In this document: piece by piece, positions 1 through 32,000 of the stretch
How the letters are laid out: each line of letters opens with the position of its first letter
Numbering within the stretch: the first letter of the stretch is position 1
Source of the DNA: Candidatus Syntropharchaeum caldarium
Lineage (GTDB): Archaea; Halobacteriota; Syntropharchaeia; Syntropharchaeales; Syntropharchaeaceae
Length of the DNA stretch: 32,000 bases
Reading direction: 5' to 3'
NCBI GenBank assembly: GCA_001766815.1
Contig: LYOS01000001.1
Coordinates: 420,001-452,000, forward strand
Notes under the pieces: generated by a model
The model's input: the letters and a program-made list of their open reading frames with translations, nothing else
Database searches by the model: none
Told to the model about the DNA's origin: nothing
Position numbers and translations under genes: made by a program

Positions 1-474
1 ATAGGAAAATTATTTATTTTACAGCTTGTTCAGGGAGATGTGTTTAAGGAACTTGGCGTTAAATTAGAACCACCACCTGACCTAAACACAAAAGAACTTA
101 ATAAGTTCCTTCGGAACCATCTTGATAAAGCTTTAGAGGCAGCAGCGTCCTCTCTTTACATCAACGCTGGTGCTGACCGGCGACATGGCGTACATCCTAT
201 AAGTGGGATACATTGTACATCGGGGGTGGTTTTGCTAACTCGTTCCGGTCGCTGGATGAGTATTCGAAATAGCTGTCTGTATACCGAAGTTGACTTTGCC
301 ACAAACTCAACCTCTTCTCCAAATGATTTTATAACTCGTGAACATGCATACTATTTCATTTGCATGGGATTTGAGGTGTTAGCTGAACAGGCAGAGGCAG
401 GTTTTGGTTCCGGTCTCGAGGGGCGTGATGTAAGTAAAAGCATTCAGTTCTGGCAAGATCGCCTTAAAGATTGA
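1..474 (+). CDS. Hypothetical protein, probably the 3' part of a gene starting left of the window
   Basis: Frame 1 is open from base 1 (IGKLFILQLVQGD precedes the GTG at 40), with a stop at 472-474. No motif recognised. Confidence 0.4.
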   Translation: MGKLFILQLVQGDVFKELGVKLEPPPDLNTKELNKFLRNHLDKALEAAASSLYINAGADRRHGVHPISGIHCTSGVVLLTRSGRWMSIRNSCLYTEVDFATNSTSSPNDFITREHAYYFICMGFEVLAEQAEAGFGSGLEGRDVSKSIQFWQDRLKD

Positions 475-482
475 AAAGATTT

Positions 483-626
483 ATGGAACAATGGTCAAGT
501 ACTGTCGATCTTGATCAACTGGACTTCCTTGCCAATCCTGAGCCGTTGCGAGAGGAAGCGGAGAAGCGTGAGAGTAAGAATGTTGAGAAAAAGGAGAAAA
601 TGTTTGTACGGCGCAACCTCACATAA
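483..626 (+). CDS. Possible 47-aa charged small protein (MEQWSSTVDLDQLDFLANPEPLREEAEKRESKNVEKKEKMFVRRNLT)
   Basis: ATG ORF starting 9 nt after the previous stop. Its TAA (624-626) lies inside the ATAAC of the attC-like element. It is below the ORF-track cutoff and no homology was recognised. Confidence 0.2.
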   Translation: MEQWSSTVDLDQLDFLANPEPLREEAEKRESKNVEKKEKMFVRRNLT

Positions 627-699
627 CACAGGCTATACGGCTCGTTTCACTCGCCCAAATCGGCTATCGCCGACTTCGTATATCCTGAAGCCGTTATCG
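621..699 (+). repeat. attC-like imperfect palindrome 1
   Basis: ATAAC 623-627 pairs with GTTAT 693-697. Inner arms are CAGG 629-632 / CCTG 684-687 and TATACG 634-639 / CGTATA 677-682, with unpaired bases between them. The ends align with the elements at 2936 and 5117. Confidence 0.45.
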
Positions 700-746
700 G
701 AAATTGCTTAAAGCTAAACATACAAAATAAATAGCGAGGTTAAAAT

Positions 747-941
747 ATGGAAGTGAAGGAATTAATTTTAAAGGAAATCGAAAAGATTCCTGAACAGTAT
801 CTCACAGAGATATTGGATTTTATACGCTTTTTAGAGACAAAAGCGCTGGAAGAAAGGATGGGGACTGCAATCATAAGCGAAACATCCCTTAAGAAAGATT
901 GGCTAAAACCTGAGGAGGATGAAGCTTGGCAAGATTTGTAA
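747..941 (+). CDS. Type II antitoxin (DUF2281-like, MazE-position partner of the downstream toxin)
   Basis: 64 aa with the pattern EILDFIRFLETK and an acidic tail. GAGGT lies upstream of the ATG. The gene overlaps the toxin gene by 16 nt. Confidence 0.7.
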   Translation: MEVKELILKEIEKIPEQYLTEILDFIRFLETKALEERMGTAIISETSLKKDWLKPEEDEAWQDL

Positions 942-1258
942 AGGGGGATGTGGTGGTTGTACCCTTTCCATTTTCGGATTTAACCCATGCCAAGAGACGA
1001 CCTGCTTTAGTTGTGGCTGAATTAGAAGGAGACGACCTGATTCTATGCCAGATAACCAGTCAGCGGATTAAAGATAAATACGCAGTTCCAATTGAGGACA
1101 ATGACTTTGAAACAGGGGCACTCAAGCAGAGAAGTAATGTGCGACCAAATCGTATATTTACAGCGGACCGTCACATAATCTTATACCGTATTGGTCATCT
1201 CAAACCTGATAAGGCTAACGAGGTGATCGAGAGAATAGTAGATATTTTACGACAATGA
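926..1258 (+). CDS. mazF: PemK/MazF-family type II toxin (endoribonuclease)
   Basis: The N-terminus KGDVVVVPFPFSDLTHAKRRPALVV, followed by LCQITSQ and SNVRPNRIFTAD, matches the MazF/PemK family pattern. TTG start at 926 overlaps the antitoxin stop. Confidence 0.8.
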   Translation: MARFVKGDVVVVPFPFSDLTHAKRRPALVVAELEGDDLILCQITSQRIKDKYAVPIEDNDFETGALKQRSNVRPNRIFTADRHIILYRIGHLKPDKANEVIERIVDILRQ

Positions 1259-1271
1259 ATTACGCAACTTT

Positions 1272-1385
1272 CGATAACAGAGCGTATCTGGCTACAGTGC
1301 TTCGCACTTGCCTTTCGGGTCATATAAACAAGCGGGTACGCGGTTCGCTTCGCAACCCCTTCGCATACCCCGTCAGCCGAAATTT
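1272..1385 (+). repeat. Degenerate attC-like element (left end conserved, GTTAT core missing)
   Basis: The left end GATAACAGAGCGTATC (1273-1288) aligns with TAACAGAGCATATACG of element 5117. The right part CTTCGCATACCCCGTCAGCCG-AAATT (1359-1384) aligns with CTTCGTATATCCTGAAGCCGTTATCGGAAATT of element 1 but lacks TTATCGG. Internal small hairpins are present, e.g. AGTGC-TTC-GCACT. Confidence 0.3.
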
Positions 1386-1426
1386 TTTATAGTCTTATTT
1401 AAATACTCTCATGGAGGTGTTCGCCT

Positions 1427-1624
1427 GTGGAAACAAAAATAAAGGATCTAACTATCGAAGAATTACGATCATTGATATCAGACACTGTCCGAGAAGCTAT
1501 GAATGATTCAATCGAAGATATGCTGGCACTTTCAAGTGACGAATACCTAAAATCCATTGAAGAAGCGAGAAACGATTACAAAACAGGTAGAGTGAGATCT
1601 ATCGAGGAAATCTTCGATGTATAA
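1427..1624 (+). CDS. Type II antitoxin (RelB/Phd-position partner)
   Basis: 65-aa acidic helical protein with a GTG start preceded by GGAGGTG. It overlaps the downstream RelE-like gene by 8 nt. Confidence 0.65.
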   Translation: METKIKDLTIEELRSLISDTVREAMNDSIEDMLALSSDEYLKSIEEARNDYKTGRVRSIEEIFDV

Positions 1625-1991
1625 GGTGGTATTCACCCAGCGAGCATTGAAAGATCTTGAAAACATTGATAAAGAGGTTCGTAATAGAATTGCTACAAAA
1701 CTTAAAGAATGCACGAAAGAGCCTCTAATATACGCTCGAAAGTTATCAAACCCAAAGATAGGTACATATCGATTTAGAGTGGGTGATTACCGTGTAATAT
1801 TTGATATTGACAAAAAACATAGTGATTTTGCGAATTGGACACAGAAAGAGCATTTACAAATGATAAAACTCCGCTTCACAGGAAACTACTACACCCGTGA
1901 CCGTGTCGAGCGCCTGAAACGCGATCTTGAGAAGGTGGGGCTGGGCGGCAGGGTGGATATGTTCATGATGTCAGCGAGCTATGGGGCGTGA
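1617..1991 (+). pseudogene. relE: RelE/ParE-family toxin, frameshifted in an A6 run (an intact reading would be 1617..1863)
   Basis: The N-terminal 65 aa (MYKVVFTQRALKDLENIDKEVRNRI...YRFRVGDYRVIFDIDK) are a typical RelE/ParE sequence. After A6 (1812-1817) the +1 frame reads NIVILRIGHRKSIYK* (stop 1861-1863), the canonical C-terminus. The annotated frame instead reads through unrelated sequence to 1991. Confidence 0.7.
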
Positions 1992-2034
1992 ATTTGCAGA
2001 TACTGCAACGAGAAGTAGAGGGGAGGTTCCGGGG

Positions 2035-2048
2035 TTTTATTTTTTATT
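2035..2048 (+). terminator. Oligo-T tract (TTTTATTTTTTATT), candidate archaeal terminator
   Basis: T-rich run about 45 nt downstream of the 1991 stop. Archaeal RNA polymerase terminates at oligo-T tracts. Confidence 0.3.
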
Positions 2049-2135
2049 CTTGATTCGATATTCCTCTGGCAGAGAGTTCAAAAACGACAAGAATATGTAC
2101 AACATATACACATGTTAGTAATAAAGATAAAGGGG

Positions 2136-2302
2136 ATAACGAATCTATTGGATTAAATCGTAAATAATTTATATCTGAAATGTTAGAAGTGAGATTAAAG
2201 GAGGTGAGGATTAGTCGTCAGGAGGGACGTGTGCAAAATAGGCTTCGGGTATCATTTCGATTTAGGGGAATATAGCATTGATGTTAAATATGCCAAAGTT
2301 AT
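2136..2302 (+). repeat. Possible long attC-like element
   Basis: ATAAC 2136-2140 (ATAACGAATCTATTGG resembles ATAACAGAGCGTATCTGG of element 1272) and aaaGTTATgt 2298-2302. It contains the GGCTTCGGG motif seen in the other elements. Arm pairing is weak (TTGG/CCAA) and the length of 167 bp is above the usual range. Confidence 0.2.
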
Positions 2303-2348
2303 GTACAATGGTGATTGAAATATCACTAATTTTGGTTGAGACGAAATA

Positions 2349-2915
2349 ATGAGGCGAATTTTAACTCTTGAACAGCAGATTCGAAACTATGTCAACAATA
2401 CCAATCTCTATGAGAAGTATTTCACGAGCCATCTTGATGAATGGAACGCTCTTTGTGTCGCGATAGATACCTTAGGAGATACTTGTTTAGCTCTAGAATA
2501 TTATGAAGCTTCCGGAATTGGGGATGAAGATGGTGAAAAATATCTAAAATTGTATGGATTGTTCCAGGCTATTTTCTTGCAACAGGATTCAATTCGCCAA
2601 CTTTATCGGATCTTTTTAAGAAGTGATTTACAACCCGATTCCGAGTCAGCATGGAAGAGAATAAGAGAACTTCGCAACTTGACAGTTGGCCATCCTATAG
2701 AGAAGAAAGATAAGACTGGAAGAAAACGTTGCTATATCTCCAGAGTTACGATTCACAGTGATGGCTTTCAGCTTATAGTTTGGAATAAGGATAAAGAACA
2801 AGATGAGTTTGAGGATATTAATTTAAAGTCTTTATACGAGCAATATAAATTAGAGGCTGTCAAACATCTAAAAAGTATCCACCAAGCCCAGATTAAAAAA
2901 TGGAATGCGTTTTAG
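2349..2915 (+). CDS. Hypothetical protein with an R-x5-H (HEPN-type) motif
   Basis: 188-aa ORF on its own between two attC-like elements. ELRNLTVGHP covers aa 107-116 (nt 2667-2696), of which RNLTVGH is R109-H115 (nt 2673-2693) and fits the Rx4-6H motif with the frequent RN start. No other motif recognised. Confidence 0.55.
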   Translation: MRRILTLEQQIRNYVNNTNLYEKYFTSHLDEWNALCVAIDTLGDTCLALEYYEASGIGDEDGEKYLKLYGLFQAIFLQQDSIRQLYRIFLRSDLQPDSESAWKRIRELRNLTVGHPIEKKDKTGRKRCYISRVTIHSDGFQLIVWNKDKEQDEFEDINLKSLYEQYKLEAVKHLKSIHQAQIKKWNAF

Positions 2916-2935
2916 AAAACTATGAATGCCACTGC

Positions 2936-3013
2936 ACATAACACCACGGGCATCGCGATTCATTTCATTCGCCTTAATGCTTCGCATTTCGCAAGGCACA
3001 AAAACGTTATACG
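2936..3013 (+). repeat. attC-like imperfect palindrome 3
   Basis: ATAAC 2938-2942 and GTTAT 3006-3010. The arms GGGCATCGCGA and TCGCAAGGCAC are partially complementary. A central hairpin AATGC-TTC-GCATT lies at 2976-2988. The element starts 21 nt after the stop of the 2349..2915 ORF. Confidence 0.45.
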
Positions 3014-3076
3014 CAATTGGTGGTCCAGCAGATATGGTTAACAAAATTTTTAATAGCAATAAGAAGATTAAGTAGC

Positions 3077-4294
3077 ATGCTTGAAACGAACAAGAAGGCT
3101 GCCGCAAAGTTTGGGATAGACGTAGAGCTTATTGAAAAGAAGGTAGACACACAAAAGAATATTAGAATTTTGGGTAATGATTTGACCTTTATTGGTGTGA
3201 GAGAAAAGGATAGAACAAAGCACGTCCATCGTCTGCATCCATATCTTGGCAAATTTATCCCACAACTCGTAGAAGTATTTCTAAGAAAATATTTTAAAAA
3301 AGGAGATATAATACTTGATCCATTTTCAGGCTCAGGTACAACTTTAGTAGAGGCAAATGTTTTGGGAATGAACTCAATAGGTATAGAACTATCGCCCTTC
3401 AATATATTGATACAGAAGGTTAAGACGAAGAAATATGATATTCCAGAAGTGGAAATGGAGATTAAAGATGCGTTGAAAAGATTAAAAATCTTTAGTAAAC
3501 AGCTAACAGCAGGTGGGCAGACATTGTTTGGGAAGATAGAAAAGTTTGAAACCGATAGCGAATATCTAAAAGAATGGTTTTTCGATAGAGCACTGCAGGA
3601 AATTTTGTTTTACCAAAGTATAATAAATGATTACAAAAATCAGGATGTTCTAAAGATCATTCTCTCAAGGTCTGCCCGTTCAGCAAGACTTATACCTCAC
3701 TATGACTTAGCACGTCCAAAGAAACCAGTTAGGGAAACTTACTGGTGCATTAAACACAAGAGATATTGTGAACCTATTAATGAAGCTTTAAAATTCATAA
3801 GCCGCTACAGTTATGACACCATAAAACGACTGGAAGAATTTGACCGCATCCGAACTGATGCTTTTATCCGAATTTATCAAGGAGATGCACGGACGATTGA
3901 GTTGCCCGAGAACGGAGAAATAGATGGTATTTTTACATCTCCTCCTTATGTGGGAATTATCGATTATCACGAACAGCACAGGTATGCTTATGAATTATTT
4001 GATTTCCCAAGACTTGACGATTTAGAGATAGGTCCTGCCAGAAAAGGCCAGAATGGAAATGCCAAGAAAGAATACATGGAAGGAATAATAGAAGTCTTCA
4101 AAAATATGTCTAATTACCTCAAAGACGGTGCGTTGATTTTTATTGTGGCAAATGATAAATTTAATTTATATCCTGAAATTGGAAAACAGTGCAGCTTTGA
4201 GCTAATTGATGTTTTTAACAGGCCGGTTTTGATGAGAACTGAGAGAGATTCTAATAAGTATTTTGAGTCTATATTCTATTTCAAGAAGGTGTGA
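3077..4294 (+). CDS. DNA methyltransferase (N4-cytosine or N6-adenine), motif I before motif IV
   Basis: DPFSGSGTT (nt 3317-3343, AdoMet motif I) and TSPPY (nt 3935-3949, catalytic motif IV) are about 200 aa apart. The ATG at 3077 is preferred over the TTG at 3017, which abuts the attC-like core. Confidence 0.85.
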   Translation: MLETNKKAAAKFGIDVELIEKKVDTQKNIRILGNDLTFIGVREKDRTKHVHRLHPYLGKFIPQLVEVFLRKYFKKGDIILDPFSGSGTTLVEANVLGMNSIGIELSPFNILIQKVKTKKYDIPEVEMEIKDALKRLKIFSKQLTAGGQTLFGKIEKFETDSEYLKEWFFDRALQEILFYQSIINDYKNQDVLKIILSRSARSARLIPHYDLARPKKPVRETYWCIKHKRYCEPINEALKFISRYSYDTIKRLEEFDRIRTDAFIRIYQGDARTIELPENGEIDGIFTSPPYVGIIDYHEQHRYAYELFDFPRLDDLEIGPARKGQNGNAKKEYMEGIIEVFKNMSNYLKDGALIFIVANDKFNLYPEIGKQCSFELIDVFNRPVLMRTERDSNKYFESIFYFKKV

Positions 4295-5088
4295 ATATGG
4301 GTTTATCATCAAAAACAGCAAGCGAGATTGCTGAACTTCTTACTACTACAGTGAGAGAGAAATTGAGGAGGTATAAACCTGAAACGGTCAATATGCCTTT
4401 TCATCACAGGCTTCTTGGCAAAGACCGCTATGCAATGTTTTCTTTTATCCAATCAATGAATACTACTTTTGGAATTTCCATATGGGAACAGGTTGCTGTT
4501 ATTTTGGCTGAAGGTGCCGGCAATTATGCGGAGAGACAGTATAAATTGCTTGGGGAGATAGATGGTGAGACAGAAGAACTAATTCGGGAAATTCACTACA
4601 AACTGAGAAAGGGAGAAGCTACCGCAGACAAAATTTATGAAACAGAGCAGATTAGGAAAAAGATAAAAAGAGGAGAAGCAAAAACCGATCCAGATTCAGT
4701 GGTAGATTTGTTTGTAAGGATAAAGGACGAGGAAAACTACTTTGACATTACAAGTGCAAAGCCAAACATGAAGGAATTTGTGGCATTGAAGCTAAAACTT
4801 TTGAGATGGACGGCTTTAAGATTGAGCCAAGATAAGAACATCAAAGTTTTTACAAGACTTGCCATTCCCTATAATCCTTACCACCCAGAACCTTATGAGC
4901 GATGGACATTAAAGGGATTGTATGATCTGGAAAAAGGGGAAATTTTGGTTGGAGAAGAATTTTGGAATTTTGTTGCCTGTGATAACATCTATGACGAATT
5001 ATTGGATGTATTTCAGGAAGTCGGAGAAGAATTAAGAGATGAAATAGATGAAAAGTTTGCTGAGTTTAGAATAGGTGGAAAGGATTGA
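4291..5088 (+). CDS. Candidate type II restriction endonuclease (resembles the TdeIII family from memory; unverified)
   Basis: 265-aa ORF overlapping the methyltransferase stop by 4 nt (GTGA; alternative ATG at 4297). The N-terminal NMPFHHRLLGKDRYAMFSFIQSMNTTFGISIWEQVA and an acidic/lysine segment DLFV...FDITSAKPN are compatible with a PD-(D/E)xK-type nuclease. The assignment rests mainly on context. Confidence 0.5.
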   Translation: MNMGLSSKTASEIAELLTTTVREKLRRYKPETVNMPFHHRLLGKDRYAMFSFIQSMNTTFGISIWEQVAVILAEGAGNYAERQYKLLGEIDGETEELIREIHYKLRKGEATADKIYETEQIRKKIKRGEAKTDPDSVVDLFVRIKDEENYFDITSAKPNMKEFVALKLKLLRWTALRLSQDKNIKVFTRLAIPYNPYHPEPYERWTLKGLYDLEKGEILVGEEFWNFVACDNIYDELLDVFQEVGEELRDEIDEKFAEFRIGGKD

Positions 5089-5116
5089 TCATGGAAAGTT
5101 GGGCGACCAACGGCGT

Positions 5117-5210
5117 GTAACAGAGCATATACGCTTCGGGCCGACACCCTCCCCCCTTCGGGACATTGCTCCCTTCGGTCGCAACGTCGTATATGCTGGG
5201 AACGTTATAT
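5117..5210 (+). repeat. attC-like imperfect palindrome 4 (last of the array)
   Basis: TAAC 5118-5121 pairs with GTTA 5204-5207. A perfect 9-bp inner arm is formed by GCATATACG 5125-5133 and CGTATATGC 5188-5196. The centre contains three CTTCGG mini-hairpin motifs. The element starts 29 nt after the endonuclease stop. Confidence 0.5.
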
Positions 5211-5273
5211 GAACTCATGGAGGAAGAGCGTTTGGTGGATATCGACAACGGAAAAACAAATGGGGTGGAATAA

Positions 5274-5396
5274 ATGAATAAAAAAGAAGCGTTAGATTTA
5301 AAAATAGAGAAAGTAGTTAAAGCTTCATTTCAGTCAGAAAAATCTACTAAAGAGAACTTTGAAAACCCCACCTACGTCCATACCTCACCAAATTGA
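5274..5396 (+). CDS. Possible 40-aa small protein (MNKKEALDLKIEKVVKASFQSEKSTKENFENPTYVHTSPN)
   Basis: ATG ORF directly after an in-frame TAA that closes an 18-codon ORF (5217-5273, MEEERLVDIDNGKTNGVE). No homology recognised. Confidence 0.15.
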   Translation: MNKKEALDLKIEKVVKASFQSEKSTKENFENPTYVHTSPN

Positions 5397-5421
5397 TAAA
5401 CAAATCAAAAATCTTCCTGGA

Positions 5422-5569
5422 TGAGGCGTAAAGCACGCCTCATACACCCATGTCCAACCTTCGGTTGGACTTGAGCACCTCTTTGAGGTGCTCCTTTCGC
5501 AATGCCTTTATCAAAGGCATCTGCGGTAGGACTATCGCTCTTTGAGCGAGTTTTCCTGCCTTTGGCAGG
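5422..5569. other. Array of six consecutive, sequence-unrelated perfect stem-loops (structured RNA or DNA element of unknown function)
   Basis: Stems: 5422-5429/5435-5442 (8 bp), 5452-5459/5463-5470 (8 bp, a C-UUCG-G type loop on +), 5473-5481/5485-5493 (9 bp), 5502-5509/5513-5520 (8 bp), 5535-5540/5544-5549 (6 bp) and 5555-5560/5564-5569 (6 bp). Loops are 3-5 nt. Confidence 0.5.
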
Positions 5570-5667
5570 GCTGGTCCGGCTGAAAAGTCGGGGATTACCT
5601 GATATAATCTCAAACCATGTAGATCTAAAGAACAAAATTCTAAGATAAGATGGATAGCCTCAAACTC

Positions 5668-6231
5668 TTAATTGTTACTTTTTTCCAGAATCACTGCCTT
5701 GCTAAGAAACACTTTCGGCCTTTCAACAGGGATGAATCCAGCATCCTCTGCTTTTCTGATCGTTTCTTCAAACGCCCTCTTTGAGACATGAACTGGCGGT
5801 TCCACTATGAAAATTCGGCCGTTCGGTTTTAGTATCGATCCGATCTCATTAAAAAACTCTGCCTGATCTGGGACTTCGTGAACCATATAGAAAGCCAGCA
5901 CAAAATCAAGACGCTCTGAGAGGTTTATTCTGTTCTCATCGCATTTGTGCAATATGATACGTCTCTCAAACTCTGTCCCCTGAATCTTGTCTCTTACCTT
6001 TTGAAGCATCCCTTCCTGAAGATCAGAAGCAATAACTCGACCGGATTCACCAACCATCCGGGCCATTTCAATAGAGAAAAAGCCTGGACCACAGCCTATA
6101 TCCAGAACAATCATCCCTTCTTTGATATAGGGTCCCAGTATTTTCTGAGGATTTTGCAGCCACTTTCTAATTCTATTATCGAGACTGCTTGCTCGTTCAA
6201 CAGGACATACATGCTTGCTTTTATCACTCAT
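5668..6231 (-). CDS. Class I SAM-dependent methyltransferase
   Basis: Motif I is VLDIGCGPGFFS, followed by an acidic motif II (ASDLQ). The start at MSDKSK (ATG 6231-6229) overlaps the trm1 stop by 1 nt (TAATG), so this is preferred over the longer 6273 start. Confidence 0.85.
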   Translation of the reverse strand: MSDKSKHVCPVERASSLDNRIRKWLQNPQKILGPYIKEGMIVLDIGCGPGFFSIEMARMVGESGRVIASDLQEGMLQKVRDKIQGTEFERRIILHKCDENRINLSERLDFVLAFYMVHEVPDQAEFFNEIGSILKPNGRIFIVEPPVHVSKRAFEETIRKAEDAGFIPVERPKVFLSKAVILEKSNN

Positions 6232-7373
6232 TATATCATTCCAATATCGCTGATTCTGGAATTTGCAGAACAACCGATTGTTGTTAGCACATCCTTGATA
6301 GTCTCAAGCGGTGCGTTACTCTTGAATCCTGTCCCGGAAAAATGAACCCTTGATGCCTCAAAGCCACGATCAATGAGTGTGTTGAGCAGATCATTGATCT
6401 TTGAAGGTGTCACACCGGTCCGTTTGCATAGCAGATGATGATCATAGAAGTAAGGAATATCGATCTCACCTGCAAGGTATCCAAGAAGCTTCATCTCCTC
6501 AAATCGTCTATTAAATTCCGATCTCTCAAGATATGCGATGGTCTTCTCTACAATATCCTTATTGAATGTTCTTCCAAGATACATCGGTCCTGTATATCGA
6601 AGACTGTGCCCACAGAGTGGACATATTGAATCGCTCCTGAGAAGATCCTCCTCTGCCGACCTGAATCCACATCCAGAGCAGTGGATAATGTATCCCATCT
6701 TCTCAATTACAGCATCTGTCTTTCTTGCCCCAGCTTCGACCGCTACGATCAGTCTTACAAAATGTCTCTTTGCATAGCATAAAATTGGGTGTACTGCTTT
6801 TTCATGGCGCATCAGATCCCTTGCAACCCTTCCAAGGAGAATTCTAAGCCCAACCTCGCTGTGATATTCGGTGTTAAGCGGGCGAGCATCATACTTCTGT
6901 ATCCCTCCCCTGTGTGATCCACATAAGGATGCAGTATCAGTGGCTGTTACAAGCAGGATATGTCTGACTGAGAAGGAGGCTGCATCAAGTATCCATGACG
7001 GCGTGCCAAATGGATCGAGGTCAACGATATCATACCGTTTCTTCAGAAGAAGCAACCTGCAATCCTCCTGCGAAATCGACGCCCCAGCTCCATTGAGTTT
7101 CACATTTTCATCGATACAATCAAAAGCCCTCCTGCTCCTGTCGTTGATCGTGACATCACTCAAACCAACCTCTTTTGCAACCCTCAACCCCCTCACCCCT
7201 GTTCCTGCCAGTGCATCGATGTATGAGGCATCAGAACCAAGATCCAGCGATGCGAGTGCAGCCACATCTATATCCCGTGTGATCTCCATTTCAGGGTTGT
7301 AGAAGACACCGCCACTTTCAGGGAGCTTAATCTGTACCTTTCCCTCGCTGATCATCTTCCAGTTCATCTGCAT
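6231..7373 (-). CDS. trm1: tRNA (guanine(26)-N2)-dimethyltransferase Trm1
   Basis: Contains VFYNPEMEITRDI, DALAGTGVRGLR and the C-terminal Cys4 element CSGCG...CPLCG typical of archaeal Trm1. The start could instead be ATG 7367, which has GAGGT 6 nt upstream, or 7355. Confidence 0.9.
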   Translation of the reverse strand: MQMNWKMISEGKVQIKLPESGGVFYNPEMEITRDIDVAALASLDLGSDASYIDALAGTGVRGLRVAKEVGLSDVTINDRSRRAFDCIDENVKLNGAGASISQEDCRLLLLKKRYDIVDLDPFGTPSWILDAASFSVRHILLVTATDTASLCGSHRGGIQKYDARPLNTEYHSEVGLRILLGRVARDLMRHEKAVHPILCYAKRHFVRLIVAVEAGARKTDAVIEKMGYIIHCSGCGFRSAEEDLLRSDSICPLCGHSLRYTGPMYLGRTFNKDIVEKTIAYLERSEFNRRFEEMKLLGYLAGEIDIPYFYDHHLLCKRTGVTPSKINDLLNTLIDRGFEASRVHFSGTGFKSNAPLETIKDVLTTIGCSANSRISDIGMI

Positions 7374-8325
7374 ACCTCAATGTTAGATCCCTCACATACT
7401 CGCCCATCCAGCCTTTCCTGATAAATTTGGGGTAGATTGCAAGCCGCTCTTTCAGGATGTGTGGCGCAATCTTCTCTTTCAGTTCTTCCAGCACTGGCCA
7501 GGGTGCTTCGGGATTGATATAATCCATGGTAACACATGAAATACCGCCAAGATCAGTGACACCGCATTCAATGAGCTTTTCAAAGGAGGTGAGGTTTGGT
7601 GGAACCTGAATAGCAATCTCCTCAGGGAGTATCTTTCTCGCCATGGTCACCACATCCCGAATCTCTTCAAATGCTGGCACTGGTGATGATGCCATCTCTG
7701 TTCCTTTTTTTGGATGAAATGGCTGAATTATAACCTCCTGAATATGCCCATATTCCTCGTGAATCCTTGCAATCTCCTTCAACGATTCGATCCTGTCCGA
7801 TCGTCTTTCACCGATGCCGATGAGTAGTCCTGTTGTAAATGGTATCCTGAGTTTGCCTGCATTCTCAATCATTTCAATTCGTAGACGTGGGTCTTTGCCT
7901 GGGGATCTCTCGTGGGCTTTGATTTTTGCTGTTGTCTCAAGCATCAGGCCCATACTTGCATTATAGGGTTTTATAGATCTCAAATCATCATATTCTATAA
8001 CTCCCATGTTGCTATGTGGGAGAAGCCCTCTTTCTATCGCCATTTTACAGAGATCGATAAGATATTCTGTCATCTTTGAATATCCAAGCTCAGCAAGCAG
8101 GGTTGTGCCAGCTTCTGTCTCCTCAATTCTCTCACCAAATGTGAACAGTGCCTCCTTTGCATCCCCCTTCTGGTCCAGGATGGATTTAACCTCGCGTGGC
8201 GACATCAGGTAGCCTTCTCCATCCTCGATTCTCTTTTTAAAACCACAGTATGCACAGTCGTTCCTGCAGAGGTTTGTAACAGGTATGAATATATTCTTTG
8301 AATATGTCACGGTCCCTGGAGGCAT
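7327..8325 (-). CDS. cofG: 7,8-didemethyl-8-hydroxy-5-deazariboflavin (FO) synthase subunit CofG, radical SAM
   Basis: The N-terminus VTYSKNIFIPVTNLCRNDCAYCGF carries the CxxxCxxC cluster. Also present are IPFTTGLLIGIGE and QPF. Length is 332 aa. Confidence 0.9.
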   Translation of the reverse strand: MPPGTVTYSKNIFIPVTNLCRNDCAYCGFKKRIEDGEGYLMSPREVKSILDQKGDAKEALFTFGERIEETEAGTTLLAELGYSKMTEYLIDLCKMAIERGLLPHSNMGVIEYDDLRSIKPYNASMGLMLETTAKIKAHERSPGKDPRLRIEMIENAGKLRIPFTTGLLIGIGERRSDRIESLKEIARIHEEYGHIQEVIIQPFHPKKGTEMASSPVPAFEEIRDVVTMARKILPEEIAIQVPPNLTSFEKLIECGVTDLGGISCVTMDYINPEAPWPVLEELKEKIAPHILKERLAIYPKFIRKGWMGEYVRDLTLRYADELEDDQRGKGTD

Positions 8326-8358
8326 AAGTTTATACCATATCCATGACTCATAAGTTTT
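8326..8358. promoter_or_regulatory. 33-bp divergent intergenic region with two back-to-back TATA-like boxes
   Basis: TTTATA 8329-8334 lies about 27 nt upstream of ATG 8359. On the other strand AAACTTAT (8350-8357) lies about 28 nt upstream of the cofG ATG (8325). This spacing implies leaderless transcripts in both directions. Confidence 0.35.
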
Positions 8359-9519
8359 ATGGAACCAAAAAAAAGTTTCTCAACAATCTCAATTCATGGA
8401 ACAGGGAGGCGGGATAAACCATATAAAGCCGTCGTCGATCCCATCGTCCAGAATACAACTTTTCTCCTCGATGATATCACAGACCTTGAGGGCATCACAG
8501 CCAGCAAGGGTTACGTCTATTCACGTGTTGGAAACCCCACTCAAGCCGCACTCGAAGAACGCATACGGCTCCTTGAAGGCGGCGAATCTGCACTTGCGTT
8601 TGCATCAGGGATGGCAGCAATCTCTTCTACATTGATTACGCTCCTGAAGAAGCGAGACCACATCATATCAGATGAGGTGATCTATGGGTGTACACGCGAT
8701 CTTTTTGAAGGACTTTCTGCAAAGATGGGGATCGAGATTGATTATATAGATCTTTCAGATCCGTCAAACCTCAGGGACGCAATCAAGGAGAGTACAAGAC
8801 TCGTATTCTTTGAAACCCCTGCAAATCCGACGATGAAGCTTATTGATATAAAAGCGATCGCAAATATTGCTAAAAGTCATGGTTTACGGGTTGTTGTCGA
8901 TAATACCTTCGCAACACCATTCATTCAGCGCCCACTGGAACTTGGTGCCGATATTGTTATTCACAGCGCAACAAAGTACATCGGTGGGCATGGTGATGCG
9001 ATCGGTGGTGTTCTTGTTGCAGATCAGGAACTTGCCAGAAGGGTGAGATCAACATCCCTCAAGGACTTTGGTGGGTGCATAAGTCCATTCAATGCATGGC
9101 TTCTCATACGGGGCCTGAAGACGCTTGGTGTGAGGATGCTTGTGCACGACAGGAACGCAAATAAAGTTGCACACTTCCTTGAAGATGAAAAAGAGGTTGA
9201 ATCAGTGATCTATCCATATCTTTCTTCGCATCCACAGCATAAGCTTGCAAAGCGACAGATGACCTGCGGTGGTGGTATGATCGCGTTTTACATGAAAAGT
9301 GAGGCAGCTGTGAAGAAGCTTCTGGGAAATGTCAGGCTATGTTCACCTGCTGTCAGTCTTGGAAGCGTTGAAACACTGATCGAGCATCCTTACTCGATGA
9401 CGCACGCCAATTATCCGAAGAAAGAGCAGATCGGGATCAATAAACGTCTTGTGAGAATCTCCGTGGGGCTCGAAGATCCTGAGGATATCATAACAGACCT
9501 GAAGGAGGCACTTGAATGA
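8359..9519 (+). CDS. Cys/Met-metabolism PLP-dependent enzyme (methionine gamma-lyase / cystathionine gamma-synthase / O-acetylhomoserine sulfhydrylase family)
   Basis: YSRVGNPT, DNTFATP and the PLP-lysine motif HSATKYIGGHGD are present. Length is 386 aa. Confidence 0.85.
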   Translation: MEPKKSFSTISIHGTGRRDKPYKAVVDPIVQNTTFLLDDITDLEGITASKGYVYSRVGNPTQAALEERIRLLEGGESALAFASGMAAISSTLITLLKKRDHIISDEVIYGCTRDLFEGLSAKMGIEIDYIDLSDPSNLRDAIKESTRLVFFETPANPTMKLIDIKAIANIAKSHGLRVVVDNTFATPFIQRPLELGADIVIHSATKYIGGHGDAIGGVLVADQELARRVRSTSLKDFGGCISPFNAWLLIRGLKTLGVRMLVHDRNANKVAHFLEDEKEVESVIYPYLSSHPQHKLAKRQMTCGGGMIAFYMKSEAAVKKLLGNVRLCSPAVSLGSVETLIEHPYSMTHANYPKKEQIGINKRLVRISVGLEDPEDIITDLKEALE

Positions 9520-9728
9520 TCGATGAAATCTTTGATCCAGAGCTTGAAAAATGGCTTGGAAAGCATGTTGAGGTGCTGATAGAGGTTGTGTGCCTTGATG
9601 GCGATAAGAAATCACTCACCATTTCTGGGGTTCTGAATCGAGAGCCATTTGGGTATCTGATAGAGGATGATGCAGGAGCTGAATATCTCATCGATTCCGA
9701 GATTATTGTAAAAATAAGAGAGATTTAG
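9516..9728 (+). CDS. Small hypothetical protein (70 aa), translationally coupled to the upstream gene
   Basis: ATGA start/stop overlap with the PLP enzyme gene. The sequence is an acidic, beta-rich-looking protein with no recognised motif. Confidence 0.45.
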   Translation: MIDEIFDPELEKWLGKHVEVLIEVVCLDGDKKSLTISGVLNREPFGYLIEDDAGAEYLIDSEIIVKIREI

Positions 9729-9750
9729 GGGGTGTTAATCCACCAACCCT

Positions 9751-11184
9751 TCATCTCTTTTTATAGTAGTACACCCCTATTCCTGCTGCAATTATCGCCA
9801 CAATCAATATCACGCCCACTAAAGTTGCGCCATTTCTCGAGGTCTTCGCAGGTGCAGGTGTCGTCGCGGTGGGACTCTTCTCCTGGACATTTGTCTCTTC
9901 CTCTGGATTTGTCTCGGTGAAATAATCTGCTGGTATTGCAGGACTCGTCTCAGGTAGCATCAGTGCAAAGGGTGTGAAGTGCTCAACCTTGGTGGTAGCC
10001 GTATGCGCAGTGGTATCTATCGTGGTATCAAGGGTGTTCCAGCTTCCGTTCTCATAGACCTTTATCACAAGGTCTTCTTCATCGGCATTCTCGGGAATAT
10101 CTGCTGGGTCATATCTGAACTCAAGCTCAATTGCAGGATCGAAGGTTGCACCGTTCGGTCCAAACTCGTATGCAATTATTGCACCCTCGAACGAAACCTC
10201 CACCATCGAGATATAGCTCACAGAACTACCAGATCTACTCGTTGCAACTGTCCCTTCCTCTATTGTAAGGCTCGCTTTTCCATCATCCGATCTGAGTATC
10301 GTTGTTGACTTCACCTTTCCGTAAATATCGATCGGGACGTTGGTGGTTGTACTGCTTCCGCCCCCTCCCCCACCACCAACTACCTGGTTCTGAGTGGATG
10401 TTGGTGTAGGCGTAGGTGTCGGTGTAGGTGTAGGTGTTGATGTGCCTGACACGGTTATCGTCTCTGATGCAGTAACTGATGCGGCGTTGTCTGCACTCAG
10501 CGTCACGGTAACGGTCTTTGTTCCTGAGGAGGTTGCGTTTAGGGTCCAGCCTGGTGTGAATATGGCATCAGCGGCGATCGATGTGGATGTTGTTCCAGAT
10601 GAATCTTCAACCGTGAACCCTGAGGCTGAGATCGAGGCTACCGCATTCTGGATTGCGTAATCTCCTGAGTTCTGGGTTGTTACGTTGAATGTGAACGTAT
10701 CTCCCAGATCAACAGCGGTTGTTGTTGTGATCGTTGGTGTTGTGAATCTTGCAGGATCTTTCACCGTGACGCTCTCATAAACAGGAGATCCTGTAATGTC
10801 TGTTCCGCTCTGCTTGACATTGATCTGGATCTGGTTGGCGTACGATCCAGCACTGAATCCATATATTGTCCATGATTTTGTTACAGAGTTGCCTGCAGAG
10901 ATTGTCTGTGACTCTGTCTGATCCTGCAGGTCTGTCGTTGTTGCATTGAGGCTCAATCCCCCATTTGCAGATGAAAGATCGATCTCAATTGTGACACCTG
11001 ACTGGGATGTGGTTCCGGTATTTGAGACCTGTACAGTCAGTGTGATGCTGCTTCCTGTTGTAATCTCACTGCTTGATGTCGATGTTGTTATTGTGAGCCC
11101 TGATGCTGCTGCAGGCAAACTACATGAAAATAAAAGGATCAGAACCCATGTTAGAACTGATATTACTTTCTTCATTGCGATCAA
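9751..11184 (-). CDS. Secreted, membrane-anchored surface protein with a PGF-pre-PGF domain
   Basis: Signal peptide, Thr/Ser-rich beta-repeat region, (TP)n linker plus a Gly7 run, and a segment ending HFTPFALM typical of PGF-pre-PGF domains. The C-terminus is a TM helix followed by KKR. Confidence 0.8.
   Translation of the reverse strand: MIAMKKVISVLTWVLILLFSCSLPAAASGLTITTSTSSSEITTGSSITLTVQVSNTGTTSQSGVTIEIDLSSANGGLSLNATTTDLQDQTESQTISAGNSVTKSWTIYGFSAGSYANQIQINVKQSGTDITGSPVYESVTVKDPARFTTPTITTTTAVDLGDTFTFNVTTQNSGDYAIQNAVASISASGFTVEDSSGTTSTSIAADAIFTPGWTLNATSSGTKTVTVTLSADNAASVTASETITVSGTSTPTPTPTPTPTPTSTQNQVVGGGGGGGSSTTTNVPIDIYGKVKSTTILRSDDGKASLTIEEGTVATSRSGSSVSYISMVEVSFEGAIIAYEFGPNGATFDPAIELEFRYDPADIPENADEEDLVIKVYENGSWNTLDTTIDTTAHTATTKVEHFTPFALMLPETSPAIPADYFTETNPEEETNVQEKSPTATTPAPAKTSRNGATLVGVILIVAIIAAGIGVYYYKKR
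10403..10436 (-). repeat. Hexanucleotide (GGTGTA-like) tandem repeat encoding the TPTPTPTPTPT linker
   Basis: ggtgtaggcgtaggtgtcggtgtaggtgtaggtg is visible directly. An adjacent C/G-rich run at 10358-10378 encodes GGGGGGG. Confidence 0.7.
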
Positions 11185-14100
11185 CTCCTAACCATAAAAG
11201 CTTTGGATGCAATTGCTATCGTTGAACTTGTATCGAGCCTGATGTAGTAGGTACCAGTCGCACCTGGTGTGTACTGGATGGTTGTATTCGATTGTGTGAC
11301 CGTATCTGACTCTACTATCTCACCTGTCTCGTTGAAGATCTTCAATGTCGTTGTATTTATCCCTTCATAGATCACGGTTATATTCACGGTCTCGTTCAAT
11401 GTGAAGGTCGTTGTGTTAGCGGTTGCGTTCTGAACGATTATCTCTGCATCGATATTCGAGTTCGTAACATCGATTGAACGTTCTTTTGCACCCATACTAC
11501 CATCCGCAGCTGTGACGATCGCTTTTATGCTGTATATCCCTGGTTGTGCCGTCTGTGGCAGATCGAGTGTGACCGATACCGGCATCGAGGTTGCTGTTGT
11601 CTCGTTGTAGTCAAGTATCCTGTGTGATGGGCTGAGCAGGAGAACTTCAACCTTTGCAGGTGTTGTAGCGCCGCCTGCTCCAATTGTCGTATTTATCGTG
11701 CTCCCTGCTGTTGTCTCATTGGCCGAGCTTATCGTAACATCGAAGCTCTTTACAAAGAACGGTACCCCTCCCCCGGCGACAGTTGATCCATCCGATGCGA
11801 TGACAAGGGCGAAGTACTCACCTGAGATGCCGTTTGAGGTATCGTAGGTTGCCGTGTAGTTACCTGTTGACTCATGGGTCACGTTGAGTTCGTACTCATC
11901 CCCGGGTCCAAATACGATCAGTTTGCCTGGTGTACCCATATCGGTCTGGAGGGTTACATCACAGGGTCCGGTTGAGTTTGTCACGTTTATCGTGAATTGG
12001 ACGGTGTCACTGGTTTGGTACTCAAACGCATCGGTTGTGATCGAGACTGAGAGATCGGTTATAAAGATCGGTATCTCCTCTATGCAGGACTCACCATTTC
12101 CTGATGCCTCTGCTTCTATGATGAAGGGCGGTGTTCCAACCATCCTCATATCCCGCATAGGAATTGAGGTGTTTCCTGTGAAGTTATCACTGTCAAGCGT
12201 GAAGTTGATCCAGCCTGTACCGTTCAGGATCGAGAGCCCGGTTCTTGTGATGCGTGGACCTGGTATACCCAACGCATCCCGTTCATCTTCTGGCATGAAG
12301 AGTTCCCATGGCATCCCGACCGAGAAATTGAGCGTGCCGTTTGAGACTGCGGTGCCGTTGAGGTTGGTCACGTAGACCGAAAGATTCACGCTATCGTTGA
12401 GTTTGTATGGTTCAAAGATATCTCTTTCTGAGAGGAACTTCATCTCGAGGTTGCCGAGGACTTCAAATTCTGTGAACTCAAAGGCAGACGGCTCCCCAAT
12501 GGTTGTATTAACGAGTATCACGATCAGCTCATAGAAGCCTGGATCCAGCCCTGTGGTATTATACGATCCTGTGTAGGTGGTCGATCCACTGATATTTATC
12601 GTGCTCATTGTCCCCTCGTCAGGATTCATCACTACCACTGTCCCATTCTTTCCATTCATCGCTGCAGTAATCCCTGCATCAAAGGGATCGCTGAATGAGA
12701 CGCTCGCATTGTGGTAGAAGTTGAGACCACTCACCGTGTTGCCAGACTGATTGGACACACTCACGGTTATGTTCACCGTATTTCCTTCGTAATACTCGTT
12801 GTGGTCGGTATCAACCTCGATCTCAAACTCAGGGACAAATGCAAACGCCTCTGCATAGGAGGTTGAACTGCCATTTGTTGCTGTAAGTGAGAATATGCAG
12901 GGACCTGTATTGCTTATCGTATAATTCAGCGTTGCTTTTCCGTTTGAATCGGTTGTAACAGGCGAAATAGATGTGTTGACATCCTCCCAGTTTCCCATCG
13001 GATTCCAGTGCACCGCAACCGTGATATTAGCCCCTGCGATCGGTGTTCCGTCAAACTCGGTTGTCTGCAGATATACTCTCACAAGGTCGTTCAGCCTGTA
13101 CTTTTCCTGGTCCGTGTATGCGGTGAACTTAAAGTCCTGTACCATGAGTGGCCTGTGATCTCTTGCATAGTGCGTATTGTTGGCGTTACCGGTGAATGTG
13201 AGGAAGTAGTTTCCTGAATGATCGGGTGCTGTGAACGTGATTGTTGTCTTCCCATCACTGCCTGTTGTGTTTGAGGCTTTTAGAACCTTCCACCACTGAT
13301 TATCGCCAGGATATGTTGCATAAAGATCGACCGTCATATTTGGGATCACATTTCCCGATAGATCTGTTGCCGTAACACGAACGTTTACAGTGCTTCCAGG
13401 TTCTGCTGTCATATCATTCATCCTGATCTCAAGCCTTGAATTTGTCAGGACAAAAGTTTGTCCACCCCGTATAAACTGTGAGTGTGTTCTATTTATTGCA
13501 TCCACGATGAGCATATATTCACCTGGGTTGAGTCCTGTTGATGGTATACTGATACCTGAGGAGGTTGTACCACTCATCATGAGTGTGGGCTTTGCAAGTT
13601 TGTCAGCTGAGTATGTGTAGACGTGGTATCTGTACTCATCGACTGCAAAACCATCTGGTATATTGAAGTTTGCAGTTATGTTATTTCCCTCGCTCACACG
13701 ATCATCCATAAACATGTACGAATTCTCAACGGCCGGCATCTGCGGGAGATCAACGGTGACATCCGAGCCGTTTATCGTGATATTTCGCGTAAACGCTGAG
13801 ACATTACCCCACATCTTGAAGACAAAGTCGTACGTCCCGTTTGGCAGGTAAACATCATCATAAAACCCGTATGGCTGGTTATACCCGGTGATTAATGTTA
13901 CAATGCTATCGTTAAACGGTGCGTGGTTGTTCGTTGCATTATTCCGTACCTCTATCGTCAGGCCCTGGGTGTTTCCTGAAAAGTTGAACGTGACGTTGTA
14001 GCCCTTTTCAAGCGTGGGTGATATCAAGGTCACGCCACCCTGGGTAAGTTCGCTCAGCCTGGAATAGTTTACAAAGTTTGTGCTGTTTTTAAAGACGATG

Positions 14101-15164
14101 TCCTCTGTGTCTGTCATTATCGATAGATTGTAGCTTCTCTGAGGCGAATAAGCTGTTGTGAAGTAGTACTGGCTCCAGGAAGCTGTGTCGTTGAGTGTTC
14201 CGTTATCAACCCTTGCGGATACGTTGAACGTGCTCTCATTACCCGCAAAGTACTGCCTGTCCATGACAAAACTTATGTTACTCCCGGAGATCGATGCAAT
14301 ACCTGTCTCGAGTGGTGAACCTCCCGCCGATAGATAACTCTCCCCTGTTGTACCGTTGTAGGAAGCGGTAAAATCTGGCATATCACCAAGACTTGTATTG
14401 ATTGATATCTGGTATTCGTAATCTGTTGAATTGGGAATTGATCCGTTTAACTGCAGCATGAGAAGAAGGCTCTCGTTGTTATCGCCTCCATAGACCTTCG
14501 TGAGGTTTGCATAATCTGGAAGTGTAGGATCTGGTAGGGTATCGGTGATATTCCATGTGGCGTTTGGTTCTGGAATGGACGCATTGCGGGTGTATGATGT
14601 GAATGTTGTATACTCACCAAAACCTGTTGAAATATCGTATTCATACTTTGTCGCCCTGATATCATTCTCGGATGATAGTGGGCTTTCCATCTGGATGCTT
14701 AAGTTTGCAGCAGGTCTCAGTGGGACATCCACGATGTTGTATGTGCTGTTTAGGTACGTGATATTGAAGTTCTGTACATCGTTCACGTCATAGCGACAAA
14801 TACTGTAGTTTAGAAACTGGATGCCAATGTTTGTTGAATGGGATGCATAATCCCTACCAGCTGTTGACTGGTTATCTCCGCCCAGGACGTACAGAAAATG
14901 ATACAGCGATGAACTGGCATTACTGTATAATACAACACCACTTGCAGATGAATTATTGAACTCATACTCTCCCTGATTCAGGTTATTTGAATCGTACTGT
15001 GTCGTGCCGTTTGCAAAGAATACTGTTGAGTTCGGGATTAAAGATCCTGTCGATGCATCTTTAACCCTTATCTCAAGCGTTGAAGCAGACGTGAACGGTA
15101 CACTCACCGAAATTACGACTGCAAGTACCAATACTAATGTCATTACTTTACTTTTTTTATTCAT
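11181..15164 (-). CDS. Large secreted cell-surface (S-layer-like) glycoprotein candidate, 1327 aa
   Basis: Signal peptide MNKKSKVMTLVLVLAVVISVSVPFTSA. There are at least ten N-x-S/T sequons in the first ~165 aa and many more throughout. Repeated Ig-like/bMG-like beta modules occur (LEIRVKDASTG..., LEIRMNDMTAEPGSTVNVRV...). The gene overlaps the downstream surface gene by 4 nt. Confidence 0.85.
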   Translation of the reverse strand: MNKKSKVMTLVLVLAVVISVSVPFTSASTLEIRVKDASTGSLIPNSTVFFANGTTQYDSNNLNQGEYEFNNSSASGVVLYSNASSSLYHFLYVLGGDNQSTAGRDYASHSTNIGIQFLNYSICRYDVNDVQNFNITYLNSTYNIVDVPLRPAANLSIQMESPLSSENDIRATKYEYDISTGFGEYTTFTSYTRNASIPEPNATWNITDTLPDPTLPDYANLTKVYGGDNNESLLLMLQLNGSIPNSTDYEYQISINTSLGDMPDFTASYNGTTGESYLSAGGSPLETGIASISGSNISFVMDRQYFAGNESTFNVSARVDNGTLNDTASWSQYYFTTAYSPQRSYNLSIMTDTEDIVFKNSTNFVNYSRLSELTQGGVTLISPTLEKGYNVTFNFSGNTQGLTIEVRNNATNNHAPFNDSIVTLITGYNQPYGFYDDVYLPNGTYDFVFKMWGNVSAFTRNITINGSDVTVDLPQMPAVENSYMFMDDRVSEGNNITANFNIPDGFAVDEYRYHVYTYSADKLAKPTLMMSGTTSSGISIPSTGLNPGEYMLIVDAINRTHSQFIRGGQTFVLTNSRLEIRMNDMTAEPGSTVNVRVTATDLSGNVIPNMTVDLYATYPGDNQWWKVLKASNTTGSDGKTTITFTAPDHSGNYFLTFTGNANNTHYARDHRPLMVQDFKFTAYTDQEKYRLNDLVRVYLQTTEFDGTPIAGANITVAVHWNPMGNWEDVNTSISPVTTDSNGKATLNYTISNTGPCIFSLTATNGSSTSYAEAFAFVPEFEIEVDTDHNEYYEGNTVNITVSVSNQSGNTVSGLNFYHNASVSFSDPFDAGITAAMNGKNGTVVVMNPDEGTMSTINISGSTTYTGSYNTTGLDPGFYELIVILVNTTIGEPSAFEFTEFEVLGNLEMKFLSERDIFEPYKLNDSVNLSVYVTNLNGTAVSNGTLNFSVGMPWELFMPEDERDALGIPGPRITRTGLSILNGTGWINFTLDSDNFTGNTSIPMRDMRMVGTPPFIIEAEASGNGESCIEEIPIFITDLSVSITTDAFEYQTSDTVQFTINVTNSTGPCDVTLQTDMGTPGKLIVFGPGDEYELNVTHESTGNYTATYDTSNGISGEYFALVIASDGSTVAGGGVPFFVKSFDVTISSANETTAGSTINTTIGAGGATTPAKVEVLLLSPSHRILDYNETTATSMPVSVTLDLPQTAQPGIYSIKAIVTAADGSMGAKERSIDVTNSNIDAEIIVQNATANTTTFTLNETVNITVIYEGINTTTLKIFNETGEIVESDTVTQSNTTIQYTPGATGTYYIRLDTSSTIAIASKAFMVRS

Positions 15165-15333
15165 AATGCTGACCCCCCGATCAGATTTACTTCAAATATC
15201 TATTATACTTTTACTTAGATATGTATAAAAGCATTGACTGTATTCTAAAAATAGTTTCCTATATATTGGTGTAAATTTTACTAATATGTGTTTATTTTGA
15301 TAGGGCGACGATTCCTGGATATAGCATCATTAT

Positions 15334-15343
15334 TTTAAATATC
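15334..15343 (+). promoter_or_regulatory. TATA-like box (TTTTAAATAT) for the cfbE operon
   Basis: Centred about 25 nt upstream of ATG 15363 in an AT-rich divergent intergenic region. This spacing implies a leaderless or very short-leader mRNA. Confidence 0.35.
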
Positions 15344-15362
15344 TCCTCCCATCCTATATCTG

Positions 15363-16571
15363 ATGAAGTTGTTGAGGATTCAGGGCACACCTCTGGATGC
15401 AGAGAAGACGATACTCGTCATTGATCTGACGCATGGAGGTAGAACGCTTGGCAGGGCGATCGAACGTTACTCTACTGCAAGAGTTCTGCTCTATGATCTC
15501 TATGGAAAAGATAAGGGATCTGCGATACCAGACTTTGATCTCTGTATCTCTCCACTCCACTCACCTGTGATGAATCCCATCTTGTTGAGAGATGAGCGCG
15601 TGATCTCCCATCACCGTGCAACAGGAGATATTCTCAGGGAGTTTAAGAAGCATCTGGGCTGCAGGATCGTCGAGATCACCGGCACAAAGGGCAAGACATC
15701 GGTTGCAACACTGTTAAAGATGATGCTTGGTAGGGAGATGCGTGTGCTTTCACTGACAAGTCGTGGGGTCGAGTACACCACATGTTCCAATCATTCCAGA
15801 TTTCTAAGGAGAGATCTGAGCATCACACCCGCACACACACTTGAAGCAATGGCAATTGCAGAATCAGAAGGTCTTGAGGTCGATATTGCGCTCTTTGAAG
15901 TTTCACTCGGGTTTACAGGAGCCGCCGATCTCAATGTCCTGACCTCCCTCAGGGGTGACTACCCAATCGCAGGCGGCATGCTTAAAGCTTCTGATGCAAA
16001 GAAGTACACGATGACGGATCTTGATGGAGAGGTGGTGGAACTTGATGATTCAGGTGGTGCACTTCCCGGTGGCATGCGATTTGGCAGGCGACAGCAGGAT
16101 AATCTTAAGCTTGCAATCTACACGGCTGAAAAGCTCGGGGTGTCGGTAGACACGATCGAGGCTGTATCTGCTTCTTCTTCGCAGATTCCATCGAGGATGG
16201 AGATTATAGAAAACGGGGACTGGGTCGTTGTGGATGACTCAAACCCTGCTTTTGATGTTGAGAACTTAACTCAGGGGATTGAGGAGATCCTGGAGGTTGA
16301 AGGTGAACATATCGTCATTGTAGGCGGTTCATACCGTGGAAGCTGCTCAAAAGTAGATCTGGATGGAGTCAGACGTGTAATCGATAGATACAGTGGAAAA
16401 ATCAGGTTCTATCTCAGCGGTGAGATTGGACAGGATCTCATCAGAGCAGGGGCAGCATACCCATTTCTCGAGGGAGGGATTGATGCAATGGTCGATGATG
16501 TGCGAGAACGTTCGAATGGAAATAAAGGGGTTATACTTATCTCGCGGAAGCAGGAGGAGGGGTATAGATGA
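15363..16571 (+). CDS. cfbE: Coenzyme F430 synthetase CfbE (Mur-ligase family)
   Basis: Mur-ligase P-loop [10 protein letters not shown], about 400 aa, and an ATGA overlap with the NflD/CfbD-type gene downstream. Confidence 0.75.
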
Positions 16572-17668
16572 GTGAAGAATTGCTCTTTGAGGTGCTCCAT
16601 CCACGTCCAAGCGCGATCGCAGCCGCAATGTATACACTGCGAGATCTCGATGTCGATGCAATCCTTGCACATGGACCAACAGGCTGCAACTTCAGGACAA
16701 GTCGTATCCTTGAGGAGGATGGCGTGAAGGTATTTACGACATCGATGACCGAGTACGACTTTATATTTGGTGGAAGAGATCGGCTCATCAAAGTTTTGAA
16801 GCGAATTGATCAGGAGTTTGACTTCAGCCTCATCGGTGTTGTCGGAACGTGTGCCAGCATGATCATTGGAGAGGATATGGAGGGTGCGATCGAGGATGCA
16901 GAACTCGATATGGACGTGATCCTTGTTGAGACGCATGGTGGATATATCGAGAATACAAAAGGCGCAATCCAGACACTTGAAGCAGCATGCAGAAAAGGGC
17001 TGATCACCGAGGATGAACTTCTGCGACAGCAAAAAATTCTCCATGCCGCAACGAAGATTGAGGAAGAGCGGGGAATGGCGTCATCTGAGTACATCACGCC
17101 GCTTCGGGGGGATGATAAGTTCGAGGTTGCAAAGCAGATCATAGAGGAGGCAAGAGAAGCTGGCAGGCTCACAGTAATCCTCAACGCAAAGAAAGAGCTT
17201 GCATATATATTTTCAGATATCCTTCGCGCGTTGAATAAAGTCTTTTTGGATGAAAATGTTGAAGTCATCAATATCGCAAACCTCGATCCTGATATCGGAC
17301 TTCCAAGAATTAGAACTTATGCAAAAAACATCGTTGAAGAGCTTTCAACTGATGGTATCACAATCGATCATCTAACAGGTGGTCTGGATGAGTATGCCAT
17401 AAGTGGTGAACGTGCGTATAAACTGGCAGCGAAGATTACACCGGGGGTTGTGGTTGTACTTGGAAATCCCAATCCTGTTATGCCACACGATACCGCCACC
17501 AGTGTTGCAGTCACAAACGGTCCCAGAGAGGTTATACCACTTCGCGAGATGGGATATGATCATGTTGTTGTTGAACTTGATGCCCACTCGCTTGTCGTCG
17601 GCGTTTCAGGGATTGTCTGCTCTGAATTTGGAGATGTCATAAGAAAGGTGGTTGCTGATGCTGAGTGA
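16568..17668 (+). CDS. cfbD: Ni-sirohydrochlorin a,c-diamide reductive cyclase subunit CfbD (NifD/NflD-like)
   Basis: The N-terminus [31 protein letters not shown] and overall nitrogenase component-1-like organisation, at 366 aa, match the expected CfbD size. It lies adjacent to cfbE. Confidence 0.8.
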
Positions 17669-17966
17669 TAACCTCAGAGACGAGATTGAGATGTTCAAGC
17701 GGCACATCATTGTTTTGAGAGCCGTCATCAAAGAAGGTGCGATTGGAATTCTCAAACTCGCAGAGGTTACAGCCCTTCCCACCCATAAAGTCAGATACTC
17801 CTTGAGGATACTTGAACGTGAGGGATTGATCAGGCCATCGTACAGGGGCGCTGTTGCAACCAGAGCAGGTATTGAAGTTTTTGATGGGATCAAAGCCGAG
17901 ATTGAATCGATAGAAGCTAAAATAATGGAACTCAAGAAACATGCAGATCCAAATCGTAAGAATTGA
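17652..17966 (+). CDS. Winged-helix DNA-binding protein (104 aa)
   Basis: ILKLAEVTALPTHKVRYSLRILEREGLIRPS forms a helix-turn-helix plus wing pattern. The gene overlaps cfbD by 17 nt and the next gene by 26 nt. Confidence 0.6.
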   Translation: MLMLSDNLRDEIEMFKRHIIVLRAVIKEGAIGILKLAEVTALPTHKVRYSLRILEREGLIRPSYRGAVATRAGIEVFDGIKAEIESIEAKIMELKKHADPNRKN

Positions 17967-18660
17967 GCGAGTTGTAACAGAGAACAAATCTGTCAGGACT
18001 TTCTTCTTTGAAGGGCTCCATGACCCAGAACCTGGTAACTATATTATGGTATGGATTCCAGGATCTGGGCAGATCCCGATTGGAATATCAAGCTTCAGGA
18101 ATGGGTTATGCGGGGTTACAGTAAGAAAGGTTGGTGAGACAACTGCAGCGATGCATAATCTCAGTGCAGGTGACTCGATCGGGGTAACCGGACCGCTTGG
18201 AAGTTCATTCAGCATGAAAGGAAATCGGATTCTTCTTGTGTCAGGTGGCATCGGTATCGCACCGCTTCTGTATCTTGCGATCGAGGCAAAAGCCACAGGA
18301 AAAAAAGTGTATGCAACCTGTGGGTTTGAGAACGAGGACGAGATCATCTTTGAAGATATCTTGAACGGTCTTATCGACGATCTTGTGATAACACTCGGTG
18401 AAAGGACGCCGATTGATCTTCTGCCAGATCTATACGAGAAGCAGAGGTTTGATTACATCTATTCATGTGGACCTGAACCAATGATGAAGCGGGTCTTTGA
18501 TTTTGCAAGATTATATCATTTAGGGGCAGAATTCAGCGTTGAGCGGATTATAAAGTGTGGAATGGGGATATGTGGGGCATGTGCTCTTCCAAATGGGATG
18601 AGAGTCTGCAAGGATGGGCCTGTCTTTGATCTGGAGGATATGGAGGGGGTGTGGAGGTAG
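17941..18660 (+). CDS. PyrK-like FAD/NAD(P)-binding [2Fe-2S] electron-transfer protein
   Basis: The nucleotide-binding motif LLVSGGIGIAPL and the C-terminal cluster motif CGMGICGACAL...RVCKDGPVF are characteristic of the dihydroorotate dehydrogenase electron-transfer subunit family. No pyrD is adjacent. Confidence 0.8.
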   Translation: MQIQIVRIERVVTENKSVRTFFFEGLHDPEPGNYIMVWIPGSGQIPIGISSFRNGLCGVTVRKVGETTAAMHNLSAGDSIGVTGPLGSSFSMKGNRILLVSGGIGIAPLLYLAIEAKATGKKVYATCGFENEDEIIFEDILNGLIDDLVITLGERTPIDLLPDLYEKQRFDYIYSCGPEPMMKRVFDFARLYHLGAEFSVERIIKCGMGICGACALPNGMRVCKDGPVFDLEDMEGVWR

Positions 18661-18790
18661 AGAAAGTGCAAATTGATGAGGAAGGGGTGCTATCCGTCAA
18701 CTTCCTGCAAGCATAACATACGCACTTTTTATCATTTAGAAATCTTTTTATAACATCCTTGGAAAGACCTAATAGAATGGATGGTGATTC

Positions 18791-19564
18791 ATGATGAAGG
18801 TCAAAGATGTGATGAGTGCTCCTATTATCACCGAAGATGGGGATACAACGGTGGATATTGGGGCAAGCATCCTTGAAGCAATGGGGGTGGGAAGCCTTGT
18901 TGTAACTGAGAAAGGCGTTCCTGTAGGTATCGTTACAGAACGGGACATGGCACTCAAGGTTTTATCTAAAAATAGACCAGCAAGCGAGGTCAAACTGAAA
19001 GAGATCATGTCATCCCCGCTTGTAACGGTGAATGCCGATGCTTCGATCGATGATGCGGGTAAGCTGATGGCAGATAAAGGGGTTAGACGTCTGCTTGTTC
19101 TTGATGATGGTGAGATTATAGGGATTGTCACCGTCAGAGATCTCCTGACGAGAAAGCCCGAGCTTGTTGAGAAGATATATCCAACTGTAAAAACCCCCGC
19201 GAGTCCATACAGACTTGCACACATTGAAGATAGGCTCAGACACTGTGTCTATATTCTGAGGACCGAGTCAGATGAGGTTGCAGCATCGAAATGTACAGAG
19301 GTTATTGAAGGAATCGAAAAAGAGCTTGAAAGCCTTGTATCCTATTATGAGAAGGATGAGGAACTGAAGGAGATACTGACAAAGGTTGAAGCGATCGCTA
19401 AAAAGGTGAAAAGTGAAGGGAGTGCAGCGATTCCCGATGCCAGGGCCGAGTTTGATGCACTCCTCACAGACCTTCGACGCATAATTCGCTGGCGCAGGAT
19501 CTCACCTGGCACAACACTCGGGGGTGAACTCCCCTTCCCAAGCAGGCGATCAAGACTTAAATGA
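18791..19564 (+). CDS. CBS-domain pair protein with a helical C-terminal extension
   Basis: Two CBS repeats are present (VKDVMSAPIIT...VGIVTERD and LKEIMSSPLVTV...IGIVTVRDLL). Confidence 0.8.
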   Translation: MMKVKDVMSAPIITEDGDTTVDIGASILEAMGVGSLVVTEKGVPVGIVTERDMALKVLSKNRPASEVKLKEIMSSPLVTVNADASIDDAGKLMADKGVRRLLVLDDGEIIGIVTVRDLLTRKPELVEKIYPTVKTPASPYRLAHIEDRLRHCVYILRTESDEVAASKCTEVIEGIEKELESLVSYYEKDEELKEILTKVEAIAKKVKSEGSAAIPDARAEFDALLTDLRRIIRWRRISPGTTLGGELPFPSRRSRLK

Positions 19565-19580
19565 GGTTGAGTGGATAGGG

Positions 19581-19943
19581 ATGGCTGAAGAAAAGAGAGA
19601 GTACTATGGTTGCCCTTCAAAAGCCTTTACAGACTCAGACTTTGAGAAATATGATCAGTTCATCGAGAAGTACGAAAATCCAGAGGAGGGCAACCGTGCA
19701 TATAACAAAAAATACCTCATGATCCTTGCAAATAGCACACGGAAACAGGTGCTGAGACAACTCCTTTCAGGGCCGAAGACGATAGACGACATCGCATCTA
19801 ACATCGGGATTAAACGAGATGAAGTCAAATTTCATCTGCATATCGCTGATTTTCTTCTGAAACCTGCGAATGAGCGAAAAGAGGGGTATTTTGAGCTTAA
19901 TAAGATCGGTGAACAGATTGTAAAGACCCTGGCAGAAAAATAA
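19581..19943 (+). CDS. ArsR-like winged-helix transcriptional regulator
   Basis: ILANSTRKQVLRQLLSGPKTIDDIASNIGIKRDEVKFHLHI is an ArsR-type HTH. ATG 19581 is preferred because it removes the overlap with the CBS gene that the track start at 19524 creates. Confidence 0.6.
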   Translation: MAEEKREYYGCPSKAFTDSDFEKYDQFIEKYENPEEGNRAYNKKYLMILANSTRKQVLRQLLSGPKTIDDIASNIGIKRDEVKFHLHIADFLLKPANERKEGYFELNKIGEQIVKTLAEK

Positions 19944-19965
19944 AAAAGGTTGGTGCCACCGTGAA

Positions 19966-20382
19966 TCATGCGGCGGCTTTTGCTCTTTTAACATTTGCTT
20001 TTATGTAGTCCACAATCTCTCGTATCGGCGTACCAGGACCGAATACCTCGCCAGCCCCGATCTCCTTTAGCCGATCATGATCGAGCGTTGGAATTACACC
20101 GCCAATTATGAGCAGAACATCATCGAAGATTCCCTTCTCCTTCATGATAGATACGATACGCTCGGTCCATGAGATATGCGCCTGTGAGTGGATGCTGAGC
20201 CCGATGACATCGACATCTTCCTCGATTGCAGCCTCAACGATCTCCTCGATCGACTGGAAACCGCCGAATATCACTTCCATCCCTGCATCTCTCAGGCCCC
20301 TGGAGACCGTAACGATCCCTCTCCAATGACCGTCAACACCTGGTTTTGACATTAAAACCCGAATCTTCCTATCCGTTTCCAT
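19966..20382 (-). CDS. Methylmalonyl-CoA mutase small subunit (cobalamin-binding domain)
   Basis: The B12-binding DxHxxG motif (GVDGHWRG) is followed by GLS...GG elements. Length is 138 aa, located 9 nt downstream of the catalytic subunit gene. Confidence 0.9.
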   Translation of the reverse strand: METDRKIRVLMSKPGVDGHWRGIVTVSRGLRDAGMEVIFGGFQSIEEIVEAAIEEDVDVIGLSIHSQAHISWTERIVSIMKEKGIFDDVLLIIGGVIPTLDHDRLKEIGAGEVFGPGTPIREIVDYIKANVKRAKAAA

Positions 20383-20391
20383 CGTATCGCC

Positions 20392-22071
20392 TCATATCAC
20401 AATAGGCGGTGTCCATGTTCCGAGAACTTCACGGTAAACATCGCAGATCTCGCCCAGTGTTGCACCGGCTGCTGTAAGATCCATCACAGCTGGGAGTACA
20501 TTTTCGCCCCTGTCACATACTCTTCTGAGCACATCGAGGAGTTCCTCAACCTTGCGAGAATCACGGCGCTCTCGCAATTTTCTCAACCGTTCTCGCTCGA
20601 TTTCTCCCGATCTTTCGTTTGTCCTGAAGACGATTGGTGGTTCTTCCTCGCTCGAGAGGTAGCAGTTAACCCCGATAACACGTTCCTCTCCTTCATCGAT
20701 CGCTTTCTGCCGCTTGTGGAAGGCTTCAGCCATCTCACGATAGAGCCACCCATTCTCAAGGAGCTTGACGACATTTCCGCCCCCCTTCTCCATCCGATCG
20801 AGGTACTTCCATACACGTTCCTCGATCTCATCTGTGAGCCACTCAACATAATATGAACCTGCAAGTGGATCGATTGTATTCGCCACACCTGTTTCTTCCT
20901 GGAGGATCTGCTGTGTCCGCAATGCAAGCTTCACAGCTTCTTCTGATGGCAGACAGATCGCTTCATCATAGGAGTTGGTATGCATCGACTGGCAGCCACC
21001 AAGTACAGCAGAGAGCGCCTGGTATGCGGTTCTCACAATGTTTACCATCGGTTGCTGTGCGGTGAGCGAGCTTCCTGCGGTCTGGATGTGGAACCTGAAC
21101 TCATAAGAATGGCGATCCTTTGCCTCATACTTATCCCTCATCAACTTATACCAGATCCGCCTTGCAGCACGATACTTTGCGATCTCCTCAAAGAAGTCCT
21201 TGTGCGCTGAGAGATGAAATGCAAGTCTGTTGACGAAGTCATCGATCTTCCAGCCCCGCTCAATGAGTTCATCGATATGTGTGATCGCATTTGCAAACCC
21301 AAAACCAAGTTCCTGGATGGCATCGATCCCGCCTTCACGATAGTTGTATGTTGTGAAGTTTATCGGATGCCACTTCGGCACGTTCTTCTGTGGTACACAC
21401 CACTCAATCAGGTCACACGCAAGCCTCAACATCTGGTCTGGGGGTACAGATTCGAACGGAACGAACCCACATGTCATTGTGAGTATATCGTTCTGGCACG
21501 TGCCCATCAACCTGTTTATCTCGATTCCCCGCTCCTTTGCCATGTTAAAGTACATCGCACAGACAGGTGCAGATGAGAACGGTTCAACGACAAGGGCAAC
21601 CGAGATCTTATCGATGGGGAGACCGTCTGTGAGTGCGTGCATGCTATCGATACAATAGAGTGGAACTCCTTCTGTACCCACTTCAACATCAGCCCTTGGA
21701 TCTTCGGGATCGATTCCGTTGAAGGTCAAGACATCCACCGCAGCACTGAAGCCGGTTTCACCTTCCTCATATAGCATCCTCCATCGCTTGTTGGTATCCT
21801 CTGGTGTCCCAAATCCAGAGAATAACCGTATTGTCCAGAATCTACTGCGATACATCGTCGGATACACGCCTCTGACATAGGGCGCTTCACCCGGAAATCC
21901 AACATCTTCTAAATACTTATGGTCTTTTATGTCTGCAGGCGTGTACAGGCGTTTTACAGGTATACCTGAGTACGTCTCAAAGTTTGACTTTCGTTCTTTG
22001 ACGCCCTCCACCCGCTTAAGCCACGCTTCCTCTCTCGACTTAATAGCGTTAATATCATCTTCTTTGAACAT
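20392..22071 (-). CDS. Methylmalonyl-CoA mutase large (catalytic) subunit
   Basis: 559 aa containing YPTMYRSRFWTIRLFSGFG, FHIQTAGSSLTAQQP and NIVRTAYQALSAVLGG, all typical MCM signatures. Confidence 0.9.
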   Translation of the reverse strand: MFKEDDINAIKSREEAWLKRVEGVKERKSNFETYSGIPVKRLYTPADIKDHKYLEDVGFPGEAPYVRGVYPTMYRSRFWTIRLFSGFGTPEDTNKRWRMLYEEGETGFSAAVDVLTFNGIDPEDPRADVEVGTEGVPLYCIDSMHALTDGLPIDKISVALVVEPFSSAPVCAMYFNMAKERGIEINRLMGTCQNDILTMTCGFVPFESVPPDQMLRLACDLIEWCVPQKNVPKWHPINFTTYNYREGGIDAIQELGFGFANAITHIDELIERGWKIDDFVNRLAFHLSAHKDFFEEIAKYRAARRIWYKLMRDKYEAKDRHSYEFRFHIQTAGSSLTAQQPMVNIVRTAYQALSAVLGGCQSMHTNSYDEAICLPSEEAVKLALRTQQILQEETGVANTIDPLAGSYYVEWLTDEIEERVWKYLDRMEKGGGNVVKLLENGWLYREMAEAFHKRQKAIDEGEERVIGVNCYLSSEEEPPIVFRTNERSGEIERERLRKLRERRDSRKVEELLDVLRRVCDRGENVLPAVMDLTAAGATLGEICDVYREVLGTWTPPIVI

Positions 22072-22218
22072 AATTGAATTTATTATCTTCTGGTATAAAC
22101 CTTTTTTTGAATTGTTTCATTCTGTGCATAATGAATGGGATTTATATAGATATGTGGGTAAATATATTTTAATTTAAGGCAAATCTGCCACGCAGCCTGC
22201 AGCTTTGAGGGGAAAGGG

Positions 22219-24033
22219 ATGAGGGGAGTACTAATCGTTGCCAGATGGGAGATACTGCGATCACGAGGTGTTTTGAACAGAGAGTACATCATTCTTTTTC
22301 TGGTTGCACTCATACTACTTGCTCTATTTGCTGTATCTGCTTCTGATATGCATATTGAGATGAACGAGAGGATATACTCGGTTGCAATTGTTGGTGATGA
22401 ATATCTGCCGTTAATATCATCTGATAATCGATTTGAAGTCTTTTTAACCGATGAAAATGGCGGTTTCAACGCACTGGAAGAGGGGAAGGTTGATATTCTC
22501 GTTATGGATAATAATGTATATCTTTATGACCGTGAAAAATCGTATGCAGCGCTCAATGCACTTGAAGATACATCAAAGTCCTACAAAACCAATCTTCTGA
22601 ACTCAAAGGTCGAATCTGGAGATTTTGAGTTTTATAATGCGTTTCCCGTCTGGATCAGAACTGAGTACCTGAAACGGCCTGAAAGTTTCGCACTCCCATC
22701 AATAAGAGAAGAAGATGTGACAGAGAAGGAGAAAAGAGTTGATAATGGTCTTAAGACTACCCCATCTCCCACACAAAGGCGTGATTTGCCACAGACAGAT
22801 GGAGAAGATTTTAAGTCTTCAGAAAGTTCTGATGGGAGAGGAAACATCAGGGAACGACTCTTTGAGGACGGATCATTCACAACTCCCTCTGAACTGACGC
22901 CTCCACTTCCGTTTGGATCGATCGTGGTTTCGTTCATCTTCATCTTTCCGCTCTACTTCTTGACCCAGCTTTACTCGTCGAGTATCATGGAAGAGCGAAT
23001 AAACAGAAGGGGTGAGTTGCTGCTTGTTGCACCCATAAAAACCTGGGAACTTGTTCTTGGAAAACTTCTCCCATATCTCGCACTCTCAATTTTAATTACA
23101 ACAGCAACTCTCATCTATCTCAGGATTGAAGCTTTAGATATAGCCGTAATAAATCTTATACTTCTTCCAGTCGCCCTATTTTTCCTTGCAACATTCTTTC
23201 TTGCTGGCATCCTGACAAGGAGCTTCAAGGAGCTTACGTTCATATCGGTTTTCTTTGCTGCCATAACCTCTGGCTACCTCTTTTTTCCTGCTGTTTTCAT
23301 GAACATACATGCGATAAGCAGTATCTCACCCATGACACTTGTAATAAGGATTTTAGATGGAGAATGGATCACAATTCAGGAATATATCTTCTCAACAACC
23401 CCGTTCTATCTCACCGCACTTATGCTCTTCGCAGGTGGGATACTGATCTTCAGGGAGGAAGATCTATTCACAGAGAAACCTGTGCGTGAGAAGGTGCTTG
23501 ATATATTCGATTCATTCCTCAGACGCGCGAAACGAACGCATATTTTTGTTGCAGTTCTTCTTCTCTCCATGATGCTAATCCCATTTGCTTATATGGCAGA
23601 GCTCATGTCGATCTCACTTCTTTTTAGCATACCTCTCCCGTACTCTGTAATCGGTGTGATACTTGCTGCAGCATCTGTCGAGGAGATTGTAAAATCAATG
23701 GGACCTGCCACAGCATTGGTACGGGGAATAGTCGAGTCCAATATCAAGAATGCGCTCATTTTGGGTTTTGTTTCAGGCTTCGGGTTCTTTCTTGGCGAAA
23801 AACTTCTCCTTCTTCTTGCAATCACCTCGATCACCGGTTCAATATTCGGTGTATCGATTTTCTTTACAGGGAAGCTGATCCTGCCGCTCCTGCTCCACAC
23901 AACAACCGCTATGATCCTCTCTTTTGGTGTTTATCGCCACAAAAAAGGTGGTTTTTTGCCATTTCTCACCCTGTCTATCGCTGTACATTGCCTCTATAAC
24001 CTGACAATTGTATGGGGGTACCTCTTTGGGTAA
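22219..24033 (+). CDS. ABC-2-type permease fused to a C-terminal CPBP (CAAX/Abi) intramembrane protease domain
   Basis: The N-terminus IVARWEILRSR plus a TM helix, a large loop and a multi-TM core is the ABC-2/NatB-like layout. The C-terminal ~150 aa carry the EExxK motif (VEEIVKS) and the HxxxN motif (HCLYN) of CPBP proteases. Confidence 0.65.
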   Translation: MRGVLIVARWEILRSRGVLNREYIILFLVALILLALFAVSASDMHIEMNERIYSVAIVGDEYLPLISSDNRFEVFLTDENGGFNALEEGKVDILVMDNNVYLYDREKSYAALNALEDTSKSYKTNLLNSKVESGDFEFYNAFPVWIRTEYLKRPESFALPSIREEDVTEKEKRVDNGLKTTPSPTQRRDLPQTDGEDFKSSESSDGRGNIRERLFEDGSFTTPSELTPPLPFGSIVVSFIFIFPLYFLTQLYSSSIMEERINRRGELLLVAPIKTWELVLGKLLPYLALSILITTATLIYLRIEALDIAVINLILLPVALFFLATFFLAGILTRSFKELTFISVFFAAITSGYLFFPAVFMNIHAISSISPMTLVIRILDGEWITIQEYIFSTTPFYLTALMLFAGGILIFREEDLFTEKPVREKVLDIFDSFLRRAKRTHIFVAVLLLSMMLIPFAYMAELMSISLLFSIPLPYSVIGVILAAASVEEIVKSMGPATALVRGIVESNIKNALILGFVSGFGFFLGEKLLLLLAITSITGSIFGVSIFFTGKLILPLLLHTTTAMILSFGVYRHKKGGFLPFLTLSIAVHCLYNLTIVWGYLFG

Positions 24034-25117
24034 CAGAGCGATAATTGCACGAAAGGAGTTTAGAAGTCTCATAACTGAGAAAACTCTCCTTCTTGCCATC
24101 TTAATTCAGCTTTTCATCGCCCTCTTTTCATCCTTCCTTGTCGTTGGACTCGTGTCATTATACAATCCTGGGGCACTTGAAGATTACAACTTTAAAGATG
24201 CGACACTCGGTGTTGTGGGGGATTCTGATGGGGTGATAACCGGTCTGATCAGGTCAGATGATAAATTGAGTGTTATAACGTTTCAGGAAATGGATGATGC
24301 AGAAGAGGCTTTTTTTGCGGGCACGATCGATGGGATACTTTCTGTTCCCGATGTATCGATTGATGGAGACGAACCGATCGAGATCACACTCTATCTTCCA
24401 AAGGATAGCATCGAGGCGATGGTCATCATGATCCATCTCAAAGAGCCACTTGAAGCATTTGAGGAGAGGGTCAGGCAAGTACGGGGTGTAGACGTTCCTG
24501 CGATCGATCTTGACCTACCAGAAGGGGCAAGTGGGGGCAAGAAATCCACAGAGTTCTTCGAGTTTATTTATACCCTCCTGATACCGCTTTTGATGCTCAC
24601 TCCAGCCTTCATATCAGGTGGGTTGATGATAGATTTTATAACAGAGGAGATCGATCGCAAAACGCTCGATATGCTACTTGTATCACCGATCAGATTGATA
24701 GAGATCGTTGACGGAAAGTTATTTGTTGCCACGATAATTGCACCTATACAGGCGTTGTGCTGGCTTATCCTTCTTTATCTGAACGGGATTGCAGTTCAAA
24801 ATATATTACTCACGGTTACAGTCGTTCTTCTTGTAACAGCGATTCTAACTCTTCTCTGTTCCATCCTCTCACTGAGATTGATCGATCGAGGAAAGGTGCA
24901 GCTCCTCTACTCACTTCTTCTCGTTCTCTTTTTCACGATCACCTGTACCTATCCTGTGATACCCTTCAACCTGATAGCACGTCTGACACTCGGAAGTAGC
25001 GGTGTGAGGAGTGATGCGATTGTGGTGATTGCAATCTATGCTGTATGCGTGGCTATGCTCTATTGGATTCTTCAAAAGCTCAGCAGGTCATACAACACAT
25101 CCGCCGCGAATGGTTAA
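24008..25117 (+). CDS. ABC-2-type transporter permease
   Basis: The N-terminus IIARKEFRSLITEKTLLL plus a TM helix, an extracytoplasmic loop and five C-terminal TM helices fit the family. The gene overlaps the upstream gene by 26 nt. Confidence 0.7.
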   Translation: MYGGTSLGNRAIIARKEFRSLITEKTLLLAILIQLFIALFSSFLVVGLVSLYNPGALEDYNFKDATLGVVGDSDGVITGLIRSDDKLSVITFQEMDDAEEAFFAGTIDGILSVPDVSIDGDEPIEITLYLPKDSIEAMVIMIHLKEPLEAFEERVRQVRGVDVPAIDLDLPEGASGGKKSTEFFEFIYTLLIPLLMLTPAFISGGLMIDFITEEIDRKTLDMLLVSPIRLIEIVDGKLFVATIIAPIQALCWLILLYLNGIAVQNILLTVTVVLLVTAILTLLCSILSLRLIDRGKVQLLYSLLLVLFFTITCTYPVIPFNLIARLTLGSSGVRSDAIVVIAIYAVCVAMLYWILQKLSRSYNTSAANG

Positions 25118-25147
25118 GCTTAACACTTCCGGTGATTTAGATAAGGC

Positions 25148-26134
25148 GTGGTGACGAAACATAAATATGGATCAGCCAATCGAGTATATCTCGGAATCGG
25201 ATGGGACATCATAGATTTTAAGCCGATCCGTGCTGTTACAATTATCCTCAGGACATCAGGCTGCCACTGGAGGCGATGTAAGATCTGCAACTACTATCTT
25301 GATGGAGCAAGCAGACCACCTTCAGATGAAGATCTCATCTCACAGATCGATGATGCGATCTCAAGATTTCCCGAGGGCGAGCTTATGGTCAAGATATTCA
25401 CATCTGGTAGTTTCTTTGATACCCGTGAGATCACAGAAGATCTCCAGAAAAAACTCATTGAACGCCTGCCCATTGATCGCATCAGAAAGCTCATAATAGA
25501 GTCAAGGCCTGAGTTTGTAACCCCATCATCGATCAAGTATCCGTCAGAGATCTTTGATAACTTTGAGGTCGCGATCGGGCTTGAGACGACCTCCGATGCG
25601 ATAAGACGCAACTCAATCGATAAAGGGTTTAACTTTGAGGAGTTCAAGCATGCAGTAAAGGTTGCCGCAGAGGCTGGTGCTGGCATCAGGACGTATCTCC
25701 TTCTGAAACCTCCATATCTAACAGAGAAGGAGGCAATCGATGATATGCTAAAATCCGCAGAGGAACTTATTCCCTACACAAAAACGATCTCATTAAATCT
25801 TACAACCGTAAGAGAGCATACGCCACTGTACGATCTCTGGAAAAAAGGGTATTACAGACCTCCCTGGCTCTGGAGCGCAGTCGAGGTTATGAAACAGATC
25901 AGAGCGGATAGGCGTTTTGATGATATTGCAATAATCTCAGACCCGATAGCCGCAGGAAAGCCATGGGGACCTCATAATTGCAGAAAATGTGATAATATAG
26001 TTAAAGATGCGATAAGGCATTTCTCGATTACACAGGACCTCAAAGACCTTTCAAGACTTGATTGCAGTTGCAAAAGATTGTGGGAGAAGGTGCTTGAGCT
26101 TGAGAAGTTCACGCATGGTGTGCCGCTCGCCTGA
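25148..26134 (+). CDS. Radical SAM protein of the TIGR01210 / RaSEA (archaeosine biosynthesis) type
   Basis: The Cys cluster GCHWRRCKICNY sits near the N-terminus, with an Elp3-like TIM-barrel length and a C-terminal Cys pair (CRKC). Start is GTG. The family assignment is from memory of the sequence pattern. Confidence 0.6.
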   Translation: MVTKHKYGSANRVYLGIGWDIIDFKPIRAVTIILRTSGCHWRRCKICNYYLDGASRPPSDEDLISQIDDAISRFPEGELMVKIFTSGSFFDTREITEDLQKKLIERLPIDRIRKLIIESRPEFVTPSSIKYPSEIFDNFEVAIGLETTSDAIRRNSIDKGFNFEEFKHAVKVAAEAGAGIRTYLLLKPPYLTEKEAIDDMLKSAEELIPYTKTISLNLTTVREHTPLYDLWKKGYYRPPWLWSAVEVMKQIRADRRFDDIAIISDPIAAGKPWGPHNCRKCDNIVKDAIRHFSITQDLKDLSRLDCSCKRLWEKVLELEKFTHGVPLA

Positions 26135-26897
26135 GATCCTGTACAAAGGCACGAAGTCGTTCAAAATCCTTCTCATCACCCATGCCCTCTGATGCAACGT
26201 TGATGATCGCACTTCCAACAATCGCACCGTCCGCACCTGCTTTTATGACTTCTTCGACATGTTTGGGAGTTGAAACCCCAAATCCAACTGCTATCGGAAT
26301 TCTGCCATCTGCAATCTTCCTGACATGCTTTATGAACTCAACCGTACTCCTGTCAAGGTTCTCTCTTGCACCTGTAACACCGAGATGGGAGACAACATAG
26401 AGAAAACCCCTTGTATCCTCGATTATTCGATTCATGCGATCATCATCTGTTGTTGGGGCTACCACAAAGATCAGATCAATCCCATACTTTTCTGAAGCTC
26501 TTAAAAGATCGCCTGATTCTTCTATTGGGATATCAGGTGCGATCAAGCCTGAAACCCCCGCATCCACACAGTCTGAGAGGAATTTATCGATCCCACGCTG
26601 GAGTATGATGTTGTAGTATGTCATAAAGACCTTGGTTGTGCCCTTTATCTCGGATGCGATTCTGAAACAGTCATCCACTCTGATTCCAGATTTAAGTGCC
26701 CTGTCTGATGCCGCCTGAATCGTTGCACCGTCTGCTATCGGATCTGAGAAGGGGATTCCAAGCTCGATTATGTCAACCTCTTCTGCTACCGTTTTCGCGA
26801 TCCTGAGGCTCATCTCGAGGTTTGGGTCACCGCATGTGATATAACCTATCAAGGCGCCTTTTCCCTCAAGTTCATTGAATGTCTCGCTGATTGACAT
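26109..26897 (-). CDS. trpA: Tryptophan synthase alpha chain
   Basis: GYITCGDP, ELGIPFSDPIADGATIQ and GFGVSTPKHV are present. Length is 262 aa. Confidence 0.9.
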   Translation of the reverse strand: MSISETFNELEGKGALIGYITCGDPNLEMSLRIAKTVAEEVDIIELGIPFSDPIADGATIQAASDRALKSGIRVDDCFRIASEIKGTTKVFMTYYNIILQRGIDKFLSDCVDAGVSGLIAPDIPIEESGDLLRASEKYGIDLIFVVAPTTDDDRMNRIIEDTRGFLYVVSHLGVTGARENLDRSTVEFIKHVRKIADGRIPIAVGFGVSTPKHVEEVIKAGADGAIVGSAIINVASEGMGDEKDFERLRAFVQDLRRAAHHA

Positions 26898-26916
26898 CTT
26901 GGACAGAAACCCCCAA

Positions 26917-26989
26917 CGCCGCCAGGAGGACTCGAACCTCCGACATTCTGGTTAACAGCCAGACACTCTACCAACTGAGTTATAGCGGC
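26917..26989 (-). tRNA. tRNA-Asn (anticodon GTT)
   Basis: Hand-folded cloverleaf: acceptor GCCGCTA/TGGCGGC, D stem ACTC/GAGT, anticodon stem TCTGG/CCAGA with loop CTGTTAA, variable loop ATGTC, and T arm GGAGG-TTCGAGT-CCTCC. The discriminator is G and no CCA is encoded. Confidence 0.9.
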
Positions 26990-27059
26990 TCACATCCACT
27001 AAACTTTGTCATAAGATTTAAGGTTAACTCTATGGGGTGGGTGGAATAAGATGATTTAT

Positions 27060-27095
27060 ATATCTGAACGAGATGCATGGCGGTCGTTCAGATAT
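27060..27095. repeat. Perfect 12-bp inverted repeat (ATATCTGAACGA / TCGTTCAGATAT) with a 12-nt loop
   Basis: Seen directly about 70 nt upstream of the tRNA-Asn 5' end. A second imperfect hairpin follows at 27093-27120 (TATGC...GCATA). Confidence 0.6.
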
Positions 27096-27560
27096 GCCCG
27101 ATCGAACCGCGGGATGCATAACCTGATCAATCATGTATGTCAGGAAGTTATTTTGAGCCCGATTTAAAATGTTATTTTGATGTTTTTCATGGTGTATGGT
27201 TGTTATGCACATACCCTCCATCTTTGATGTTGATTAAGTTTATATACATGAACATGAAGATAGAGGGATGTAAACCAAAGGTTGGTATAGAAGGTAGTAG
27301 CGGATGAGGCGAGGGAAAGGTGTTTCAAGCATTGTAAGATCCATGTCACGAGGTAATGAAGGGGTAGGTAAGATATGGCATGATACATCCTCTTTGATGA
27401 CCTTGAGTGGCTGGATCCTGCACGTGCTTAAATGCCATTTTTCACGCTGTTCATCCGTTACTTTACTTTTATATCAGCTTTTGGACAAACAAAACCTGTC
27501 ATAAGCACGCTTAGGTTAAGTGTGCTATGATAAAAATTGAGATAGGAGGTTTAAAAAGAT

Positions 27561-30500
27561 ATGAATAGTAGCAAGAGATTGCTAACAATAGTGATTGCAG
27601 CGATGATGGTTACAACCATCTTTACAGTGGCGCTGACACCGACGATGGCGCAGCCATCAGACGGCGACACAGGTCCAGGTCCGCTACTTGGTAGCAGTGA
27701 TGTCTGCAAGGACTCGATCAGGCTCTACGGAACCTTTGGCGAGGGCGCTGGAAATCAGAGTGCTGTAGATCCAGAGACCGGCTTACAACCAGAGAACAAG
27801 CCGTACACGGATCCAGAGGCACCGTTCTTCCCACAGCATCCACAGGCACCGGTGAAGGACTTCATGACCTTTGACCCCGCGATCATGGACCACAACCAGG
27901 GCTATGATGAGCTTGACTTCTACCTCTGTGAGAGTGGACTGCAGGTTCAGCGCCCACAGGAGAAGGTATTCAAGCGGATGTGGTATGAGAAGGAGTGGTT
28001 CAAGGACCGCGACCGGGACGGCGACTGGGATGTTGTAATCCAGACACCAACCGGACTTGAGGTAAGGACACTTGATGAGTGGAACGCAAAGCCTGAATGG
28101 GAGAAGGTACGTGACCGAGAGAGCATCGTCGAGTGGAACAACCCAGAAGATCCAGCCGCACCTGCTGGTCATGATGTCTGGGATGCAGACGCCTATGGTC
28201 CGGCGATCGTGCAGGAGTTCACCTACATGACGGTGGATGACTGGAGAATGCCGATCATGGTAGAGAACGGAAGCAAGCTTCTTATACCGATGGCACACGA
28301 CCCAGCAAGTCCGTACAGAGGCTTGAACAGCTTCGATGCAGACCTTGATGGAGAGCGTGATGTTGTTGCGGTTGAGAGCGAGGCAACACTCGGCATGGAT
28401 ATCGACCAGGATGGTATCATCGAGTCCATGAACCCCGATGGTATCCCACTCAACGGCAATGAGACGGTTGTCTTCACACTCAGGAAGTACATGAACGCAG
28501 GAGACACACTCCAGTTCTTCGACCACAAGGTTACACTCAAGGAGGTCTTCAGCGCTGCTGATAATGCGATCTTTGATGTCTGTGACAACGAGGGTGGCGG
28601 CAGTACAAACTGTGAAGTGGACGTTCCGATAGCAGAGGGTAACTACGTGCTCTTCTACCGCGGTGCGATGAGAAATGAAGGAACGACCTTCTACGTGAAG
28701 CTGATACAGGCTGATTCAGGTGATGAGAAAGCGATCGTTGAGGTCGGACGAATGTTTGGTCAGACCCATGCAAACATAGGGGCTAACCTCTACTGGAACC
28801 AGAAAGCATTCATCGTGGATGAGGTACTCTACAGCGTGGCTGCGATCATGACAGGACCTATAGGTGAAGAGAACGGCGACTGCTTCAAGTACATCACGAT
28901 CCGCGAGAAGCTTCCAAAGCTCCCGATCAAGATCTATGGCAAGCATCTTGAGGTATGGGACATTGGTGAGATGCTTCCAGAGATGGCACCGTTCTGTGAG
29001 CCACACGAGGTGCTCGTTGATGTGCTGCCATACCAGTTCATACCACAGGATCAGCAGGATAAGATCGGTGAGAAAGAGCCAAGACCACCACTTAACATCA
29101 CGTACGACGAAGAGGATATCGAAGAGCGGTTCACAGGATCACTGCTTGAGATACTGGATGAGCCATATAAGCTTGGTCCGAACCGCATGGTTGACTCACT
29201 TGAACTCGATGATGAACAGTGGATGGTTGAGTGGTTCCACACATACCCAGAGCAGTACACAAACTTCATCATACCACCACAGGAGAGGGTACTTGTAACA
29301 CTCTCATGGAGGGCATGTGAGGCAGAGACAACGATCTGGGATAGTGATCCATATGAGCCAATCGATACCAAGTCAGGCGACCGTTTGAAGTTCTGGTACG
29401 AGGACTGCACAGGACACCTCTACGTCAATGAGAGCGACTCCTCGATCAGGCTCTACGGAACCTTCGGCGAGGGCGCCGGAGATCAATCCATACCCTGTGA
29501 GAACAAGCCGTACACGGATCCTGAGGCACCGTTCTTCCCGCAGCACCCACAGGCACCGGTGAAGGACTTCATGACCTTCAACCCCGCGATCATGGACCAC
29601 AACCAGGGCTATGATGAGCTTGACTACTACCTCTGTGAGGACGGACTGCAGGTTCAGCGCCCACAGGAGAAGGTATTCAAGCGGATGTGGTATGAGAAGG
29701 AGTGGTTCAAGGACCGCGACCGGGACGGCGACTGGGATGTTGTAATCCAGACACCAACCGGACTTGAGGTAAGGACACTTGATGAGTGGAACGCAAAGCC
29801 TGAATGGGAGAAGGTACGTGACCGAGAGAGCATCGTCGAGTGGAACAACCCAGAAGATCCAGCCGCACCTGAGGGTCACAATGTCTGGAATGCAGACACA
29901 TATGGTCCGGCGGTTGTGCAGGAGTTCACCTACATGACGGTGGATGACTGGAGAATGCCGATCATGGTTGATGCCGGAAGCAAGCTTCTTATACCGATGG
30001 CACACGACCCAGCAAGTCCGTACAGAGGCTTAAACAGCTTCGATGCAGATGGCGATGGCGCCCGTGATGCAGTGAGGGTTGAGAGTGAGAACACGCTCGG
30101 CATGGATATCGATCAGGATGGCGTGAATGAGTCCATGAACCCCGATGGTATTGCACTTAACGGCGATGAGACGGTTGTCTTCACACTCAGGAAGTACATG
30201 AACGAGGGAGACACACTCCAGTTCTTCGACCACAAGGTTACACTCAAGGAGGTCTTCAGCTATCCAGATGTTGCGATCCTTGATGTCTGTGACAACGAGG
30301 GTGGCAGCAGTACAAACTGTGAACAGGACGTTACGATAGCAGAGGGTAACTACGTGCTCTTCTACCGCGGTGCGATGAGAAATGAAGGAACGACCTTCTA
30401 CGTGAAGCTGATACAGGCTGATGCAAATGATAATAAGGCGATCGTTGAGGTCGGACGAATGTTTGGTCAGACCCATGCAAACATAGGGGCTAACCTCTAC

Positions 30501-31367
30501 TGGAACCAGAAAGCATTCATCGTGGATGGTGTCCTCTACAGCGTGGCTGCGATCATGACAGGACCTATCGGTACTTACGATGGTGACTGCTTCAAGTACA
30601 TCACGATCCGCGAGAAGCTTCCAAAGTTCCCGATCAAGATCTACGGCAAGCATCTCGATGTACTGGAGCCCTATGAGCTAATTCCAGAGCCAGCACCGTT
30701 CAGCGAGGATCACGAGGTGCTCGTTGATGTGCTGCCATACCAGTTCATACCACAGGATCAGCAGGATAAGATCGGCGATAAGATCGCACGACCACCACTC
30801 GAGATCTGGTACACCGAAGAGTCGATTGAGCCACGGTTCACAGGATCACTGCTTGAGATACTGGATGAGCCTGAGTGTCTCGGTCCGAACTTCATCCATA
30901 ACGACTACTGCTCGAGTCTTCTCAGCGAACAGTGGATGGTTGAGTGGTTCCACACATACCCAGAGCAGTACACAGCATTCGTGCTACCAGAGGGCGAACT
31001 CTACCTGATGACGCTTGCATGGTTTGCACCAGAGGCAGAGACAACGATCTGGGATAGTGATCCATATGAGCCAATCGTTACCAAGTCAGGCGACCGCGCG
31101 AAGTTCTGGTATGACCCAGCAGATCCGACGGATATCTATGTGACGAAGACAACTCAGACACCGCCACCGCCACCACCGACATGCAAAGGCGACTTCAACG
31201 ACGATGGCGTCATCAACTTCGATGACTTCGTGGAGTTTGCAGGAGCATACGGTTCTTCCAGTGGTGATCCCAACTACAACGCTCTCGGCGACTTCAACGA
31301 CGATGGCGTCATCAACTTCGATGACTTCGTGGAGTTTGCAGGCGTCTATGGCACATCCTGTCCGTGA
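27561..31367 (+). CDS. Secreted 1268-aa protein: two tandem ~570-aa modules of unknown function plus a Pro linker and a C-terminal dockerin
   Basis: A strong RBS AGGAGGT lies upstream and a signal peptide ends ...PTMAQP. The internal duplication and PPPPPP linker are visible. Two GDFNDDGVINFDDFVEFAG segments match the DxNxDGxIxxxD Ca-binding loops of dockerins. Confidence 0.9.
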   Translation: MNSSKRLLTIVIAAMMVTTIFTVALTPTMAQPSDGDTGPGPLLGSSDVCKDSIRLYGTFGEGAGNQSAVDPETGLQPENKPYTDPEAPFFPQHPQAPVKDFMTFDPAIMDHNQGYDELDFYLCESGLQVQRPQEKVFKRMWYEKEWFKDRDRDGDWDVVIQTPTGLEVRTLDEWNAKPEWEKVRDRESIVEWNNPEDPAAPAGHDVWDADAYGPAIVQEFTYMTVDDWRMPIMVENGSKLLIPMAHDPASPYRGLNSFDADLDGERDVVAVESEATLGMDIDQDGIIESMNPDGIPLNGNETVVFTLRKYMNAGDTLQFFDHKVTLKEVFSAADNAIFDVCDNEGGGSTNCEVDVPIAEGNYVLFYRGAMRNEGTTFYVKLIQADSGDEKAIVEVGRMFGQTHANIGANLYWNQKAFIVDEVLYSVAAIMTGPIGEENGDCFKYITIREKLPKLPIKIYGKHLEVWDIGEMLPEMAPFCEPHEVLVDVLPYQFIPQDQQDKIGEKEPRPPLNITYDEEDIEERFTGSLLEILDEPYKLGPNRMVDSLELDDEQWMVEWFHTYPEQYTNFIIPPQERVLVTLSWRACEAETTIWDSDPYEPIDTKSGDRLKFWYEDCTGHLYVNESDSSIRLYGTFGEGAGDQSIPCENKPYTDPEAPFFPQHPQAPVKDFMTFNPAIMDHNQGYDELDYYLCEDGLQVQRPQEKVFKRMWYEKEWFKDRDRDGDWDVVIQTPTGLEVRTLDEWNAKPEWEKVRDRESIVEWNNPEDPAAPEGHNVWNADTYGPAVVQEFTYMTVDDWRMPIMVDAGSKLLIPMAHDPASPYRGLNSFDADGDGARDAVRVESENTLGMDIDQDGVNESMNPDGIALNGDETVVFTLRKYMNEGDTLQFFDHKVTLKEVFSYPDVAILDVCDNEGGSSTNCEQDVTIAEGNYVLFYRGAMRNEGTTFYVKLIQADANDNKAIVEVGRMFGQTHANIGANLYWNQKAFIVDGVLYSVAAIMTGPIGTYDGDCFKYITIREKLPKFPIKIYGKHLDVLEPYELIPEPAPFSEDHEVLVDVLPYQFIPQDQQDKIGDKIARPPLEIWYTEESIEPRFTGSLLEILDEPECLGPNFIHNDYCSSLLSEQWMVEWFHTYPEQYTAFVLPEGELYLMTLAWFAPEAETTIWDSDPYEPIVTKSGDRAKFWYDPADPTDIYVTKTTQTPPPPPPTCKGDFNDDGVINFDDFVEFAGAYGSSSGDPNYNALGDFNDDGVINFDDFVEFAGVYGTSCP
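27714..31142 (+). repeat. Intragenic tandem duplication (unit 1 27714-29441, unit 2 29442-31142)
   Basis: The copy offset is 1728 nt at the start, 1707 nt after a 21-nt indel and 1713 nt after a 6-nt indel. For example, 27936-28164 is identical to 29643-29871 (229 nt). Confidence 0.95.
31188..31342 (+). repeat. Dockerin duplicated segment: 56-nt perfect direct repeat at a 99-nt spacing
   Basis: ggcgacttcaacgacgatggcgtcatcaacttcgatgacttcgtggagtttgcagg occurs at both 31188-31243 and 31287-31342. Confidence 0.9.
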
Positions 31368-31400
31368 AATGCGGACAGATGAGTTAATGAGGTGAAGACA

Positions 31401-32000
31401 ATGAAGGCAAGAATGACAGGGGCGGGCTTTGCAGCCCTCCTCTTAATATTTAGTCTCTTCGCAACCATTAGCGTGAGTACAGTCACAGCAGCAGGTCCTG
31501 AGGTCTATGTTAACCCAGCGTTAACTGAAGATCTCTGCCCGGGTGATACATTCACGGTCACGGTCGAGGTGGACTCCGACACATTCAACCTCAGAGCCGT
31601 TCAACTGGATCTGGTGTATGATACAACCAAATTCCAGGTAAACGGTGCTACTGTCGAGGATGATCTCTTTGGAGCAGGTAACTATCTGGATCTAAGCGAT
31701 CTCACAGACGACGGAGAGCTGAACCTCGCTATAGCCAGTACGAATCCACCCTACGGACCAGAATCTGGAACCCTTGTAACCGTAGAGTTTGAGGTGAAGG
31801 CCGGCGTTCCAGACAACACATACGCACTCGATCTGCAGAATGTCGTGCTCAAGGATGAGAACAACGATGACATTCCAGGTGTTACCGTAACCGACGGTGC
31901 GGCTGAGGTAGATTGTGGTGCACCACCAGCAGGTCCTGAGGTCTATGTTAACCCAGCGTTAACTGAAGATCTCTGCCCGGGTGATACATTCACGGTCACG
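31401..32000 (+). CDS. Cohesin-repeat (scaffoldin-like) secreted protein, 5' part (open at window end)
   Basis: Not in the ORF track because no stop is reached. ATG 31401 follows GGTGA. Signal peptide is MKARMTGAGFAALLLIFSLFATISVSTVTA. The module PEVYVNPA...DTFTVTVEVDSDTFNLRAVQLDLVYDTTKFQV...GTLVTVEFEVKAGVPDNTYALDLQNVVLKD has the cohesin pattern. A second module starts at 31929. Confidence 0.75.
   Translation, partial: MKARMTGAGFAALLLIFSLFATISVSTVTAAGPEVYVNPALTEDLCPGDTFTVTVEVDSDTFNLRAVQLDLVYDTTKFQVNGATVEDDLFGAGNYLDLSDLTDDGELNLAIASTNPPYGPESGTLVTVEFEVKAGVPDNTYALDLQNVVLKDENNDDIPGVTVTDGAAEVDCGAPPAGPEVYVNPALTEDLCPGDTFTVT
31491..32000 (+). repeat. Tandem cohesin-module repeat, period 438 nt
   Basis: The 72 nt gcaggtcctgaggtctatgttaacccagcg...ttcacggtcacg at 31491-31562 recur identically at 31929-32000, where the window ends. 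Confidence 0.8.

Follow-up and report, generated by a model that had tools for sequence, protein, structure and literature searches.

Tandem repeats encoded within the genes of surface proteins can evolve in concert, as in the streptococcal Rib/alpha C proteins and in staphylococcal and other repeat adhesins. In such proteins the repeats of one gene share nucleotide-identical blocks while orthologues diverge, the repeats being homogenised by recombination or gene conversion.

Several systems of the cell exterior resemble the protein described here. The major S-layer proteins with DUF1608 domains consist of a signal peptide, tandem domains, a tether of about 60 aa and a C-terminal transmembrane helix (PMC3361143). 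Archaeal sheath (SH) proteins are built on a small two-sheet, six-stranded amyloid-like core domain with a cap, and they sometimes contain two or three repeated cores with near-identical neighbouring copies (PMC11576556). A third arrangement is the cohesin-dockerin display of bacterial cellulosomes; dockerin and cohesin proteins have also been catalogued in ANME archaea by Chadwick et al. (2022, PMC9012536), who stated that experiments would be needed to pair them.

Syntrophic methane- and alkane-oxidising archaea rely on the cell exterior for contact with partner bacteria, for the extracellular matrix and for electron transfer, and few of their surface proteins have been characterised. Here we describe a family of two-unit proteins that spans these lineages. 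Its reference member is encoded in the window, by which we mean the whole 32,000-nucleotide stretch of Candidatus Syntropharchaeum caldarium DNA that was analysed. The host resembles the butane oxidisers of Syntrophoarchaeum: its methylmalonyl-CoA mutase large subunit is 89% identical to that of Ca. Syntrophoarchaeum butanivorans.

Layout of the two-unit gene

A preliminary description of the locus had reported a secreted protein of two tandem, collinear units. The reading frame, which encodes 1268 aa, is present and divides into two units as described there (Table 1), and a signal-peptide-like segment is present at the N-terminus. This segment is probably cleaved after TMA, and the N-termini of relatives are equivalent to it. 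Unit a is arranged as an N-segment, a beta-rich core with DxDxDG loops, a variable loop and a C-segment. Unit b has the same layout, but the two C-segments are of different types. That of unit a ends in KFWYEDCTGHLYV and bears a first-unit signature (VTLSW, EDCTG.LY) common to the first units of distant relatives, whereas that of unit b ends in KFWYDPADPTDIYV and bears a terminal-type signature (MTLAW, DPxDxTDIYV) common to second units and to single-unit relatives. The acidic DxDxDG-like loops noted earlier appear in both units as DADLDG, DIDQDG and DRDRDG, and the protein indeed lacks a CxxCH haem motif. In the structural model, the variable loop of unit a is of low confidence and probably exposed.

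Table 1. Positions in the window of the two-unit gene, its parts and the gene that follows it.
Feature	Position	Strand	Basis
GGAGG Shine-Dalgarno-like site, 11 nt 5' of ATG	27545..27549	+	sequence reading
Whole gene (1268 aa), secreted protein of two modules and a dockerin tail	27561..31367	+	ORF list, coordinates checked
Signal-peptide-like N-terminus, MNSSKRLLTIVIAAMMVTTIFTVALTPTMA	27561..27650	+	basic n-region, hydrophobic core, A-x-A-like end
Unit a (aa 52-627)	27714..29441	+	unit HMM boundaries, alignment, AF2 models
Perfect 229-nt block in core of unit a	27936..28164	+	equals 29643-29871
Variable loop/linker of unit a, KLGPNRMVDSLEL	29169..29207	+	pLDDT <50, model residues 486-498
C-segment of unit a	29208..29441	+	dS 0.5-0.7, positional signal
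Unit b (aa 628-1194)	29442..31142	+	unit HMM boundaries, alignment, AF2 model, coordinate check
Perfect 229-nt block, partner copy in unit b	29643..29871	+	equals 27936-28164
Variable loop/linker of unit b, LGPNFIHNDYCSSLL	30879..30923	+	pLDDT <50, model residues 1056-1070
C-segment of unit b	30924..31142	+	positional signal
Thr/Pro-rich linker, TKTTQTPPPPPPT	31143..31181	+	sequence
Dockerin, two Ca-loop/helix repeats, GDFNDDGVINFDDFVEFAG, Cys on both flanks	31182..31364	+	direct repeat with 33-aa spacing; profile match
TGA stop codon	31365-31367	+	coordinates checked
Start of downstream gene, signal peptide and tandem cohesins	31401..32000 (window end)	+	33 nt after stop codon

Differences between the units are clustered

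The two units are 89% identical in nucleotide sequence (ungapped columns) and 85% identical in amino acid sequence. Indels of 21, 6 and 3 nt had been reported between them, which equal the 7, 2 and 1 residues of the amino acid alignment. The perfect 229-nt block proved exact on checking, the antisense reading frames at 27947..28141 and 29654..29848 do have the same translation, and the diverged peptides quoted from other parts of the units are found in the sequence.

The mosaic of identical and diverged stretches also stands. Synonymous differences between the units are clustered beyond chance in a permutation analysis, and protein-level constraint does not account for the mosaic. Among 448 codons with an identical degenerate amino acid in both units, 43 differ synonymously. 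These differences have an index of dispersion of 2.45 (P = 1.5e-4), and the longest run without one extends over 87 codons (permutation P = 0.002). Windowed dS between the units ranges from 0 to about 1.0. The 229-nt block contains 0 synonymous differences over 69 degenerate codons, and we take this part of the unit core to be the latest tract to have been converted.

A separate candidate, the target of a diversity-generating retroelement, was not borne out. The 223 mismatches between the units are distributed over all bases (in unit a: A 65, G 59, T 50, C 49), and there is no reverse transcriptase among the scanned ORFs of the window.

The cores evolve in concert in an old two-unit family

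Relatives of the window protein form about 300 clusters at 50% identity (E <= 1e-3), or 167 at E <= 1e-30, and 34 proteins are close relatives. The family is present in ANME-1, ANME-2d, GoM-Arc1, Archaeoglobus, Methanolobus and others. Its motifs occur in collinear order, all of them in both units: MWYEKEWFKD, NSFDADGDG..D.V.VESE, GRMFGQT.ANIG, KYIT.R.KLPK and EWF.T.P.QYT..KFWYD. At the site of the variable loop, relatives have VWA, Cys-rich or ~260-aa insertions (P0014, P0035, P0001 and the BLZ2 protein), and accessory domains of surface type (PKD, VWA, CARDB, NosD/beta-helix) are found in the family. One paralogue has a cytochrome-c-like segment after a truncated second unit. Two units are the standard state of this conserved, uncharacterised module: of 97 long members, 59 contain two cores and 27 a single one. 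Because most long members are two-unit proteins and none has three units, the duplication is old rather than recent.

We compared core identities within and between six proteins: WIN (the window protein), P0035, P0049, P0037, METP1 and P0046. Cores a and b are 0.8-1.0 identical within a protein, compared to 0.4-0.7 between proteins. The C-segments, in contrast, are more similar by position than across positions in 60 of 66 protein pairs, while the core gives no positional signal (50 of 120). Additionally, L001 of ANME-1 has a perfect block of 663 nt common to units a and b, and L010 of GoM-Arc1, a 1.92-Mb record, has one of 613 nt. Taken together, these observations show a core that is homogenised lineage by lineage and a C-terminal stretch of ~75 aa that retains first-unit or second-unit identity, a pattern that indicates concerted evolution by intragenic gene conversion. 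Convergent constraint at the junction, and not common ancestry, could nevertheless underlie part of the positional signal seen in the C-segment. In our model, repeated intragenic conversion between two ancient units would have produced the mosaic, with tracts in the core only. We propose that the unit ends would remain different from each other because of what adjoins them, which is not the same at the two ends.

Two explanations of the mosaic had been put forward at the outset, and ongoing gene conversion is the better one, given the clustered dS, the C-segment signal and the perfect blocks in other genomes. The other, in which a single tandem duplication occurred recently and the copies then diversified locally without gene conversion, would fit the greater similarity of the units to each other than to the nearest other protein (about 65% identity), as well as the location of the diverged patches in loops. 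It predicts uniform dS, however, which is at odds with the significantly clustered values, and the two-unit layout is family-wide and ancestral. C-segments keep their positional identity across distant lineages, relatives only 50-60% identical share the EDC(T/S)G.LY junction motif and the VTLSW/MTLAW signatures, and the same mosaic is found independently in ANME-1 and GoM-Arc1. Duplication alone would require many parallel events, each remaking the same junction, and we consider it very unlikely. The assembly itself deserves scrutiny, as short-read assemblies break at genes of this family, and most database copies are fragments: the 229-nt identical block exceeds usual k-mers, and most public homologues lie on contig fragments of 2-6 kb that are broken in or near the repeat. 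Misjoined short reads, or the collapse or expansion of an array, might then have created the mosaic or the copy number. Yet the reading frame is unbroken across 3.8 kb, unit a has a proper first-unit junction and unit b a proper terminal signature, as in relatives, and two units are the family norm. Independent assemblies, including the 1.92-Mb record, contain identical blocks that are as long or longer, making an artefact highly improbable. Gene conversion between old units thus remains our preferred account, and the gene is a clear natural case of domain-level concerted evolution at a fixed copy number of two, which suggests that the protein needs two nearly equivalent halves for its function.

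A dockerin tail next to a cohesin-repeat gene

The ends of the gene, which the preliminary description missed, define the cellular context of the protein. It has no hydrophobic helix at its C-terminus and ends instead in a Pro/Thr linker and a dockerin, with a cohesin-repeat gene adjacent. A profile of ten family tails, that of the window protein included, matched dockerins in the PDB over its full length (best 2y3n_B, E = 2e-20). Nine of the ten tails match Pfam Dockerin_1; the window tail alone is sub-threshold (E = 0.007). The downstream gene matches Pfam Cohesin (PF00963, E = 1.3e-14) and has a 438-nt tandem repeat (31486-31562 = 31924-32000, 99% identical). It is cut off by the end of the window, and the part inside the window shows no membrane anchor. 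The same order, a two-unit gene and then a cohesin gene, is found in Methanoperedens (L003, L004 and L007) and in GoM-Arc1 L010, where a three-cohesin scaffoldin lies directly 3' of the two-unit gene. In many family members, among them the ANME-1 protein of L001, the tail is of another, EF-hand-like kind and cannot be identified as a dockerin with confidence.

Because the two genes are adjacent and syntenic, they encode a ready-made candidate cohesin-dockerin pair. The downstream protein is probably the docking partner, a putative scaffoldin. Adjacency and conserved synteny suggest that the dockerin plugs the two-unit body into the cohesins of this neighbour. Since it would dock into multiple cohesins, several copies would be displayed outside the cell.

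Predicted structure and role of the module

The module had been called unrecognised, and indeed profile searches of Pfam, NCBIfam and PDB sequences gave no match to it. An AlphaFold model of the two units reached a pLDDT of 88.5 and a pTM of 0.87, compared to 72.7 and 0.77 for an AF2 model of a single unit, in which the N- and C-segments fall below 50. This much higher confidence of the joint model suggests that the two units form one compact body, which is probably stabilised by Ca2+. A Foldseek search of the AlphaFold model against the PDB found no convincing neighbour.

Judged from its sequence, the protein is probably a cohesin-tethered, Ca-binding surface or adhesion scaffold. For the full reading, an exported cell-surface protein of two modules that acts as such a scaffold and whose core is kept alike by gene conversion, we estimate a probability of roughly 0.6. 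The displayed two-unit body would serve as a structural or adhesive platform in a matrix, a canopy or cell-cell contact, and the exposed inter-domain loop would be the site at which relatives insert binding domains (VWA, Cys-rich).

Bacterial dockerin-bearing proteins are mostly enzymes (PMC9012536), and the module might likewise be an extracellular enzyme, for example one that degrades glycans or proteins, carried by a scaffoldin in the manner of cellulosomal enzymes. Many D/E/H/K/R residues are invariant at 50-60% identity across orders, P0034 is fused to a subtilase (PF00082) and P0038 to a NosD/beta-helix domain, and the member in L013 adjoins a Peptidase_S8 gene. We nonetheless regard an enzyme as unlikely: profile searches of Pfam, NCBIfam and the PDB matched no enzyme family, Foldseek returned no enzyme fold at a probability >0.2, and a structural or adhesive protein would better explain why the tandem pair is obligate, its core homogenised and its insertions of binding type (VWA/PKD). 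A lattice-forming, S-layer-like envelope subunit is a quite unlikely alternative, in which the protein would be a distant relative of the tandem-DUF1608 proteins of Methanosarcina. The preliminary description had pointed to these S-layer proteins, a fair lead in that DUF1608 (3u2g) is the only PDB fold with a non-trivial Foldseek probability and the top meaningful match of both models (0.87 and 0.82). A signal peptide and, in most cases, a pair of tandem domains are likewise found in DUF1608 proteins (PMC3361143). Neither ANME-1 nor Archaeoglobus, both of which carry the two-unit family, has an S-layer domain that is recognised from sequence (PMC9012536). The match itself is weak, however (E = 2-4e-3, TM-score 0.13-0.25, rmsd about 17 Å). 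PF07752 was not matched by the window protein at E <= 1 or by 28 family members at E <= 10, and a search of PDB sequences with the family profile did not match 3u2g. With low TM-scores and no PF07752 signal, we do not assign the protein to DUF1608. Moreover, Methanoperedens has both DUF1608 domains (PMC9012536) and the two-unit family, which is therefore not a simple DUF1608 replacement. A broader picture is comparably doubtful: the two-unit body would be the main block of an unrecognised surface layer or canopy in ANME-1, ANME-2d, GoM-Arc1, Syntrophoarchaeum and Archaeoglobus, held by cohesins without a membrane anchor, and a very distant, enlarged relative of DUF1608. Conversion would then keep the halves equivalent because lattice or partner contacts need pseudo-symmetry.

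Comparison with known systems

Like the SH proteins of Methanospirillum, Methanothrix and ANME-1 (PMC11576556), the two-unit proteins are beta-rich, exported envelope proteins found in ANME-1. The window protein differs from them in size, motifs and its dockerin tail, and sheath proteins were not among the Foldseek PDB matches of either model, in a library that may be without a sheath structure. It also resembles the tandem-DUF1608 S-layer proteins of the Methanosarcinales (MA0829, PDB 3u2g; PMC3361143), which are likewise exported to the archaeal envelope and mostly consist of a tandem pair of beta-rich domains. The signal peptide and tandem pair of that layout are present, but the unit is about twice as large (570 aa versus 260 aa), a PF07752 match is lacking, TM-scores are at most 0.25, and a dockerin takes the place of the tether and transmembrane anchor.

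In contrast to Rib/alpha C-type repeats, the window gene has only two very long (1.7 kb) units at a fixed copy number, and homogenisation affects only the core while the unit ends keep position-specific sequence. With the cohesin-dockerin display of bacterial cellulosomes and of ANME dockerin and cohesin proteins (Chadwick et al. 2022, PMC9012536), the locus shares a C-terminal dockerin with a duplicated Ca-loop/helix, a Pro/Thr linker, a neighbouring secreted tandem-cohesin protein and, if the predicted binding occurs, multi-copy cargo on a scaffoldin. Here, however, the cargo is no recognisable enzyme, substrate-binding protein or S-layer domain but an obligate pair of a 570-aa module, and the gene for the cargo lies beside that for the scaffoldin, in an order conserved between families of alkane-oxidising archaea.

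Organization of the gene ends and the cohesin neighbor

The two-unit gene encodes an exported 1268-aa protein with a C-terminal dockerin, and the next gene encodes a cohesin scaffoldin, an arrangement with conserved synteny in relatives. The preliminary description had recognized the two-module layout but missed both gene ends (the signal-peptide details, the linker and the dockerin) and the cohesin neighbor. Scanned singly against Pfam Dockerin_1, the window tail falls under threshold (E = 0.007). A profile of ten family tails matches PDB entries for cellulosomal dockerins along the entire length (2y3n_B, E = 2e-20, and many others), and Pfam reports Dockerin_1 in nine of the ten. The downstream gene carries a cohesin domain (PF00963, E = 1.3e-14).

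Coordinates of features in the window and in one relative's locus
Feature	Location	Details
Restriction-modification pair	3017-5088 (+)	type II
Two adjacent large ORFs	9751-15164 (-)	477 aa and 1327 aa
Mur-ligase-like and nitrogenase-like ORFs	15363-17668 (+)	overlapping
GGAGG	11 nt upstream of ATG	two-unit gene
Two-unit gene	27561..31367 (+)
Signal-peptide-like N-terminus	aa 1-30
Unit a	27714-29441
Unit b	29442-31142
N-segment	about 1-105 of unit	domain mapping
Core	about 157-485 of unit	domain mapping
Variable linker	between core and C-segment	domain mapping
C-segment	unit end	80 aa; domain mapping
Longest perfect a/b block	27936-28164 = 29643-29871	229 nt, exact
Antisense ORFs	27783-30653 (-)	up to 247 aa
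TKTTQTPPPPPPT linker	directly after unit b
C-terminal tail	after linker	61 aa; two GDFNDDGVINFDDFVEFAG repeats, 33-aa spacing
Downstream gene	starts 31401 (+), 33 nt past stop	signal peptide and cohesin; exits window
Cohesin gene tandem repeat	31486-31562 = 31924-32000	99% identical, period 438 nt
Archaeosortase-like and small secreted proteins, GoM-Arc1 locus L010	6645-7638, 16045-17385	membrane proteins with motif DECTGIFEM; secreted proteins with PGF-CTERM-like ends

In three Methanoperedens loci (L003, L004 and L007), a two-unit gene with a dockerin end is followed directly by a two-cohesin gene, and in the GoM-Arc1 locus L010 the gene after the dockerin-ended two-unit gene encodes three near-identical cohesins. 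Proteins with dockerins and cohesins are abundant in ANME, including multi-cohesin scaffoldin-like proteins, and their cognate pairs have been described as unknown (PMC9012536). The ANME-1 locus L001 (213-4637) is different: the tail is EF-hand-like, and proteins that we judged by eye to be cohesin/dockerin-like lie a few genes downstream.

Several side observations concern these loci. Many members have a conserved tail of about 60 aa in place of the dockerin (YY...GGDG..ID..E.I.A..DYL...PF......DL..Y...YL; P0002, P0003, P0004, P0012, P0013, P0016, P0017, P0025 and P0031, and also L001); searches did not establish it as a dockerin and gave EF-hand-like matches only. The L010 locus also carries PGF-CTERM proteins and archaeosortase-like genes, the latter flanking the two-unit/scaffoldin pair together with small secreted proteins that have PGF-CTERM-like ends, and the region resembles an island of surface-protein genes. 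Association of the family with subtilases recurs: the single-unit member P0006 directly follows a Peptidase_S8+PA gene (L013 736-4876), and in P0034, a relative from Chloroflexi, a portion of the module is fused to a Peptidase_S8 domain.

A module family without a Pfam, NCBIfam or PDB sequence match

The module had been described as unrecognized, and this holds: neither Pfam nor NCBIfam has a model that fits it, whether in the window protein or in 28 relatives, and searching PDB sequences with a family-profile HMM gave a chance match only. Set beside these scans, a reading of the module as an enzyme cargo is rather unlikely. A word-based search yielded 34 relatives, all but one (29%) sharing 36-60% identity and most of them lying on short contigs, and an exhaustive profile search over 1.84 billion cluster representatives returned 300 clusters at E <= 1e-3, 167 of them at <= 1e-30. 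Named sources of members include Methanophagales (ANME-1), Methanoperedens (BLZ1, BLZ2 and METP1), GoM-Arc1, Methanospirareceae and Methanosarcinaceae, Methanolobus vulcani (WP_154810789.1), Archaeoglobus sulfaticallidus and Thermoplasmata, with a few from Chloroflexi/Anaerolineae. Public labels are "hypothetical", "PKD domain-containing", "VWA domain-containing" and "dockerin type I domain-containing protein". We found no treatment of the module or its orthologues in the literature, in papers or supplements, and for the Methanoperedens orthologue MPEBLZ_00201 we looked for expression data and found none. The word-search matches are mostly fragments, on contigs of 2-6 kb with a boundary inside a unit; short-read assemblies probably break at the long near-identical repeats, and the family would therefore be under-represented and mis-annotated in databases.

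By domain mapping in relatives, each unit has four parts. Units a and b of the window protein differ most in the variable linker, and relatives have extra sequence inserted at this site: VWA in both P0014 and P0035, a Cys-rich segment in P0001, and some 260 aa in the BLZ2 protein. In METP1, unit b ends ahead of its C-segment and a cytochrome-c-like segment follows. This METP1 paralogue (L003 8912-13957) also has an N-terminal DUF11-like region and an extra C-segment before unit a, and its cytochrome-c-like stretch, NCASASCHG (a CxxxxCH motif), is located ahead of the dockerin; it possibly links the scaffold to extracellular electron transfer. The window protein has no CxxCH motif and does have DxDxDG-type loops, as the preliminary description had noted; these loops occupy equivalent sites in both units.

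Structure prediction for one unit, which had been proposed as a check, gave an AF2 model with a pLDDT of 72.7 and a pTM of 0.77, in which the N- and C-terminal segments fall below 50. The two-unit model reached 88.5 and 0.87, with pLDDT below 50 only at variable loops (model residues 486-498 and 1056-1070). The predictions are consistent with one compact two-unit body, the alignments behind the two models being different. Foldseek searches with both models against the PDB and BFVD (a viral library) returned nothing at E <= 0.001. The sole match with appreciable probability (0.87 and 0.82) was 3u2g, the M. acetivorans S-layer DUF1608 structure, which could suggest an S-layer-like lattice subunit related to that domain; with TM-scores of 0.13-0.25 and an rmsd of about 17 Å, we consider this unlikely. 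ANME-1 and Archaeoglobus are described as lacking recognizable S-layer domains (PMC9012536). Below DUF1608 came generic Ig/Fab sandwiches or TonB barrels (probability <= 0.1), and the sheath (SH) protein family was weighed and set aside. The predicted fold is beta-rich and at present without structural assignment.

A probably old duplication whose cores appear to evolve in concert

As previously described, the units are collinear apart from three small gaps, here of 7, 2 and 1 residues. They share 89% nucleotide identity over ungapped columns and 85% amino acid identity. The described mosaic of identical and diverged blocks is also borne out. Where both units have the same degenerate amino acid, only 43 of 448 codons differ synonymously, and these are clustered (dispersion index 2.45, P = 1.5e-4), leaving a stretch of 87 codons with no such difference (permutation P = 0.002). 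dS ranges from 0 to about 1.0 by window. The mosaic is more than uneven protein constraint alone. Overall dN/dS is 0.47; because the diverged patches combine values of 0.5-0.6 with high dS, we see no evidence of positive selection there, and the two sliding windows above 1 each rest on one synonymous difference. The antisense ORFs inside the gene, some of which form identical pairs, we treat as non-coding by-products that mirror the sense-strand repeat and composition, the identical pair following from the perfect block.

Such identity between units could reflect a recent tandem duplication, which the preliminary description had offered beside gene conversion. The long, M-started family members comprise 59 with two cores and 27 with one; three cores occur in none of them. 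First units share the junction motif KFWYEDC[T/S]G.LY...S[I/L]R.YG and VTLSW; the ending KFWYDP.D.TDIYVNR, together with MTLAW, characterizes second units and single-unit proteins. These signatures hold across proteins of only 50-60% identity, which, with the 59 two-core members, argues against a recent event and makes it quite unlikely. When proteins are compared, C-segments from the same position are more alike than those from different positions in 60 of 66 pairs (identity 0.519 vs 0.460), and in this segment window unit b is closer to unit b of P0037 (0.76) than to the window's own unit a (0.73). The core has no positional signal (0.443 vs 0.442; 50/120), and within one protein the cores resemble each other far more than those of any two proteins do, with a-b identities of 0.86-0.91 in the window, 1.0 in both P0035 and P0049, 0.77-0.82 in P0037 and 0.80-0.85 in METP1.

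The longest perfect a/b blocks span 663 nt in ANME-1 L001, 613 nt in GoM-Arc1 L010 (on a 1.92-Mb record), 229 nt in the window, 86 nt in L003 and 53 nt in L007. An assembly artefact could produce a repeat of this kind; given the family-wide two-unit rule, this is very unlikely, and the two-unit gene is a real feature. DGR-type adenine-directed mutagenesis is rejected on the a/b mismatch spectrum. All three are less likely than the simplest account, an old duplication with repeated gene conversion between the cores inside the gene in each lineage and with unit ends that keep their positional identity. This reading upholds gene conversion and sharpens it to an ancient duplication evolving in concert. 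The cohesin repeats seem homogenized as well, because near-identical repeats occur both in the window gene and in the L010 scaffoldin, where a 582-nt perfect block (from 13861) is shared between repeats.

Genomic surroundings and proposed role

Other genes in the window include a methylmalonyl-CoA mutase large subunit with 89% identity to its counterpart in Ca. Syntrophoarchaeum butanivorans. A nitrogenase-component-1-like ORF (PF00148) begins inside a Mur-ligase-like ORF (weak PF08245), a pair that resembles cfbE-cfbD of coenzyme F430 biosynthesis and that would fit an MCR/ACR-using archaeon. These genes point to an alkane oxidizer similar to Syntrophoarchaeum as the source. The restriction-modification pair combines an N6/N4 DNA methylase with a TdeIII-type endonuclease (PF09520, E = 5.5e-64); it lies where the GC content of the window is lowest (36-40%) and may stem from horizontal transfer. 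The two large adjacent ORFs have weak CARDB/DUF11 and MG2/Big_1/invasin-like matches only; they probably encode additional surface proteins whose domains are poorly recognized.

We propose that units a and b would pair compactly, stabilized by Ca, and that the dockerin would dock to the neighbor's cohesins, giving multi-copy surface display. The module may then serve in structure or adhesion, and the exposed linker would act as a site where binding domains can be inserted. It would be of clearly greater interest as a building block of the envelope in alkane-oxidizing archaea, should that be shown. The cellular role is best placed with surface display of the known cohesin-dockerin kind, carrying a new, structurally unassigned family of cargo.

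What the first reader, a model, noticed from the sequence alone, without database searches (positions are those of the whole stretch)
31140..32000. Adjacent dockerin and cohesin genes: a candidate archaeal cellulosome-style surface assembly system with novel cargo
The 1268-aa protein ends with a PPPPPP linker and two 22-residue segments, GDFNDDGVINFDDFVEFAG(A/V)YG, 33 aa apart. These are the duplicated EF-hand-like Ca-binding loop plus helix of a type I-like dockerin. The very next gene starts 34 nt later with its own signal peptide. It encodes at least two modules with the cohesin sequence pattern (…TFTVTVEVDSDTFNLRAVQLDLVYDTTKFQV…GTLVTVEFEVKAGVPDNTYALDLQNVVLKD…). Established: cohesin-dockerin pairs mediate Ca-dependent high-affinity assembly of multi-protein complexes, and such modules occur in some archaea without cellulolytic function. 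Inference: the duplicated cargo protein is displayed in multiple copies on a repeat-cohesin scaffold at the cell surface of an F430-using archaeon. The function of that assembly (envelope lattice, adhesion, partner contact) is unknown.
Basis: partly seen in the sequence, partly recalled or inferred. Interest (0 to 1): 0.75.

Follow-up and report, generated by a model that had tools for sequence, protein, structure and literature searches.

The report
Archaeal dockerin–cohesin surface-protein cassette
A large secreted protein of unknown fold ends in a true dockerin, and the next gene encodes a secreted protein with two cohesins, so this alkane/methane-type archaeon very probably clips a structural surface protein onto a scaffold the way cellulosomes are assembled; this kind of system is already known from related archaea, although this conserved gene cassette has not been described.

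Summary
ORF 27561-31367 (1268 aa) ends in a PPPPPP linker and a duplicated-segment dockerin. It matches the B. cellulosolvens dockerin 2y3n_B at E 2.3e-11, and the AF2 model superposes on it at 1.7 Å, TM 0.76. Thirty-three nucleotides later a gene starts with a signal peptide and a Pfam cohesin (55 bits against a 24.1 cut-off). A second cohesin starts just before the window ends.

A metagenome contig 99.6% identical to the window supplies the rest of that gene. It encodes 603 aa: two cohesins, an Ig domain and a conserved C-terminal domain, with no membrane anchor of its own. Two small membrane-anchored proteins follow.

The order cargo-dockerin, then cohesin scaffoldin, then small anchor protein recurs in at least 8 independent loci (Syntropharchaeales, Methanoperedens, Methanosarcinaceae). 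Cargo homologues with a different C-terminal module are followed by a different repeat module or by none, so the coupling modules co-vary.

The cargo body is a tandem ~575-aa all-β unit. It folds confidently but has no Pfam family and no convincing PDB match; the only hint is a weak hit to the Methanosarcina S-layer domain.

Dockerin/cohesin abundance in ANME archaea, including multi-cohesin proteins, is published. This is therefore a new variant of a known kind.

The parts
27561..31367 (+). Cargo gene, 1268 aa: signal peptide, two tandem ~575-aa all-beta units, Pro linker, dockerin. pI 4.2. GC3 is 0.62 against about 0.45 for neighbouring genes.
   Evidence: ORF list, composition, 109 homologues, AF2 pLDDT 92.4 / pTM 0.90
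27561..27659 (+). Signal peptide MNSSKRLLTIVIAAMMVTTIFTVALTPTMAQPS. It is identical to that of the paralogous or allelic cargo P0108 from a Syntropharchaeales MAG.
   Evidence: 95% nt identity of window 27451-27660 to L001 505-712
27702..29420 (+). Body repeat 1 (aa 48-620): A module of about 480 aa plus B module of about 75 aa
   Evidence: Internal alignment is 85% identical to repeat 2; DNA repeats D1, D2, D5, D6; insertion sites and B-A-B-A permutation in homologues
29421..31139 (+). Body repeat 2 (aa 621-1193): A plus B modules
31161..31178 (+). PPPPPP linker (aa 1201-1206)
   Evidence: modelled pLDDT <50 here, i.e. flexible
31182..31361 (+). Dockerin (aa 1208-1267): two 22-aa Ca-loop-plus-helix segments (31188-31253 and 31287-31352). 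It is bracketed by Cys1208 and Cys1267.
   Evidence: 2y3n_B at E 2.3e-11; Foldseek prob 1.00, TM 0.76, rmsd 1.7 A; Pfam Dockerin_1 17 bits, below the gathering score
31389..31395 (+). Shine-Dalgarno-like GAGGTGA, 5 nt before the scaffoldin ATG. The 33-nt gap suggests co-transcription.
   Evidence: read from the sequence
31401..32000 (+). 5' part of the scaffoldin gene, cut by the window end. The full product in L017 is 603 aa: signal peptide, 2 cohesins, Ig/Big_7-like domain, conserved C-terminal domain.
31494..31925 (+). Cohesin module 1 (aa ~32-175)
   Evidence: Pfam PF00963 at 55 bits, aa 47-170; 33% and 31% identity to the two cohesins of the Methanoperedens-type scaffoldin
31926..32000 (+). 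Start of cohesin module 2 (truncated by the window end)
   Evidence: 77-nt direct repeat, 99% identical, 438-nt spacing; complete in L017

Best explanation
This is the first two genes of a conserved archaeal cell-surface assembly cassette.

Gene 1 encodes a secreted, very acidic, all-beta protein built from two tandem ~575-aa units of a family with no Pfam model. It ends in a flexible Pro linker and a symmetric two-segment dockerin. Gene 2 is probably co-transcribed. It encodes a secreted bivalent scaffoldin: two cohesins, an Ig domain and a conserved C-terminal domain. Genes 3 and 4 lie just beyond the window and are seen in the 99.6%-identical contig. They encode small proteins with an N-terminal beta domain, a Thr/Pro-rich stalk and a C-terminal transmembrane anchor.

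Proposed mechanism:
- After Sec export, each cohesin binds one dockerin in a Ca2+-dependent way, so two copies of the large protein hang on one scaffoldin.
- The scaffoldin is held at the membrane indirectly, most likely through its C-terminal domain and the small anchored proteins.
- The dockerin can probably also bind PGF-CTERM-anchored single-cohesin proteins of the same cohesin subfamily.
- The large protein is most likely a structural or adhesive envelope component, not an enzyme.

Shown: the module identities, the gene order and its conservation, the co-variation of coupling modules, and the confident novel all-beta fold. Inferred: actual binding, Ca2+ dependence, the scaffoldin-to-anchor link, and the structural role.
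For: Module identity:
- Dockerin.
- Cohesin.
- Both modules find their best or only solved relatives in cellulosomal complexes. C. acetobutylicum 6kgc is hit on both sides: dockerin chain at E 1.8e-5, cohesin chain at E 0.0039.

Full scaffoldin and anchors come from L017, which is 99.58% identical to the window.

Conserved order cargo(dockerin), then 2-cohesin scaffoldin, then TM- or PGF-anchored small protein:
- L005
- L006/L024
- L008/L013, Ca. Methanoperedens BLZ2
- L018
- L012
- L021, L023, L025

Co-variation:
- L018 carries the divergent 'type 2' body with a canonical dockerin and is followed by cohesins.
- L001 and L002 carry the same type 2 body with a non-canonical C-terminal module. 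They are followed by five non-cohesin 'RTIP' modules on the same Ig-plus-C-terminal-domain base. hhalign of these modules against cohesin gives prob 0.8%.
- ANME-1-type homologues lack a canonical dockerin and have no cohesin gene downstream.

The same cohesin subfamily also occurs as anchor proteins (cohesin + Ser/Thr linker + PGF/TM: P0110, P0115, P0116, P0121) and as adaptor proteins (cohesin + dockerin: P0114, P0119, P0122).

A structural role is suggested by several points:
- No catalytic family is found in Pfam or NCBIfam.
- The fold is all-beta with DxDxDG-type loops.
- Accessory modules on the constant body vary: PKD, VWA, cytochrome c, cupredoxin.
- Chloroflexi homologues carry both a dockerin and a cohesin on one chain.
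- pI is 4.2 and codon usage is distinct.
Against: - No binding data exist, and cohesin-dockerin specificity cannot be read from sequence. ANME-type genomes carry tens of both modules (PMC5244752), so the true partner could be elsewhere.
- Pfam Dockerin_1 is below its gathering score for this protein.
- The scaffoldin has no recognisable anchor. Its link to the small TM proteins rests only on gene adjacency.
- The cargo fold has no informative structural neighbour, so a 'structural' role is argued mostly from absence of evidence for anything else.
- The number of cohesins (two) comes from a short-read contig that visibly collapsed the dockerin duplication. It may be an underestimate.
Confidence: 0.7

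Rival explanations
1. The (A-B)x2 protein is itself the main lattice-forming envelope protein (S-layer-type) of lineages that lack the DUF1608 S-layer domain. The dockerin-cohesin pair plus the small TM proteins form its non-covalent membrane tether, analogous to SlaA/SlaB. This is a more specific version of the best explanation.
For: - Tandem duplication of a large beta-rich unit parallels the tandem DUF1608 of Methanosarcina MA0829. The only PDB hit with notable probability in two independent Foldseek runs is 3u2g, the MA0829 DUF1608 domain (prob 0.85 and 0.69, E about 5e-3).
- The family occurs in ANME-1, Syntropharchaeales, Methanoperedens and Archaeoglobus.
- The ANME-1 S-layer protein is stated to be unidentified (PMC9012536 section 23).
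- The protein is acidic, the gene has distinct codon usage, and a long upstream region is conserved at 95%.
- Chloroflexi homologues with dockerin and cohesin on one chain could self-polymerise.
Against: - The Foldseek match is weak (TM 0.25, rmsd 16-17 A).
- There is no Pfam DUF1608 hit.
- Only 7 N-glycosylation sequons occur in 1268 aa. A second secreted 1327-aa protein in the same window has 73 sequons and a TM-anchored CARDB partner, and is at least as good an S-layer candidate.
- Methanoperedens has DUF1608-type S-layer proteins, according to PMC9012536.
- ANME-1 envelopes are attributed to sheath (SH) proteins of a different fold (PMC11576556).
- No expression data were found for any member.
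Confidence: 0.2
2. The two genes are neighbours but not partners. The dockerin docks onto other cohesins, such as PGF-CTERM-anchored single-cohesin proteins like P0110. The adjacent scaffoldin collects other dockerin proteins.
For: - Single-cohesin PGF-CTERM or TM proteins of the same cohesin subfamily exist. P0110 is 58% identical to the window cohesin.
- Many dockerin and cohesin genes per genome are reported in related archaea (PMC5244752, PMC9012536).
Against: - The adjacency is conserved across orders in at least 8 loci.
- The cargo C-terminal module and the scaffold repeat type are swapped jointly.
- The close similarity of P0110 to the window cohesins makes shared specificity likely, not exclusive specificity.
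Confidence: 0.07
3. The cargo is an enzyme or substrate-binding protein displayed as in a true cellulosome, for polymer degradation or nutrient capture. The novelty of its fold hides the active site.
For: - In ANME genomes, common dockerin cargos are solute-binding proteins (PMC9012536 section 32).
- The fold has no known relative, so an activity cannot be excluded.
Against: - No catalytic or binding family is detected in Pfam, NCBIfam or PDB searches.
- The scaffoldin has no carbohydrate-binding module.
- The invariant residues of the family are mostly Gly, Pro, Asp, Tyr, Trp and Phe, typical of a structural beta scaffold with Ca-binding loops.
Confidence: 0.03

Closest known systems
Non-cellulosomal cohesin/dockerin proteins of ANME and related archaea (Timmers et al. 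2017, PMC5244752; Chadwick et al. 2022, PMC9012536 section 32; the Archaeoglobus fulgidus modules cited there)
   Same: Same modules in the same kind of organism: an F430-dependent alkane/methane oxidiser of Halobacteriota. The proteins are secreted, no cellulolytic context is present, and scaffoldin-like multi-cohesin proteins occur. The role proposed in those papers is surface attachment or cell-cell contact.
   Different: Those papers list domain counts and architectures genome-wide. In the papers searched they do not describe this operon, this cargo family, the small anchored proteins, or the co-variation of coupling modules. No paper in the library names the Methanoperedens, Syntrophoarchaeum or Archaeoglobus members.
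Bacterial cellulosome (Clostridium / Bacteroides cellulosolvens scaffoldins; solved complexes 2y3n, 6kgc, 4fl4)
   Same: The dockerin is a two-segment F-hand module, 40% identical to the 2y3n_B dockerin in the 58-column structural alignment. The cohesin is the PF00963 beta-sandwich. Cohesins sit in tandem on a secreted scaffold. Anchor-type and adaptor-type cohesin proteins exist in the same subfamily.
   Different: There are no glycoside hydrolases, no CBM, and no SLH or sortase anchor. Only two cohesins are present. The cargo is a single conserved structural-looking protein encoded directly upstream of its scaffoldin. A conserved Cys pair brackets the dockerin.
Methanosarcina acetivorans S-layer protein MA0829 (tandem DUF1608; PDB 3u2g/3u2h)
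   Same: A secreted, acidic archaeal envelope protein built from a tandem duplication of a beta-rich unit. It gives a weak but repeatable Foldseek hit.
   Different: There is no sequence or Pfam similarity. The unit here is twice as large (~575 aa). MA0829 is tethered by its own C-terminal TM helix, whereas here the tether would be a dockerin-cohesin pair.
Two-component archaeal S-layers with a separate membrane stalk (Sulfolobales SlaA/SlaB; from my own knowledge, not tested here)
   Same: In concept, a large outer protein is held by a separately encoded membrane-anchored partner whose gene is adjacent.
   Different: The proteins are unrelated. The coupling here is by portable cohesin-dockerin modules through an intermediate bivalent scaffoldin.

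Membership tests
Dockerin (type I-like, Pfam PF00404) | Two tandem ~22-residue segments, each a 12-residue Ca2+-binding loop (D-x-[ND]-x-[DN]-G-x-[IV]-x-x-x-D) followed by an alpha-helix | tested here: met
   aa 1210-1231 and 1243-1264 both read GDFNDDGVINFDDFVEFAG.YG. AF2 gives helices right after each loop, with pLDDT 91-96.
Dockerin (type I-like, Pfam PF00404) | Score above the Pfam gathering threshold | tested here: not met
   16.3-17.3 bits against 22.9 on the isolated C-terminus, and no hit on the whole protein. Homologues P0026 (29.3 bits), P0101 (29.9 bits) and the L012 cargo (41.6 bits) pass.
Dockerin (type I-like, Pfam PF00404) | Sequence and fold similarity to experimentally solved dockerins | tested here: met
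   2y3n_B at E 2.3e-11 and other dockerins at E<=1.8e-4, ranked above EF-hand proteins. Foldseek gives prob 1.00, TM 0.76, rmsd 1.7 A.
Dockerin (type I-like, Pfam PF00404) | Ca2+-dependent high-affinity binding to a cohesin | not testable with these tools
   Needs recombinant proteins or at least a multimer prediction. Only indirect support is available, from synteny and co-variation.
Cohesin (Pfam PF00963) | Score above the Pfam gathering threshold over the full ~140-aa module | tested here: met
   55.0 bits against 24.1, profile positions 12-139 of 139. The full-length L017 protein scores 98.3 bits with two stretches.
Cohesin (Pfam PF00963) | Nine-stranded beta-sandwich fold | not tested
The only related evidence is sequence similarity to the solved cohesins 6kg8_A and 6kgc_A, E 0.0039.
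Cellulosome-type system | Scaffoldin with several cohesins | tested here: met
   Two cohesins in L017, L013, L018, L006 and L012. The copy number may be collapsed in short-read assemblies.
Cellulosome-type system | [quoted passage not shown] | tested here: not met
   No GH or CBM family is found in the cargo, the scaffoldin or their neighbours.
Cellulosome-type system | Recognisable cell-surface anchor on the scaffoldin (SLH, sortase signal, PGF-CTERM, TM) | tested here: not met
   The L017, L013 and L018 scaffoldins end in a soluble conserved domain. TM or PGF-CTERM anchors sit on the small proteins encoded next and on separate single-cohesin proteins.
DUF1608 S-layer domain (Methanosarcina MA0829 type) | Sequence or profile match to the DUF1608 S-layer domain (Pfam family, or solved chains 3u2g/3u2h) | tested here: not met
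   No such Pfam hit in the cargo or in six homologues. The family profile against PDB sequences does not find 3u2g or 3u2h.
DUF1608 S-layer domain (Methanosarcina MA0829 type) | Fold similarity to 3u2g | tested here: inconclusive
   Foldseek gives E about 5e-3, prob 0.85 and 0.69, TM 0.25-0.26, rmsd 16-17 A.

The most novel reading that the evidence does not exclude
The (A-B)x2 family is a previously unrecognised archaeal envelope-lattice (S-layer-type) protein of Syntropharchaeales, ANME-1, Methanoperedens and some Archaeoglobi. It is tethered to the membrane non-covalently through a dockerin-cohesin scaffoldin and small TM proteins. The cargo body and its coupling modules are exchanged as a cassette between near-identical flanks in closely related strains, giving surface variation, possibly under virus or partner pressure. 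In Methanoperedens the same chassis carries cytochrome c and cupredoxin modules, which would place redox centres in the outer layer.
Probability: 0.2. Interest if true: 0.8.

Novelty: new variant of a known kind. Interest (0 to 1): 0.5.

Why it matters
Syntrophic alkane- and methane-oxidising archaea depend on their cell surface for partner contact and extracellular electron transfer. Yet the envelope proteins of ANME-1 and Syntrophoarchaeum-type cells are largely unassigned (PMC9012536 section 23).

This locus gives a concrete, testable wiring diagram, where earlier work offered a domain census. It names one defined cargo, one bivalent scaffoldin, defined candidate anchors and a natural specificity control (the alternative C-terminal module paired with RTIP modules). 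An orthologous cassette exists in the cultivable enrichment organism Ca. Methanoperedens BLZ2.

The locus also adds a confidently folded, roughly 185-cluster protein family that has no Pfam model and no close solved structure.

Tried and rejected
- Exact-match searches for a 60-mer of the scaffoldin gene in genome contigs and metagenome contigs found nothing. The same locus was later found by protein pattern (L017); the contig is 99.58% identical to the window over the 714-nt overlap.
- Exact-product look-ups failed for the window cargo, P0110 and P0086.
- A word-indexed homologue search with the 200-aa scaffoldin fragment gave only 2 hits. A 4-sequence cohesin profile gave 14.
- Looked for a known fold for the cargo and found nothing usable: Foldseek against PDB twice and against BFVD once, and the family profile against PDB sequences. 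Only PKD and dockerin parts and a weak DUF1608 hit came up.
- Tested whether the 'RTIP' repeat modules of the alternative cassette are divergent cohesins. hhalign prob is 0.8%, so this was rejected.
- Tested a viral origin. Neither the cargo nor the cohesin has relatives in IMG/VR.
- Considered an EF-hand Ca sensor as an alternative to a dockerin. EF-hand Pfam models score 20-25 bits, below their cut-offs. Solved dockerins rank far higher than EF-hand proteins and the fold match is to a dockerin, so this was rejected.
- A six-frame motif scan found no other dockerin in the window.
- Literature searches for the accession numbers of family members returned nothing.
Full report
**1. Observation**

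ORF 27561..31367 (+) encodes a 1268-aa protein. It starts with a signal peptide. It then has two tandem units, aa 48-620 and 621-1193, that are 85% identical to each other over about 540 aa (DNA repeats). A PPPPPP linker follows (nt 31161-31178).

The last 60 residues contain two copies of GDFNDDGVINFDDFVEFAG(A/V)YG, 33 aa apart (nt 31188-31253 and 31287-31352). The first 56 nt of the two copies are identical (read from the two sequences printed).

Against PDB sequences the C-terminus hits the Bacteroides cellulosolvens Cel48 dockerin 2y3n_B at E 2.3e-11. Five more dockerins follow at E<=1.8e-4, all ranked above any EF-hand protein. Pfam Dockerin_1 reaches only 16-17 bits against a gathering score of 22.9, and several EF-hand models score 20-25 bits, also below their thresholds.

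An AF2 model of repeat 2 plus the dockerin has mean pLDDT 88.9, and 91-96 in the dockerin. The dockerin part superposes on 2y3n_B with Foldseek prob 1.00, TM 0.76 and rmsd 1.7 Å over 58 columns at 40% identity. The dockerin assignment therefore holds.

Thirty-three nucleotides after the stop, behind a GAGGTGA motif, an ORF starts at 31401. Its 200 residues inside the window comprise a signal peptide and a Pfam cohesin (55.0 bits, cut-off 24.1, aa 47-170). From aa 176 the beginning of the module is repeated; the 77-nt repeat is 99% identical at 438-nt spacing.

**2. The rest of the scaffoldin**

Exact 60-mer searches failed. A pattern search with a cohesin profile found JGI contig Ga0164310_10011927 (L017). 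It is 99.58% identical to window 31287-32000.

L017 gives the complete scaffoldin, 603 aa:
- signal peptide;
- two cohesins (Pfam 98.3 bits, two stretches);
- an Ig domain, Big_7 in the homologue P0111;
- a conserved ~160-aa C-terminal domain (…GWNLVSVP…CQGYWV…GWNMIGH…).

It has no TM helix or PGF-CTERM.

Two genes follow, encoding 234 and 306 aa. Each has a signal peptide, a shared ~100-aa beta domain, a Thr/Pro-rich stalk and a C-terminal TM helix with a basic tail. The second also has TSP3-like Ca-binding repeats.

L017's upstream cargo fragment shows a single dockerin segment. This is an assembly collapse, so repeat numbers from such contigs are minimum estimates.

**3. Organism**

- The window carries CfbD (TIGR03282, 458.8 bits) and a CfbE-like ligase, i.e. 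F430 biosynthesis.
- The cargo signal peptide is identical to that of P0108 from a Syntropharchaeales MAG.
- The closest cohesin protein is from Ca. Syntrophoarchaeum (P0110, 58% identity).

The source is most likely a Syntrophoarchaeum relative.

**4. The cargo family**

A word-indexed search found 109 homologues. An exhaustive phmmer search of 1.84 billion cluster representatives found 185 at E<=1e-3 and 83 at E<=1e-30. This is a small family.

Members come from Methanophagales/ANME-1, Methanoperedens, Syntropharchaeales, Archaeoglobus and Anaerolineae.

The unit splits into an A module (~480 aa) and a B module (~75 aa). Insertions such as VWA sit between A and B. Methanoperedens-type members are arranged B-A-B-A.

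Accessory modules on this constant body vary:
- N-terminal PKD or DUF7507;
- VWA;
- cytochrome c or cupredoxin;
- C-terminal canonical dockerins or shorter EF-hand-like modules.

Chloroflexi members carry both a dockerin and a cohesin on one chain.

No Pfam or NCBIfam family covers A or B.

AF2 on aa 45-1200 with 79 homologues gave pLDDT 92.4 and pTM 0.90, an almost purely beta structure. Foldseek found no PDB match at E<=1e-3. The only hit with appreciable probability, in both runs, is the DUF1608 S-layer domain of Methanosarcina MA0829 (3u2g). It scores E ~5e-3, prob 0.85 and 0.69, but TM only 0.25. BFVD gave nothing meaningful, and IMG/VR holds no relatives.

**5. Synteny and co-variation**

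I called ORFs in all fetched loci and searched them with the cargo, cohesin, C-terminal-domain, anchor and RTIP queries.

A cargo with a canonical dockerin is followed directly by a cohesin protein in these loci:
- the window and L017;
- L005;
- L006/L024;
- L008/L013, Ca. Methanoperedens BLZ2;
- L012, a Methanosarcinaceae MAG, with dockerin at 41.6 bits and cohesin at 38.9 bits;
- L018;
- L021, L023 and L025.

Where the contig continues, a small anchored protein follows. This is seen in L004, L006, L008, L013, L017, L019, L023 and L024.

The Methanoperedens-type scaffoldin cohesins are 31-33% identical to the window cohesin (E 2e-17 and 7e-16). Its C-terminal domain matches that of P0111 (E 8e-7).

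Cargo homologues with a non-canonical C-terminal module behave differently:
- L001 and L002 are followed by a protein with five ~110-aa Cys-rich 'RTIP' modules on the same Ig-plus-C-terminal-domain base. These modules are not cohesins (hhalign prob 0.8%).
- ANME-1-type loci L009 and L010 have no cohesin gene downstream.
- L011 has an RTIP-like PGF-CTERM protein about 1.1 kb downstream.

L018 combines the divergent 'type 2' body with a canonical dockerin and is followed by cohesins. The C-terminal module and the scaffold repeat type thus co-vary independently of the cargo body. This is the strongest computational argument available here for cognate pairing.

**6. Wider architecture**

The same cohesin subfamily also occurs in three other formats:
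- single cohesin + Ser/Thr linker + PGF-CTERM or TM anchor (P0110, P0115, P0116, P0121);
- cohesin + dockerin adaptor (P0114, P0119, P0122);
- a protein with three cohesins plus a dockerin (L020).

They mirror the anchoring, adaptor and primary scaffoldin roles of cellulosomes.

**7. Literature**

- High counts of dockerin and cohesin domains in ANME-1 and ANME-2a were reported in 2017 (PMC5244752: 149 dockerin and 80 cohesin InterPro hits in one ANME-1 genome).
- Chadwick et al. 2022 (PMC9012536, section 32) describe scaffoldin-like proteins with up to five cohesins, solute-binding-protein cargos, and S-layer-domain-plus-dockerin proteins in ANME-2c. They call for experimental pairing.
- The same paper states that ANME-1 has no identifiable S-layer domain protein (section 23).
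- Medvedeva et al. 2024 (PMC11576556) assign ANME-1 a sheath of unrelated SH proteins.
- No paper in the library mentions the accession numbers of this cargo family. Methanoperedens papers mention dockerins only generically.

**8. Verdict**

The general phenomenon is known. I did not find the following described:
- the conserved four-gene cassette;
- the large cargo family with no Pfam family and no close solved structure;
- the co-varying alternative coupling pair;
- the apparent cassette replacement between conserved flanks.

The function of the cargo remains inferred. I favour a structural or adhesive envelope component. The S-layer reading is possible but unproven, and it competes with another strong candidate in the same window (11181-15164, minus strand).

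Noticed in passing
window 27451-27660 and L017 1427-4452, compared with L001 505-712 and 5568-8595: A related Syntropharchaeales MAG (L001, GCA_054799455.1) shares the 5' UTR plus signal peptide (95% nt identity) and the 3' part (Ig domain, C-terminal domain, both anchor genes; 94.9% over 3033 nt) with this locus. Between these flanks it carries an unrelated cargo body (about 25% aa identity), a different C-terminal module and five non-cohesin modules. This looks like cassette replacement at one locus between close relatives.
   Followed up: partly
L001 3836-6412; L002 13233-15749; L011 10879-11640: A new ~110-aa Cys-rich repeat module (RTIPxxCVEPGENVTITI…ETICDGWT…CCxITGxFRD…GDSEVCTC) has no Pfam family and no cohesin similarity. 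It is present five times on the alternative scaffold and once on a PGF-CTERM protein next to an ANME-1-type cargo. It is a candidate receptor for the non-canonical EF-hand-like C-terminal modules.
   Followed up: partly
window 9751-15164 (- strand): A second surface-protein pair. A secreted 1327-aa protein (Ig-like Big_1/MG2/invasin hits, pI 4.3, 73 N-x-S/T sequons, no anchor) overlaps by 4 nt a 477-aa CARDB protein with a C-terminal TM helix. It is an alternative candidate for the glycosylated S-layer of this organism.
   Followed up: partly
window 15363-17668 (+): F430 biosynthesis genes. A CfbE-like ligase scores 242 bits, just under the 250 cut-off. CfbD (TIGR03282) scores 458.8 bits. The two ORFs overlap by 4 nt.
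   Followed up: yes
L006 8001-15941; L023; L024; P0026, P0036, P0045, P0053: In Methanoperedens-type cassettes the cargo carries a cytochrome c (PF13442) or cupredoxin module before the dockerin. The scaffoldin carries two CxxCH motifs and a cupredoxin domain before its cohesins. Redox modules are thus mounted on the same surface chassis, which may be relevant to extracellular electron transfer.
   Followed up: partly
P0095, P0101 (Chloroflexi/Anaerolineae): Bacterial homologues of the (A-B)x2 body carry a dockerin and a cohesin on the same polypeptide. This would allow head-to-tail self-polymerisation.
   Followed up: no
window 31182-31184 and 31359-31361; 31536-31538 and 31914-31916: Conserved Cys pairs bracket the dockerin (C1208/C1267; also present in P0001, P0026, P0035, P0051 and P0072) and the cohesin module (C46/C172). 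They may be disulfide clamps. NCBIfam 'dockerin_GC' scores 16.7 bits, below its cut-off.
   Followed up: no
window 27561-31367: The cargo gene has GC3 of 0.62 and Nc of 45.7, against GC3 of about 0.45 and Nc of about 50 for most other genes in the window. This is compatible with high expression or with foreign origin.
   Followed up: no
window 3017-5088: A low-GC stretch (0.36-0.38 against about 0.46) encodes an N6/N4 DNA methylase-like protein and an unknown ORF. It may be a mobile or restriction-modification island.
   Followed up: no
window 26917-26989 (- strand): A tRNA-Asn(GTT) gene lies in the 660-nt gap between trpA and the cargo gene.
   Followed up: no
L017 46-435: The short-read metagenome contig collapses the two body repeats and shows only one dockerin segment. 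Repeat numbers in such assemblies, including the count of two cohesins, should be treated as minimum values.
   Followed up: partly
L008 4479-4784; L009 6628-7406: An HTH_45 regulator gene lies just upstream of the cargo gene in both a Methanoperedens locus and an ANME-1 locus. It may be a conserved regulator. No equivalent was looked for in the window.
   Followed up: no
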